Shown here: positions 1 to 64,000 of the stretch, piece after piece
Position numbering within the stretch: the stretch's first letter is position 1
Layout of the letters: each line of letters begins with the position of its first letter
Source: an uncultured cyanobacterium
GTDB taxonomy: Bacteria > Cyanobacteriota > Cyanobacteriia > Cyanobacteriales > CAWCAG01
NCBI GenBank assembly: GCA_963803805.1
Contig: CAWDOD010000002.1
Span: 1,216,001 to 1,280,000 of the forward strand
Direction: 5' to 3'
DNA length: 64,000 nucleotides
The notes under the pieces: generated by a model
Database searches by the model: none
Told to the model about the DNA's origin: nothing
What the model saw: the letters and a program-made list of their open reading frames with translations, nothing else
Position numbers and translations under genes: made by a program

Positions 1-832
1 AAAAGACCAAATTATTAGGAGGAATATTTTTTTGCTCAATACGTTTTCCTTGCAAACCGATATGGACTAATTTATGTTCTTTATGCCAAGGGGCTTGAGC
101 TATTTCTGTGGTCAAGGAGAATGGTTTATCACCCTCTGGTTGAGGATAGTTATAAGTGAAATAATTAATTAGTTCTTCAATTCTGACGGCATCTTTGGGA
201 GGTAGTTCACCTTCTTTAATAAAGCGCCTAACATTACTATAGGAAGCTGTATCTACATCAATAGAAAAGGTTGATAAAGGTTTATTTATAGTTCTAAAGA
301 AAGGATTTTCATCAATAGGATTATATTCTTCGCGATTAAAATCTTCTGGTAAATTATTATCAGGACGACTAGGAGAAGGATAACGAGTAATTTCAGCATT
401 ACCACCACTTACTCTTCCTAATGTTCTAAGCGGAATACCAGGAGAAGGCAAATCTCTACGCCCTATTACTTCTGCTTCATTAACCGTTAATACAGGTTTA
501 AATTTCTGTTGTAACTGTTGCAGTGCGGTGATATCTTCAGGAGAAATAATACTAGCGTTACCTTGATTTTTTATTTCCTCTAGTTTATTTAAACAATCCT
601 CAACAGCAAGAGCAAAAGCCTCACGAGTTATAGTTTCTTTTATGATAATTTCTTCGCTACATTCATACTTTTTACTAATTGCTTCAAGGGCTTGAAACTG
701 CTCATCTTCTGCTGTTATTTCTGCTTCTTCTGCCACAGCAGGATCAAGAGAAATCAAGAGTGCGATCGCCAAAGTTAATCCTAAGCAAAATGAGCTTAAA
801 ATTGCAGCTATGGACGAGATAAATTTATTCAT
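1..832 (-). CDS. Exported YfbK-like vWA-domain protein with N-terminal SLH-like domain (runs off the window edge)
   Basis: Not in the ORF track; translated by hand from ATG at 832 (GAGGGG RBS upstream): signal peptide MNKFISSIAAILSSFCLG..., then FQALEAISKKYEC...TITREAFALAVEDCL..., then PLSTFSIDVDTASYSNVRRFI...PPKDAVRIEELINYF typical of the YfbK N-terminal domain. Confidence 0.85.
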   Translation of the reverse strand, partial: MNKFISSIAAILSSFCLGLTLAIALLISLDPAVAEEAEITAEDEQFQALEAISKKYECSEEIIIKETITREAFALAVEDCLNKLEEIKNQGNASIISPEDITALQQLQQKFKPVLTVNEAEVIGRRDLPSPGIPLRTLGRVSGGNAEITRYPSPSRPDNNLPEDFNREEYNPIDENPFFRTINKPLSTFSIDVDTASYSNVRRFIKEGELPPKDAVRIEELINYFTYNYPQPEGDKPFSLTTEIAQAPWHKEHKLVHIGLQGKRIEQKNIPPNNLVF

Positions 833-1126
833 TATTTTCCCCTCTTTAGAAATATTCATTTTCTATCAGTTTTATCCACTGAAAAGAACTTGTATAACTA
901 ATTCAAAACAATACCCCCTTGGAAAATACTCACCTTGCCACTATAATAAACAATCAGGAACAGCAAGTAGTCTGAGTAAATAACGAATAAAGTTGTACTC
1001 TGGTTGCGTCTAAATCAAGCTTGCTGAGGGTAATTTACTAATTTGTCATGAATGCAGGGAAGGAGAGAAAATACTTCTCATTGTTCCCTTGTGCAGTTCA
1101 GTTCTTAGATTAGGGTTAAAAGTGTC

Positions 1127-1369
1127 ATGCAATATACATTAAACCATGAACAAGAATTGAAGGAGAAAAAAGTGCTTATGTATCCTAACCAAAGTTCTTC
1201 GTTGATAGAAAAACAATCAAGTCTGGAAAATTCAGATAATTCTACTGAAAAAAAGGCAGCGGAGCAAAGAAAAGAAAGGGATAGCAACTCATCTAAACCA
1301 GAGGGGCAAAAAAAAGCGGCAAATTTGAACGAATCTTCTCCTTTAAAGAATTTATTAAATTTAAAGTAG
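1127..1369 (+). CDS. Small hydrophilic hypothetical protein (80 aa)
   Basis: ATG-started ORF filling an otherwise empty gap; S/K/E/N-rich, no recognisable motif. Confidence 0.35.
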   Translation: MQYTLNHEQELKEKKVLMYPNQSSSLIEKQSSLENSDNSTEKKAAEQRKERDSNSSKPEGQKKAANLNESSPLKNLLNLK

Positions 1370-1507
1370 TAGAAAATTAGTGACGATTTTTGAATAACTA
1401 CATAGCTTAGGGATTAGCAGTTATTTGATCTTGCAATTTGCTTTCTAAGCTATTTTTCCTAACAACACGAATTGTCTACGCATAATAGCTTAATTATATT
1501 TGGAATA

Positions 1508-3541
1508 TTAAAAAGTCGCTTCTGCCTTACGACTTTTTAATAAGTAGGTAGGCATTTTTCCTTTGCCTTTTATATCAACCAAACCTCGTTGTTGGAAATT
1601 ATATTCATCTCTAAGACGCTGAAAAGTTTCTTCTGTTACTTGTATTTCATCAGCAATACCTTGAGATTCCATACGACTAGCAATATTCACAGTATCTCCC
1701 CACAAATCGTAGGTAAATTTTTTCGTACCAATCACCCCTGCCACCACAGATCCTGTATTAACTCCAATGCGGATACTAAATGGTTTCTCTTGGGTGGTAT
1801 TAAATCTCGCCATAACTGTTTGTATATCTAAAGCCATTTCTGCGATCGCTTCAGCATGATTTTCGCGCTGGGTAGGCAAACCTCCAACTACCATATAAGC
1901 ATCACCAACGGTTTTGATTTTTTCTAAGCCATATTTTTCGGTTAAGCGATCAAACTCAGAAAAGATAGCATTAAGAATTTCCACTAATTCAATAGGAGAT
2001 AAAGAAGAAGCCAAATGAGTAAAACCAACTAAATCAGCAAATAAAACTGTCACCTCATCAAAACTATCCGCAATAGTACTGGGTTGCTGCTTTAATCGCT
2101 CAGCAATAGGTAAAGGTAAAATATTTAGCAACAGAGTTTCTGTTTGTTTTTGCTCTTCCCGTAAAGCCAACTCTACTTTTTTCCGTTGAATAAATTGACC
2201 TAATTGATTGCCAATTGCTGTCATAATTTTCAGCACTTCTGGGTCAATTTTCTGTGTTTCTCGACTAAAGAAAGTCATTACTCCCAAAACTTCACCACGA
2301 TTTTGAATTGGGAAACCAAAAGCAGAACTCAAACCTGCTTTGACAGCGAAAGAACTCTGACCAAAATCAGCATCTTCATTAACATTTGTAATCCATTGAG
2401 GACATTGGCTAGCCCAAACTCTTCCTGCTAAACCCATACCAGAAGGAAGATAAATTTGTTTAGTTACTTCAATAAATTTTCCTGCGGCATCAGCATTTTT
2501 TGACCATATTTCCATACGCCTTAAAGAAATATCACTGCTAACTTCAAGATGATTCTTAGAATTTCTATTAATAGTAATAGGAGTCCAAAGTTCTCCAATA
2601 TTCCAACTAAGACTTTCGCAAACAGATTGCAAAATCTCAGGAGTAGCTTGTTCCAAAGAAGAAGTTTCTGAAAGGACTCTGGCTACAGAATACTGAACTG
2701 CTTGACGCTGTTGAGCGCGTTTACTTTGAGTTATATCTCTACCTATATAAATAAAATCATAGCTTCCTTTTAGTTCTGTTTCTACTAAGGAACAAGAAAA
2801 AGAAATCGTTAGATGTTCCCCGCTTTTATTGCGACAAGTTATTTCAATATTTTTGCAAATTCCTTGTTCTTTATTAGCTAATAATTCTCTATGTACGTTC
2901 GTTAAAGATATATTATTATCATTAATTAAAGCTAAAAACTGATTACCAACAAGTTCATTTTCTCCATAGCCTAAAACATCTTGGGCTGCTTGATTAATAG
3001 CTTTAATAGTCCCTTCAAAATCGAGAACAACCATGGCATCAGCCATAGAAGTAATCAATTTACTAAAATACTGTTGTGAAGCACTAAAAGCCTCAAAAAA
3101 GAGATTTGCCTCATTATTAACTTGTACTAAATTTCGTTCTAATAAAATTTGTTCCGTAACATCTTCTAGAAAAACAATCAAACATTTTTGCTCATTCTCC
3201 GGATGTTTGTAGAGATTAACGAATAAATTAATAAAGATAGTATCTTTTTCTTCTCTAAAACGACTAATACTCCGCAACTGTAAATTATCTTTTTCTTCTA
3301 GTAAAATGCTTTGCAAATCTTCTTCATAACCCTGTAATTCTGCAAATCCTAGGCGAATATCTTGTCCTCTATTAATAGTATTTGCTTCTACTACAAATTG
3401 CGTTGCCTTCCAAGACCGATCAATTATAGTTAGGTTACTATCTAAAATAATATATTCTAAATGGTTAGGAACTACAATTCTCCTGGTTAAGGACTTCATA
3501 GGTGCTATGTATTTGACAGAACCGTGCATATGTTTGACCAA
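1508..3541 (-). CDS. Class III adenylate cyclase with PAS-like, PAS and GAF domains (start may be ATG 3499)
   Basis: FADLVGFT, KIKTVGDAYM, YDLWGDTVNIASRMES with ATP-specifying Lys/Asp; PAS (INQAAQDVLGY...GRDIT); GAF (GLAGRVW...AFGFPI). Confidence 0.93.
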   Translation of the reverse strand: MVKHMHGSVKYIAPMKSLTRRIVVPNHLEYIILDSNLTIIDRSWKATQFVVEANTINRGQDIRLGFAELQGYEEDLQSILLEEKDNLQLRSISRFREEKDTIFINLFVNLYKHPENEQKCLIVFLEDVTEQILLERNLVQVNNEANLFFEAFSASQQYFSKLITSMADAMVVLDFEGTIKAINQAAQDVLGYGENELVGNQFLALINDNNISLTNVHRELLANKEQGICKNIEITCRNKSGEHLTISFSCSLVETELKGSYDFIYIGRDITQSKRAQQRQAVQYSVARVLSETSSLEQATPEILQSVCESLSWNIGELWTPITINRNSKNHLEVSSDISLRRMEIWSKNADAAGKFIEVTKQIYLPSGMGLAGRVWASQCPQWITNVNEDADFGQSSFAVKAGLSSAFGFPIQNRGEVLGVMTFFSRETQKIDPEVLKIMTAIGNQLGQFIQRKKVELALREEQKQTETLLLNILPLPIAERLKQQPSTIADSFDEVTVLFADLVGFTHLASSLSPIELVEILNAIFSEFDRLTEKYGLEKIKTVGDAYMVVGGLPTQRENHAEAIAEMALDIQTVMARFNTTQEKPFSIRIGVNTGSVVAGVIGTKKFTYDLWGDTVNIASRMESQGIADEIQVTEETFQRLRDEYNFQQRGLVDIKGKGKMPTYLLKSRKAEATF

Positions 3542-3963
3542 CTTTTACTAAAAAAATAATTTACTAAATAAATAGAATTAAGACTCTTTCATAAGAGTGC
3601 CTTTCTATCAAACTTTTCTATCTGTTTGGTCAAGGTAGATCCCAGTATTTCATATTCAGCTACTTGATAAAGTGATTTCACTTATATACAGGTTGTGAAT
3701 TTCACGGTTATTTAGTGTGATTACGTATGTCTATTGACCGCGATCGCACTTCTCACAAAATTGTGATTAGTTGAGTATGGGTTTGCGATCATGATCACAA
3801 ACCCAGATTTTTGCTGATTATCCAAAACCTATCTCTACAGTTGTTGAGTTAGAGAAAGCTTAGCGCTAGCCTTGTTACTATGACTACGCTACAAAGAATC
3901 ATCAGGAATTATTTAGTTAAATAACACAAAAATGCCAATAGGGGCATCACCCCTCAGATATCT

Positions 3964-4491
3964 TTAAGTCACTATGGTAGATGATAGTGTGTGGAACATC
4001 TCGTCTACATCTTTGCCAGTTTTAGCTGAAGTTGTGTAGGTAGCAATCACTTGGGGGAAATCTTGCAGATTATTTTCCGCCAGTAACTTTTCTTGTTTCT
4101 CCTCGTCTAACAAATCGGTTTTGTTAAAAGCAACAATACTAACTCCTTTGGGATTAACTGACTTGAAAAGCTTGATGTGCTGCGGGATATTGTCAATGGT
4201 TTCTGGGCGAGTTACATCGCAGACAATAATCACTCCTGCAGCACCTTGTAAATAGGTAGGGGCGATCGCTTTGAACTTAGTCTGTCCTTCTATATCCCAG
4301 ATGAGCAGTTGTACTTGGATAGGTTCACTCTCACCCTTGTCCTCTAACTGCACCGCCTTGCGGGAAATTTTTACTCCTACAGTGGATAAGTATTGATCGC
4401 TAAACTGGCGATCTACAAAGCGTCGGATTAAGCTAGTCTTACCTACACTAAAGTCACCAATGAGACAGATTTTTTTGGAAATAGTGGTCAT
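3964..4491 (-). CDS. Rab-like small Ras-superfamily GTPase
   Basis: G1 GDFSVGKTS, G2 YLSTVG, G3 WDIEGQ, G4 NKTD, G5 TSAK in a 175-aa stand-alone G domain. Confidence 0.93.
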   Translation of the reverse strand: MTTISKKICLIGDFSVGKTSLIRRFVDRQFSDQYLSTVGVKISRKAVQLEDKGESEPIQVQLLIWDIEGQTKFKAIAPTYLQGAAGVIIVCDVTRPETIDNIPQHIKLFKSVNPKGVSIVAFNKTDLLDEEKQEKLLAENNLQDFPQVIATYTTSAKTGKDVDEMFHTLSSTIVT

Positions 4492-4493
4492 TT

Positions 4494-7111
4494 CTAGTTT
4501 GATTTTCCTGGCGGGCTGAACAAATTAAAGCGCACACATCTACTTAACCACATTGGCTGTTCAGGAGTCACATCTGGGGGCATTTTAGCTGTACCGGATA
4601 TTTTAATTCGTTTAGGATCTACTCCTTGCTCCTCTAAGGCTTGTTTTACCGCCTTAGCCCTACCTGTGGCAAGTTCTCTATTTTCTTTTTCGCCTCCTAT
4701 GCGATCTACATGGCCAGTTATTTCCAGTTTAGCCTTGGGGTTAATTTCCAGGAACTCTTGAATAGGAACGATAAACTCACTCATATATTCTGGCTTAAGT
4801 GTCTTAGAACCCAATTCAAAATAGATACGTTCTTCTAAAGCTTTTAATTTTAAGTTATCAATATTAACAGAGTTAACCCCAGCAATTTTTTCTAATTCTT
4901 CAACAATCTTAGGGATATCTGTAGCTTTGTCTACTGTCCCTTTAACAGTAACGATTCTATCTTCATAACTACTGGTAATCTCAATACCTGGTTGTTCCTC
5001 AAGTAGGGCTGTCTTTAATTCTATTGCCGTATCAACTAATTCTGGTGGTACATCTACCGCCACAATTTGATTCTCGATTTTCAAATCGGGATTGTTGGCT
5101 TGGATAATTTCTGTGGCCCTTTCTTTAAGGGCAGGGTTCGGTACTCTTCCGGTTAAAATTAATTTGTTACCCTTCAATTTCGGGGTTATGTTAGCAAAGT
5201 ACAACTCCGGTGCTTGGGCTATCGTTGTAGTAGTTTTTGCTTCAATACGTTCGGCCAGATTAGCTCGATAAAGATAAAAGCCCCAAGGCAAACCTAACAG
5301 AAACAAGATTAACAACGCTAATTTTAAAATTCCTTGGGGAGAACGCTTTTCTGTTTCTTCTTGCTCAACAAATTTCTCTACTGGAGCAAGTTCCATTAGC
5401 CGTTCGAGCCAAGAGTGAATTTCTTCTGGAACTGTGGTGGGATCACCGGCAAAGTTTTTTATTTCACTGCCATACTTCTGATTAATCTTGCCCATAGTGA
5501 AGCGCATTTTTTTGATAAATACATCTGAAGGTTTTCCTTTAAGCACCACCGCCAGATAGCAATAGCCTGCTGGTTCAATAATTACCCTAGAGTTGCCATA
5601 TTCAATTTCACTAAGTTCAGAAATATTTTCTGATTGAATAATACAATCATTAACAAAACCGCGAATAGCTGTGAGCATTCCTGCCAACATATCTGCTTCG
5701 AGTCTTTCGTCTTCTGAAGGCTGAGCTTTTTCAATCACCAACCCAGAAGTTGTCTGAATCAAAAATACCGCCTTAACCGTAAAACCGACTGATTCGAGGA
5801 GAATTAGTTCTGCATCAGATACCCCTTGTACCTTCGCACGCATCTTACGCATTACTCCTTGGGGACTCAAGGTGTGTTCCACTTTTTCGTTAATAGAACT
5901 AACTACTTCTCCCATATATTTAGAGACGGTACTGCCAATTACTGGGTAAAGGGCATCTACCATCGCTTCCCTTTCACATTCGATTTGGGCCCTAATTGCT
6001 TTACCCATTTCCGGCCCTAGGGCTTCAGAAATGGCGTTTTGTTGTAGCTTACTTTGCTCCCTAATTGCTGTAGCGATTTCTGGGGCCAGGGCCTTAGCTA
6101 TTTCTTCAGGAGAGTCTTGAATTTGCTTCCTAATGGCCCCAGGAATTAAATCAGCGATCGCAGAACTCATCGCGCCACGATTTTGGGAAGAGCGTTCTTG
6201 AATAACGCGATCAATAACCGGAACCATACGTCCTAGAATTTGGTCTTGAGATTCAGATAACTGGCTTTTGAGGAGTTCTACCATCAAAGGTACAATCTCA
6301 TTAAGCATCTGTGTGGTTTTGTCGGCTTGATGCTCTACTTGGACAAATTTGTCCTCTAATTCCTCTACTGACTGGCGGAGGCGTTCTTGTTCAATAGATT
6401 CTCTTATAGATAGAGAACGACGGGTCTTAGTTTTGCGAGGTAGCTTTACTTTTCCTGATTTTGCTAGTAGTTCTTGCAAATCATCCCAAACAGAAGATAG
6501 AGTCCTACTAGAGTTCTGCTGAGGCATGGATTCGAGCCACTCAGGGACAGGTAAAGAAGTGGTCTTGTTTTTTGGTTCGGGATGATTATCTTTTGGTACT
6601 TCAGTCGTAGGATTGAGGTTTTCTGAAGTGCTTTCTTCAAAGGAAGGCTGTTCCTGTGAAGGGCTTTCTGTTGAGGAGATAATGCTCTGTTGTTCAGTAT
6701 CAGCTTTCTTTTCCTTCTTTCGCTCTTCTAGCTGAACTTTAGGGGCATTGAGGTTTTCTGAAGTGCTTTCTTCAAGGGAAGGCTGTTCTTGTGAGGAGCT
6801 TTCTGTTGAGGAGATAATGCTCTCCTCAGTTTCGGCTTTATCTTCCTTCTCTTTCTCTTCAGGTTTAGATGAAAAACCTTTTTCTTGAGGTTTAACTACA
6901 TTTTCCAACATCGCCCATAAATCAGCTTGATGCTGGTTCTCAGTTTCTTTTGTAGAGGGAGAAACTGAAGGGGAAGAAAGCTCTTTTTTTCTTCTTGTAG
7001 CTCCAATAATAAATCAACCAATTCTTCCATAGGTTGTTCTTGGGGTGACAATTCTGCTTGGGAACTTAAAAGCGAGTTTTCTTGATTGGGTTGTTCTTTT
7101 GATAACGCCAT
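4494..7111 (-). CDS. Membrane protein: disordered N-terminus, helical region, roadblock/longin-like domain, one TM helix, two BON-like domains, C-terminal OmpA domain; one frameshift near 6985
   Basis: ORFs 6896-7111 and 4494-6911 join if one base is added to the A7 run at 6984-6990 (EEKKELSSPSVSPSTKETENQHQADLWAMLENV); TM ILKLALLILFLLGLPWGFYLY; OmpA motif IYF...ITGHVD..G....N..LA..RA..V. Confidence 0.85.
6613..6823. repeat. Intragenic ~76-bp direct duplication (6613-6688 and 6748-6823)
   Basis: Two near-identical copies encoding SIISSTESxSQEQPSxEESTSENLN. Confidence 0.9.
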
Positions 7112-7414
7112 AAACTGCCGTCCAATATGCTCAATTATTCATTTTCTCTCTTCAGGCTGCGAAACAGTAGTCTGTCACCTTTAGCATGAGACTATAAACA
7201 ATTAAGATATCCCAAGCTCTTAAGTTCAGTCTGCTCGGTTTAAAGGAGTTTGTAATCGCCAACCAGCTTTTTTGGTAGTTAAGTATAGTTTCTGTCAATT
7301 ATACTTAACTACCATAGTAAATGTATTCACTAATCTCAAGTTAGAGTGAGAGACTAGGGCGGCATTTTAAACATTTACTAATTTCGAGTAAGATTCCTTA
7401 AGCTTAAAAGAACT

Positions 7415-8014
7415 TTATTGTTGTTCTGGCAAAAGAAAATCTGCTTGGACATTATTGTCTGAAGCCTCCTTTAAATCGGGAACGAAATCTGCTCCTTTGA
7501 TTTTGATACAAAGTTCAAACAGTACCTCGGCTAAATCATCCCTCGAAACTTTAATATCTTTTAAAGCATCTAGTTCTGCTTCAATCTTGCTGATAATCTG
7601 ATTCTTAAAGCTGTATATATCTTCTTGCAGCTTTTCTTTATTTTGAGAAATTTCTTCTCTAATCGTATCGGTTTTGAGCTTAAAGTCTTGGCTAAGAGTA
7701 TCTATATCTCTGGTTGTGGTTCTTTCCCTTCTAGCGCTATCTTGAATTATTTTATTAATTTCTTCATGGGTAGTTAAGCCCAAGTACTTAATTTTTTTTT
7801 CTAGAGAATTAACAGAATCTTGCAGCTTTTCAGACAAAGATGATTGTATCTCAGATAACTGTTCGCGCATTTCCTGCTTAAAGCCAGTTAAATCTGACTC
7901 CAACTGGTTAAACCTTCCGGCAAATTCTTCTTCTTTGCTACCAAACAATAAGTCGCGAATTTGATCGATATTACCGAGTCTTTCCCGCATCTCATCTTTA
8001 CTAATGTCATTCAT
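7415..8014 (-). CDS. Coiled-coil/apolipoprotein-like hypothetical protein
   Basis: GGAGG RBS; N-terminal NIDQIRDLLFG and C-terminal VSRDDLAEVLFEL flank a heptad-rich body. Confidence 0.85.
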   Translation of the reverse strand: MNDISKDEMRERLGNIDQIRDLLFGSKEEEFAGRFNQLESDLTGFKQEMREQLSEIQSSLSEKLQDSVNSLEKKIKYLGLTTHEEINKIIQDSARRERTTTRDIDTLSQDFKLKTDTIREEISQNKEKLQEDIYSFKNQIISKIEAELDALKDIKVSRDDLAEVLFELCIKIKGADFVPDLKEASDNNVQADFLLPEQQ

Positions 8015-8273
8015 GTTCTACCTCCATTAATTTAGTTATTAGTATTTTGTGCTGATACTTCCTGATAATTTCTTACAAACTGCCGCTTTCGCTTACTGTC
8101 TAGATACGGTGCAAATAGACAATTATTATTTGTAGTTTGCAATAAAAAGCGCTCAGTCGTTTCGTCTGCTGGCAACTTTGTTATGCACTCGGATACAACT
8201 ATATATCATGGTTAAGCGTATTGGTCAGAAATTCCTCTGCTTCTTGTATCCGGGTTAGTCAAGTCCTGTATTT

Positions 8274-10256
8274 TTAGGAAGTGGGAGAATTATTAGCTAG
8301 CCATTTTAACCATTGTAAAAATGAACTAAGGGGATTTAAAGGAGTTAACCCTGGGGCGTGATTAGAGGCTAAATGGTCTACAACTTTCAAAGCTGTGTAT
8401 TGTAAACCCAAGAAGCTATCAACAGCCGCATAGGGGCCCCCTAACGTAGTTGCACCTGCTGCATACATTCTTCCCTTCCCAGTCCGCATTTGTACCAACT
8501 CAAAATTATTGCTTACCCAAAGGCGTTTAAGGTGGTTGAGGGGGAGTTGGTAGTGGTTGATGAGATCATTAAGGAGAGGACTAGCGCTGACATCGGCATC
8601 CAGCCCTGTGGCATCGATGATGAAATCAGCTTGTAAGCGCATTTCTCCTTTCATGTTTTTTTCTTGAATATAAGTAATAACATCTTCAGATTCTTTCTCC
8701 ACCCTTTTTACTTCGCCAAACTCGATTCTGTACCACCCCTGACTTAAACCGTCCCTAACAATTTTCTGCCAATCACGACGATCGGCGGTGGTAGTTCCTC
8801 CCCAGTCAGCAATCAATCTTTTGCGTTGTTCTGGGTTAGCTTTTTCTAATTCAAGGCGCAAATCCCCTCCCCAACAAGCTTTAGGCCAATTGAAGGGTTG
8901 AAATTCGAGATGATTTTCCACTAGTCTTTGGGTTTGGCGAAATTTCTGCCCCACGGGTTTGGGAGAACGCATTAAGTTAATGAGGCGAATGTGAGGGTTT
9001 TTACTTCTTGCTTCATAAACCCGTTGAATAATCCGCGAAGCAACGATTCCCCGCCCCCGAATCACTACTGTACCCCCAAGTTTTTCTAAATGTTCGTAAA
9101 CATGATCATGGGGTTCGTAGGCGTTGACCACTGATTTAAAATCCTGGGTCTTTTCCCGATAGGCTTGTAAGTCAGGGAGAAATTTAATGGCTGGATAACC
9201 AATGGCTAAATGGAGGTAGCTGGCGACTAAAAAAGCCCGTTCCCGCCCTGTACTAGTAGTCCGAGAATAGGCGATCGCATATCTACCGTCACTAGTTTGG
9301 CGAATGCTACGGGCGCTACCATAACGGAACATTTGTTGCCAACCGATGCGTTGTTGTTCCCTATCTACAGAATCAAAGACGTTTTCAGCTTTAGGGGTAT
9401 AGGTTTCGCTAAAAGTTGGCTCACTAAAAACTTGCCACAAATATCTTAAAGAATTGGTTAATTTTCCTTTCTGTAAATCCCTCCATGCTTCCCGCAAGGC
9501 ATAACTAGGCCAGCCCCAAATATTATCAGGACAAGAATCGGAATTAGACCGCAATCTTTCTCGGAGGGGGATTTGAGAGTTGAGGCAAAGTTGTTTGTAA
9601 CGCCCGTAGGGCAGTGTATCTACCCCTAAAGCAATAATTTGCTCTGGTTTAACTCCGTATATACGTAAAAAATCCACCCACACAAAACTCCCCATTCCTG
9701 CACCGATAGTTAAATAATCCACCTCATCTACAGGCAAGCCTGTGGCATAGAGGTCTTGGAGTTCAACTTTTTCAGCTTGGAACGCCGCTGGGGGAAAACT
9801 TCTAGGGGCAGGAGTTACAGGTACTAGTTGCTGCTGTTGAGGGTCGAGTACATTTGTAGTGGGGTTGAAAACGATTTGAGAATCTTTCCCTGGAGAGGGA
9901 GGAGGTGCAGTTGTGCCAAATGAGAGAATAATGGTGATTTCATAGGGGCCAACTTGGATGGTGTCCCCATTATCTAAAGTAGCTTGTTTTTGAGCTTGGC
10001 CATTGACTAAAATGCCATTACGACTATTTTGGTCTTTGACTACCAAACCACCGTTTTCCCAGGCAATAAGGACATGAAAGCGAGAAACTTCCAAGCTATT
10101 AAGTACCAGCCTAGAAACCCTCTGATTACCAAAATTAACAGGCATACGCGGGAACTCCCGACCCAAAGCAATAGGAAGTTGCAATACTGGTTCTCGCAGT
10201 TCTCCAGTAGCCAGATCTGCCCAACTTAATTTGACTTGTAGAGGAGAGAAAGCCAT
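8274..10256 (-). CDS. FHA domain fused to a FAD/NAD(P)-binding oxidoreductase-like domain
   Basis: FHA LGR...VSRFH...SRNG; Rossmann-like TIGAGMGS and VIRGRGIVAS; IIDATG motif. Confidence 0.8.
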   Translation of the reverse strand: MAFSPLQVKLSWADLATGELREPVLQLPIALGREFPRMPVNFGNQRVSRLVLNSLEVSRFHVLIAWENGGLVVKDQNSRNGILVNGQAQKQATLDNGDTIQVGPYEITIILSFGTTAPPPSPGKDSQIVFNPTTNVLDPQQQQLVPVTPAPRSFPPAAFQAEKVELQDLYATGLPVDEVDYLTIGAGMGSFVWVDFLRIYGVKPEQIIALGVDTLPYGRYKQLCLNSQIPLRERLRSNSDSCPDNIWGWPSYALREAWRDLQKGKLTNSLRYLWQVFSEPTFSETYTPKAENVFDSVDREQQRIGWQQMFRYGSARSIRQTSDGRYAIAYSRTTSTGRERAFLVASYLHLAIGYPAIKFLPDLQAYREKTQDFKSVVNAYEPHDHVYEHLEKLGGTVVIRGRGIVASRIIQRVYEARSKNPHIRLINLMRSPKPVGQKFRQTQRLVENHLEFQPFNWPKACWGGDLRLELEKANPEQRKRLIADWGGTTTADRRDWQKIVRDGLSQGWYRIEFGEVKRVEKESEDVITYIQEKNMKGEMRLQADFIIDATGLDADVSASPLLNDLINHYQLPLNHLKRLWVSNNFELVQMRTGKGRMYAAGATTLGGPYAAVDSFLGLQYTALKVVDHLASNHAPGLTPLNPLSSFLQWLKWLANNSPTS

Positions 10257-10337
10257 TTACTCAGTTATCATTAAACATTAAACATTGAACATTTTATAGA
10301 GTTTCATAATTATCAATTATTGATTAGCTACTAGCCA

Positions 10338-10673
10338 TTAGCTACTAGCAACCCCTAATGTAATAGTAATTTCGTAGGGATCAATAAATAAGACATCTCT
10401 GTTAGCTAGGATGCTACGAGTTTTTGCTTGACCATTAATTAAAACTCCGTTACGACTAGTTTGGTCAGTGACGAGGAAACTACTATTTTCCCAAGTGATT
10501 AGGGCGTGGAATCGAGATACTTGAGAATCTTTCAATACCATGCGAGAAACTCGCTTCCCTCCAATTTCTTCTGGCATATCGCTAAATTCTCGCCCCAAAG
10601 CAATAGGTACAGTTAAAATTGGCGATCGCTTCTTTCCGGTAGAGGGTTCTTGCCAACTCAATTGAATTTGCAT
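10338..10673 (-). CDS. Stand-alone FHA domain protein (111 aa)
   Basis: ATG 10673 (MQIQLSWQEPSTG) avoids overlap with the upstream gene; LGR...VSRFH...SRNG; close paralog of the N-terminus of 8274-10256. Confidence 0.85.
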   Translation of the reverse strand: MQIQLSWQEPSTGKKRSPILTVPIALGREFSDMPEEIGGKRVSRMVLKDSQVSRFHALITWENSSFLVTDQTSRNGVLINGQAKTRSILANRDVLFIDPYEITITLGVASS

Positions 10674-10699
10674 AGGAATTTTTAAGTAAGGAAATAGGG

Positions 10700-11248
10700 T
10701 TAGCTTTTGGGAACTAAAATACTCGCTGCCCCCGCTAAAGAAGTGCCGCACCACTGACAGCCCAAATCTATTCTTTCGTAGGAGGAAATGCGATGACAAT
10801 GGGGACATTCTAATCCATAGTTACCACTATTCAAAGCAGGGTTATTAACAGCTTGAGGAACTTGCTGAGGTGGAGGAGGCACAATTACTGTTTGGGGAAA
10901 GTTGTTGCTAGGTAAATCTATAACCATTTGCACAACGTTGAGAGTCATTTGCCCTAAATTAATCACGCTACCTTGACTAAGTTTTGCTTCTCCTTGAATG
11001 ATTCTTTTTCCATCTACAAAGGGAGGATTAGACTGTCTTAAATTTCTTAATAAAAATTGCTTTCGGTGAACATCGAAAAATATTTCTATATGCAATCCGG
11101 AGACAGTAGGATCATTTAAAACTACGTCGCAACGCCCAGGATTGCGACCAATGCGAACAGTTCCAGAATTCTTGCTTGGTTGATTTTCTTTAATATTTAT
11201 AGTTTGAGTTTGGTTTGCTTCTTGCCAGCTTAAAGTAAGTTCAGACAT
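10700..11248 (-). CDS. FHA domain protein with C-terminal zinc ribbon
   Basis: IGR...VSGLH FHA motifs; Pro-rich linker; CPHC...CQWC. Confidence 0.87.
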   Translation of the reverse strand: MSELTLSWQEANQTQTINIKENQPSKNSGTVRIGRNPGRCDVVLNDPTVSGLHIEIFFDVHRKQFLLRNLRQSNPPFVDGKRIIQGEAKLSQGSVINLGQMTLNVVQMVIDLPSNNFPQTVIVPPPPQQVPQAVNNPALNSGNYGLECPHCHRISSYERIDLGCQWCGTSLAGAASILVPKS

Positions 11249-11292
11249 AGTTGTTATTCATTTATAATCAAGCCGTAGGATTTAAAATCCCC

Positions 11293-11586
11293 TTAACCAT
11301 GAGATAAAAATTCTATTTTCGGCAACAAAGGATCTTCTACTAAACCAATACCCTGAAATCCCCAACGTTGCAACAAATTTTTAAGTTGACTTCCCGAAAT
11401 AGATTCCACCACAAAACGATTAGCAACTTCCTGGGCATGGGTATTAAGATAACTAAGAGCTTCAAAACTTTCACGAAAGATTAATAAATACCCTGTTTGC
11501 TTTTGATTTGGTTCTACTTGAGGACGAGCAACTAAATATTTACCATCTGTTTGAGAACGGATTAAATAGTGGATGTCATTTATCAT
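11293..11586 (-). CDS. Hypothetical protein (97 aa)
   Basis: Clean ATG ORF co-oriented with neighbours, globular-looking composition. Confidence 0.7.
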   Translation of the reverse strand: MINDIHYLIRSQTDGKYLVARPQVEPNQKQTGYLLIFRESFEALSYLNTHAQEVANRFVVESISGSQLKNLLQRWGFQGIGLVEDPLLPKIEFLSHG

Positions 11587-11686
11587 TTAAGAAGGGAATA
11601 GTGTTAATTAAAAATTAAAAATGTAAAGGCTTAAAGATTATCTTCGCCAAATAATAATTAGCAACAATTAGCAATTAGCAAATAAC

Positions 11687-12730
11687 CTATTTAAGATTTT
11701 CTAACTTAATACGAGGATCGACAGCTTTAAGGAGTAAATCTGCTAATAAGTTGCCAATAATGAGCATTAATGCTCCCATCATTAAACTTGCCATCACCAA
11801 ATAAATATCTTGAGCAGTTACAGCTTGTAAAATTAGTCTTCCCAAACCTGGCCAATTAAAAAAGAATTCGGTAATAAAAGCACCACTAAGTAAGGTAGCA
11901 AATTCAAATCCTAACAGAGTAATCAAAGGGTTAATCGCATTACGCAAGGCATGAATGTAAATTACTTTATTTTCCGGCAATCCTTTAGCACGGGCCGTTT
12001 GAATATAATCTTGGCGCAATACATCTAATAATTCTCCCCTCATCAACCTTTGTAAAGCGGCAAAACTAGTAATACTTAAAGCAATGGTTGGTAAGATTAA
12101 ATGCCAACCAATATCTAAAATTTTACCCAAGGGCGATAAATCCGCATAATTGATGCTAGTCATTCCTCCTACTGGAAATAAAGGAGAGACATATTGAGCT
12201 ATAACTAAAAGAATTAAAGCGGTAATAAAACTAGGAAATCCGTTACCTAAATAACTTAAGAAACGTAATAAGCGATCGCTAAAACGATTTTGATTGACAG
12301 CGCTAAAAATTCCTAAAGGAATTGCAATAGTCCAAGTAATTAAAATAGACGAAAATGCTAATAAAAGTGTAGCAGGTATGCGGTCTAAAAGTAGAGAAGA
12401 TACAGAACGAAAAGATACAAAACTAGTACCAAAATCTCCTCTCGTTACCACTCTAACCAACCATTTCCAATACTGTATAATTGCTGATTGATCTAGACCA
12501 AATTGCTTCCTTAATTCTTCAATGCGTTCTGGGGAAATTTGTGGATTCTGCTGCAAGGTACTTACATAGTCTCCAGGTGCAAACTGAATAATAGTGAAGC
12601 AAAGCATTGAAGCTAACAGCAGAGTAAGAAATGCTTGAGCTAAGCGTTTAATTATGTAGAGAAATGTCTCACTGCCTAGAAAAGTTTGCAGAAAGCTCGG
12701 TTGGGAACTAGTTATTTTATTAGTAGTCAT
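11687..12730 (-). CDS. Peptide/nickel ABC transporter permease (OppB/DppB family)
   Basis: GLDQ...QY..W...GDFGTSF; DYIQTARAKGL...HALRNA EAA loop; FNWPGLG. Confidence 0.92.
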   Translation of the reverse strand: MTTNKITSSQPSFLQTFLGSETFLYIIKRLAQAFLTLLLASMLCFTIIQFAPGDYVSTLQQNPQISPERIEELRKQFGLDQSAIIQYWKWLVRVVTRGDFGTSFVSFRSVSSLLLDRIPATLLLAFSSILITWTIAIPLGIFSAVNQNRFSDRLLRFLSYLGNGFPSFITALILLVIAQYVSPLFPVGGMTSINYADLSPLGKILDIGWHLILPTIALSITSFAALQRLMRGELLDVLRQDYIQTARAKGLPENKVIYIHALRNAINPLITLLGFEFATLLSGAFITEFFFNWPGLGRLILQAVTAQDIYLVMASLMMGALMLIIGNLLADLLLKAVDPRIKLENLK

Positions 12731-12868
12731 AATATAGCCATTCTATTTAGGATGTGAGTAAAGAGTTACTTGTCATAGGGAATAGTCAATAGTCAATATG
12801 AGAAGAGAAATACAGTCTTTTTCTAAACAGGATAAACGTCACTAAACTTTTACAATTTGTTTACTACG

Positions 12869-12893
12869 GCAACTAGCAACTAGCAACTAGCAA
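12869..12893. repeat. Short heptamer tandem repeat (GCAACTA)
   Basis: gcaactagcaactagcaactagcaa just downstream of apt; same unit as the 15.7-kb array on the opposite strand. Confidence 0.8.
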
Positions 12894-12897
12894 AATA

Positions 12898-13416
12898 TCA
12901 ATACTCAACCAAATTAATAATCGGTACATCCGGTAAAATCTTACGACCTTCCAAAGCAATTAACTCAACGATAAAAGCGAAACCAATTAATTTACCATCA
13001 CTATTTCCGATCAACTCTGCTGTCGCTTTAGCTGTACCTCCTGTGGCAATGAGGTCATCTACTACTAAAATTTTAGCCCCAGTCTCAAAAGCGTCTTGGT
13101 GCATTTCTAAGGTATCGCTACCGTACTCTAGTTCGTATTCCACCCGATGGACTTCAGCAGGTAGCTTTCCTGGTTTGCGTACTGGAATAAAACCGATTCC
13201 CAACTGATAGGCTAGAGGCGGACCAAAAATAAATCCCCTAGACTCCATACCTATAATATAATCTGGCTTTAAATCTGCTTCATTAATCTTATGTGTCAAA
13301 GCATCAATAGAATAGCGCAATCCCTCCGGATTGTTCAAAACAGTAGTAATATCCCGAAAGACGATTCCTGGTTTAGGAAAATCTGGTATGTTGCGAATTA
13401 AAGATTTAAGATCCAT
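12898..13416 (-). CDS. apt: Adenine phosphoribosyltransferase
   Basis: [42 protein letters not shown]. Confidence 0.97.
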
Positions 13417-13667
13417 TTTTGAAGCAAGCTAATTTTCGTTAAGGATTACTGGTATATCTATAGCAATTTTAGGGTGAAATATGAATATAAAAGCACCCTA
13501 TGAATATAAAGGAAAGGAAAGGCTCTGCCGTTACCGCAGGCTAAACTGTAAAGTAAGCGACCCAATCAGAACTTTAGCTGAATTGATCATAATTGGGAAA
13601 ACGGGTCGTCCCTACACTAACTAATAACTGATAACTGAATCATTGATAATTGATAATTGATAAAAGA

Positions 13668-14294
13668 ATGACCCATTCCGCAAGCGTAATGCCAGATTAT
13701 AGTCCTCAAGAACAGCAGCCACTGATTCTGGACAATTTACCAGATATTTCTATTTCCGACCAGGGATGTTCCCCTAAAGTTAAACGGCACATAGATTTGC
13801 TCCTCCTTGCCCTTGAAGCTTTAGAATTAGGAGGATCTGAAAAAATGTTAGCCACAGCTAAAGAATTGGAACTTCAGGGGATTATTAAAAGTCGAGTTGT
13901 CTTCTGGCGTTTGCGCTGTACTAATCCCTGGCGACGTTCCCATACACGACGGCCTTTAAGCTTAGAGGAAGCCAAAGCTTTGGTGGTAATTGCTAACTAC
14001 CGGGCGAAAAACCTAACTGTATTAATTCGCCAGTTAGTGATGGCGCAACAACAAATGCAGGAAAAGGGTCTACCCTTAGAACAGCATTTTCGTTTATCAG
14101 AATATTTAGAACGTTTTCGAGCGCACTTCCGTAGTCGCATGAATCCACGGCGTGCTAAAGTAACAGCCTATGCTTCCTCAGAAGAAAACTTGAACCAATT
14201 GGCTCTTTCTTTGTTGAATCAATTACTGTTCTGTACTGGAACTTCTGGAATGCAGCGATTCTGGACTAGTTTGTTTGATGGAGAGGTGGCATGA
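13668..14294 (+). CDS. Conserved cyanobacterial protein (DUF3038-like)
   Basis: IDLLLLALEAL...WRLRCTNP...LLFCTGTSGMQRFWTSLFDG; ATG 13668; overlaps next gene by ATGA. Confidence 0.8.
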   Translation: MTHSASVMPDYSPQEQQPLILDNLPDISISDQGCSPKVKRHIDLLLLALEALELGGSEKMLATAKELELQGIIKSRVVFWRLRCTNPWRRSHTRRPLSLEEAKALVVIANYRAKNLTVLIRQLVMAQQQMQEKGLPLEQHFRLSEYLERFRAHFRSRMNPRRAKVTAYASSEENLNQLALSLLNQLLFCTGTSGMQRFWTSLFDGEVA

Positions 14295-15685
14295 CAATTA
14301 AGCGGCAGTACAGTTTGCCTAACTGCACTCTAATTTTAGAAGGATTAAGTAACGAGATTACCCCAACAGGGCAGTCTAACAGCAGACCCCTAATTTCTAT
14401 CGCCACTAATGCTGAGTGTCGTTTTTCTCACTCTCCCTATTTCTTAACAGGAGGCCGAGATTTTCTAGAAAATTTGGTTAAATCAGTTAGCGCCTATGCC
14501 CAAGAATTACTTAGCGGCATCAGACATCCTCAAACCTCTGACACTTCAACTGATTCTGTACATATAGAAAAAGCTGAAGACAATACTCTTCATCGCTTAA
14601 CTTGGCAAGAAAATCCCCAAGCAAAACCAGTACAAATTGACCTCAACAATGTCCAATTTTTTGATTTGCTAGAAGCTGTAGATCAGTTTTTGACAGATAG
14701 TCGTACATTACCAGACTTGTCTTTACAACTACAGCCCATTAGTAGGCGCTATCGCCAGGCTGATGAACCCTTAACCCAAAGAACAGCCCCCCTAGCAGTT
14801 GGTATAGGTAGTTTAGCTTTAGCAGGGGCAGCTTTATTCTTTACTCCCATACCGAAAGTAACTGAACCAGAACCAATTAAACAATCTCAAAGCCAAGAAG
14901 AAACACCTAAAACTTCTGAAACTTCTGAAATTGCCACAGAAGAACCTTCCTCAGAGAAAACAAGCAGCGAGGAGTTGGAACCAGAAGAAATTGAAGCATT
15001 ACTTTCTGAGGCGCAACCCATAACCGATGCTACAGAAATAGGATATATCCAAGATAAATTATATAAAAATATATACGAAGAATGGGAAGATCGCAACGAG
15101 GTTGATAGAAATTTAGAATATCGTGTCTCTGCGACTCAAGATGGTTCTATTGTCGCTTTTGAACCGGTAGAAGGCACTTCTAAACAAGCGCAGAAGAAAA
15201 CACCATTGCCAGAGTTGGTTTATACTCCTACTTCTGACACCATTGCTAACCGAGAAGAAATTGCTGAATTTCGGGTTGTCTTTACTGATAACGGGATCTT
15301 ACAAATAAGTTCTTGGGATGGTAGAGAAGAAGAACTTAGTTTTGGTCCAGAAATTACTGACAAAGATACTTTAAGGGATTTAGTTCCTGAAGTTAAAGAA
15401 AAAATCATTGATGCTTGGTCAGAAGAGGAAACTTCTTTTTCTCGAGATTTAGTTTACCGTGTTGGTGTCACAGAAGATGGGATTATTGCCCATTATGAAG
15501 CAGAAAATCAATCTGCTTGGGATTTTGCTGATGAAACTCCTTTACCCAAACTCACTAAGCCAAAAGCTGCCGGTATTGGTACAAGAAGGGGAGAAAGTTT
15601 AGTTCCGAAAAAAGAACTAGGTCAATTTAAAGTTGTTTTCACTACCAATGGTGTGGTACAAGTTAGCCCCTGGCGTGGTTATTAG
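14291..15685 (+). CDS. Cyanobacterial single-TM protein (DUF4335-like)
   Basis: RQYSLPNCTLILEGL N-terminus; TM near residue 170; duplicated C-terminal module (LxYRV...F.VVFT.NG..Q.S.W.G). Confidence 0.78.
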   Translation: MTIKRQYSLPNCTLILEGLSNEITPTGQSNSRPLISIATNAECRFSHSPYFLTGGRDFLENLVKSVSAYAQELLSGIRHPQTSDTSTDSVHIEKAEDNTLHRLTWQENPQAKPVQIDLNNVQFFDLLEAVDQFLTDSRTLPDLSLQLQPISRRYRQADEPLTQRTAPLAVGIGSLALAGAALFFTPIPKVTEPEPIKQSQSQEETPKTSETSEIATEEPSSEKTSSEELEPEEIEALLSEAQPITDATEIGYIQDKLYKNIYEEWEDRNEVDRNLEYRVSATQDGSIVAFEPVEGTSKQAQKKTPLPELVYTPTSDTIANREEIAEFRVVFTDNGILQISSWDGREEELSFGPEITDKDTLRDLVPEVKEKIIDAWSEEETSFSRDLVYRVGVTEDGIIAHYEAENQSAWDFADETPLPKLTKPKAAGIGTRRGESLVPKKELGQFKVVFTTNGVVQVSPWRGY

Positions 15686-15693
15686 ATGAATAG

Positions 15694-15782
15694 GCTAATT
15701 GCTAGTTGCTAGTTGCTAGTTGCTAGTTGCTAGTTGCTAGTTGCTAGTTGCTAGTTGCTAGTTGCTAGTTGCTAGTTGCTAA
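15694..15782. repeat. Heptamer tandem array (GCTAGTT)x11 plus degenerate flanking units
   Basis: Perfect 7-nt period from 15701 to 15777, no unique spacers. Confidence 0.97.
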
Positions 15783-15856
15783 CAGTGAATGGGTAATAAT
15801 TTTTGCACCATCTCCTTATCTCCCCGCCAATCTTAGCTTCTAAAGTAGTATGTAGT

Positions 15857-17245
15857 ATGAAGAAAAAACTGACTAATCAAAGTACTATTGCTTGGACAAT
15901 TGGCATCAGTACCTTAGTCTTCTTTCTTTGTAGTAGTATTCGGCATATTCTGTTTCAATCCACAGTTTTTGATTTAGGATTTTTTACTCAAGCTGCTTAT
16001 TTGATTAGTCAGGGCAAACCTCCTATTTCTTCCTACTTAGGAGTCCATATTCTCGGAGATCATGCTGCTTGGATTTGGTATCCCTTATCTCTATTCTATA
16101 AAATTCATCAAACTGTTTATTGGTTGTTTCTTGTTCAAGCTTTTTCCTTAGCATTAGGTGTTTTACCTACCTGGCTATTAGCTTTACAAGCTGGCTTAAA
16201 AGAATCTCAAGCAGTAGCCGTTTCCTTTGTTTATTTGCTTTATCCGGTGGTATTTAATATCAATCTATTTGATTTTCACCCGGAAGTAATGGCCCTTCCT
16301 GCTTTACTAATAGCAGTGTGGTTTGCACGAAAAGGAAAGATAATTTGGTTTTGTGCCAGTATAATTTTTATTCTAGGTTGTAAAGCAGTTTTATCCCTCA
16401 CAGTATTAGGAATGGGCGTTTGGTTACTAATCTTTGAGAAGCGGCGTTGGTGTGGTGGAATCGCAATTTTAGCTGGGGTTAGTTGGTTTACCATTGCTAC
16501 TCAATTAATCATGCCTGCCTTTACGGGGCAAGAAGCATTATCTGTAGGGCGTTATAGCTACCTTGGGGATTCAATTTTAGAAATTGCCACTAACTTGGTT
16601 TTGAAGCCAGGATTAATCTTCGGAAAAGTTTTTTCCTTAGCAAATTTAGAATATTTAATTCTGCTAATCTTACCCATAGTCTGGGGTTTATCATGGGTAA
16701 GTATTCAGCCGTTAATTCCAGCAATTCCTTGTGTCGCCCTTAACCTACTTGCTGATTACCAAGCACAAAAAGACTTAGTTCATCAATATTCTCTACCAGC
16801 GCTACCATTTCTAATCTTAGCTGTAATTGCTAGCTTAACTGCTAATAAAGCATGGTTGCAAAAACCTAAATATATTATCCTCTGGTCATTAATAACTTTC
16901 TTGTGTTTAGCAAAGTTCACTCATTTTGGTAGTATTTATTTACAAACTTTAGATACTTGGCAAGCCACCAGAGAAGCCCTCAACCGAGTACAAACTTCAG
17001 GTAATATTCTCACCACAGCGGCAATTTCTCCCCATCTTTCCCATCGCCAATTAATTCATTTCACAGAAGCTAATAACCCACCCACTAACTTGAAAACATA
17101 TGATTACGTGTTGCTAAATGTGCGTCATCCCGGTTGGGCAAGTAACCAAGAATTTGCCACAACCTTAGTCAATCAACTTAAAAATCGGCCAGAATTTAAG
17201 TTAAGCTATCAACGCGATGATGTTTATTTGTTTCAACAGCAGTGA
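15857..17245 (+). CDS. DUF2079-like multi-pass membrane protein (GT-C-like)
   Basis: FDLGFFTQ, LGDH, NLFDFHPE, many TM segments; ATG 15857 preferred over TTG 15803. Confidence 0.82.
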   Translation: MKKKLTNQSTIAWTIGISTLVFFLCSSIRHILFQSTVFDLGFFTQAAYLISQGKPPISSYLGVHILGDHAAWIWYPLSLFYKIHQTVYWLFLVQAFSLALGVLPTWLLALQAGLKESQAVAVSFVYLLYPVVFNINLFDFHPEVMALPALLIAVWFARKGKIIWFCASIIFILGCKAVLSLTVLGMGVWLLIFEKRRWCGGIAILAGVSWFTIATQLIMPAFTGQEALSVGRYSYLGDSILEIATNLVLKPGLIFGKVFSLANLEYLILLILPIVWGLSWVSIQPLIPAIPCVALNLLADYQAQKDLVHQYSLPALPFLILAVIASLTANKAWLQKPKYIILWSLITFLCLAKFTHFGSIYLQTLDTWQATREALNRVQTSGNILTTAAISPHLSHRQLIHFTEANNPPTNLKTYDYVLLNVRHPGWASNQEFATTLVNQLKNRPEFKLSYQRDDVYLFQQQ

Positions 17246-17721
17246 ATTCTTGGCAAAGTGATCTTCCTAATCTTCAAGCAACCCTTAACTTTGGTAAAAA
17301 GTTAGGTGAGTCTCTTCCTGGTGGGAGTACAATTTTGTTACAAGGGAATTTGGGGGCAGGAAAAACTAGCCTCATTCAAGGAATTGGCCAAGGATTGGGA
17401 ATTACTGAACCCATTGTTAGCCCGACTTTCACTTTAATTAACGAATACACCGAAGGACGTTTACCCCTATATCACCTAGATTTATACCGCCTACAGCCTG
17501 AAGAAGTCGAAGGTATTTATCCAGAAATCTATTGGGAAGCCTTAGAAGTAACCCCAGGAATCACCGCCATAGAATGGTCACAACGCCTACCCTACCAACC
17601 CGATCATTACTTAGAGATTAACTTGACAAGTCCATCCAAAGGAGGAAGACAAGTTGATTTAAGGATAATCGGAAACTCAAAACTCCACAGAATAGCCTCA
17701 TTAATTACTGATAACTGGTAA
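17242..17721 (+). CDS. tsaE: tRNA threonylcarbamoyladenosine biosynthesis ATPase
   Basis: GNLGAGKT, VSPTFTL, YHLDLYRL, AIEW. Confidence 0.95.
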   Translation: MNSWQSDLPNLQATLNFGKKLGESLPGGSTILLQGNLGAGKTSLIQGIGQGLGITEPIVSPTFTLINEYTEGRLPLYHLDLYRLQPEEVEGIYPEIYWEALEVTPGITAIEWSQRLPYQPDHYLEINLTSPSKGGRQVDLRIIGNSKLHRIASLITDNW

Positions 17722-17736
17722 TTGATAACTGAATCA

Positions 17737-18405
17737 TTAATCAGCCCATCTACGCAACAAATTAGAATGACTTTTAGAAATCAAATCAAACTCTATAGTT
17801 TTTCCTTCCTTAGCAAAAATTGACCGTCTTGCTACATCCAAATCGAACAAAATTTCTCGCTGGTAAGGATCTCGGATTAAACTCTGTACCCATGCTACCG
17901 TCACTAATCTTACTCCTTCTGTCACCTTTTCTACCCGATGCAAAGTTGAAGAAGGATAAACAATTGCTGAACCTGCCTCTAACTTATATTTTCTCTCATC
18001 ATCAGTACCTTCAATAACTAACTCGCCCCCAACGTAGTCAGAAGGAGAGTTGAGAAATAAGGTTAGAGAAACATCTGATTTTAAGAAGTTTTGTCCTCCC
18101 ATAAGTGCATTGTCAGTATGTCTGCCATAGGACATACCTACTTCATAGCGGCTGAAAAGGATAGAGTGGACAATTCTAGGTTTGATTGCTGAGTTGAAAA
18201 TTAAGTTACGTTTGAGGGCTTTTTTAATTAATTCTTTTAAATCCTCACCATAGGAAATTTTCTTCTTTAATTGAATATTATTTTTAACTAGTTTGGCGTG
18301 CCAACCTGCGGTTGTCTTGCCATTTATGAAGTCAGCCTCATTTAAACTAGACGCTATATCATCTAGCTCTTGGGAATTAAGTACATTGGGAATAACAAAT
18401 ATCAT
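17737..18405 (-). CDS. PKHD-type Fe(II)/2-oxoglutarate dioxygenase (PiuC/YbiX family)
   Basis: G..TAGWHAKLVKNN, YGRHTDNA, Y.GGEL, YPSSTLHRV, WVQSLIRD; ATG 18405. Confidence 0.92.
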   Translation of the reverse strand: MIFVIPNVLNSQELDDIASSLNEADFINGKTTAGWHAKLVKNNIQLKKKISYGEDLKELIKKALKRNLIFNSAIKPRIVHSILFSRYEVGMSYGRHTDNALMGGQNFLKSDVSLTLFLNSPSDYVGGELVIEGTDDERKYKLEAGSAIVYPSSTLHRVEKVTEGVRLVTVAWVQSLIRDPYQREILFDLDVARRSIFAKEGKTIEFDLISKSHSNLLRRWAD

Positions 18406-18684
18406 AATGACAAATTTTAGCAAAAACGAAGAGATTTATATAGTCATAATGACAAAGAATTTTTACGGGTAGAAATTATAGACGCAAATTACTGAGAAAG
18501 TACCAATGAATAAAAAATTTAAACTTTCCTTGCCAATTAAGCTAAAAAATGTAATTACTTTGTAGACGATTATGGCAATTGTGCTTTATTATTTTTAAGC
18601 AGGTTAAGAAAATATTATTTCTACCTACTTACTAGCGATGGTTAGTGTCATTATTGTGTGTGGAATATCTAGAGGAGTGAACAA

Positions 18685-18918
18685 ATGAAATTAAAGTCCC
18701 TTGAATTGTTACTAATACTTGGTTTAGCAAGCACAACCATGGTGGCTTGTGATGCCGGAACCGACGAGGAGACGGAACAACCAGCAGAAGAGGAAACTGT
18801 TGAAGAGATACCAGCAGAAGAGGAAACTGTTGAAGAGACACCAGCAGAAGAGGAGACTGTTGAAGAGGAGACACCAGCAGAAGAGGAGACTGAAGGCGGC
18901 GAAGGCGGCGAAGGCTAA
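18685..18918 (+). CDS. Small, very acidic lipoprotein with PAEEETVEE repeats
   Basis: GAGGAG RBS; signal peptide ending in lipobox MVAC; 30-nt tandem repeats 18781-18891; ends GGEGGEG. Confidence 0.8.
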   Translation: MKLKSLELLLILGLASTTMVACDAGTDEETEQPAEEETVEEIPAEEETVEETPAEEETVEEETPAEEETEGGEGGEG

Positions 18919-18970
18919 TTAAGTCCTTGGTAAATCTGTCCCATAACAAACCAAAGTACTTTTTCTTGTA

Positions 18971-19040
18971 AAAGAGAGGAAAGTTTGATTAACCGAAAGT
19001 TAGGCATAAGGCCTATACTCAAATCAGACTTCCTCTCTTT
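18971..19040. other. Long inverted repeat enclosing two small hairpins (possible terminator or structured RNA)
   Basis: AAAGAGAGGAAAGTTTGATT ... AATCAGACTTCCTCTCTTT. Confidence 0.6.
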
Positions 19041-19075
19041 GTTAATTGAAAAAGATTTCTAGGCTAGCATGAATC

Positions 19076-19630
19076 ATGATTGTGGAATCTGAACAAGTTG
19101 GGTTAATAATTAAGGCTCTTGATTTTGCTGCTCACAAGCACCTAGATCAGCGTCGCAAAGGTGAAGAGGCTGCTCCCTATATCAATCATCCTATTGCCTT
19201 AGCCAACTTGTTATGGAATGTAGCTAGCGTCCAAGATCCTGTGGTTGTAACTGCGGCCTTACTCCACGATACCGTAGAAGATACTGATACAACCTTTCAA
19301 GAATTAGCAGCAGAATTTGGTCAAGAAGTAGAAAACTTGGTGAAAGAAGTAACTGACGATAAGTCTCTTCCTAAGCCAAAACGCAAGCAAATGCAAGTAG
19401 AACACGCTGCTCATCTTAGCCAAAAAGCTAAACTTATTAAGTTAGCTGATAAAATTTCTAATCTCAGAGATATGATTGTTCATCCTCCTGCTGATTGGTC
19501 AAAAGAGCGTCAACTAGAATACTTTCACTGGGGAAAACAAGTTATTGATCGCTTACGAGGATCTCATACAGAATTAGAGAAAATTTTTGATCAGGTATAT
19601 CAGCAAGGGATAAAAGAACTAGCAGATTAA
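19076..19630 (+). CDS. HD-domain small alarmone hydrolase (Mesh1/SpoT-hydrolase-like)
   Basis: H..Q.RK....PYINHP, AALLHDTVEDT, EVTDDK, KLADKISNLRD; no synthetase domain. Confidence 0.88.
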   Translation: MIVESEQVGLIIKALDFAAHKHLDQRRKGEEAAPYINHPIALANLLWNVASVQDPVVVTAALLHDTVEDTDTTFQELAAEFGQEVENLVKEVTDDKSLPKPKRKQMQVEHAAHLSQKAKLIKLADKISNLRDMIVHPPADWSKERQLEYFHWGKQVIDRLRGSHTELEKIFDQVYQQGIKELAD

Positions 19631-19788
19631 AAAATTTTGAGTTGCTGCTCACCCCTACATTCAATAACTGACTAAAACCTGAGTGTAAACTAGAGTTAGA
19701 CAACCAACCCAACGAGTAGGCTAGCTTATGATCTAAGCCTGCACTCCACTAACTTAAAACTTGTACACTCCAATAGGATAAATACGTT

Positions 19789-20553
19789 ATGGGATTATTT
19801 GATCGCCTTAGTCGAGTTGTTAGAGCCAATCTTAACGATGTGGTCAGTAAAGCAGAAGATCCAGAAAAGATTCTCGAACAAAGTATCATTGATATGCAAG
19901 AAGACCTAATCCAACTGCGTCAAGCAGTAGCTAGGGCCATTGCAACTCAAAAACGTACCGAACAGCAACATAATAAAAATCAAGAAGAAGCCAACAGGTG
20001 GCAACAAAGGGCCCAGTTAGCACTAACTAAAGGTGATGAAAACTTGGCTAGGGAAGCCTTAAGCCGGAAAAAAAGCTATGTGGAAACTGCTGGCGCTTTA
20101 AAAGGTCAGTTAGAGCAGCAAAATGGTCAGGTAGCAACCTTAAAGCGTAACCTCATTGCCCTAGAAAGTAAGATTTCTGAAGCTAAAACCAAGAAGGATA
20201 TGCTGAAAGCGAGGGTAAGCGCAGCAAAAGCTAATGAGCAGTTACAAGGGGCTATTAGCAACATGAATACTAGCGGCTCTATGGCTGCTTTTGAGCGCAT
20301 GGAAGAAAAAGTCCTGGAAATGGAAGCACGCTCTGCGGCGGTTGGCGAGTTAGCGGGTAGCGGGTTGGAAGGGCAGTTTGCTCAACTTGAGTCTGGTAGT
20401 GATGTTGATGATGAACTTGCAGCTATGAAAGCTCAATTAACTGGCGCACCGGCCCCTCAAGCTTTACCTCCCGGCTCAGCACAATCCTCTCCCTCAGCAG
20501 ATTCAGAAGTTGATGCAGAGTTGGAATCTTTACGTAAGCAACTCGATCAGTAA
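19789..20553 (+). CDS. vipp1: Vesicle-inducing protein in plastids 1 (PspA/IM30 family)
   Basis: MGLFDRLSRVVRANLN, AEDPEKILEQ, AFERMEEKV, and the extra C-terminal helix VDAELESLRKQLDQ. Confidence 0.93.
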   Translation: MGLFDRLSRVVRANLNDVVSKAEDPEKILEQSIIDMQEDLIQLRQAVARAIATQKRTEQQHNKNQEEANRWQQRAQLALTKGDENLAREALSRKKSYVETAGALKGQLEQQNGQVATLKRNLIALESKISEAKTKKDMLKARVSAAKANEQLQGAISNMNTSGSMAAFERMEEKVLEMEARSAAVGELAGSGLEGQFAQLESGSDVDDELAAMKAQLTGAPAPQALPPGSAQSSPSADSEVDAELESLRKQLDQ

Positions 20554-20811
20554 CAAGATGATAGCGAGGAGTCATTTGCCATTTAGCTAATAGCTATTAG
20601 CCAATTTCCTATTAGCTATTAGCTATTAGCTACATATAGCCCCAAACTTAGTAGAAATTGCCCCTTGACTCCCTTGCCGAAAAAGCTGAGACTTATTTAC
20701 AGCAAAAAAAGTTTAATAATTAACTATATTGCCCAGCCAATTTTAAAATTTGCCCTAGATTAGGGGCAATTTGTTGTCATAGGCCATTTTAAATTAGGTT
20801 AAATAAATATT

Positions 20812-21138
20812 GTGAGTAACGTAATTGAAATTGATGATTCTCGGTTTGATCAAGAGGTTTTTACCGCTGATAAACCTGTTTTAGTTTATTTTTGGGCTGA
20901 TTGGTGTGGCCCTTGTCGCCTAGTTTCTCCTTCAGTGCAATGGGTTGCAGATAATTATAATGAGGCTTTAAAGGTTATAAAAATGGAGGTAGATAGTAGC
21001 CCTGAATCTGTAGCTAAGTGTGGTGTAGAAGGAGTTCCTGCACTAAGGCTTTATAAAAATAATCAAATAGTTAAGTCTCACGAGGGGGCGATCGGCAAGC
21101 AAGCATTACAACAGTTGCTAGAAAGCGGACTTGAGTAA
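20812..21138 (+). CDS. Thioredoxin
   Basis: FWADWCGPC active site, GVP cis-Pro loop. Confidence 0.93.
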   Translation: MSNVIEIDDSRFDQEVFTADKPVLVYFWADWCGPCRLVSPSVQWVADNYNEALKVIKMEVDSSPESVAKCGVEGVPALRLYKNNQIVKSHEGAIGKQALQQLLESGLE

Positions 21139-21185
21139 TAATACTCATTTTCCATCCCCCTGCTCCCTGCTTCCTTTTATAAATA

Positions 21186-22370
21186 ATGATACAATTTGCT
21201 GAGCGTTTGAAAGCTTTGCAGAGCAATGTTTTTGCTGACATGGACTTGGCAAAGGCTCAAGCAAAAGCTTCCGGAAAAGAAATTATAGATCTCTCGTTGG
21301 GTTCTTCTGATTTGCCAGCGCCGGAGATGGCGATCGCGGCGATGGAAAAATCCTTGCGGGAGACTAGCACCCACGGTTATGCTCTTTTCCAAAGTACTCA
21401 AGCCTTTCGCCAAGCAGCAGCAAGTTGGTATACCAAAAGATATGGGGTAGAAATTAACCCGGAAACCGAAGTATTGAGCTTGATTGGTTGTCAGGAAGGT
21501 ACAGCTCATTTACCTTTAGCTTTGCTTAACCCAGGAGATTACGCCCTTCTGCAAGATCCTGGCTATCCTTCCCATGCTGGAGGAGTTGCTTTGGCTGGAG
21601 GGGAAATTTATCCCATGGCTTTAAGGGAAGAAAATCAGTTTTTACCAGTATTCGAGGAAATTCCTGCCGCCATTTTAGACCAGTCGCGGCTAATGGTCTT
21701 GAGTTATCCCCATAATCCTACTACAGCAGTTGCCTCTTTAGGCTTTTTTCAGTCAGCAGTAGCTTTTTGCCGTCAACATAATCTTGTTTTAGTTCACGAT
21801 TTTCCCTACGCCGATATCGTTTTCCCTGGTACTGCGACTCCCCCTTCTATTTTGCAAGCAGACCCCTACAAAGAAGTGTCTCTAGAGTTTTTCACCTTTT
21901 CTAAATCCTATAATATGGGTGGCTTTCGCGTTGGTTACGCTGTGGGCAATCAACAGTTAATCAAGGCTTTACGTCAGGTTAAATCTGTCATTGATTTTAA
22001 TCAATATAGAGGCATTTTAAATGGCGCGATCGCCGCTTTAGAAAGTTCTCAAGAAATTGTTCAGGCTACAGTAGAAACTTTTAGGCAGCGACGGGATATT
22101 TTTGTTCAAGCTTTAGGAGAAATTGGTTGGTCAGTACCTTCTCCTCCGGCAACAATGTATATTTGGGCAAAATTACCGAAAGAATACTCTGAGGAGTCCG
22201 TAAAATTTTGTACTAAGTTGGTGCAGCAAACCGGGGTGGCAGTTTCTCCTGGCGCTGGTTTTGGCAAAGCTGGTGAGGGCTACATCCGTTTTGCGTTAGT
22301 AAGAGAACCAGAGATTTTGCAAACAGCAGCTCAAAGAATAGCAGCATTTTTAGCTAAAGAAGACGTATAA
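21186..22370 (+). CDS. PLP-dependent class I/II aminotransferase (LL-diaminopimelate aminotransferase-like)
   Basis: DPGYP, YPHNPT, HDFPY, SKSYNMGGFRVG, PGAGFG..GEGYIRFAL. Confidence 0.9.
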   Translation: MIQFAERLKALQSNVFADMDLAKAQAKASGKEIIDLSLGSSDLPAPEMAIAAMEKSLRETSTHGYALFQSTQAFRQAAASWYTKRYGVEINPETEVLSLIGCQEGTAHLPLALLNPGDYALLQDPGYPSHAGGVALAGGEIYPMALREENQFLPVFEEIPAAILDQSRLMVLSYPHNPTTAVASLGFFQSAVAFCRQHNLVLVHDFPYADIVFPGTATPPSILQADPYKEVSLEFFTFSKSYNMGGFRVGYAVGNQQLIKALRQVKSVIDFNQYRGILNGAIAALESSQEIVQATVETFRQRRDIFVQALGEIGWSVPSPPATMYIWAKLPKEYSEESVKFCTKLVQQTGVAVSPGAGFGKAGEGYIRFALVREPEILQTAAQRIAAFLAKEDV

Positions 22371-22696
22371 AATTATATATAAAAATACGTATCGTATCTT
22401 CAATTATAAAGAAGAAAATACATATATCTCTTCCTCTGGTAGTATACAGAACTTGTATCATCTGCTTAAATCGTAGAAGTTGTCATCTACGCTATTTAGC
22501 CTAAGCGAAACGGCTTAGATGAAAGTAAAACTTTGCGGCTTAGTGTTTAAGTTGCTAATCAGCCCAAGATAAAGGCAATCAACAACTAGTATTTAACCCA
22601 TGTTTGTCTAAGCTAAATGATGCAGACAACGTCAAGAGTGATTCAATTATTAATTCTAGATAACAAACGGCTGAAGTAACGGGGGAAACTCAATAC

Positions 22697-23638
22697 ATGA
22701 AAGATAAAATAAAAATACTACTAGGAGCCTCAGTAATTGCTGGTATAGCGGCAACTACTTCTCCAGCATCCGCAGCAAGTATAAAAATTCTTGGCACAGA
22801 TTATTTTCTTTACGAAGCTATTGATACTGATTTAGATGGTATCCCTGACAAAACCAGACTCAACAACGATGCAGACGTAGAAGAGGTAGTAAAGGGAACC
22901 TGTACCATTGAGGGAGGGGCAGTTAAAGTCTGTGCTGATGGCAGTCCTGGAGGTAACATTGAGTTATTTGCCAGTAGTGAAAAAGGAGAGTTTAAAGATC
23001 CAGATGCTTTCAACAATGTTGAACCCACTAGCATAGTGAAAACCTTTGATGATGGTACAGAGGTAAAACTAAGTAGTCTGACAGGGAGAGATTGGTTTGA
23101 AACTCCAGATGGCGTGATCGAAATGAGTTGTCAAAAAGATAACTTAATCGGCAGGTGGTTTGAGGAAGCTTTAAATTCCGATGGCGGAGTTTTGCAAGGG
23201 CGAATAGTAGCTTTAGGTGCAAGCACCCAAGAAGCTTGTCAACAGTTTATTACTTTAGGTGGCCCTCAGCGTTTAAGTGACCCGAACATTTCCTACGTTA
23301 ATAAGGTAGGGGAGAACATTATTGTTGGCTTAGCTGGCCATTTTGATGCAGGGAACGCCTTTGAAATAGGGACTCTACCTAGCCGGCTATTTGCAGGAAT
23401 CCAGCTTAGTGAATTGGTGAAAGCAGAGTTTGGTAAAACGGAAATTCTCTACAGCTTTGACGCTTTTGCATCAGGTTTAGTAGAAGAAGGAGATAACCTA
23501 TCTCAAACAGGAGAATATGAAGTAGATCCAACAATCGCCACAGTAGCAGTAGAAAAGGTTCCTGAACCCTCAGCAATGTTAGGTTTATTCGCCGTAGGCA
23601 GTTTGCTTTTCGCTACAGGTAAACAGAAAAAGAAATAA
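22697..23638 (+). CDS. PEP-CTERM sorting-domain exported protein
   Basis: Signal peptide ending PASA; C-terminal VPEPSAMLGLFAVGSLLFATGKQKKK. Confidence 0.92.
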   Translation: MKDKIKILLGASVIAGIAATTSPASAASIKILGTDYFLYEAIDTDLDGIPDKTRLNNDADVEEVVKGTCTIEGGAVKVCADGSPGGNIELFASSEKGEFKDPDAFNNVEPTSIVKTFDDGTEVKLSSLTGRDWFETPDGVIEMSCQKDNLIGRWFEEALNSDGGVLQGRIVALGASTQEACQQFITLGGPQRLSDPNISYVNKVGENIIVGLAGHFDAGNAFEIGTLPSRLFAGIQLSELVKAEFGKTEILYSFDAFASGLVEEGDNLSQTGEYEVDPTIATVAVEKVPEPSAMLGLFAVGSLLFATGKQKKK

Positions 23639-23671
23639 AAGTTTTTTCAAGTTTGACAACATATCAGGGTT

Positions 23672-23700
23672 AAAGGGGGTTTTCGACTCCCTTTTTTTTT
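23672..23700 (+). terminator. Intrinsic terminator after the PEP-CTERM gene
   Basis: AAAGGGGGT-TTTCG-ACTCCC followed by T9. Confidence 0.8.
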
Positions 23701-24369
23701 ATGACTATAGATACAATACTTGTACCGAAAGGGGCAGAATATCAAGCTGTTTGCCGAGGTTTGCAGGGGATTTCTCCTCAACCATTGGTTTTATCCCTTC
23801 CTATTGGCATTATTCCTGTCACTACTTACTTGCAACAATGGCAAAAAAATCACATTATGCCAGAAAAAGTTTTATTGGTAGGACTTTGTGGCAGTTTGTT
23901 ACCTAATTATCAAGTAGGGGATTTGGTTTTCTATGAAAAGTGCCTTTATTATGATGAAAAGTTTCAGTGGCAGACCAAAAATTGCGATCGCCCCTTAACT
24001 ACTCAGCTAAGGCAAAGATTAGAGAGAAAAGTTTCTTTGGTTACAAGTGTGACTAGCGATCACACCATCTCCTCAGCTAAGGAGAAACAGCAATTAGGTA
24101 GATCATCTCAAGCTGCGGTGGTAGATATGGAAGGTTTTGCCGTTTTGACTAGTTTGCCAACTAGGGTAGCTATGTTGCGAATTGTGAGCGATGATTGTAT
24201 CCAGGATTTACCTGACTTAACAGGGGCAATTAGTACAGAAGGAAAATTGCTTCCTTTACCTTTAACCATAGCTATGTTAAGCCAACCTTTAGCTGCTACA
24301 AGGTTAATTCGTGGTTCTCTCAAGGGATTACAAGCTTTACAAAAGGCGATCGCTTCTTTATTTCTTTAG
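23701..24369 (+). CDS. Nucleoside phosphorylase-family protein
   Basis: VPKGAEYQAV, LVGLCGSL, VVDMEG, LRIVSDD. Confidence 0.82.
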   Translation: MTIDTILVPKGAEYQAVCRGLQGISPQPLVLSLPIGIIPVTTYLQQWQKNHIMPEKVLLVGLCGSLLPNYQVGDLVFYEKCLYYDEKFQWQTKNCDRPLTTQLRQRLERKVSLVTSVTSDHTISSAKEKQQLGRSSQAAVVDMEGFAVLTSLPTRVAMLRIVSDDCIQDLPDLTGAISTEGKLLPLPLTIAMLSQPLAATRLIRGSLKGLQALQKAIASLFL

Positions 24370-25169
24370 TTGCGGTACTGCTGTACTTTTGTTACAGATA
24401 GGTTTAAAGCTTCTGCTACTTGCTCTAAACTCAATCCTGTTGCTAACATCTGGTTAATGGCTTTTCCTAAAGCTGATTCTGCTTGTTCAGCCCTTTGGTG
24501 TTCTTGTTCAGCCCTTTCTGCTGGGGTAGCTATCCAACCCCTATGAGGATCATACCACCGTAACCACAACCCTGTAGTTCCAGCAAAGCTACCTTCCCAT
24601 AACCCTAAGCCTAGACATAACTCTTCCAACCATAGTTTCCTATCAGGCAAAAGCAAGGATTGATAACTAGTTCCCTCCAAGCGAAAGGCCTGTAACCGAT
24701 TTTCATAGCGGTCATAAACTACATAGTAAGGAATTCTCAAAATACGTTCATAAACTTCCCATTTAGTGGGAGGTTTATCTACTTGCTGCAAAGTTTGTCC
24801 TAAATCCTCTGCTTCAGTGCCAGGAGAAAGCAATTCTACTACCAATAAAGGATTTCTTCCTTCTTGCCAAGTAACGTAACTAAGACGGAGTTGCCCCTGC
24901 TGTTCATAGCGTGGTACTCCTGTTACTATAAACCAGTCAGGACGTTTATACCAGAGAGTATGCTGAGAGTCATAATAAAGATTGAGGTCACTGCCAACAA
25001 AGACTTCCTCTAGCGGTTGATTAACAGGAAAACAGGTTTGGCTAAGTAAATCCCCTTGAAGGCGATGAAATTCGTCTGGCAAACCTGATTCTCCTATCTC
25101 TTCGCTAGGGAGATCATACATCGTTGGCAGCACTTCTTGAGGCGGGCGGGGAGGTTGAGGTTGATACAT
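24366..25169 (-). CDS. Uma2-family endonuclease-like protein
   Basis: LPTMYDLPSE..GE.GLPDEFH, RPDWF, VVELLSPGT, WLRWYD, AERAEQE tail. Confidence 0.9.
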   Translation of the reverse strand: MYQPQPPRPPQEVLPTMYDLPSEEIGESGLPDEFHRLQGDLLSQTCFPVNQPLEEVFVGSDLNLYYDSQHTLWYKRPDWFIVTGVPRYEQQGQLRLSYVTWQEGRNPLLVVELLSPGTEAEDLGQTLQQVDKPPTKWEVYERILRIPYYVVYDRYENRLQAFRLEGTSYQSLLLPDRKLWLEELCLGLGLWEGSFAGTTGLWLRWYDPHRGWIATPAERAEQEHQRAEQAESALGKAINQMLATGLSLEQVAEALNLSVTKVQQYRN

Positions 25170-25355
25170 TTTCTCAGCAAATGATCTTTGGAGATAATAT
25201 TTGGTACTTTTATACTATTACTTTCTCCAGCAATAATTCATTTAAGAGAGAACCAAGAAAAGACTTATCCAAAAGCGATAAGTTAATGGCTAGTTGCTAG
25301 TTGCTAGTTGCTAAAATCTTATACTTTGTGAGGATATTTTATTTATTGGAGTTCT

Positions 25356-25862
25356 CTAAGCTGTGCCAAACTGTTCTTGAAGAGTTTCGTCGTTGTCGTC
25401 AGCAATTGTTGCTACTACAGTAATGGCGCGGGAAATTTCTCCTGGTGAAAGTTCTGCTACTGTTCGTTGAAAAAGTACGACAACTTGATTATCAACAAGA
25501 CCAAAACAGGATTCAAATGTTTCTGACCAGTTCATTTCTAAAAGTTTACGCATCAAGCCGCTTTCGTCTTTAACTGGCAAGTTTAGTACCGATGACCAAA
25601 CCGTAAGTAAATCTTCTTCAGTCTCTCCGGTCAGCCTTACAAACACCTCTACAGAGCCATACTTAAATTTCCAGAGGTGACCATTTTCATTTTTGCTCAC
25701 CATGGCACTATCATCTTGCTCTAGACTAGAAATAACAGTTTCAATTACTTCAGCATGGGTAGCAGCTATACCATCTTCTAGTAGTACTTCATTAGCTAGG
25801 GCTTCTTCTGCGGATATAGTACCGTCGGTGAGGCTTTCTGTACTCAGGTTAGGTTTGTTCAT
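25356..25862 (-). CDS. YbjN-domain protein
   Basis: WKFKYGSVEVFV, LLEMNW..TFE, RTVAELSPGEISRAIT..ATIADDND; ATG 25862. Confidence 0.8.
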   Translation of the reverse strand: MNKPNLSTESLTDGTISAEEALANEVLLEDGIAATHAEVIETVISSLEQDDSAMVSKNENGHLWKFKYGSVEVFVRLTGETEEDLLTVWSSVLNLPVKDESGLMRKLLEMNWSETFESCFGLVDNQVVVLFQRTVAELSPGEISRAITVVATIADDNDETLQEQFGTA

Positions 25863-26100
25863 GGGGAACTCTTCTCCATTTGCGTATATAAGTGGTTGCT
25901 GCAAGATTCTTTCATTATTTAACTTAGCTGTTTTGGTACTAAGTTAGGTAAAATTTTTGGAGCAAACATATATTTGTAAACAAGCCAAAGATAACTCAAA
26001 TCTAGACAACAGAGCAAACCCCTTTGGTACAGCTATATACAAGGTTATATCAATTTTGCTTCTAAGAATAAATAGTTTTAGAAGCAGATTTCAGATTTTA

Positions 26101-26172
26101 TGGGTCGCCTGGGATTTGAACCCAGAACAAATCGGTTAAAAGCCGAGTACTCTACCGTTGAGCTAGCGACCC
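26101..26172 (-). tRNA. tRNA-Lys (anticodon UUU), CCA not encoded
   Basis: GGGTCGCTAGCTCAACGGTAGAGTACTCGGCTTTTAACCGATTTGTTCTGGGTTCAAATCCCAGGCGACCCA folds as a cloverleaf. Confidence 0.96.
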
Positions 26173-26337
26173 GTAAATTTTTAGTGAACAACCGCACAGT
26201 TAACCATGGTAACACAAAATGTTTAATCTTGATATTATAGCTTTTCTCTATTGGTTAAATTTAACGCCATAACATACATAAACGCAAACATACATTCTGC
26301 ATACTATGAAATAATGAACTTTGCTTAACACATACTA

Positions 26338-26586
26338 ATGAACTCTGAAGCCATTATTCAAAAACTAAAATTCAGTTGCATCACTATGGTTTCCCATGAA
26401 TTGCGTAGTCCCTTAACGAGTATTCTTTCTGCGGCGGAACTTTTGCAATACTACAGTCAAAACTGGACTGAAGAAAAAAAACTTAAGTACCTCCAGCAAA
26501 TTCAAGAATCAGCTATAGAAATCACTAACATACTCAATACCACAGAGTTCGACAGCATTGGCGTGGATTTTGGAATGTTGAAGTAG
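26338..26586 (+). CDS. Stand-alone histidine-kinase dimerisation/phosphoacceptor (HisKA) domain protein
   Basis: H-box MVSHELRSPLTSIL; ends after the two DHp helices. Confidence 0.78.
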   Translation: MNSEAIIQKLKFSCITMVSHELRSPLTSILSAAELLQYYSQNWTEEKKLKYLQQIQESAIEITNILNTTEFDSIGVDFGMLK

Positions 26587-26588
26587 TG

Positions 26589-26612
26589 AAGGGGGGCTAT
26601 GCCCCCCTTTTT
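26589..26612 (+). terminator. Intrinsic terminator between the HisKA gene and convergent ndhH
   Basis: AAGGGGGGC-TAT-GCCCCCCTTTTT perfect stem. Confidence 0.85.
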
Positions 26613-26688
26613 ACCTAATCTTAATTTTGCTCACCAAGTCTTTTAGTTTCTAAGGTAGAAGGTATTAAGAAATAAGTTCGCATTGAAG

Positions 26689-27873
26689 CTAACGATCTAC
26701 TGACCCCATAATTACGTCTATGCTGCCCAGAATCGCCATAATATCAGCAACCTTGACTCCTTTCAAAAGTTTAGGTAGGATTTGCAGGTTATTGAAGTCT
26801 GGCGCACGGATCTTCCAACGCCAAGGAAAGACGTTATCTTGACCAACAATAAAGATTCCTAATTCACCCTTGCCGCTTTCTAAGCGTACATAATGTTCGC
26901 CTTCAGGAATTTTGAAAGTAGGGGCAACTTTTTTGGCAATATATTGGTACTCAAAGTCATTCCATTTTGACTTCTTTCCTTCTGCCATACGCTTTGCTTC
27001 TAAGTTTTCGTAGGGGCCTCCTGGCAATCCTTTTAAAGCTTGGCGGATAATTTTCACTGACTCGCGCATTTCCCGAATTCTAATGATGTAACGGGCAAAG
27101 CAGTCTCCACCAGTGTCCCAATGAACTTCCCAATCAAAGTCATCGTAGCATTCGTAGTGGTCAACTTTACGCAAATCCCACTTAACCCCAGAAGCCCGCA
27201 ACATAGGGCCAGAAAGTCCCCAATTAATTGCTTCGTCACGGGTAATTGTCCCTACCCCTTCAACACGGCGACGGAATATGGGGTTATCGGTGATTAACTT
27301 CTCATACTCATCAACTTTTTCATCGAAGTAGTCGCAGAAGTCTTCGCATTTATCGATCCAACCATAGGGTAAATCTACAGCAACTCCACCAATACGAAAA
27401 TAGTTGTTATTGATTAGTCGCTGTCCGGTGGCAGCTTCCCATAAATCATAAATCATCTCCCGTTCTCGGAAAATGTAGAAAAAGGGAGTTTGCGCCCCAA
27501 CATCAGCCATAAAAGGGCCAAGCCATAATAGATGGTTGGCAATACGGTTGAGTTCCAACATGATAACGCGAATATATTGAGCGCGTTTAGGAACTTCAAT
27601 GTCTGCTAATTGTTCTGGGGCATTAACAGTGATGGCTTCGTTAAACATTCCTGCCGCGTAGTCCCAACGACTAACATAGGGAACGTACATAACATTCGTG
27701 CGATTTTCGGCAATTTTCTCCATCCCTCTATGCAGATAGCCGATGACAGGTTCACAATCAATGACATCTTCCCCGTCTAGGGTGACAATTAATCGCAAAA
27801 CACCGTGCATCGAGGGGTGATGAGGACCCATGTTAAGTACCATGGGTTCGGTTCTAGTTTCAATTTGTGCCAT
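26689..27873 (-). CDS. ndhH: NAD(P)H-quinone oxidoreductase subunit H
   Basis: [25 protein letters not shown]-terminal [12 protein letters not shown]. Confidence 0.98.
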
Positions 27874-28254
27874 AGATAGGCAATCTCTCCCTCTTTAAAA
27901 CTCTTGCAGGTGGACTCGCTAACCTTAGTCTTGCTTTACTAATTATAGAGAAGAGGGTAACAGAATTTATGTATTGATTGCTTCTACACTTAATTTTTCC
28001 CATGATTGAGGGACTTTAGTTAAACTTCTAACAGAGTAATACTTGTACTTCAAAAGAAGAAGTTTTTTATATAAAAAATGGGATTTTGGATTTTCTTATA
28101 TAACTAGAACTTATGTGGTAGATTAAATTTCTAGTTTTGTAGTTACTTTCAGCATTCAAAAGTGATTTTGGGGAATAATAAAAAAGTTGCTTTTCATTAA
28201 GTATCTACTACTGCTTTACCAACTACTAATTTACATCAAGAGGTTAGCATTACT

Positions 28255-29058
28255 ATGTTGTTGCAAAAAATCAAACAAAAAGTTAAACGCAAGTTAAACT
28301 TTCAGAGTAAAAAACAAAACCCTTCTTTTGCAATTAAACCAGATGATATTTTTATTGTTTCTTATCCTAAATCTGGAAATACTTGGGTCCGCTTTTTGTT
28401 TGCTAACCTAATTAAACCTGATTCTGTACCTTTAATTAATTTTCACAATGTTCATGATTATTGTCCAGATGATAGTAATCTTAGTGAAGAAGTAAAGGCA
28501 CTTCCCTCTCCTCGCTTAATAAAAAGCCATCAAAGTTTCAATCCTAGTTTTCCCAAGGTTATTTATATAGTTAGGGATGGGCGGGATGTTTATATTTCTT
28601 ACTTCCACTACTTAAAACAATCTTTACCACCAAACTGCTCTTTGAAAGATTTCTTAGCAGACAATACTAGTCCTTTCGGTAGTTGGTCTGATCATATTAA
28701 GTCTTGGCTTAATGCTAAAAATAGGAATGAAGATAATTTTTTACTGGTTCGCTATGAAGATTTGCTACAAGACCCTTTTTCTACTTTTAAAAAGATGGCT
28801 GAGTTTGCAGGTTTTGAAGCTAGTTCACAACAAATAGCCAGCGCGGTAGGAAATTCTAGTTTTGTCCATATGCAAAACATTGAGAGGAAATATGGCAGAA
28901 AGTATAGTAATGACAGTGCAGATTCTTTTGTCAGAAAAGGTCAGTCAGGAGAATGGAGAGAATGTTTTGGTCAAGCAGAGTGGGAAGTTTTTCTAGATAA
29001 AGAAGATAAAAATTTATTAGAAAAGTTAGGGTATACAGTGCCTGAATCGATTATTTAA
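28255..29058 (+). CDS. PAPS-dependent sulfotransferase
   Basis: 5'-PSB SYPKSGNTW, KSH, 3'-PB RDGRDVYIS, RKGQSGEW. Confidence 0.93.
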   Translation: MLLQKIKQKVKRKLNFQSKKQNPSFAIKPDDIFIVSYPKSGNTWVRFLFANLIKPDSVPLINFHNVHDYCPDDSNLSEEVKALPSPRLIKSHQSFNPSFPKVIYIVRDGRDVYISYFHYLKQSLPPNCSLKDFLADNTSPFGSWSDHIKSWLNAKNRNEDNFLLVRYEDLLQDPFSTFKKMAEFAGFEASSQQIASAVGNSSFVHMQNIERKYGRKYSNDSADSFVRKGQSGEWRECFGQAEWEVFLDKEDKNLLEKLGYTVPESII

Positions 29059-29155
29059 AAAAAAGCAAATTGTGCTTGTGATTAAGTTTTTTGGGGTTGG
29101 TAGCTGAGTGAAATTGTTAGCTGTCAGCCACAATTTTAAACATATTAGTTAAGTA

Positions 29156-30106
29156 ATGAACAGCTTATTAGGGGAAAAAATCAAAAGGAAAGTTAAAACG
29201 CAAATAGAAAATATTGCTCCTTATAATAGTTTTCAAAAGCCAATTTTTATTATTTCGCCACCACGTTCTGGCTCGACATTACTTTTTCATTGTTTACAAC
29301 AGTTTGAAGAGCTTTATTTTCTCCAAAGTGAGGCAGATTATATTTGGTGGCCTATTTTTCCCTATGAGAAAATGGCTAAGCCTGCTGATTATATAGGGAA
29401 AAAACAGTTATCCTATCAAAATATTCGTAATTTAAGAAAACGGATTTATGAAGACTCTGTAAAAAACTATTTAAGAAACCATCATCAAGAATCTCCCCGT
29501 GACTATCTTTTTGGTTTAAAATCAATTCGCTATTTAGATAAAACGATTGCTAATTGTTTCCATTTAGAATTTTTGGCAAAAGCTTTTCCTACTGCTCAAT
29601 ATATTTTTTTAGTTAGAGATCCTAGAGCTACTATTAGTAGCATGATTGAAGGCTGGCCATATCCAGAGCGCTTTGGCAAGCCTCAATTAACTCCTATTAT
29701 TCAACAAGATAGTACAGCAAAGATAGAACATTGGTCTTATCCTGCTCCTCCTGATTGGCAAACAGTTATTAATCAACCTTTACCACACATTTGTGCTTGG
29801 AGTTGGCAACAACATATTGAATATCCTTTAAACTTTTTTCAAGGGCGATCGCTAGATCTAAAATGGGTTCGCTATGAAGATTTGCTTGAGAATTTCGAGG
29901 GAGTAATTGAAGATTTAGCTAAGTATTTTAAATTAAAGCTAAATAGTAGAGTTGAAAATTATACAAAGGCCCCACCCATAAGTCCTACTGCTATATCTAA
30001 ACCTGATCCAATTAAGTGGAAGAGCAATAATTATAAGCAGATTGAAGCAATATTTCCTCGGATAGAGAAAATCTCTCAAAAAATAGGCTACGATCTTAAT
30101 CCATAA
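29156..30106 (+). CDS. Sulfotransferase family protein
   Basis: PIFIISPPRSGSTLL, DKT, VRDPRATISS, VRYEDL. Confidence 0.9.
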   Translation: MNSLLGEKIKRKVKTQIENIAPYNSFQKPIFIISPPRSGSTLLFHCLQQFEELYFLQSEADYIWWPIFPYEKMAKPADYIGKKQLSYQNIRNLRKRIYEDSVKNYLRNHHQESPRDYLFGLKSIRYLDKTIANCFHLEFLAKAFPTAQYIFLVRDPRATISSMIEGWPYPERFGKPQLTPIIQQDSTAKIEHWSYPAPPDWQTVINQPLPHICAWSWQQHIEYPLNFFQGRSLDLKWVRYEDLLENFEGVIEDLAKYFKLKLNSRVENYTKAPPISPTAISKPDPIKWKSNNYKQIEAIFPRIEKISQKIGYDLNP

Positions 30107-30318
30107 GAAACGTTGGTTGCATCTACAACTGTCAACTAAATAACCTTTCCTAAATTAACTAAGCTGGGGGAATTCGTATTTAATTGCTACAAACAGACTG
30201 AATTAAATTCAGCTATTTTATTCTGTTTTTTTGAAAGACATTCTGCTTTGAAGAAAGCATCTTTAGAATTAGCTGAATAATCTAGTAAATGCTTTTTAGC
30301 TATTAGTATAGTAGTGAG

Positions 30319-31243
30319 ATGATCAACTTAAAAACTAACCTCAAAAAGAACATTAAAAAGGTTTTAATCAGGTTTGATATTAGACACAAAGCTGTCCCAG
30401 ATAACATTTATCATTGTTGTGTTCAAAAAACAGCTAGTCAATGGGTCAAATCAATATTATCTGACCCCAGGGTATATAAATATTCTGGCTTAGTAAGCTA
30501 TAACTACGAGCATAATCTACCCCAGGGTTTTGATCCGAGGAACTTACACGAAAAAAGTATTCAGTTTTCTTTACCAACCAGGACTATAGTTAGCCCTTTA
30601 TATATGGATTTTGCTAGCTTTCAATCTATCCCTAAACCCAAACAATATAAAGCATTTTTTATCAGCCGTGATCCGAGAGATATTGTAGTTTCTTGGTATT
30701 TTTCCATGAAATATTCTCATGCAGAGATGGCATTGGTAAAGGTTCATAGAGACAAGCTCAACTGCTTTATCTTTAGAAGAAGGATTAATTTATTGCATCA
30801 AATATCTAAACCGTTATGGAATTTTCCAGACTCTAAAATCTTGGCAGGAAGCTCAGAATCAGGATACTAATTTGCAATTGATTAAGTATGAAGATATTAC
30901 AGGAACAAATAATCTTGTAAGTTTTCAAAAATTGTTTGCTCATTTAGACATTCCTCTGCCAGAAGATACTTTATTGAATTTACTCCAGGATTACTCTTTT
31001 AAAAAACTTAGTGGTGGCAGAAAACCAGGAGAAGAAAATCAACTATCTCACTATCGTAAAGGGACTCCTGGAGATTGGCGAAAGTATTTTAAGCAAGAAA
31101 CATCATCTTTCTTTCGCAGTATAACAGGTAATTTAACCAAGCAATTAAATTACACAATCGATAATTCGACATCAACATCCAACATCCAACATCCAAGGCA
31201 ACATCAGGGTCTAAAAACTAAATATGAATGTTTTACACATTAA
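30319..31243 (+). CDS. Sulfotransferase, split by a +1 frameshift near 30760
   Basis: QKTASQW and RDPRDIVVSWYFS in the first ORF, KYED and YRKGTPGDW in the second; removing one A gives KLTALSLEEGLIYCIKYL... Confidence 0.85.
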
Positions 31244-32518
31244 TCAATCTGACATTAATGGCGGTGCTGCTATTGCTGGCTATAGATTACATCAGGGGTT
31301 ATTAAGAGACGGGTATTAATTCCCGTCTTCTTGTTGCCTCACCTCAAACAAAAAGCAGCAACATAGCACCTATTCCCCGTAAAATGCGTTGGGAAGCAAG
31401 AATCGCCCCTTTTACTGAATCTTTAGGCTTTAATTACTTACAATTTGTTGGTTCGTTTGTGATTCCGAAACACAAGTTTTACAAAGAAGCAGAGATTCTC
31501 AATTTTCACAACCTCCATAGTGGTAAATTCTCTTATTTAGCCCTGCCCTTACTTAACTTAAACAAACCTGCTGTATTTACCCTCCATGATATGTGGAGTT
31601 TCACCGGACATTGTGCTTATAGTTATGGCTGCGATCGCTGGCAAACTGGTTGTGGTAACTGCCCTCATTTAGATAGCTATCCTGCTGTTAAAAAAGATAA
31701 TACTAATTGGGAATGGCAACTCAAAAAATTAGTTTACCGCCTTTCTAAATTAACCATAGTTACCCCAAGTAAATGGTTAGCAAGTCAAGCCAAACAAAGT
31801 ATGCTCAATCGCTTTCCTATTCATCATATTCCTAATGGTGTAGATACGGAAATTTATCATCCCCTCAATAAAGAAGAATGTCGGTTCAACTTAGGTATAC
31901 CCCAAGATAAAAAAGTATTAATATTTGGGGCGCAGGATCTCAGAAATCCGATTAAAGGGCGAGATTTATTATTGAAAGCCCTACAAAATTTACCCGAAGT
32001 TTTAAAAGCTGAAACTGTTGTTTTAACAATGGGTAATAAAGGAGATTTCTGTTTAGAAGAGGTGGGATTAAAAACCTTTAACCTGGGCTATTTAACCAGC
32101 GAATTTCAAAAAGCGATCGCTTACTCTGCTGCTGATGTTTTTGTCTTACCCACTCGCCATGATAATTTGCCTTTAGTCCTACAAGAGAGTATGGCTTGCG
32201 GTACACCTTTAGTTTCTTTCGATGTTGGTGGTGTTCCTGAATTAGTCAGAAATGGAGTTACAGGTTATTTAGCTTCTCCTGAAGATCCTCAAGATTTGTG
32301 TCAAAAAATAACCGCAGGTTTTAGAAAATACTAACTTGCGAGTTAGTTTAAGTGAAAATTGCCGTCGTATTGCTGTTGAAGAATATTCTCTCAAGCTACA
32401 AACTAAGCGCTATATTCAGTTGTACGAGAAAATTTTAAGCAAGAAAAAGGATAGTCCTCAACTAGAAAAACTATCCAATCAATTTAACCTGAATGCGCTA
32501 GGTAGAAACTTCCCTTAA
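31224..32518 (+). CDS. Family 4 glycosyltransferase, +1 frameshifts near 31311 and 32312
   Basis: ATG 31224 MNVLHINQSDINGGAA; TLHDMWSFTGHC; DNLPLVLQESMACGTP. Confidence 0.88.
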
Positions 32519-34925
32519 TTAACTTTAACTCGGAAACTTACTGAACCAACATTACGAGGATTACTATTCGAAATAGTTGAACCTAAATCCACAATTAAAG
32601 AACCATTAGTATTATTGCTATTTAGACAAAGGGGAGAACTAAAAGGAGAACTTAGGTCTAAGGGTTTAACAAAGGTTGCCCCATCGTCTCCTTCGGCATC
32701 GGTTTGAGAAATACTTTGAGAACCAGCCGGAGGAAGAGTCAAGGAAATACTATTGGGGACATAGGTAGTAACTGGAGGTATAGCATCGCAAATTTTGGCA
32801 TTTTCGACAGCTTGGGAACCACTAGCTAGAAAGTAAATGGTGTACTCCACAACATCGCCACTTTGTAGGATATTATTTGGTTCCAGGCTAACTAAGCCGA
32901 AAGGGAGACTAGCAGACCAACCAGGGACAGTATCATTAGGATCGCTCTTTGTCATCAACAAATCTTTGGAAATTAACTCCTGGCAATGGTACACCGTTTC
33001 TAATCACATTGGTAATGCGTTTAACCAAAAGTAAGTTTGTGGTGTTGGGTTCTTGGACAACTACCACTGTTGGTTCATCATCTCCTGTTCCTGTACCAGG
33101 TAAATTGCCCCTATCTTGTCCATCATCTAATTCTTGGGGAATTTCCCCTGAACCACCCACAGCGTCTGTGACAGAAGGGGTTTGTATTCCAGGGCCGATA
33201 TCAGCCACAGCTACAGCTTGGTTTTCAACCGCGGCCCCAGCCCCAGCAACAATTGCTGCCTGGAATTTAATTGTTACTTGACCGCCATTAGCAACAAGAG
33301 TACCGGATTGATTAAGTTGAGGAACGCTTGTACCGTTAAAGCTAGGATTTGCGCTTACTGTAGTTCCAGGAGGGCCAGAAGTTGTTAAGTCATAGCCTCC
33401 AACAAACTGCAAAGTATTGGAGTCTAAGCTATCTGTTACTACAAAGTTAGTAACATTTGTGTTGCTGTTGTTGAGATAAACTACCACATACTCCAAAATA
33501 TCCCCTCTCGTAACTGAACCATCCTCGTCCACATCTTGAAATAAGCGTACAGATTTAGTTCCTACCGGAGAAGCCGGGGCTAAAACTACCAAGGGAGTAG
33601 GGTCGGGTACTGCCCCTGCCCCAGGAAAATCTGAGCCAACAGTTTCCGGAAAACTACCTCCAGGAAGGTTGCGGACAATAGCTTGGTTAAATACAGTACC
33701 AGGGGGCGTTGTCACCGGAACATTAACTTCAACAGTAACCTCAACTTGCCCTGGGGTTACTGTCCTAGCATTAGCAGCAGGAAGGGTTAAGCCTGTAATA
33801 GTGAAGGTACGATTATCGTTACTGAGAACAACATTGCCTGTGTTACCCCCCTGTCCACTCACAATTGCTACCTGGGGAGGTGCCAGGAATCTGCGACCAT
33901 TCGCCATGGTGTCGGTTATGGTTAGCCCTGTAATAGGTCTTTCTGGGGGATTTGGGTTAGTAATTAGGTAAGTGTAGGTAACGTTGTTCCCTGCTACTAC
34001 AGGAGAAGGATCAACAATTTTAGTTATCCGTGGTACAAAAGGACAAGCCGCACCATCGTTAAAAGTAACATCGGGGGCATTGCTAAGGAAGGTATATACA
34101 ACCGGAGTATCTAAAACATTAACGCTATATAGCAATCCTGGTTCATTCTGATAAGCATAGAGAGTACCAGCCCCATCAAAGAAAGTTGCCCCCACAGACT
34201 GATTGCCAATGGGATTGGTAGTTCCTGGCAAGTATTCTACAGTCACAGTGCTACCTTGTTCTGGGTCAAATCTTAGTAACCTGCTTTCAACTTGGTCATA
34301 GGCATAAAATTTACCATCCACAGGGCTATAAGCCATATCGGAAAATCGGGGAAAGCCTACCCCCGATTTTTGTAAGTCTCTAACTTGGAGAATTTGCGGT
34401 GGTCTTTGGGTAACATCAATTTGCACCAGCTTTCCAGTACCATTGTTGTAGATATAGTAAGTTCCATCCCCTGAAAAATCTCCAGCGATATATCTATTAT
34501 TAACGGGAGTGGCTGATGGTAAAGGTAAACCTAGAGGTTTGCCAATAGGGTCAACTTTACCATTGCGGTCGATGCGAAAGATTTCATAGGCATCAGGACG
34601 ATTAGCATCTCCTGCTTTTACAGGATCACCAGGTTCAATAGCATAGATAAAACCATCTTGAACCCGAAAGCCCATAGCATTATATTCTCTGGGGTCTGAT
34701 GCGGCAGGAGGACTGATGATAGGTAGGGTAAAAGGGGTTGTACTGGTGTTAACTGTGGTTAGTTGAGTGTTTTCTTGTTGAGAAAGAAAGAAGTCTCCAT
34801 CGCAAGCAAAAGGTGTTTGGGCAGAAGTTGGAGAGGAGATAATTTAAAGAGGCGATCGCAAAGCTTAAACTGCTGGTTAACCAACAAGTTATTTTTTTAA
34901 GCTGATAATTATTAGGTTGTTTCAT
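32515..34925 (-). CDS. Exported adhesin-like protein: beta-propeller-like N-terminus plus three DUF11-type Ig domains; +1 frameshifts near 34840 and 32948
   Basis: ATG 34925 with signal peptide, then SAQTPFACDGDFFLSQ, YNAMGF...DGFIYA, NDGAAC; ITKIVDP..VVAGNNVTYTYLITN; GDILEYVV; GDVVEYTIYF. Confidence 0.8.
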
Positions 34926-35617
34926 AACTGAATTTGTTTAGTTACAGCAATTAGTTAATACGCTAATAAAGCTGTATCAGAAAGGCAATCTCTTAATTGC
35001 TTAGAGTTATTTTTTATTGAATGTTTATGATGGCTATTAGGGAAAATATGAGTGACGAATTTGCTAGCTTATCAATAAGCTAGTTTTATTGGTGACTATT
35101 TGTATTAGTAAAGCTAGGTTATGTTGACCGAAATAGGCTCAACTTAATTCAAGCTACTTTTAAAAATAAGCTGTAGAGCAAGGAAACAGCAGAGCAAGAC
35201 ATGAAAAACAAAGTGATTCTAGATTAAATTAGAATTTTACGTTTAGCAAATTAGCTCAGTTAAATCGAACTTATAATAGAGATATTACCTATTGGTTATC
35301 GAGATTTATTCCCTCTTAAGAGAGATTAAGCGGAAATTTCACAGCTATATTGGGATTTATAAAAAAATTACTTAAAAGGCTGAAACATCTATTGCTTTTC
35401 AATCATTTTGCTAGTTTTTCTACATCCCAGCTCAGGATTGGAATTCCTAGCTATAGTTTTAAGCAAAATAATCGTTGCCACCGAAATTAGTTTCAGGTGA
35501 GGGGTTCAAATAACAAGCTCACATTTAAACGAAATTATCTTGAAAGACAGAGAATTAATTCTCTAGTCATCTTTCATGATTTACATCAGTCCAAGGTTAT
35601 TTCTGACAAAATATTAG

Positions 35618-38117
35618 CTATTCTATTTGTACCCGAAAGCGGACAAAACCAACATTGTCAGGATTATTATTGGGAAAACTAGGGCTTAAGTCCACAGAAA
35701 TAGAGCCATCAGGGTTACTACTATCAGGACAAGGAGGTACAGGTACACTGGAGTCTAATTCATTGAAAAAGGTGCGTGTAGCTGTAGTTGGTGAAGAAGA
35801 AAGACTGTCAGCAACATAATCTGTTCCTACAGGTATAGCATCGCAGATTTTTAAGTTCTCAACTGGTTCCCTACCATTAGATAAGAAGTAAACAGTGTAC
35901 TCCACTATATCTCCAGTTGTTAAGGCGTTGTCTGTCCCTAAGCTAGTTACCCCCACAAGACCAGAAGGAAGGGCAGACCAACCGGGGAAGTTATCGTCAA
36001 TGTCAGCTTCATCATCAATAAAGTTGCTGAAGTCAACTCCAGGCAATGATGCACCATTTCTGATCACATTGGTGATGCGTTTAACTAAGGCTAAATTACC
36101 TGTGGCAGTAGGGATCTGCAACAACTAAGCTTGTTGGTTCGTCGTCTCCTGTATTCCCTGCAGAGTTACCTGTATCTTGACCATCATCAAGGACTTGGGG
36201 AATTTGAGCCGAATCACCTACTGCATCAGTGATGGAAGGGGTGATAATACCAGCACCTCCTGTTGAGGTTGCAACAGCTTGGTTTTGGATTTCTACTCCC
36301 GGTGATACACCAGCGTTAACTGTGCCGCGATAGGTAATCACTACTTGGGCATTTGGTGTGCTGGGTAAAGTTCCCCCAGGAGTAACAAGGTTAGTATCGG
36401 TAGTACCGTTAAACCCATTGTTACCAGTAACAGCAGCACCATTCAAAGCTTGAAAGTTGTAACTACCTGAAACAAAAGTCTAAGTTAGAGTCTAAGTTAT
36501 CTGTAGCTGCAAAGTTAGTAACATCAAGGCTGGAGTTGGTGTTGGTATAGGTGATAGTGTATTCAATGGTGTCTCCTGGGGTGACATTACCAGTGTTGTC
36601 AGCATCAATTGCTAAACTAACTGATTTCGTCCCGGCTGGAGTAGGGGGAGGTAGAATAATTAGGGGGGATGGGTCCGGTAAGGCTCCTGCTCCTGGGAAG
36701 TCGGAAGGAATGGAAGGAGGGAATGGGCCTGTCAAGCCGTTTAAGGTTGCTTGGTTAAAAACTGTTCCGGCAGAAGCATTGGGAGCAATGTTGAACTGTG
36801 GCGTTGATAGTTACCCTACCTACTTGTAGGGTCTGCTGGGATCTGTGGAAGGAAGTGCTAAATCGCTAATAGTTAAGTTTTGATTGTTGTTGGATAGAGC
36901 AACTGTACCAGGTGTAGTAGTCTCACCTAATACCTTCAAGAACAATGGTCTGTAACTGGCCCTCGTAGGTTCGACCATTAGTTAAATTATCACTAAAAGT
37001 TAAGCCAGAGAAAAATGACGCTGTTACTTTAGGCGTTAGGATTAGTAATAGTGTAGGTATAAGTAATAGTACCACCAGCAACAACTTGATTAGTGCTAAT
37101 GCTTTTTTCTAGCTTTGGTGCAAAAGGACAAGCAGAACCATCATTATCTGTAACGCTGTTCGGCGGGACTAAGGAGTGTAGCCGTATTGCCATCACCACT
37201 ACCATCAACTCCAACATTTACTTGTGTAAAGGTTACCACTGTTTTGGTAAAGGAATAAGTTACCAGCGCCATCAAAGAATGCTGCACCAACATTATCTGG
37301 TGGGGTAAGAGTTGGCAATCCGTTGATATGTTATTGTTTGGATAGTAGGATTAGCCTCAGTAGGATCAAAGTAAATAATTGTGATCTATTAAATCTCTAG
37401 TAAAAGCATAAAAATTGCCATCAAGGGGATTAAGAGCAAAGTCAGCTATGTTAGGAGGCTAGTTGCAGGAAAATCAGGAATGCTAGGATTAGTAACTGTG
37501 ATGTTAGATAGTTTTTTTTCAGTAACAAAAGTTGCTGTTGGTCCAGAAACATCAATTTCTAAAAGTACTCCATTTGCTCGAGCTCTGTCCGTATACATAG
37601 TAATTACCTGTTAGCAGGACTACAGGCAATGTCCCCAGCAATATAGCGAGTGTCCCTGAGCTTCGGGTGAAGCTCCCTGCCTAATAGCACCGCTAATTGG
37701 CGTTACCATACCATCTTGATCTATTCGATAAACAAAATGACCTTTTGGACTTCTACCGTTGTTATCAAGCTCTGACGCGTCACTAGCATCAAAAATATCT
37801 GGGTTAATACCATAAATAAATGACTGTTATCAAAGCGAAAGCCTGTAGCGTTATTTCTTGGTCTGGCCCCGTTCCATTAGGAGAACATGTTAAATTAAAA
37901 GGTACACTTCCTGTATTAACAGTCATTTAGAGTTGTTGGTGTTGCCTTGACTAAGGAAAAAAGTACCATCACAGGTGAAAGAGTTTTGCGCTTTTGCACC
38001 GGGAGAATAATAAGCAAGAGATGTTGTCCACAAACTCAAACCACCAAGTAACCAAGCAGCAGAGGTACGGAAATTAGATTTATTTGCAGTAGGTAATACT
38101 TTTAAAATTTGCTTCAT
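35618..38117 (-). pseudogene. Paralogous DUF11-type adhesin-like gene, heavily frameshifted (decay or assembly error)
   Basis: Fragments AQNSFTCDGTFFLSQ, NDGSACPFAPKLEKS, GTKSVSL...GDTIEYTI, IQNQAVA, LVKRITNVIRNG are colinear with 32515-34925 but in different frames. Confidence 0.7.
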
Positions 38118-38205
38118 AATTCAAGACAATAAAATTTCTGACTCTGGTGTTGATGTTTTTGATAATTCCCCAACAGTCGCCCCTGAGAGCAGGGGACTGA
38201 TGAGA

Positions 38206-39919
38206 TTAAGGCAGAGAAACAATTGCTGCATTAAAAGCAGGTTCTGATGTACCATAATCGCTATGGGTCGCTGTTGCTGTAACGCGATCGCCTGGTTGCA
38301 ATCCTGATATTTCTATCTCAAAATTGCCCCCTTTGTCTACTTCTACCGTGGCGATCGCTTGGTTAAGAGGCCCTTGTTGCCCGTTGTTTTCAATTACACG
38401 GTAAATTTCAATAGTAGACCCAGCTAAGGCTTTACCCATTAGTTTGGTTTTTTTGTTCAGGGCAAAAAACTCTCGACTAACAAAACTGGGAGCATTGATA
38501 CCCTTGTTGGCTGCTTGACGGCGACGTTGATAAAAATCAATTTCTGGGTTGGGACCATCACCTTTTTGATAATCCTTAACTTCTGTATTGTTTTGTGCTA
38601 CCAAATCAATACTTAGTCCTTGCAAGTTAGTAAATAGGTTATTGAGAATTACCACGCGATCGCTTTCTGGGAAAAGCTGCAACAGTAACTCCTGTACCGG
38701 GTTGATTAGCAATGCGATTTCTAGTAATTAAATGGTCACTACCGGAAAGATAAATGGCCGCACGTTCGTATCGTTTGCCGTTGTCGGTGATATTGTTGTC
38801 GCGCACTTCCACTGCACCCATGGGTTTAAAAGCAAAGATGCCGCTACCAGCATTGTTGCGAATCAAGTTGCCCTTAATCACAGAATTGGTGATATCTCCT
38901 TCCAAGCGAATGCCATCAGGCATTCCTGCAAAGCCATTTCTTTCAATCAGGTTGTCACTAACTAAAAGGTTGCTTGCCCTAACGCTGGTGATAATGCCGC
39001 TACCATCGTGATTAGCAATGATATTGCGGTGAATGGTTGTGCCTCTGCTGTTGAAAACATAAACGCCAAAACCTGATAGTTTCTTAGCTTCAGGAGAATC
39101 TGGTTGAGGAGAATCTGGTTTTGCGGCGGTAGGGACTACAAACAAAGCATCAGAAACACCAAACTCGTGGGGTTTAGCATTTCTGGCTACTTCATTTTTA
39201 CTGCGATCAAGTTGACTAATAAAGCGAGAATCTGTCCCTAACCCAGAAGGCACTCCCAACCAATTATGCTCAATCACCACATCCTGGGGAGGAACATCCT
39301 GTTCACTGAAAGGAAACTCGTCGTAGGGTATTTCCCTTTTAAAAGTATCTGGAGGTGGCAAGCGATGGGAAATAAAAATATCAGCGGTGGGGGTATTGGC
39401 TGTAGGCCCTTGGGGATAACTAAAGCCATAAATACTCAGTCCCCGCACCATCACACCATCAGCAACAATAGTTAAACCTCGCAGTACCTGAGTTTCTGTC
39501 GCTGGGGTAATAGCAATCACAGGAATAGGTGTTGCCCCCCCTTCTTTTTCTAATTCCTCACGGTCATAACCTGGTTGAGTTGTACCGTCAATAACCAGTC
39601 CTGGGGTAGATAGAGGCGGCAACATTTCCACTAAATTAATGGTTGTCTTTTGGGGAGACAAATTAAATTCAATGCGAGAATTACCTTCCCCTGGAGTCAA
39701 TTGCTGCCTTTCCGCTTCACTTAACTCCTCCATGGGCAAGCTACCATTAATAGCTGCGATCGCCTCTCGCAAACTAAGGAAGTTATCGGCTTGAATAGTA
39801 TCAGCGTTAGTATTAACCACCGCCCGCCAATTCATTGTTTCTGCATTAGCAAAGTTTGGGATTGCTAATAAGGCTAAATTAAAAGCCAGAATAGATGCTG
39901 TAACCTGAACAGAATTCAC
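38206..39919 (-). CDS. Exported right-handed beta-helix protein with CSLREA-like N-terminus; +1 frameshift near 38669
   Basis: Signal peptide ending ANA; LSLREAI; IDGTTQPGY; N.I..N...GI repeats; C-terminal TATATH...GTSE. Confidence 0.82.
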
Positions 39920-40032
39920 TCTTGTTACTCCTTGTACTTAATCGAAACAGAATGGAAAACTTTAAAAATTGCTAATGGCTAGTCGCTAGTCGCTAATGGT
40001 AACAGACCGTAATTATGTTTACCCATTACCCA

Positions 40033-43000
40033 TTACCTATTACCAACCTCAGACTCTTGTTGCTGTGCCGGCACAGGCCTTTGCCTACCAAAACCGCCAA
40101 ACAATTCATTAACTTTAAGAGTTAAGTTTAAGTAAGGCCCACCATCGGAACGATAACCGTCAAAGTCCCCATCATCAACACTACCAAAGCTATAACCCAA
40201 ACCGATGCGTAGGTCAGGAGTGAGGTAGTAGCCAGCTTCGGCTGCAAAGCCAAATTCATCAAAATTGGTCGAAGGTTGCCCAATCCAACGCCCTTCTAAA
40301 GCAACATCGGTGTTATACCCTGTGCGGTAGGTTGCTCTTAGCTGACTCAGAAAGACGCTGCTGCTGTTGCTAAAGTTACTAGCTAAGTTCGTTGTACTAC
40401 TACGCATAGCGAACTTGCCGTAAAATTCCCAACGCCAATCGGGGGCATAAATCATATCAGTGGAAACTACATGGTCAGTAGACCCTGTACCACTGCCAAA
40501 AAGTAGGGTTTCGGGAATAATTGAAGGGTTGCGGCGATATTCGTATTTAAGTAAGGCGTTAAAACGGTCATCATGGGGGTCACGGTAAGCTAGTCCCATC
40601 TTGACTTTCACTGTATCTCCCAACCCACTTAAAATCTGGTTAGAGGTATTAGCTTGGTCAAAACGGAATAAAGCAGTTAACCCAGGAGTCACTTTACCTG
40701 CGGCGGCTGCATTCCAAACCGTATTCTCTCGCCCGGAACCATTCCTCTGTTCAAAACGACCGGAAACTTGAAAGTCTGGGTTCGCTGTATATTCAAAACC
40801 CACACTATAAGCTTCCCCGCCAAATACTCCCAAAGATGAGGAACTTTGACCCACCGCATAGGGTTGAGCAAAACGAGGTCCTGCGGCAGTAACGCTGGAA
40901 ATGTCACTGGTGACGAGTTCATAACCTAAGTTAATGCGGAAACCAGGGGCAATGGTTAAGCGATGTCCTAAGCCAATGGAACCTTGACCTGTGACACCAC
41001 TGTATCCCCCCACCAACGCATAGCGGTTGTATAAATAGGTATCCTCCCCTAACCTTTTTTCAGTAATGGTTTCTAAGCTAGTGATGGAATTATCCCCCAA
41101 CAAGCCCCCATCGTAAAATTGGTGTGCTAGTCTCATGGTCACTTCTGGTTGCACTTTCCAATCAATACCAAAGGTGGTGCGGTTAGGATAAAGTGGGTCT
41201 TCCCCATCTCCTAAATTAATTTCATTTTTAGCTCTTAAGGCAATGGTTTCTGTGACCGGAACATTAAGATAGGAGACAACTTGGTCACTGTCACTATCAA
41301 AAATATTACCTGCATCGTCGTTGCGAGAGCGATGCACATAGTCAACATTCAATTCTGCATCCCCAAGTTTTTGCCTTACCCCAGCAGAAATAGCGGTGAG
41401 ATCGTTATTAATAGCTGTTCCGGGGAGGGCTTCTGAACCAGGGTTAAACAAACTAGTGTTAGGATTAAAAAGATCAAAAGGAACTGTTCGTACCGCCGGA
41501 GCAACACCAAAATTTTCTTCGCGATCAAAGCTAGCTTGCAAGGTTGTAGTAGGGGCAACTTGAGCTAAGATTGCTGCTCCGTAGCGGGTTTGTCCTGGGG
41601 TAAAACTGGTGGTGGCATTGTTGGCAAAACCAGTTTCGACAGAACGATAAAAAGCCCGTGCGTTAAGTCCTTTAACAACTTCCCCTTGCAACTCCAAACG
41701 ATAAGCATTAGCAGCAACGTTTCCGGTTAAGGGAGAATTATTGTGGGAACGAGCAAATTCCCCGATGAAGCGCCCTTTTTCCCCCACATTAAATAAGAAA
41801 TCCGCTCCATATAACTCAAAATCCTGGCTCCCTTGATCTTCATAAAGATAGGTAGCTGCTAACCAGTTTTCTTGGTTCAAATCTTGGGAGAAGTTGTATT
41901 GCACTCTCCCTGCATAAATATCCGTCTCGCCGTCAGTATCCCCTTCAAACTGATAAGTAGCAACAATTTTCCTCACTAAGGTGTTACCAAAAGGATCAAA
42001 CTCTAGTTGCTGCATCGGACGGCGGAACAACAAAGTTCCCCTGTCGTAGTCAATTTCATAATCAGGACCACGAGTCAAAGCTTCGCGAGAAATAACAGTA
42101 CCGGGACGATTGATTTCTTCAGTTTCAATAAAAATATTCTCACTACCGGGAACTAACTGCCGTCGTGCCAGGAAGTAATAACCACTAGTACCGTCAGGGA
42201 CTAAAGTATCCCTTTGAAAGCCATCTACATCAGGGCTATATAAAGCGGTGAGTTGGAGATTACCCAGGCTAAAGTTACCTTTAAAACCATTTAAGGCGCG
42301 GGTTGTAGCCGTAAAGAGTTGGGAAGGACGACTAAATTCTGTGGTGTAATAATCTCCCCACATAAAGTAGTCTGGTTCAGCCCCCGTAACAGGGGATTGA
42401 CGTTCAAAGCGTAGGTAAACACTGGTGGTAGAGGGGGTTAAATATTCAACACTGGAACTATCCCCATAAACAGAATACTGCTTCTCACACTCTTGCGGCC
42501 CTCGAAATAATCTGCTAATGCCATCGCAGGTTTCATTAAGGGGTCGTTCGCTGTTATAAGCCCCGGTAAATAACCATTCACCAACAGCCCCAGTTGCAAA
42601 TACTGCCGCATCAACATCCGCTTCAAAATCATCATCCATAGTGCTGGGATTGAGAAATTCCCGGCGACTGCTAAAGAAATCTGTCCCCGCTTCACCAATG
42701 CGCAGGTTAAGGACTCCAGATACCAAAGAAGGACGAAGATAGGTAATAAATTCTACTTGAGTGTAGGTTTCTAAGTCTGCTGTTACTTTGCTTTGGGGGT
42801 TAATTTGAATAGCAGTTATTGCTTCTTCTTCTAATAGAGAATCTTTAAGATCAAAACTTTCAATAGCAGCACGAATCTTTACCTTTTGCGCTTCTAAGTT
42901 AGATTGCAACTCCGCTTTAAATATTCCTTCTCTCGCTAGTACCTGAAACCCTGGCCGATCTTCATCTTGATCTGTACCAATAAATTTACCAGCACTGGAG

Positions 43001-43698
43001 GTGAGGGTAACAAAAGTTTCTTCGGTAATCAGTTCCCCTGCTGCATCGGTAATGCTTCCTTCTAGGGTTATGGTAGAACGTCCATCGGCTGGTACTCGCG
43101 GATCTCCGGCTGGGAAGAGTTGAATTTGACCAATAACAGCTTCTTCTACGGTTAATTTGGTTGTTACAGGAGTACCATTATTAGCCACAACGGTAATAAT
43201 ATTTTCCCCTTCCTGCAACGGCACGTTATACCAAACTTGGGTAATCAGATTTTGCGCTTCATCTTGCTCAATTTGCGTCGGTAAGTTAGGATTAAGAGGT
43301 TTTTGATTAATTTCAACCCTAACCTCGCTGCTAGCGTTATATTGAACAATAAGATTGGTGGAACGGCTATTTTTTTGCCCCGCTTCAGGAGCTAAAATCC
43401 TCACCTCATCTAACTCCAAGGGTTCCTCAATTACAGTATCACCCGCTGTTTCTTCTTCTTGGGCTATTTCCTCTGTCTCAGTTACCTCTAGCTGACTATC
43501 AATGTTTAAAAGTTCTACATTGGTTTCTTCTAAAGAAAATGAAGTTGGTTCCAGTAATTCCAAATTCTCTTCTTCTGAGGCGCTAGCTACACCAGCTATG
43601 CCTATGCACCCAGATAGTAAAATTGCTAAATTTAAGAGCGGATAACGCCTGATGCTCAAAGGTTTGGGTCTACTAAGACCCTTTCTGCTTACAATCAC
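40033..43698 (-). CDS. Large predicted outer-membrane beta-barrel protein with periplasmic Ig-like domains (1221 aa)
   Basis: Signal peptide; invasin-like VPADGRSTITL; DYEIDYDRGTLLF; C-terminal half of alternating amphipathic strands ending IGLGYSFG...YLNLTLKV. Confidence 0.8.
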   Translation of the reverse strand: MIVSRKGLSRPKPLSIRRYPLLNLAILLSGCIGIAGVASASEEENLELLEPTSFSLEETNVELLNIDSQLEVTETEEIAQEEETAGDTVIEEPLELDEVRILAPEAGQKNSRSTNLIVQYNASSEVRVEINQKPLNPNLPTQIEQDEAQNLITQVWYNVPLQEGENIITVVANNGTPVTTKLTVEEAVIGQIQLFPAGDPRVPADGRSTITLEGSITDAAGELITEETFVTLTSSAGKFIGTDQDEDRPGFQVLAREGIFKAELQSNLEAQKVKIRAAIESFDLKDSLLEEEAITAIQINPQSKVTADLETYTQVEFITYLRPSLVSGVLNLRIGEAGTDFFSSRREFLNPSTMDDDFEADVDAAVFATGAVGEWLFTGAYNSERPLNETCDGISRLFRGPQECEKQYSVYGDSSSVEYLTPSTTSVYLRFERQSPVTGAEPDYFMWGDYYTTEFSRPSQLFTATTRALNGFKGNFSLGNLQLTALYSPDVDGFQRDTLVPDGTSGYYFLARRQLVPGSENIFIETEEINRPGTVISREALTRGPDYEIDYDRGTLLFRRPMQQLEFDPFGNTLVRKIVATYQFEGDTDGETDIYAGRVQYNFSQDLNQENWLAATYLYEDQGSQDFELYGADFLFNVGEKGRFIGEFARSHNNSPLTGNVAANAYRLELQGEVVKGLNARAFYRSVETGFANNATTSFTPGQTRYGAAILAQVAPTTTLQASFDREENFGVAPAVRTVPFDLFNPNTSLFNPGSEALPGTAINNDLTAISAGVRQKLGDAELNVDYVHRSRNDDAGNIFDSDSDQVVSYLNVPVTETIALRAKNEINLGDGEDPLYPNRTTFGIDWKVQPEVTMRLAHQFYDGGLLGDNSITSLETITEKRLGEDTYLYNRYALVGGYSGVTGQGSIGLGHRLTIAPGFRINLGYELVTSDISSVTAAGPRFAQPYAVGQSSSSLGVFGGEAYSVGFEYTANPDFQVSGRFEQRNGSGRENTVWNAAAAGKVTPGLTALFRFDQANTSNQILSGLGDTVKVKMGLAYRDPHDDRFNALLKYEYRRNPSIIPETLLFGSGTGSTDHVVSTDMIYAPDWRWEFYGKFAMRSSTTNLASNFSNSSSVFLSQLRATYRTGYNTDVALEGRWIGQPSTNFDEFGFAAEAGYYLTPDLRIGLGYSFGSVDDGDFDGYRSDGGPYLNLTLKVNELFGGFGRQRPVPAQQQESEVGNR

Positions 43699-43743
43699 GA
43701 TCCCTTTCCCTGATTTGACGGCTACTTATTTAATTTGTTGATT

Positions 43744-44700
43744 TCAATTAACTTGTTGCTGTTGTTCTCCAGAAGCTGGAGTTACAGCAAAATTCATTCT
43801 TACTAGTCCACCTGGTTCTAAGCGCACTAAGCGAGACTGGCTATTGCGCTCGATAAAGTAAAGGTTGGGGGCTAGTGTGTATCCCGGCAAACTACTTAGG
43901 TCGAGAGTACCCGTTCTATTACCAGAAATTACGTTAGCCATAGAAAATAACCCGTTAGCATCAGCAGTAATGCGGTTGCCGTCGTCCATAATGACTACGG
44001 CATTAGGTACTCCAGGTTCTCCCTGCTGCTGTTCACCATCAAAATTCTTGTCGACGAAAACTCGACCGATAACCGTACCACAGTCAGAAAGAATTCCGGG
44101 ACGAATTCGTAATCGATAGCTAGCTAAATTACTGCGGGGTTCTTGTGCTGTATTTCTACCGTCACCCCTAACTGCATCTGGGGTAACTACAGCAGCATAA
44201 ATAATATTAAGAATTTGACCCGGATTTAGGGTATCTGAAGATGTAAAGGTAACTGTTCGACCTGAGCGAGTTGCTATTGGTGTAGTAGTTGGTGTAGTAT
44301 TCGTATCATCAGTAATTGAACTTTGCAAAGATTCAGCTAAAAAGTTCAGCCCTAATGGCATGGTGTCCGTTATGGTGAATCCTGTCACTACTGTTGTACC
44401 AGAGTTTTTCAGAGATAAGCGATAAACTACCGTATCTCCTGGTTCCGCTGCTGCTCTGTCTGCTGTTTTAATCAGCTCTAATTGGGCTGGTTCAGCTACA
44501 TCAACAGGAGTGGTGATGGTGTTGGAAGTAACAACACGATTAAGGTTGGAGTCTACCTTGGGCAGGTTATCTCCAGACGCTGAAGCTGTGTTCTCGATTT
44601 GTTGCTGGGCAAGAGCTGGGGAAACCCCAGCAACTAGGGAAATCATTGTTGTCAAGGCAATAATGTAGAAGCTCCCTGACCCTAGTTTGATAAGTTTCAT
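43744..44700 (-). CDS. Exported DUF11-type plus SdrD-B-like domain protein
   Basis: Signal peptide ending ALA; LIKTADRAAAEPGDTVVYRL; IGRVFVDKNFDGEQQQGEPGVPNA...ITDxxG-like ITADANGLFS. Confidence 0.85.
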   Translation of the reverse strand: MKLIKLGSGSFYIIALTTMISLVAGVSPALAQQQIENTASASGDNLPKVDSNLNRVVTSNTITTPVDVAEPAQLELIKTADRAAAEPGDTVVYRLSLKNSGTTVVTGFTITDTMPLGLNFLAESLQSSITDDTNTTPTTTPIATRSGRTVTFTSSDTLNPGQILNIIYAAVVTPDAVRGDGRNTAQEPRSNLASYRLRIRPGILSDCGTVIGRVFVDKNFDGEQQQGEPGVPNAVVIMDDGNRITADANGLFSMANVISGNRTGTLDLSSLPGYTLAPNLYFIERNSQSRLVRLEPGGLVRMNFAVTPASGEQQQQVN

Positions 44701-45004
44701 GGGTATGGTCTACTGTTAGCGAGTATTCCGGTTATTTTTACTGGTCTTTTGGGTCTTAGAATGAAAATTCAAGTACTTACTCTAGCCCGAATGATGATTA
44801 TAGATGGATTTCCCTGATTTATAACAGTCTATGCCCATTTCTTAAAGTAAAGGAGGGAATATCAAAGATATTCACCCTTAAGCTAGGACAATTGCCCAAG
44901 CTGGCTTGTTTATAACTACCTTAATTTGAGAGAACACAAAAAATTATGACAAAGACTGATAATTATTAAGTTTGGAAGTAGTAGATGCTGATGAAACAAG
45001 TCTA

Positions 45005-45083
45005 AGTAATAGAGCTTAGATGAAGTTATAAATATCTACGCTCTATTGCTGACGAGATTTAGGTGATGCTATCACCTAAATCT
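45005..45083. other. Two adjacent inverted repeats between cupB and the DUF11 cluster
   Basis: AGTAATAGAGCTTAGAT...ATCTACGCTCTATTGCT (45005-45050) and perfect AGATTTAGGTGAT-GCT-ATCACCTAAATCT (45055-45083). Confidence 0.7.
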
Positions 45084-45256
45084 GCATTGTTCAATATGAA
45101 CTTGAATAATATCTCTCTTATGGCATAATATACGGACTCTTTTTGATATTTTCCTGTTTAATAAGAGGATTTAAAAGTAAAGACATCGTTGTTTTTTTTG
45201 TGTAGAAAGTAAATTAATCAAAATTAACTTTTATAACAATTGATTAATTTCAAACA

Positions 45257-46387
45257 TCAATTATTAGCTTTAAGCAAACGTGAACTTTGCAAGCGTTTCA
45301 TCCAACCTGCTAAATATTGACGATTAGCAATTTGCTCTTGGGGATCTAAGGTATCTAAAGGATGGGGAGCTAAACCTTGGATAGTAGCGGTAGTTACACA
45401 AAACATCGACTTTTGAAAAGTTTGACAAATTTGCACTCTAATATCATCCTCTCCCCTTAAACTTTTGCTGTACAACTCATGAAGATAATCCGGTAGGAAG
45501 TGGCGCATATCTTGCATGAGTAAAGTGGGAGGAATGCCAGCACCTCCTATGGGTAAAGGGTCTGCATATAAAGCCCCATAAGTAAAGTAACCAGGATCAT
45601 AGGGGATTTGATAAGCTTGAGCATTGTAGGAAATTGTTCCTAAAAAAGGTGTACCTCGGAAAAATATGGCTTCTACATAAGGTACGGCTGTATCCATCAA
45701 GAAAGTCAATCTTGCTGATTGAGGAATAATTTTGTATTCCTTACCGCGAATAGTTACTTGATAAGTAATCGGTTGATTAGCTGCGGCTACCAAACCATCA
45801 AGAATATGCTTCACCACTTGAGGAATTGAGTTGATTTTTCCTTTGTCGTATTCATCAGATAAAGAAAGAAACATATCGCTCATCACGCGCCAAAACTGTC
45901 CTAAACCACTGTAATAGGCCATTTGGCGTACTTGCTCTGGTAAAAAATCCGAGAATCCTAGATGTATAATTTTGAAGAAAGGATTATCTTTGAATTTAGC
46001 TTGAATAACTTCTTGAGCTATTTGCTCAAATTCTGGAGAATCTAAATAGGTATCTAAACCACCGCCACCATGCCAAAACATACTTTTCATGCAGTATTCA
46101 GCATATTCATAGTTGATGCGGTCATGACTCAAGTGAGCAAGTAGCTTTTTAAAGGATACTTGACCATTAAAATATTTAAAGAAAGGAAAAAAGACGAAAA
46201 GTTGGTTTTCAGAAATATAAATTAAGTTTCGCGAATAAGCATCTAAAACAACGCTATAACTTTTGAGAATACCAACAACTTCTATAAGATTTTCAGGAGT
46301 ATCTTCAAGTAAAGCTTGTCCTGATTCTAAACGCCGAATATATTCAGGGAGAGGAGGTTGGGCAGCTTTTTTGGGGGTACTTACCAT
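45257..46387 (-). CDS. cupB: CO2 hydration protein of NDH-1(4)
   Basis: DRINYEYAEYC, YYSGLGQFWRVM, GGAGIPPTLLMQDM; 376 aa short form downstream of ndhF4-ndhD4. Confidence 0.93.
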   Translation of the reverse strand: MVSTPKKAAQPPLPEYIRRLESGQALLEDTPENLIEVVGILKSYSVVLDAYSRNLIYISENQLFVFFPFFKYFNGQVSFKKLLAHLSHDRINYEYAEYCMKSMFWHGGGGLDTYLDSPEFEQIAQEVIQAKFKDNPFFKIIHLGFSDFLPEQVRQMAYYSGLGQFWRVMSDMFLSLSDEYDKGKINSIPQVVKHILDGLVAAANQPITYQVTIRGKEYKIIPQSARLTFLMDTAVPYVEAIFFRGTPFLGTISYNAQAYQIPYDPGYFTYGALYADPLPIGGAGIPPTLLMQDMRHFLPDYLHELYSKSLRGEDDIRVQICQTFQKSMFCVTTATIQGLAPHPLDTLDPQEQIANRQYLAGWMKRLQSSRLLKANN

Positions 46388-46401
46388 GATAAAGATGGGG
46401 G

Positions 46402-46431
46402 AAGTAATAAGTAATAAGTAATAAGTAATAA
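46402..46431. repeat. Heptamer tandem repeat (AAGTAAT)x4
   Basis: aagtaataagtaataagtaataagtaataa between ndhD4 and cupB. Confidence 0.85.
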
Positions 46432-46503
46432 GTTAAGAATGTACTGTCTCTTATTTCCTATTACCTTGCACAACTAGCGACTAGCAATTAGCAATTAGCA
46501 AAA

Positions 46504-47991
46504 TCATTTAATTTGTTCAACAGCAACCAAATTGTGGCGTTTAGAAATTAAAGCCAACCCTTGAGGCTCACTCCAACGCAACATCCAGTTGGGTTGAAGC
46601 CCTAAAACAATGATTAATACTGTTAAAACTAAAGCAGGAATATGTTCGGGCCACTGTACCTTTGGTAAGTTAGACAGTTTGTCTGTGAGGCGACCGAAAA
46701 AGACGCGGTTGATGACTAATAAAAAATATACAGCAGTTAGACCTGTGCCAACCATACAGAGCAAAGTTTGGACAGGAAAAATGGCAAAACTTCCCCGAAA
46801 GACCACAAATTCGGCGATGAACCCTACCATACCAGGAATACCAGAACTAGCCATTACCCCTACTACCATTAAACTACCAGTAATTGGTAAACCGCGCTCT
46901 GGATTTAGCAAACCGCTCAAAGATTTCACTTCACGAGTTCCTGTTTTTTCATAAACTAGTCCGACTAAAATAAACAACAAAGCTGAAATCAAACCATGAC
47001 TGACCATTTGGAAGATTGCAGCTACTAAACTCAAAGGAGTGGTTGCAGAAGCAGCCAGAAGAATGTAAGCCATGTGAGCGATAGAAGAATAAGCTACTAC
47101 CTTTTTCATATCAGTTTGGGCGATCGCACAAGAAGCTCCATATAAAGCGCTTATGGCTGCGATGGTGGCTAACCAAGGAGCAAAAATAATCCAAGCTTCT
47201 AAAAATAAGCCAACTCCAAACCTCAGTAAACCATAGGTTCCTAATTTTAAAAGCACCCCCGCTAAGAGTACAGAAATAGGGGTGGAAGCTTCGACGTGGG
47301 CATCCGGTAGCCAGGTGTGGAAGGGGAAAATGGGAATTTTAATACCGAAACCAATTAACAGACTCCCTAAAAGCCACAATTGCGTACCTACAGGTAGGGT
47401 TTGCGAACGTAATACCTGATAGTCAAAACTAGTTGCACCGGTAAACCAAACTAGACCTAAAAATGAAGCTAAGACTAAAATACCGGAAAAAGTTGTGTAC
47501 AGGAGAAATTTCATAGCTGCATAACCCCGCCGCTTTCCTCCCCAAATAGCAATCAAAAAATATAAAGGAATAATTTCTACTTCATAAAAGAGGAAAAATA
47601 GCAACAAATCCTGAGCTAAAAATGCTCCTGCTGCCCCAGCACTTAATATTAATAAAAGAGCAAAGTAGAAACGGTGTCTAGGAATAGAGCGACTACTAAA
47701 AATAATCGCGATTAAGGTTAATAAGCTGTTTAAGAACAGCAAAGGTAATGACAATCCATCTAAACCAAGGTGATAATTTAAACCAATCCATTCAATCCAA
47801 TGAATGTTCTCAGAAAACTGCATCTCAGTTTGAGTTGGATCAAACTGTAAAATGAGGAAAATATTCCAAACTAAAATAGCACTGGCAAAAATTAGTGCCA
47901 CTAAACGATAATGACTAGATTGCCACTTTTGAGGTAAAAGGCTAATCGTCAGCGCACCTAAAAGTGGTAATAAAATAAAAATACTGAGCAT
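46504..47991 (-). CDS. ndhD4: NDH-1 subunit D4
   Basis: NuoM-family motifs (FFLFYEVEIIP, PFHTWLPDAH, KLGTYG); NPERGLP; position between ndhF4 and cupB. Confidence 0.9.
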   Translation of the reverse strand: MLSIFILLPLLGALTISLLPQKWQSSHYRLVALIFASAILVWNIFLILQFDPTQTEMQFSENIHWIEWIGLNYHLGLDGLSLPLLFLNSLLTLIAIIFSSRSIPRHRFYFALLLILSAGAAGAFLAQDLLLFFLFYEVEIIPLYFLIAIWGGKRRGYAAMKFLLYTTFSGILVLASFLGLVWFTGATSFDYQVLRSQTLPVGTQLWLLGSLLIGFGIKIPIFPFHTWLPDAHVEASTPISVLLAGVLLKLGTYGLLRFGVGLFLEAWIIFAPWLATIAAISALYGASCAIAQTDMKKVVAYSSIAHMAYILLAASATTPLSLVAAIFQMVSHGLISALLFILVGLVYEKTGTREVKSLSGLLNPERGLPITGSLMVVGVMASSGIPGMVGFIAEFVVFRGSFAIFPVQTLLCMVGTGLTAVYFLLVINRVFFGRLTDKLSNLPKVQWPEHIPALVLTVLIIVLGLQPNWMLRWSEPQGLALISKRHNLVAVEQIK

Positions 47992-48073
47992 AAAATTTGA
48001 CTAAACTCCCCATATCCTTTTACACAAATCCGGTTCATACAAACTGTTCCCTACCTCCATAGGTGATCTCAGC

Positions 48074-49984
48074 TTATTGGTAGTGATTAACCAAAGATGA
48101 CCATTGCTCAACTAGAATTGGCCATTGACCATTGGAAATTGACCAAGTAAGCAGCAAACTTACCCCCAGCAAGATGGTTAGTAGATAAAACTGAGATTGA
48201 CCAGAAATACTGTATTTCAAAGCATTACCACTAAATACTGTAAATAACCCCACTAAATTAACCACACCATCAACTACATAACGGTCAAACCAAGTAGTAA
48301 TTTTAGACAGAGAAGAAACAGCAAAAACAACCGTTAGGTCATAAAGTTTTTCAATATAAAAGTCATAGGCAAGTAAGTCTTGGATGAAGCGCAAATACAA
48401 TTGGGTTGATCTGGCCCAATTCCGACGCAGTTCTATAGCTGCCCCAATTAAGCAACCTACAGCACCAGAAAAAATTAATAAAGCCATAGCATACTGGCTG
48501 AAAAGAGGACCACTTGGAGAAATAAGTTCTCTACTATTTGAAAGTAGCTGTCTTTGTTGGAAAATAATCGGAATTAAAAGAGTAACAATAGTTAAAGAAA
48601 CCATCGCTAATGCCATGGGCCAAGGGGCTTCTAAGGCGCGACGAGTTTTGACTTGAGGTTTTCCCAAAAAGACTAAGCGAAAAAGACGAGTTAAGTTAAT
48701 AGCACTCAAACAGTTGATTAATAGCAACATGGCGAGTAACCACCAAGGAACAGCAAAGAAACCAGCTATCCATTGTTGCATAGCCCAAAACATTCCCATG
48801 GGGATAAGTGCTACTAACCCAGCTATCCCAACTACAAAAGCTATGGTGGTGGCTGGCATTTTTGACCCCAAGCCCCCCATTTCCGTAACATTCTGACCAC
48901 TGGTAGCTAAAATAACTGAGCCGGCACTCATGAAAAGTAGAGATTTAGCTAAAGCATGGGTAAATAAAAGTAGTAAAGCAACATTGATGGGTTGTCCAAT
49001 ACCAACGGTGATAAAGACCAATCCTAAGTAAGCGCTAGTGGAATGGGATAAAGCACGTTTGAAGTCAATTTGAGCAATAGCTATTAAAGAAGCCCCAATA
49101 GCTGTAACCATACCGATGACTATTAAGGCGTTAGAAGCAATGGGGGAGAGGGTGAAAACTGGTTGGAGTTTGATTAGTACAAAAGCACCCGCCGAAACAA
49201 CTACAGAGTTTCTCATAATTCCAGCAGGGTTTGGTCCTTCCATGGCTTCATCTAACCACAGGTTCAAAGGAAACTGAGCGCATTTTCCCGTTGGTCCGGC
49301 GATTAAAGCTAAACCTAATAAGTTAGCTGTAAGGGGAGAAACCGGAGATGTTTGTACCCATTCTCCTAGTTCGCTAAAATTAAGCCCTTCTCCATAAGCA
49401 GAAAGGGCCACTACACCCATAAAAAGGATAATATCCCCTACTCTTTTGGTTAAAAACGCATCTCTAGCTGCAGTTACTACTAAAGGCTGAGCATACCAAA
49501 ATCCCACCAGTAAATAGCTAGAAAGGGTGAGCATTTCTAGCAAACCATAGGTTAAAAATAAAGAGTCGCTAATGGCAATACCGCTCAATGCTGCTTCAAA
49601 AAAGCCCATAAGTCCGTAGAATCTTGCCAAAGACCAGTCTTTTTCCAGATAGCCCAAGGCATATATCTGGACAAGAAAGCTAATCCCTGTGACGACTTCC
49701 ATAGCTCCCATACTAATGGGAGAGATTTCAATAGCCAAAGATAAGTCTAAATCAGCTACTTTTAACCAAGAGAAAACCAATTGTTGAGGTTCTTGATGCC
49801 AAATCAAAGCTAAAACAATTGACCCATGAACAAGAGCCAATAAAGTCATGAATAAATTGATATAAGCTGCTGGCCTCGGCCCCTTTCTGCGAATAATTCC
49901 TACTGACCAAGGTAAGCTAAGAATCGCCCCTATTAGTCCGTATAAAGGAAGGAACCAATAGTTATTAATTAAAAAATCAGTCAT
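48074..49984 (-). CDS. ndhF4: NDH-1 subunit F4
   Basis: GPRPAAYIN, ARDAFLTKRVGD, KCAQFPLNLWLDEAMEGPNP. Confidence 0.92.
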   Translation of the reverse strand: MTDFLINNYWFLPLYGLIGAILSLPWSVGIIRRKGPRPAAYINLFMTLLALVHGSIVLALIWHQEPQQLVFSWLKVADLDLSLAIEISPISMGAMEVVTGISFLVQIYALGYLEKDWSLARFYGLMGFFEAALSGIAISDSLFLTYGLLEMLTLSSYLLVGFWYAQPLVVTAARDAFLTKRVGDIILFMGVVALSAYGEGLNFSELGEWVQTSPVSPLTANLLGLALIAGPTGKCAQFPLNLWLDEAMEGPNPAGIMRNSVVVSAGAFVLIKLQPVFTLSPIASNALIVIGMVTAIGASLIAIAQIDFKRALSHSTSAYLGLVFITVGIGQPINVALLLLFTHALAKSLLFMSAGSVILATSGQNVTEMGGLGSKMPATTIAFVVGIAGLVALIPMGMFWAMQQWIAGFFAVPWWLLAMLLLINCLSAINLTRLFRLVFLGKPQVKTRRALEAPWPMALAMVSLTIVTLLIPIIFQQRQLLSNSRELISPSGPLFSQYAMALLIFSGAVGCLIGAAIELRRNWARSTQLYLRFIQDLLAYDFYIEKLYDLTVVFAVSSLSKITTWFDRYVVDGVVNLVGLFTVFSGNALKYSISGQSQFYLLTILLGVSLLLTWSISNGQWPILVEQWSSLVNHYQ

Positions 49985-50638
49985 TAAATTTGCTTGAAAA
50001 AATCATTATACTGACCATAAATTTTCTCCTTTTAAAATCAGCTATTTAAATCTTGAAAAACAAAAGATTTAAATAGTGTAGAGACATTGTTTTTAAACTT
50101 GGTCTGAGATATCTAAGCTTTTTCCGTTAAAGCCTGACTCTTCTTCTCTAGGAAGTATTCTTACCTACCACTGCCGATAGAGCAAGTTCTGTGAGAAATC
50201 AAAGGCTAGTATCTGCAACCCTCAAGATTATCTTGAATTTATAAAGAAATTATAAAACACGAAGAAGCCTTCTAGTCAAAGGTCGAATTTTCAATGATCA
50301 CAGGGGATACATTAATTTTTATTAACTTTGCGATTTTAAAATATTATAAAGACTTATATTGTCAAAGGTACAAAGCTTTCCTATGCTTTATTTATAGAGT
50401 TAAAAAAATTAGCCATTTCAATATTTCGCCAAGAGTCAATTTTTATTTACTTGCTTAGATGGGATGTGTTAATTGTGACTTTAATATATTTATTGAGTTG
50501 TGGAAACCTGTTTCATACCTAGATTTTGTATCTAGCTGTTGTCTTGGCTGGATGAGTTTAGTTGCACAAAAAATTGGCTTAAATAAAATGGCAATTATAT
50601 GAAAATGAGCTTGGCTTATTGTAGAGGAAATTTGAGAT

Positions 50639-50947
50639 ATGCCAATTGCGGTAGGAATGATTGAAACCTTGGGTTTCCCAGCAGTGGTAGAAGCTGCTGA
50701 TGCCATGGTTAAAGCCGCTCGCGTTACCTTGGTAGGTTATGAAAAAATCGGTACAGGTCGCGTCACAGTAATTGTTCGCGGCGATGTATCAGAGGTTCAA
50801 GCCTCAGTATCTGCCGGCACTGATGCAGCTAATCGTGTCAACGGCGGTGAGGTCTTATCTACCCATATTATTGCCCGTCCCCATGAAAACTTGGAGTATG
50901 TCCTACCCATTCGCTATACCGAAGAAGTAGAGCAGTTCCGAATGTAG
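50639..50947 (+). CDS. ccmK2: Carboxysome shell hexamer CcmK2
   Basis: [27 protein letters not shown]; 102-aa short form. Confidence 0.93.
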
Positions 50948-51020
50948 CTTAAGATAACTTGCCAACTTCCCACCTTAGTTATTTTCAATCCCAATTAATT
51001 TTTTAGGAGTTTAAGAATCC

Positions 51021-51359
51021 ATGTCTATTGCAGTAGGAATGATTGAAACCTTGGGTTTCCCAGCAGTGGTAGAAGCTGCTGATGCCATGGTTAAAGCCGC
51101 TCGTGTTACCTTAGTAGGCTATGAAAAAATTGGTACAGGTCGCGTCACAGTAATTGTTCGCGGCGACGTATCAGAAGTTCAAGCTTCAGTAGCGGCTGGA
51201 GTAGAAAATGTCAAAAGAGTTAACGGAGGTCAAGTACTTTCTACTCACATTATTGCTCGTCCTCACGAAAACCTAGAATACGTATTACCTATTCGTTACA
51301 GCGAAGCAGTAGAGCAATTCCGTGAGAGCGTTTATGCTCCAAGATCCTTACCTAGATAA
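51021..51359 (+). CDS. ccmK1: Carboxysome shell hexamer CcmK1
   Basis: Same BMC domain with ~10-aa C-terminal extension. Confidence 0.92.
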
Positions 51360-51418
51360 GTGTTTAGTTAATTATTTCTAGTCTCTTCCTACCATCTAAA
51401 TCTCCATTCCCTTAATTA

Positions 51419-51721
51419 ATGCAAATTGCTCAGGTTCGTGGCACAGTTGTTAGCACACAAAAGCTCCCTAGTATGACAGGAGTTAAGCTACTCTTGGTAC
51501 AATTTGTAGATGAAGAGGGACTGCTTGTGCCGAAGTATGAAGTGGCAGCAGACCGAGTAGGAGCTGGTATTAGCGAATGGGTATTAATCAGCCGCGGTAG
51601 TGCAGCTCGTCAAGAAGTTGGTAGTGAGGAGCGTCCCCTAGATGCCACGGTAATAGGAATTATAGATACAGTTACTGTAGAAAATAGCTTGATTTATAGC
51701 AAAAGAGAGCAATATCGCTAA
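51419..51721 (+). CDS. ccmL: Carboxysome vertex pentamer CcmL
   Basis: MQIAQVRGTVVSTQK, VAAD.VGAG..EWVL.SRGSAAR, GIIDTV. Confidence 0.96.
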   Translation: MQIAQVRGTVVSTQKLPSMTGVKLLLVQFVDEEGLLVPKYEVAADRVGAGISEWVLISRGSAARQEVGSEERPLDATVIGIIDTVTVENSLIYSKREQYR

Positions 51722-51793
51722 CTTTAACTTTGTGTTGCACTACCCTCATTAATTTAATCAGGGATTGCTTGTTGTATTAGGAGGATTCAATCA

Positions 51794-54229
51794 ATGGTAG
51801 CCCGCAGACAAGCGGCTCCCCCAACTCCTTGGTCGGAAGACTTAGCAGAGCCGCAAGTTGATAAAACAGCTTATGTCCATTCTTTCTCCAGGGTAATTGG
51901 AGATGTTCACATTGGCTCAAAGGTGATGATAGCCCCAGGAACATCTATCCGCGCTGATGAAGGGACTCCGTTTCACATTGGTGATAGTACTAACATCCAA
52001 GATGGAGTAGTAATTCACGGTTTAGAAAAGGGTCGAGTCACTGGAGATGATGGTAGGGAATATTCGGTTTGGGTCGGTGATGATACTTGCATAACCCACA
52101 TGGTTTTGATTCACGGACCAGCCTATGTGGGAAACGAGTGCTTCATCGGTTTTCGCTCTACTGTCTTTAACGCCAAGGTGGGTAATGGCTGTATCATTAT
52201 GATGCACGTCCTGATTCAAGATGTAGAAATTCCCCCTGGCAAGTATATTCCCTCCGGGACTGTAATTACTAACCAGCAACAAGCAGATCGCCTTCCTGAT
52301 GTGACAGAAGCAGACAAAGAATTTGCTCATCATGTGGTGGAAGTTAATGAGGCTTTGGGTGCTGGCTATCTTTGTGCAGAAAATGAACGTTGTCTACTTT
52401 CCCTAGATAAGAAAATGGGTACATATAATACATATAAAAGTAAAAGCGCTGGAGTTTCCAGCCAAACAGATTTAGATACAGAAACTTTAGAGCAAGTACG
52501 TTCTCTGTTAGCTCAGGGATATAAAATTGGCATAGAACACGCTAACAAGCGTCGCTTTAAAACTGGCTCTTGGCTCAGCGCACCTTCACTTGAAGGACGA
52601 CATACAGACCAAGTAATAGCAGAATTAGAAGCAGCTTTAAATGAGTATTCAGGGGAATATGTACGCTTAATTGGCATTGACCCCGAACATAAGCGGCGGA
52701 TTACAGAAACAGTCGTACAACGCCCTGATGGCAAGTCAAATCATAATGGCTCACAGAGCAAAAAATCATCTACTAGTTATCGTAATTACACTACTTCAAG
52801 AAGTAGCCACAATAACGGCTCTAATAATGGCTACCAGGCAAACAATGGTAACGGTGGCTTAAACCCGGATATTACTGAACAAATCAACTCTTTTTTAAGC
52901 CAAGGCTACAAAATAAGTTTAGAACACGCTAATAAGCGGCGTTTTAAAACCAGCTCCTGGCTTACTGGCTCTTCAATTAAAGGTACAAGGGCAAAAGAAG
53001 TCATTGCTGAGTTGGAAGCAGCTTTAGTAAACTACCCCCAAAAATATGTTCGTATTATTGTAGTTGATGCTAACGCTAAGCGCAGAATAGCTGAAATAGT
53101 CATTCAGCGTCCTGATGGCAAAGCAACTTCCACCCAAAGTTCTCACTCAAACTCAAGTTCTTCTAATTACCAAAGTTCAAGAAGGCAATCTTCTTCTTCT
53201 ATTAGTAGTAGCTTAGATTCAGAGATTGTTGAACAAGTTGAATCTCTACTGCAACAAGGCTACAAAATTAGTTTAGAACACGCTAATAAACGGCGTTTTA
53301 AGACTAGTTCCTGGTTGGGGGCGACTTCAGTTCGGGGGACAAGAGCCAAAGAAGTTATTGCCGAGTTAGAAGCAGCTTTGGTGAACTATCCTCAAGAATA
53401 TGTTCGTATCATTGCTGTGGATGCTAATGCCAAGCGCAGGATTGCCGAAATAGTTATTCAGCGTCCTGATGGCAAAGCAATTTCTACCCAAAGTTCTAGC
53501 TCAAATCCAAGCTCTTCTAATTACCAAAGTTCGAGAAGGCAATCTTCTTTTCCTTCTTCCTCTTCTGCTTCTATTAGGACTAGCTTAGAGCCAGATGTGG
53601 TTGAACAAGTTGCCTCCCTATTGCAACAAGGTTATAAAATCAGCTCAGAACACGCTAACAAACGGCGTTTCAAGACTAGTTCTTGGTTGAGTTGTGGTTT
53701 CCTCGAAGGTAACAGTGAACAAGAAGTTCTCTCAGAACTAGAATCGTGCTTAGTAGAGCATGAAGGGGAATATGTACGTATCATTGGCGTAGACTCCCAA
53801 GCTAAGCGCCGGGTAGCGGAAATAGTTGTGCAGCGTCCTGACGGTAAAGCAACTTCTAACGGCAGTAACAATCACGTTTCTAGCCGGACTAAAACTCATG
53901 TAGGCTCGCCTCCTCGGTATAACACCGTTAATTCTAAAACCGATTTCTCTAGCAGAAGCTTGGGCCCAGAAGTGGTTGAACAAGTACGCTCTCTCCTTGC
54001 TCAAAATTACACAATTGGCACAGAACACGCAGACAAGCGCCGCTTCAAAATTAATTCTTGGCGCAGTTGCTCCCCCATTGAGTCTCAGCGAGAAGCAGAG
54101 GTGCTTACGGCTTTGGAAGCTTGTTTAGCAGAACATCAAGGGGAATACGTTCGTTTACTGGGTATTAACCCTAAAGAGAAACGGAGGGTGCTGGAAGAGG
54201 TTATTCAACGGCCAAATGGGAAAAAGTAG
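51794..54229 (+). CDS. ccmM: Carboxysome scaffold CcmM: gamma-CA domain plus five RbcS-like modules
   Basis: [23 protein letters not shown]; five EHAxKRRFK..SW...QRP modules. Confidence 0.97.
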
Positions 54230-54360
54230 GTAGACCCGTTAAAGGGTAAGGGGCAAAGGATAAAGGGAAAGGGGAAAGGTAATACTTCTTTTAGCTCCCT
54301 ATTACCCTAGCTCCCTAGCTCCTCAATCCCCCTACAGCCTGACTTGAGAGAATTAGTATC

Positions 54361-54990
54361 ATGTATTTGCGCCCTCTGCAACCAGTTGGTGATCTTCAAG
54401 TTCATCTGAGCGGTGACGTGACAGTTGATCCGAGTGCAATCCTGGCTCCAGGAGTCATTTTAAGAGCAGCAGCCAATAGCAAAATTGTTGTTAAGGCGGG
54501 AGTTTGTATTGGTTCGGGAACAGTTATTCATGCCTGTAAAGGGGTTATTGAAATAGGCTGTTCCGCTAGCTTGGGTGTAGGAGTTTTAATTGTCGGTGTA
54601 GGAAAGATTGGTGCTAATGCTTGTATAGGGGCAGCAACGACCATCTTTAATGCTTCTGTTAAAGAAATGCAAGTTATCCAAGCCGGTTCATTGCTAGGAG
54701 ATCCTTCGCGCCAAATCTCCCTTAATTCTGGGACACAAGCTACAAAAGAAGTTGAAAGTCCTTCAACAGCAAAAGAAGAAGATAGTTCTGGCACAGATGT
54801 GGTAGAAGAGAAGAAAGAATCTGATGCTGTCCCTGAACAAGAGCCTACATTAGGGGAGCAAAATGGTAAATCTGAGGTTAAACCGAAATCTCAGGCTTAT
54901 ATCTACGGACAAATGCAAGTTCAACAAATTTTAGGGACTATTTTACCCCATCGTCAATCTTTGAATAATGGCTCTGAAGATAGCCATTGA
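54361..54990 (+). CDS. ccmN: Carboxysome assembly protein CcmN
   Basis: Hexapeptide repeats; C-terminal encapsulation peptide IYGQMQVQQILGTILPHRQ. Confidence 0.92.
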   Translation: MYLRPLQPVGDLQVHLSGDVTVDPSAILAPGVILRAAANSKIVVKAGVCIGSGTVIHACKGVIEIGCSASLGVGVLIVGVGKIGANACIGAATTIFNASVKEMQVIQAGSLLGDPSRQISLNSGTQATKEVESPSTAKEEDSSGTDVVEEKKESDAVPEQEPTLGEQNGKSEVKPKSQAYIYGQMQVQQILGTILPHRQSLNNGSEDSH

Positions 54991-55603
54991 AGGAAAGAGT
55001 ATTTATCTCAATCGGGTTAATACAATAGTTGGCTCTTTGAGTAAAGATTAGAAGGAAATTTTTGCCGAGTATTTTAAGAAATTACTTTATTTTCTACTTT
55101 TAATTAAGCAAAATAACATTAGTTTGTGGTTAGCCATGTTTTGAGTAGTTTATGGCGATAAGTTGTACTATGAAAAAAAACTATCGTAGCAAAGCTTCTT
55201 CTAAATAAGCTTACAGGCACTGACTTCTAGCAACCTTGGTTTCAAATTTAGTAGCACTCAATTTGTTGCTATTGCAGCATAGTGATGGAGTTTAAACAAT
55301 CAAAGTTAACAATAGTTAATAGTTTTTTATGGCAGTTTACTTATCATGAATTAAATTAGTGTAGTCTACAAAAAAGTGTAATGAACAAAGGAGAAAATAA
55401 ATAGTTGTTGCTTAACAAAAAAACTTGGATTTATGTTAAGATAACCTCTTAAATATGAGAAAAGTAGTCAACAATAACTGGCTATCAATTTCCCACTTTA
55501 TGGTGTGCAAACTATTTTTCTAGATACTAGAAATTAAATCAGTAAGCATTCCGACAATCTCTTAGTAAAAAATCTGCCTCCGAAACGATAGAGGAATTAG
55601 CAA

Positions 55604-57022
55604 ATGGCACGAACAAAATCATCCGCTGGCTTTGAAGCTGGTGTAAAGGACTATCGTCTAACTTATTACACCCCTGATTACACACCTAAAGATACTGATC
55701 TTTTAGCTGCTTTCCGCATGACTCCCCAACCAGGAGTCCCCGCAGAAGAAGCTGCTGCTGCTGTAGCTGCTGAATCTTCCACAGGTACATGGACAACAGT
55801 TTGGACTGACGGACTAACAGACCTAGACCGCTACAAAGGTCGTTGCTACGATATTGAAGCAGTCCCCGGAGAAGATAATCAATATTTCTGTTTTGTAGCT
55901 TATCCTTTGGATCTGTTTGAAGAAGGGTCTGTTACCAATATGCTGACCTCAATTGTCGGCAACGTATTTGGTTTTAAAGCATTACGAGGATTGCGTTTAG
56001 AAGATTTAAGAATCCCCGTAGCTTACATGAAAACCTTCCAAGGTCCTCCCCACGGTATTGTGGTTGAGCGGGATAAGTTAAATAAATATGGTCGCCCCTT
56101 ATTAGGTTGTACTATTAAGCCTAAATTGGGTCTATCAGCAAAAAACTATGGTAGAGCTGTATATGAATGTCTGCGGGGTGGTTTAGACTTCACCAAAGAC
56201 GACGAAAATATTAACTCTCAGCCTTTCATGCGTTGGCGCGATCGCTTCTTATTCGTTCAAGAAGCTATTGAAAAAGCTCAAGCAGAAACCAACGAAGTTA
56301 AAGGTCATTACCTCAATGTTACTGCTCCTACTGTAGAGCAAATGATGCAACGGGCTGAGTTTGCCAAAGAAATTGGCACTCCCATCATCATGCACGACTA
56401 CCTCACCGGTGGTTTTACAGCTAACACCACCTTAGCCCGTTGGTGTCGCGAGAACGGTTTACTTTTACACATTCACCGTGCTATGCACGCGGTAATTGAT
56501 CGTCAACGTAACCACGGTATTCACTTCCGCGTTTTAGCTAAGTGCTTACGGATGTCTGGTGGTGATCACCTCCACTCTGGAACCGTTGTTGGTAAGCTAG
56601 AGGGTGAGCGGGGCATCACCATGGGTTTTGTTGACCTAATGCGGGAAGACTATGTAGAAGAAGATCGTGAGCGCGGTATCTTTTTCACTCAAGACTATGC
56701 TTCCATGCCTGGAGTCATGCCTGTAGCTTCCGGTGGTATCCACGTTTGGCATATGCCAGCCTTAGTAGAAATCTTCGGCGACGACTCTTGCTTACAGTTT
56801 GGTGGTGGTACATTAGGACACCCTTGGGGTAATGCTCCTGGTGCAACAGCTAACCGTGTTGCCTTAGAAGCTTGTATCCAAGCCCGTAACGAAGGTCGTA
56901 GTTTAGCCAGGGAAGGCAATGATGTCATCCGCGAAGCTACTCGCTGGAGTCCTGAGTTGAAAGTTGCTTGTGAACTTTGGAAAGAAATCAAGTTCGAGTT
57001 CGAGGCAATAGATACTCTGTAA
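55604..57022 (+). CDS. rbcL: Rubisco large subunit (form IB)
   Basis: [35 protein letters not shown]. Confidence 0.99.
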
Positions 57023-57108
57023 CAGTTTGTTAGTGGTTAGTTGTTATAAATTGGTGAACATCAAACAACTAACCACCACAAAAACCCTCATTGGGATGGG
57101 TAAGTGTA

Positions 57109-57492
57109 ATGTATCCAAAAAAAGTTGCCCAAGAGACAACTAAAGCAATTCAAAACTACTTGACCTTTCAAGCGGTAAAGACGATTGCGGAGCAGTTGTC
57201 AGAAACCAATCCACCTCAAGGGATCTGGCTGAGGCAATACTCTTCTGGCAAACTCCAAGATGGAGAGGCTTATTTAGAAGGTTTGATGTTAGAAAGGAAA
57301 GATTTAGTGCTGCGGATTATGATAGTTCGCCAAGAACTAGCAGAAGCAGTGGTAGATTTTTTGCCAGGAATGGTGCGTAATAGCATCCAAGAATCTAACT
57401 TAGAAAGGCGCAAGCAACTTTTGGAACGTTTAACCCAAACCTCTGAACAGGATACAGAAACGGAGTTGGATGCCAATGACTCCCCAGATTAA
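57109..57492 (+). CDS. rbcX: Rubisco assembly chaperone
   Basis: NYLTFQAV...QLSETNP, QDGEAYL; lies between rbcL and rbcS; ATG 57109. Confidence 0.95.
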   Translation: MYPKKVAQETTKAIQNYLTFQAVKTIAEQLSETNPPQGIWLRQYSSGKLQDGEAYLEGLMLERKDLVLRIMIVRQELAEAVVDFLPGMVRNSIQESNLERRKQLLERLTQTSEQDTETELDANDSPD

Positions 57493-57525
57493 CAAATTTA
57501 CTAATTTAAGCCAAAGGCAAAAAAG

Positions 57526-57861
57526 ATGAAAACATTACCAAAAGAGCGTCGTTACGAAACTCTTTCTTATTTACCTCCTTTAACTGATCAGCAAATTGCT
57601 CGACAAATTGAGTATATGTTGGATCAGGGTTTTATTCCTGCTATTGAATTTGAAGAAGATCCTGCACCTACAGATTACCATTGGACTTTGTGGAAGTTGC
57701 CTTTATTTCAAGTTAATAGCCCTCAAGATGTTCTCAATGAAATCAGAGAGTGCCGTCAGGAGTATCCTAATGTTTACATTCGGGTAGCTGGTTTTGACAA
57801 TATTAAGCAATGTCAAACTATTAGCTTTATTGTTCACAAACCTGGGACTAGCCGTTACTAA
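57526..57861 (+). CDS. rbcS: Rubisco small subunit
   Basis: [28 protein letters not shown]. Confidence 0.98.
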
Positions 57862-57882
57862 GTTAGTTAGAGTTTGAATTTC

Positions 57883-57925
57883 AAAGATGATGCTGAGTTA
57901 TTAAATTCTCAGCATCATTTTTTTT
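57883..57925 (+). terminator. Intrinsic terminator after rbcS
   Basis: ATGATGCTGAG...CTCAGCATCAT followed by a T run. Confidence 0.85.
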
Positions 57926-58104
57926 GTGATCGCTATTGGGAAATTTCTTACAGGAAATTCTTGATACTCAGTTGATTAAACTTGGGCTTGTTAACCGAAT
58001 AACTTGAATAAAGTATTGCCATAACAACATCACATCCTGGGAAAGATAGTAGCAAAGAATAACCATTGTTATCCTGGGGGAAAGTTTGATGGGGGTGTTG
58101 AGTT

Positions 58105-60384
58105 ATGGCATCTGTTAGTAATCCTGATTATGAAGTAGGAAAATTAGCTTTAAATGAAAGGGATTATGCCACAGCGATCGCACATTTTCAGGGTATATGT
58201 GAAGTAGAGTTGGATGAAAACCTGATTACTCTGGCACAACAAGGATTAGTATTAGCCTATTGCGAAAGCGGTGAACCAGAAAAAGCGATCGCCCTATGTC
58301 ATGGTTTGACAGAAATTCGCGATCCGAAAATTAGTGCTTGGGCATCGCGAACTTTGGTAGATTTGAATAATCGCTTTTCCCAAGCTAAAGCTTCTAATTC
58401 CCCGGTTAAGCTGAAACCCCCCGAAGAAATCCCTAATCCTCAACTTCCGGTTAATGTAGCTTCTCCTTCCCAATACCGCCCCTCAATTTTCACCCCAGGT
58501 AGACAGTGGCGTAATGCTGAGGGGGCGGAAACTTGGAAACCCATGAAACGATTGAAAAGATATCGTTTGTGGGCAGTGGAACTTGTCTGTGGGGTAGCTT
58601 TTTTTGTGGTGTTGCGTTGGTTGGTCTACTTAGCCATGACAACTATTAATAATATTCTTAATTGGTTGCCTTTGGTTCGTCCTTTACAAATTTTATATCG
58701 CAACCCCACTAATTTTTTACTAATAGTTTTAGGTATTTTGGCCATAGCTGCCCCTTGGTTATTAGATTTCCTATTCAAAAAGTTCCATGGTTGGCAACCT
58801 TTCCCCGTTACTAAACTGGCAGCACAGTATCCTGAAGTTGCTAAGACTTTACAAAGATATTGTCGGAAGAAGAAAATTCCCATTCCCAAGTTAGCTATTT
58901 TACCGACGGATATTCCTTTAGCTTTAAGTTACGGTAACTTACCTCGTACAGCTAGAATTGTCGTTAGTCAAGGCTTATTAGATAAGTTAGAGGTAGAGGA
59001 AATTGAAGCGATTTATGGCCACGAATTAGGACATATTATTTATTGGGATTTCCTACCGATGTCTGTGGCGATGTTAGTTATGCAAGTTCCCTACATTCTT
59101 TATTGGCAAATTTCGCGATGGGGAGAAACAACTAAAGATAGGTCTAAATCTCCCCCATACTTCCCCATAATTAGAGGGATTGCAGCTATCTTAGCCGCGA
59201 TTTTTTATAGTATCTACTGGGTATTAAGATTGCCCCTTCTCTGGTTTTCCCGGCGGCGAGTTTATTATAGTGATCGCGCTGCAACGGAAATTACTGGCAA
59301 CCCCAACGCCCTTAGCCGTGGTTTGCTTAAAATAGCCATGGGTATGGCGGAAAGTATCGAAAAAAAAGGTTACACAACTTGGCTTTTAGAAGGCTTTGAC
59401 GTAATGATGCCTCTAGGTTATAAACAAGCTATTGGCGTAGGCAGCTTTCCGGATCATACTCCTTTGGAATTAGTCCTAGCTTGGGAATGCACCAACCCCT
59501 ATCGTCATTGGTTAGCCTTAACCAACTCCCATGCCCTTACTGGCGATCGCCTTTACCTTTTAGGACGTTACGCTTATTTCTGGAAACTACAACCAGAACT
59601 AGATTTACCTACCCTCACGCCCCCACCAAAAAACAATGTAGCCTTGTTGGAAAAAATTAAAAACAGTTATCGTGCTTTACCAATTCTGCAAAGTGCTATC
59701 ATTGCCGGTACAGTCTTCGGTCTTCTGTTCCGAGGTTTGCTTTGGGTTATTGGTAAAATTAGCGATTGGCTCAATATTACTCAGCTAATTTGGTTATACA
59801 ACGCTCAATTTTTCCTTGATGCTTGCATTCTCTTTGCCTTTAGTATTGTCACCATTCTTTTGGTTAACAATTACTTCCCGGATATACGCATTTCTCCCAC
59901 TCGCACTGAACCTCGTCTACAAGATTTAGTCAGCGATTCTCAAGCTTTACCTCCAGATAGTCAAGGAATAAAAATCAGTGGCAAACTTTTAGGCAGAGAA
60001 GGCATCAGTAACTGGTTAGTACAGGATTTAGTCTTGGCAACTTCCACTGGTTTAATAAAACTCCACTTCTTTTCTAAACTTGGCCCTTTGGGTAATTTGT
60101 TACCTTTAGATATTGCTCAACATCGTTCTGGGAAAGTGATTTTGCCTATGTTACATTTTAATGCTTGGCGATGTCTTGTCGTTAAACGTCCTTGCCAGTT
60201 AATTGAGCAAGATGTTACGATTACAGGCTGGTTTCGCCGGGGTAGCACGGCTTGGATTGATGTAGATACTATTGAAACTAAAGACGGGAAAATAATTCGT
60301 AGCGGTTATCCAGTTTGGGTGACTATTCTTTTAATTATTGCTGCCCTTTGGGGAGCTTATTTAATTTGGCAAGTAGGAATTTGA
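58105..60384 (+). CDS. M48-family (HtpX-like) membrane zinc metalloprotease with N-terminal TPR-like region
   Basis: IVVSQGLL, HELGH, SRRRVYYSDR.A...TGNPNAL, SH..TGDRL; several TM segments. Confidence 0.85.
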   Translation: MASVSNPDYEVGKLALNERDYATAIAHFQGICEVELDENLITLAQQGLVLAYCESGEPEKAIALCHGLTEIRDPKISAWASRTLVDLNNRFSQAKASNSPVKLKPPEEIPNPQLPVNVASPSQYRPSIFTPGRQWRNAEGAETWKPMKRLKRYRLWAVELVCGVAFFVVLRWLVYLAMTTINNILNWLPLVRPLQILYRNPTNFLLIVLGILAIAAPWLLDFLFKKFHGWQPFPVTKLAAQYPEVAKTLQRYCRKKKIPIPKLAILPTDIPLALSYGNLPRTARIVVSQGLLDKLEVEEIEAIYGHELGHIIYWDFLPMSVAMLVMQVPYILYWQISRWGETTKDRSKSPPYFPIIRGIAAILAAIFYSIYWVLRLPLLWFSRRRVYYSDRAATEITGNPNALSRGLLKIAMGMAESIEKKGYTTWLLEGFDVMMPLGYKQAIGVGSFPDHTPLELVLAWECTNPYRHWLALTNSHALTGDRLYLLGRYAYFWKLQPELDLPTLTPPPKNNVALLEKIKNSYRALPILQSAIIAGTVFGLLFRGLLWVIGKISDWLNITQLIWLYNAQFFLDACILFAFSIVTILLVNNYFPDIRISPTRTEPRLQDLVSDSQALPPDSQGIKISGKLLGREGISNWLVQDLVLATSTGLIKLHFFSKLGPLGNLLPLDIAQHRSGKVILPMLHFNAWRCLVVKRPCQLIEQDVTITGWFRRGSTAWIDVDTIETKDGKIIRSGYPVWVTILLIIAALWGAYLIWQVGI

Positions 60385-60387
60385 TTT

Positions 60388-61839
60388 CTAATCACAACCA
60401 CAGTTGTCGCAATGTCCACACTGCCATTTTGGTGTTTCTTGAGGGCAACCAAAAGCATCAAGAAGAAACTGCCAACGGCAAGTTTTTATCTTAAGATAGT
60501 CAATCATTTGCTTTTGGTAGCTTTTTTGTCTAGCTTTAAGTTGAGAAAAAGAACCAGAGGATTTATTTTTTGTTAGCTGATAATGAAAAGGATTTTGCCA
60601 TTGTAAATGCCCCGTACTACGGAGAATAGCTAAAGCAATCCCTGCATCAGGAAATTCTTTAGTAATAGTTTCTATTTCTCCTTGGGAAGGTAGTTGCTTA
60701 GCTAAATTGTGCGCTTGTTGATACTTTTTTTGTAAACTTTCACTAAAAAAACGGTTGCGTTGTTTATCCTCTGGATTCAAAAATCCTGTTGGTTCACTAA
60801 CTAAAGTAAGGGCAATGGCAGATTTACCATCTCTTCCTGCCCTGCCTACTTCTTGAATATACTCAGAGAGAAGTTGGGGGGCTTGGAAATGAACAACCCA
60901 ACGTACATTAGATTTATTGATGCCCATGCCGAAAGCAGAGGTACAAACCGTGAATTGAGTTTGCCCTGCTAACCAACTCCCTTCAATTTGCCTCCTTTGC
61001 TGGGCATTTAAACCAGCGTGATAAGCTGCGGTTTTGTAACCTAAAGATTTTAACCACTGTGCTAATTCTTGACTCTCACGACGGGAACGAACATAAACTA
61101 GTCCTGTCTGTCTACCCTGGCTACGGATAAATTTCAGGAGTTGGGCTTTTCTGCCTTTAGGTGTCCAAACTATTTTTACCCGCAAATTGAGATTAGAACG
61201 ATAGGGACTGTGGAGGAAAAGTGCAGGGTTTTGAAGTTGTAGACTATTGGTAATAATTTGTTGGGCTTGAGGATCTGCTGTGGCGGTAAAAGCGGCGATC
61301 GCAATTTTAGTGCCGGGAGGTTTTATTTTTAACAACGCAGGGCGTACAGTCCCCAAACGGCGATAAGTTGGCCTAAAAGTGTCTCCCCACTGTACTAAAC
61401 AATGTGCCTCATCAAGAATTAAACCATTGATTGCTAAGTGAGGGCGAGACAAAATTTCCCAAACAGGTTTACTCAAAAGTGTCTCTGGCGAAAGATAGAG
61501 TAACCGGAGTTGTTGTTTAACCAAAGCTTGCAATACACTACGCTTTTGGGAAGTGGGTAGCTGAGAGTGTAAAAGGGCAGCCGGTAAACGGCGATCGCGT
61601 AACTCCTTAACCTGATTTTCCATCAAAGCTACTAAAGGGGAAATAACTAAAGTTAAACCCGTTTGTAGCAAGGCTGGAAGTTGAAAACAAACTGATTTAC
61701 CTCCACCCGTTGGTAAAACAATTAAAGCGTCCTTAGTTTGTAAAAGATTACGAACAATTTCCCCTTGGGGTGGCCGGAAATCATCATAGCCCCAAATTTT
61801 TTGAAAAGTAGTCCGAACTTGATTTAAATCTTTTTGCAA
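60388..61839 (-). CDS. recQ: RecQ-family ATP-dependent DNA helicase
   Basis: PTGGGKS, DEAH, TATA, AFGMGI, QEVGRAGRDG, C-terminal CGHCDNC. Confidence 0.92.
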   Translation of the reverse strand: MQKDLNQVRTTFQKIWGYDDFRPPQGEIVRNLLQTKDALIVLPTGGGKSVCFQLPALLQTGLTLVISPLVALMENQVKELRDRRLPAALLHSQLPTSQKRSVLQALVKQQLRLLYLSPETLLSKPVWEILSRPHLAINGLILDEAHCLVQWGDTFRPTYRRLGTVRPALLKIKPPGTKIAIAAFTATADPQAQQIITNSLQLQNPALFLHSPYRSNLNLRVKIVWTPKGRKAQLLKFIRSQGRQTGLVYVRSRRESQELAQWLKSLGYKTAAYHAGLNAQQRRQIEGSWLAGQTQFTVCTSAFGMGINKSNVRWVVHFQAPQLLSEYIQEVGRAGRDGKSAIALTLVSEPTGFLNPEDKQRNRFFSESLQKKYQQAHNLAKQLPSQGEIETITKEFPDAGIALAILRSTGHLQWQNPFHYQLTKNKSSGSFSQLKARQKSYQKQMIDYLKIKTCRWQFLLDAFGCPQETPKWQCGHCDNCGCD

Positions 61840-61982
61840 ATAGCTGTTCCTTGTTTATTTGACACTCAGGAAAAGATCAAATGCAGTTTTTATAGCCTGA
61901 TCAAGGAGGAAGCGATCACCTTCCCCCCTATTATCTATTCTTAGAGTAGTTAAACTATTGCCTACTGCCTACTCCGTTTTTC

Positions 61983-63868
61983 CTACAACTGAGGTACATA
62001 CTGTTCCTTTTCCGGTACATCAGTATACTCAGCAACAATTTGCCGAAACTCTTCGCCGTCAATTGTTTCTTTTTCGATCAACAAATCTACCAAGCGATCC
62101 ATCACTTCGCGATTCTCTCTCACTATTTTCCTAGCTAAGTTATGACCATGTTCAGCAAGGATGCGAATTTGGTCGTCAATTTTTGCCGCAACTACTTCAG
62201 AATATTCGGCACGGTTCATAAAACTTCCCCCCAGGAAAACTTCTCCTTGTTGTCCTTCTAGGGAAAGGGGGCTAAATCACTCATACCAAAACGAGTTACC
62301 ATTTGCCTAGCCATGCCAGTAACTTGTTGTAAGTCACCCCCAGCACCAGTTGTTACTTCTGCATCGCCAAATATCTCTTCCTCAGCGGCTCTTCCACCCA
62401 TGGCCCCCGCAATACGAGCCATCAACTGCGCTCTAGTTGTTAAACCTTGTTCTTCATTGGGGGTAAACCAAGTTAAACCTTGAGCCTGTCCTCTAGGAAT
62501 TAAGGTAACTTTTTGTACAGGATCATGGTCTTTAAGCAAAGTTCCTACCATAGCATGACCAACTTCATGGTAAGCAATTAAACGCTTGCTCTTACTATCT
62601 ACTAAAGGAGTACCTTCCATCCCGGCAACTACACGATCCACCGCATCATCAATCTCTTGCATGGTGATGGCTTCTTTACGGCGACGGGCAGTTAAAATAG
62701 CAGCCTCGTTGAGTAAGTTAGCTAAATCAGCCCCAGTAAAACCAGGAGTGCGCCGTGCGATGGTTTCTAAGGAAATTTCCTCTGCCAGCTTTTTATTGCG
62801 GGCATGAACGTCTAGCACTCCTATACGTCCTTTTAAGTCGGGGGCATCAACAATTACCTGGCGATCAAAACGTCCGGGACGCAATAAAGCAGAGTCTAGA
62901 ACATCAGGACGGTTAGTAGCAGCAATAATAATGATTCCTGTGTTGCCTTCAAAACCATCCATTTCTGTTAATAATTGGTTGAGGGTTTGTTCCCGTTCAT
63001 CATTTCCTCCCCCAATACCTGCACCACGCTGGCGACCGACAGCATCAATTTCATCAATGAAAATGAGACAAGGGGCATTTTCTTTCGCTTTTTTAAACAA
63101 ATCCCGAACGCGAGAAGCACCAACACCGACAAACATCTCGACAAATTCCGAACCAGAAATACTAAAGAAAGGTACTCCAGCTTCTCCGGCGATCGCTTTG
63201 GCAAGTAAAGTTTTACCTGTTCCTGGAGGCCCTACTAATAATACGCCTTTGGGAATACGAGCGCCTACTGCGGTGAAACGTTCCGGTTGCTTAAGGAAGG
63301 TAACTACTTCCTGTAATTCTTCTTTGGCTTCGTCAATACCAGCCACATCATCAAATAAGACCCCGGTTTGGGCTTCCATTTGGAAACGAGCGCGAGACTT
63401 GCCAAAATTCATTGCTTGTCCGGGACCTCCTGGTATATTGCTGGAGCGTCGGAAGAGGAAAAACAGAGCCACAATTAGTAAAATGGGGAAAATTAAATTG
63501 CCCAAAAAGCCCCATAAAGCCCCTTCATTACCGGCAGGATGAGCATCTAAAGCAACATTAGCATCCCTAAGCTTGGTAATTAATTCTGGAGCAGTAGCGG
63601 GTAAATCTACTCGCAGTCTTTGGACTCGATTATCTAATTCTGGGTCTACCGCTTGAACAATTGCTGTGCGACCTCCTTCAAATAAGTCAACACGATTAAC
63701 TCTGCCTGCATCTAAATACTCCAAAAACCGACTATAGGTCATGCGAGTGCTAGCAGTGTTGTTAGTCATGTTAGTTGTGGCTGAAGCAAATGTCCCTTGC
63801 CAAAAGAAAAAGCCGATGACTAAAGCTGGTAACGTCCAAAGTAGTACAATTCTCCAGGAAAATTTCAT
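61983..63868 (-). CDS. ftsH: ATP-dependent zinc metalloprotease FtsH (FtsH2-like), one-base deletion near 62271
   Basis: [18 protein letters not shown]; adding one G restores [30 protein letters not shown] and joins 62258-63868 to 61983-62219. Confidence 0.95.
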
Positions 63869-64000
63869 ATTTTTTATTTAGTGTCTAAATACTTGAATTA
63901 CAGTTAACGAGGGCTGAGAAGTTAGTTTTTAATAGGGGGATAGTTGAACCTCTATACTATAAAAACGTTTTTTTGTCAAAAATACTTGAGGTTGTTTTCC

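Follow-up and report, generated by a model that had tools for sequence, protein, structure and literature searches.

We found that positions 1508..8014 of the window, by which we mean the whole 64,000-nt stretch of DNA analysed and to which all positions given here refer, hold a module of four genes, all on the minus strand, as are the features described below. The ORFs at 7415-8014 (199 aa), 4494-6911 (805 aa), 3964-4491 (175 aa) and 1508-3541 (677 aa) encode, in this order, a coiled-coil protein, a TM-BON-OmpA protein, a Ras/Rab-like GTPase and a PAS-PAS-GAF class III adenylate cyclase, and the main ORFs of all four genes are intact. Our data establish this gene content: the four co-oriented genes of the original prediction have exactly these limits in the ORF list, and the domain calls made for all four proteins hold in Pfam searches and the fold model. 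The 2 nt noted earlier between the TAG stop of the OmpA-family gene and the GTPase ATG were likewise found in the junction sequence (...AAC TAG AA ATG ACC...), and ORF coordinates give the same spacing at loci L032, L033, L038, L049 and L055.

The coiled-coil protein (7415..8014), the product of the first module gene, has no Pfam match above cut-off, only sub-threshold matches of coiled-coil type, and in the ESM Atlas it matches only unnamed cyanobacterial clusters; it presumably has a role in the module. The second gene encodes a wall-anchored membrane protein of approximately 872 aa if read through (4494..7111), compared with 859 aa in a close relative (P0004). The main frame (4494-6911) is open and homologous upstream of the ATG at 6911, and the true start of the gene is ATG 7111, with a 71-aa ORF (6896-7111) as the N-terminus. 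A 1-nt difference from the congener, at approximately 6991/6992, puts this ORF in another frame than the main one, and blastn against the congener locus (L031) shows one base missing there, in a run rich in A. The displaced ORF carries a conserved N-terminal amphipathic helix motif, MEELVDLLLELQ (6995..7030), and nearly all orthologous proteins compared have an L-x-x-L-h-x-L-L-x-(D/E)-L motif near the N-terminus. If the frameshift is real, this helix may therefore be lost.

Residues 180-375 of the OmpA-family protein (5787..6374) form a cytoplasmic helical region with short repeats of the I-A-x-A-L-x-P-E type, which is all-helical at low confidence in the AF2 model and along which conservation climbs from 27% to 70%. 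Residues 376-511 (5379..5786) are the best-conserved part of the protein, with 57-73% identity to orthologues, and have neither a Pfam match nor a PDB sequence match. The AF2 model (m21078c3008c3) has the order beta-beta-alpha-beta-beta-beta-alpha in this cytoplasmic domain, and Foldseek against the PDB returned AP sigma, LAMTOR p14/MP1, MglB, TRAPP and Mon1-Ccz1 with E-values of 3e-4 to 2e-3. Z scores from VIA-align against the listed structures ran from 12.6 to 10.4 (Sec22b and VAMP7 longin, 12.6; TRAPP, 12.5; Fuzzy, 12.3; Asgard roadblock, 11.7; LAMTOR, 11.1; MglB, 10.8; Mon1-Ccz1, 10.4). The fold model thus supports a longin/roadblock assignment, which had begun as a guess. We infer a role for this domain in the module, and any GAP or GEF role is putative. 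A single putative transmembrane helix, read directly from the translation (residues ~527-547, ILKLALLILFLLGLPWGFYLY; 5271..5333), lies between the cytoplasmic and periplasmic domains, a position that fits an N-in topology. On the periplasmic side are two stretches of BON domain (4842..5219; Pfam BON, 9.3e-12, best at residues 632-690), with an NCBIfam ArfA_OmpATb_N match at residues 580-675 of the 805-aa protein (3e-4), and an OmpA-like peptidoglycan-binding domain (4575..4823; Pfam OmpA, 5.4e-16, residues 697-779) with NCBIfam matches of Pal, YiaD and MotB type. The translation of the latter contains GHVDRIG and NRELATGRAKAV, which we take to be the peptidoglycan-contacting motifs of the OmpA-like family.

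The third gene encodes a Rup1-type Ras/Rab-like small GTPase of 175 aa (3964..4491; Pfam Ras, 3.3e-30), and Rab1 and Rab14 were the best matches in a profile search of the PDB (1e-32). The protein has the motifs GDFSVGKTS (G1), T37, WDIEGQ (G3), NKTD and SAK, and the 175-aa translation lacks a C-terminal Cys. The window's own GTPase has Gln at the catalytic position of G3. Across 26 homologues the position of Ras Q61 holds Q in 9, H in 7, S in 4, E in 3, N in 2 and K in 1, while 25 of the 26 have Phe where Ras has G12. A consensus scan placed a terminator-like hairpin 16 nt downstream of the stop codon of the GTPase gene (3931..3948), but this counts as weak evidence, since shuffled sequence gave at least as many sites in the scan.

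The fourth gene encodes an adenylate cyclase of 663 aa (1508..3499) with an N-domain followed by PAS, GAF and class III catalytic domains assigned by Pfam. Since the alignments of all orthologues begin at the Met of ATG 3499, this is most likely the start, rather than TTG 3541, and the distance from the GTPase stop to the cyclase start would therefore be 464 nt. The N-domain (3050..3499) has no Pfam match and no PDB sequence relative at E <= 0.01. Its AF2 model (m0ee23cc3e190, pLDDT 86) suggests a divergent PAS fold with a long C-terminal helix, a predicted GTPase-docking module, and the best Foldseek matches were the Rv1364c PAS domain and LOV proteins (2e-6). The conserved motifs of the family are FPELxGxE, R80, Y89, EDVTE and LEQxLVQxxNE. 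The window N-domain departs from the consensus at four near-invariant positions (P53A, F73L, Y89F and Q122R), all of which deviate in the same way in the congener, and Q126, N129, E130, G57 and R80 are retained; it belongs to a clade with support of 98/96 that comprises seven N-domains linked to cyclases, from six families. Behind it lie a canonical PAS domain (2726..3040; Pfam PAS_9, 3.9e-10, residues 168-272 of the 677-aa ORF), a GAF domain (2186..2662; Pfam GAF_2, 2.4e-10, residues 294-452 of the same ORF) and an ATP-type class III nucleotidyl cyclase catalytic domain (1535..2068; Pfam Guanylate_cyc, 1.8e-66). The catalytic domain best matched AC9, AC8, AC5 and mycobacterial Cya/Rv1625c in a phmmer search of the PDB, and its alignment shows FADLVGFT, KIKTVGDAYM and YDLWGDTVNIASRME. 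The genome encodes a single GTPase of this type and four proteins with an N-domain; besides the adjacent cyclase, these are a histidine kinase at an unlinked position, a second cyclase, which is split, and an N-domain protein of 144 aa that stands alone.

Among 24 loci in 22 genomes of the same order, the OmpA-family gene adjoins the GTPase gene in 23, an N-domain protein is present in 21, 19 have the coiled-coil gene upstream of the OmpA gene and 13 have a cyclase domain; in six there is a 4-nt overlap between the N-domain gene and the GTPase stop. Among the best 80 of 565 cyanobacterial loci, with denominators that differ by part, the OmpA C-terminus lies within 350 nt upstream of the GTPase in 67/76, the longin region is present in 61/70, the N-domain lies within 350 nt downstream in 61/74, the coiled-coil gene is upstream of the OmpA gene in 47 of the 58 loci with enough flank, and a cyclase domain occurs within 4.6 kb in 29/60. 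Conserved linkage across genomes, on which the original prediction had staked itself, was therefore found in both the order-level and the wider cyanobacterial loci. Furthermore, the presence and absence of the four module parts co-varies among 40 relatives, in counts that overstate the support because related genomes are not independent: a GTPase orthologue occurs in 22, all of which have a coiled-coil homologue and a longin region (each also found in 2 others) and 21 of which have an N-domain (also found in 3 others), and none of the four parts was found in 14. The coiled-coil and longin-OmpA genes persist in one relative (G038) in which neither GTPase nor N-domain was found, and three others (G012, G022 and G032, the last only 61% complete) have an N-domain without the GTPase. 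The congener keeps the same arrangement and gap at 89-91% protein identity. The named genera with the module are mostly filamentous and are known to glide.

We found the Pfam-less N-domain region by alignment in 22/22 scanned downstream proteins. In 21 of these it is N-terminal with a Pfam PAS behind it, and then a histidine kinase, GGDEF, a cyclase or nothing; in the exception (L053) it comes after a Trans_reg_C domain. Across cyanobacteria the output proteins are histidine kinases or GGDEF proteins as often as cyclases, and stand-alone N-domain proteins of 237-256 aa without an output domain occur at L044 and L049. The loosest-linked part of the module in the window genome is the cyclase, with its 464-nt gap and the terminator-like hairpin.

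We predicted the complex of the window's own N-domain and GTPase, together with GTP and Mg, in three ESMFold2 runs with 3 controls. The ipSAE values were 0.74, 0.75 and 0.73, compared with 0.00 for the best of the controls, which included no other PAS domain. The ipSAE mark is attained by 58/80 solved complexes and 2/110 mismatched pairs, a calibration that is only rough for this pair because our own alignments and riding ligands were used. A remembered complex is an unlikely source of the pass, because the N-domain lacks a sequence relative in the PDB at the threshold given above. The runs shared at least 95% of contacts, with a partner pLDDT of at least 82, and in them the N-domain sits on the P-loop and the two switch regions of the GTPase. 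In this predicted interface, N-domain residues 53-58, 74-80, 89 and 118-136 face GTPase residues 14-15, 34-44, 63-84 and 95-97. The 25 interface residues include 11 of the 29 positions at which N-domain conservation is >= 80% (hypergeometric p = 0.0016), and predicted contacts join N129 on the N-domain helix to P-loop residues 14-15 and S36, and Q126 to S36. These values, which express model confidence rather than measurement, suggest that the GTPase contacts the cyclase directly through the N-domain, in line with what had been predicted.

Our data suggest a cyanobacterial Group 1 Rup (Rup1) small-GTPase module at this locus, and we consider it reasonably probable that its envelope anchor, GTPase and N-domain-headed outputs work as follows. 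A single-pass inner-membrane protein would be tethered to peptidoglycan by its periplasmic BON-BON-OmpA domains, and its cytoplasmic longin/roadblock domain would be a membrane platform and likely GEF or GAP of the GTPase, which is unlipidated and whose translation follows directly. The GTP form of the GTPase would dock via P-loop, switch I and switch II onto the PAS-like N-domain and its C-terminal signalling helix, here in the adjacent PAS-GAF cyclase, the unlinked histidine kinase, the second split cyclase and the stand-alone N-domain protein. Binding is proposed to set output activity, here cAMP synthesis, because the bound helix links the PAS domain to what follows; conserved Gln and Asn residues of this helix lie next to the P-loop in the model and may themselves accelerate GTP hydrolysis. 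The signal and the direction of flow are inferred. Control of the nucleotide state by the wall-anchored protein and flow from envelope to cAMP, as in the original prediction, would be one possibility, and flow in the reverse direction fits the data equally well.

The module had been thought undescribed. It is not, because the same four-gene neighbourhood is in print as Group 1 Rup, with a hypothetical interaction model and with Cyanobacteria among its taxa, in the text of Wuichet and Søgaard-Andersen 2015 (PMC4316618). The original prediction named the Rup family without tying it to this neighbourhood. As in that text, the window has a cytoplasmic coiled-coil protein, a protein with a conserved domain, TM and OmpA, a Ras-like GTPase of a family with a non-conserved G3 glutamine, and an output protein whose N-terminal region has a near-invariant Gln (PMC4316618). 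The typical outputs in the text are GGDEF/EAL proteins or histidine kinases, whereas the window has a class III adenylate cyclase; the window GTPase has Gln at G3, unlike the variable Group 1 position; and the regions labelled 'Unc' and 'N-term' there (PMC4316618) take a longin/roadblock and a PAS fold, respectively, in our models. New here are these two folds, the predicted docking, the cyanobacterial linkage, the co-variation of the parts among relatives and the GTPase and N-domain counts of the window genome; our literature search found no experiment on any member of the Group 1 Rup module.

The module also resembles MglA/MglB of Myxococcus xanthus in pairing a small Ras-superfamily GTPase with a roadblock-fold regulator (Z of 10.8 for MglB). 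MglB is small and soluble, whereas the roadblock fold of the window, which Pfam Robl_LC7 does not match, lies inside a membrane protein anchored to the wall. To our knowledge, no PAS-headed outputs of MglA are known. In MglA, Thr is described as replacing the G3 Asp (PMC3000849), whereas the window GTPase has WDIEG. Actinobacterial conservons (CvnA-D; Mfp in mycobacteria) are described as likewise combining a membrane sensor, a roadblock protein and a GTPase in two-component-type signalling (PMC4316618; PMC13015309). However, the conservon GTPase belongs to MglA group 2 rather than being Rup1-type, its roadblock protein is separate, its membrane component is a histidine kinase, and it lacks the OmpA anchor, coiled-coil protein and PAS-like docking domain, all three of which the window module has. 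The cytoplasmic domain finds its best structural matches in TRAPP, Mon1-Ccz1, Fuzzy-Inturned and Ragulator/LAMTOR, a fold-level likeness only, at 8-15% identity. These eukaryotic Rab/Rag regulators are heterodimers or larger complexes acting with lipid-anchored GTPases, whereas the window has a single longin domain on a bacterial membrane protein, putative in GEF activity, and a GTPase without a prenylation Cys. Yeast Ras2 activates the adenylate cyclase Cyr1 through a Ras-association (ubiquitin-like) domain. The analogy drawn earlier with this pair stands in its functional logic, a Ras-family switch predicted here to bind the N-terminal regulatory domain of an adenylate cyclase, but fails for the docking domain, which here is a PAS fold with output helix ahead of a bacterial homodimeric class III catalytic domain. 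The two arrangements arose independently. Finally, Rap1GAP (Asn) and TBC RabGAPs (Arg and Gln) give a catalytic residue in trans. The window system is similar in having a GTPase family without a conserved catalytic Gln and a partner whose Asn129 and Gln126 are modelled beside the P-loop/switch I, but the N-domain has no fold relationship to these GAPs and its catalysis is putative.

The variable catalytic Gln position of G3 and the bulky Phe at the Ras-G12 position among the 26 homologues suggest that hydrolysis is helped in trans. They are consistent with an alternative that we regard as possible but rather unlikely, in which the PAS/GAF outputs sense, N-domains are mainly GAPs, and the GTPase acts on the wall-anchored longin and coiled-coil proteins to set, for example, polarity, gliding motility or envelope function, cAMP not being its output. 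The predicted N129 and Q126 contacts lie where GAP fingers enter, stand-alone N-domain proteins exist in the window genome and at L044 and L049, the named genera with the module are mostly filamentous gliders, and Myxococcus polarity is described as controlled by MglB and MglA. An N-domain GAP supplying Gln or Asn in trans was proposed by Wuichet and Søgaard-Andersen (PMC4316618). However, the bound helix is the PAS output helix, and control of a downstream enzyme fits at least as well; a pure GAP would have no need of fusion to such a variety of output enzymes. Neither reading excludes the other, since an effector can double as a GAP.

Under the Rup1 reading that we prefer, the cyclase would be an output of the GTPase. 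We judge it improbable that adjacency in the window genome is instead the relic of an ancestral operon, with the cyclase an independent PAS/GAF-regulated enzyme. The 464-nt gap and hairpin, compared with the overlap of N-domain gene and GTPase stop at six other loci, would fit such uncoupling, as would the four deviating N-domain positions and the OmpA-family frameshift, which could mark decay of the module. Yet the window's own two sequences scored 0.74 against 0.00 in the complex prediction, the congener shares the arrangement, the gap and the deviating residues, Q126, N129, E130, G57 and R80 are retained, all four main ORFs are intact, and the terminator scan did not exceed shuffled sequence. 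We give very little credence to an anti-phage or conflict system, for example Zorya-like (MotB-type anchor and coiled coil) or Pycsar-like (cyclase). PADLOC gave weak domain-level matches of the cyclase domain to PycC (8.6e-14), the OmpA domain to ZorB (1.8e-5) and the coiled-coil protein to the ZorA tail (1.3e-5), but these cover generic domains only, and a MotA-like channel and an effector are absent. Furthermore, the Lys/Asp residues that mark ATP-specific class III enzymes are present in the cyclase, and gene order is conserved in most loci across many cyanobacterial families, in contrast to patchy defence islands.

Four minus-strand ORFs make up the module, and their shared orientation and limits were exactly as originally predicted: a 199-aa coiled-coil protein (7415-8014), for which Pfam and NCBIfam gave sub-threshold coiled-coil-type matches only; the 805-aa main ORF of an OmpA-family protein (4494-6911), with Pfam BON (9.3e-12, two stretches) and OmpA (5.4e-16) matches at its C-terminus; a 175-aa GTPase (3964-4491) that matches Pfam Ras at 3.3e-30 over residues 7-173 and, in Pfam/NCBIfam, also Roc and small_GTP; and an adenylate cyclase, encoded within a 677-aa ORF (1508-3541) with Pfam PAS, GAF and Guanylate_cyc (PF00211, 1.8e-66) domains. 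The 2-nt spacing between the OmpA-family stop and the GTPase start is real since the junction reads TAG-AA-ATG, and by ORF coordinates it recurs in five other fetched loci (L032, L033, L038, L049 and L055). Because all orthologues of the cyclase align from residue 15 of the 677-aa ORF, its start is most likely ATG 3499. In the ESM Atlas the coiled-coil protein matched none but unnamed cyanobacterial clusters; the nearest named cluster, SF-assemblin (0.76), is probably a chance match and was rejected as an identity.

The GTPase carries GDFSVGKTS (GxxxxGKT), T37, WDIEGQ (DxxG), NKTD (NKxD) and SAK, a complete eukaryote-like G1-G5 set, and its best PDB profile matches are Rab1 and Rab14 at 1e-32, which reflects overall similarity only. 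Across 26 aligned homologues the residue corresponding to Ras Q61 (position 70) is Q in 9, H in 7, S in 4, E in 3, N in 2 and K in 1, with Q in the GTPase of the window itself, while the residue corresponding to Ras G12 is Phe in 25 of the 26. Membership of the MglA family, defined in the available part of PMC3000849 by Thr in place of the conserved G3 Asp, was rejected, as G3 reads WDIEGQ and D66 is invariant in the 26 sequences. A C-terminal Cys prenylation motif of the eukaryotic Rab type was also rejected; the protein ends in ...LSSTIVT and its last 80 residues contain no Cys.

We next compared the locus with the Rup family and its Group 1 (Rup1), both defined by Wuichet and Søgaard-Andersen (PMC4316618). 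In the accessible part of that paper, the Group 1 neighbourhood consists of genes for a coiled-coil protein, for a membrane protein that joins a conserved domain of unknown type to a TM helix and an OmpA domain, for a GTPase without a conserved G3 Gln, and for an output protein, 'typically' GGDEF/EAL or histidine kinase, whose N-terminal region bears an invariant Gln; the authors suggest that this Gln might act in trans. The window encodes a single-domain Ras-superfamily GTPase with eukaryote-like G1-G5 motifs whose G3 catalytic Gln is unconserved across the 26 homologues. Its neighbours are a coiled-coil gene, a gene for an unknown domain with TM and OmpA, and an output whose conserved N-terminal region (approximately the first 150 residues from ATG 3499, hereafter the N-domain) bears a conserved Gln, Q126. 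Judged by its motifs and gene neighbourhood, the locus belongs to the published Group 1 Rup kind, which was described there as a computational prediction. It differs in its adjacent output, which is a cyclase, whereas the part of the paper's text available names GGDEF/EAL or kinase outputs. The original prediction held that such a module had no functional description. The neighbourhood itself had already been published as a prediction, according to the part of PMC4316618 available, which also states that no Group 1 member had been characterised at that time; our literature search found no experimental or functional study of any Rup1 member. In the available portion of a 2024 preprint (bioRxiv 10.1101/2024.02.28.582541), Rup1 is treated merely as a named clade, which clusters in trees with eukaryotic Rab, Ras, Rho and Ran and with Asgard RasL. 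In the accessible text of an eLife 2020 paper on conflict systems (PMC7159879), the passages on Rup, OmpA and small GTPases are unrelated to the module.

The linkage of these genes is conserved, both within the order and across cyanobacteria. GTPase orthologues occur in 22 of 40 same-order relatives (55-67% identity, 91% in the congener). Among 24 loci around such orthologues, the OmpA-family gene adjoins the GTPase gene in 23, and a coiled-coil gene is found in 19, an N-domain protein in 21 and a cyclase domain in 13; in 6 of the 24 there is a 4-nt overlap between the N-domain gene and the GTPase stop. A wider scan with one genome per species returned 565 related loci. Nearly all of the best 80 carry cyanobacterial names, including Microcoleus, Oscillatoria, Planktothrix, Moorena, Calothrix, Rivularia, Spirulina and Xenococcus; the title of three is simply 'uncultured bacterium', and L122 is labelled 'Candidatus Gracilibacteria bacterium'. 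Counting only those of the best 80 loci with enough flank, an OmpA C-terminus lies at most 350 nt upstream of the GTPase in 67/76, the conserved cytoplasmic region of the OmpA-family protein is linked in 61/70 and the coiled-coil gene in 47/58. Downstream, the N-domain lies at most 350 nt away in 61/74 and within 4 kb in 51/60, and a cyclase domain with at least 55% identity lies within 4.6 kb in 29/60. The parts also occur together across the 40 relatives, which we read as a pattern rather than a statistic because related genomes are not independent: the cytoplasmic region is present in 22/22 GTPase-bearing genomes plus G032 (61% complete) and G038, the coiled-coil protein in 22/22 plus G012 and G038, and the N-domain in 21/22 (all except G017) plus G012, G022 and G032. 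Fourteen of the 40 contain none of the four parts.

From N- to C-terminus the OmpA-family protein comprises an acidic, Ser-rich and poorly conserved stretch, helical repeats, a conserved block, a TM segment (a single hydrophobic helix at residues ~527-547) and BON-BON-OmpA. The block, residues ~300-500, is strongly conserved, with 57-73% identity to orthologues, and the cytoplasmic part has no match in Pfam or NCBIfam. An AF2 model of residues 180-520, built with 25 sequences (mean pLDDT 63, climbing to 80-90 within the last domain, whose overall range is about 60-90), begins with long helices and ends in a beta-beta-alpha-beta-beta-beta-alpha domain, in which helix alpha-2 bears an invariant Arg (R417). 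Searched with Foldseek against the PDB, the model matched AP sigma subunits, LAMTOR p14/MP1, MglB, TRAPP subunits, Mon1-Ccz1 and a Streptomyces roadblock protein (E 3e-4 to 2e-3). VIA-align over model residues 197-332 (protein residues 376-511) gave Z scores of 12.6 for Sec22b (rmsd 2.8, 123 residues) and the VAMP7 longin, 12.5 for TRAPP, 12.3 for Fuzzy, 11.7 for an Asgard roadblock (rmsd 2.4, 103 residues) and 10.8 for MglB, so that longin and roadblock are tied within ~2 Z units. Since the predicted domain finds these matches by both methods, the longin/roadblock assignment of the original prediction is supported at the level of the fold. Membership of the MglB/Roadblock_LC7 family by sequence was rejected, with no Robl_LC7 match in Pfam at E <= 0.01, and a PDB sequence search with a profile of the longin region returned 0 matches at E <= 0.01. 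Eukaryotic proteins of this fold act as regulators of Rab and Rag GTPases.

The PF00211 domain of the cyclase, aligned to C1/C2 of AC9, contains FADLVGFT, KIKTVGDAYM and YDLWGDTVNIASRME, which we take to be the full class III set of two metal Asp, ATP-specifying Lys/Asp and transition-state Asn/Arg residues. With this residue set and its Pfam match, the protein is a class III adenylate cyclase by sequence, and the nearest solved relatives of its catalytic domain are AC9, AC8, AC5 and mycobacterial Cya/Rv1625c. The N-domain has no Pfam match, no Pfam PAS model reaches the region, and a PDB sequence search with its profile gave 0 matches at E <= 0.01. Its AF2 model (pLDDT 86) has a PAS fold, in which an antiparallel sheet of five strands and a helical connector lead into a long C-terminal helix; Foldseek found 219 PDB matches at E <= 0.001, the best of them, at 2e-6, to LOV proteins and the PAS domain of Rv1364c. 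Of 31 N-domains, 97% conserve Q126 and 90% Q122.

We then asked which outputs carry this domain. By alignment, the Pfam-less N-domain region is present in 22/22 scanned downstream proteins of the same-order loci. In 21 of the 22 it is N-terminal with a Pfam PAS match behind it, and what comes next is a histidine kinase, either with receivers or lacking them, GAF-GGDEF, GAF-cyclase or nothing; the remaining protein, at L053, has a Trans_reg_C domain ahead of it. In a tree of 34 N-domains most inner branches are open (21/31). The only well-supported parts are a clade that unites the N-domain of the window with six further cyclase-linked ones, from six families (support 98/96), and the window-congener pair within it. 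The genome of the window (G000) encodes one such GTPase and four N-domain proteins. Besides the window's cyclase, these are an unlinked 670-aa N-domain-PAS-PAS histidine kinase followed by an OmpR-type response regulator (L140:3213-5960, contig C6), a kinase that could be a further output of this GTPase; a second N-domain/cyclase (L141:3874-5344, contig C6); and a stand-alone N-domain of 144 aa. The second cyclase gene is split into two overlapping ORFs, one of 245 aa (N-domain and start of PAS) and one of 272 aa (cyclase catalytic domain), which suggests a frameshift.

The suggestion that the GTPase acts on the neighbouring cyclase gained a predicted contact with the cyclase N-terminus. ESMFold2, given alignments of the N-domain and the GTPase together with GTP and Mg, returned ipSAE values of 0.74, 0.75 and 0.73 in three runs versus 0.00 for the best of three controls, with at least 95% contact agreement and partner pLDDT of at least 82. 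The ipSAE mark is reached by 58/80 solved complexes versus 2/110 mismatched pairs, a calibration that is only rough here because the alignments were self-made and ligands rode along. On the GTPase side the predicted interface covers residues 14-15 (P-loop), 34-44 (switch I), 63-84 (switch II) and 95-97. On the N-domain side it covers residues 53-58 (the FPELxG motif), 74-80 including R80, 89, and 118-136, a helix that contributes Q122, Q126, N129, E130 and L133; in the model N129 contacts F14, S15 and S36. Conservation of at least 80% is seen at 29 N-domain positions, 11 of which fall among the 25 predicted interface residues (p = 0.0016). These models support binding of the GTPase to the N-domain, with the P-loop and both switches predicted to face the FPELxG motif and the Q126/N129 helix.

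The envelope-to-cAMP interpretation is thus partly supported, by its domains, their linkage and the predicted GTPase-cyclase contact. Starting from the gene content, folds, linkage and co-occurrence established here and from the predicted interface, we consider the following scheme probable. The peptidoglycan-tethered longin protein would give the unlipidated GTPase a platform at the membrane and would probably regulate it; once GTP-bound, the GTPase would dock on the PAS-like N-domain together with the output helix of that domain; and docking would gate the attached enzymes, in the window the adenylate cyclase. Within this scheme we infer the GEF or GAP activity of the longin domain, what the coiled-coil protein does, which way the signal runs and what triggers it. 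The flow might instead be reversed, with the N-domains acting as GAPs and the envelope scaffold as the target, perhaps for polarity or gliding; this main alternative we judge unlikely. A defence system was rejected because PADLOC matched generic domains only (PycC in the cyclase domain, 8.6e-14; ZorB, 1.8e-5; ZorA tail, 1.3e-5), with neither a full-length match nor system partners.

Even if docking gates outputs elsewhere, the cyclase of the window might be uncoupled from the GTPase in this genome. Three features would favour this. The GTPase stop and ATG 3499 are separated by 464 nt, a gap that holds a terminator-like hairpin (3931-3948) 3' of the GTPase gene, although in our scan such sites were no commoner than in shuffled sequence. 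The N-domain of the window has four deviating residues. The upstream OmpA-family gene carries a frameshift: the gene starts at ATG 7111, and a 71-aa ORF (6896-7111) holds its N-terminal piece, colinear with the first 40 codons of the congener gene and then out of frame through one base missing relative to the congener in an A-rich run at ~6991/6992. The main frame upstream of ATG 6911 is open and homologous, and the 1-nt change may be a mutation or an assembly error. The displaced ORF carries a short amphipathic helix motif, MEELVDLLLELQ, and a similar motif lies near the N-terminus of nearly all OmpA-family orthologues. We regard an uncoupled cyclase as very improbable.

The scheme we favour, gating of N-domain enzymes by the docked GTPase, can be extended to a more specific hypothesis, which we offer tentatively and with some doubt: that the PAS-like N-domain is a new kind of small-GTPase effector module. 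Here a peptidoglycan-tethered longin-domain protein, as GEF or GAP, would keep a Rab-like switch at the inner membrane, the GTP form of this switch would clamp the PAS core and output helix, this one common docking domain would directly gate adenylate cyclase, diguanylate cyclase and histidine kinases, and the Gln/Asn pair of the helix would trigger GTP hydrolysis. If true, outputs in cAMP, c-di-GMP and phosphorelay would be coordinated by one GTPase at a position anchored to the cell wall, in a prokaryotic Ras-to-cyclase pathway assembled from PAS and longin parts, with bearing on how envelope or positional cues are coupled to second messengers in filamentous cyanobacteria. It would also mean that the longin-Rab pairing used in eukaryotic membrane traffic has a precedent in bacteria, and would bear on the deep history of the longin-GTPase partnership. 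Among bacterial small GTPases, Rup1 proteins have the sequences most similar to those of eukaryotic Rab, Ras, Rho and Ran. Beyond the published neighbourhood cartoon, our analysis adds the cyclase output, two predicted fold assignments and a specific predicted interface, and so offers testable statements on the longin/roadblock fold of the wall-anchored partner, the common PAS-type docking domain of the outputs and the surfaces that would meet.

Variants of the cluster were seen in two relatives. G038 (L143:5916-8929) keeps the coiled-coil and longin-TM-BON-OmpA genes with unrelated convergent genes at the GTPase site, and neither GTPase nor N-domain was found in a search of this 99%-complete genome. 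G015 (L055:8094-11787, contig C12) has a divergent paralogous cluster beside the main one, comprising a 593-aa OmpA protein (26% identity, no BON match), a 165-aa GTPase (37% identity) again 2 nt past the OmpA stop, and a 382-aa kinase whose N-terminus has no significant similarity to the N-domain (hhalign probability 0.6%, E 0.1).

An Rfam search of window positions 1-14000 found no family at its gathering score. Within the spacer between the GTPase and cyclase genes lies the palindrome GCGATCGC (3740-3747), which we take to be the HIP1 repeat typical of cyanobacteria, and another inverted repeat, GTTTGTGATCATGATCGCAAAC, is found ~40 nt further upstream on the coding strand. Immediately upstream of the module are three tandem minus-strand FHA-domain genes (8274-11248; 182, 156 and 660 aa), which the congener also has; the long C-terminal part of the 660-aa protein is without a Pfam match. 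These genes were rejected as part of the module, as the 660-aa gene has no tblastn match in L032-L055 or the best 80 of the 565 loci (103 loci). Between the FHA genes and a plus-strand DUF3038 gene (13650-14294) lie genes for an ABC-transporter permease (11687-12730) and a phosphoribosyltransferase (12898-13416), and on the other side of the module a minus-strand gene for a vWF_A-domain protein (2-859) runs off the start of the window.
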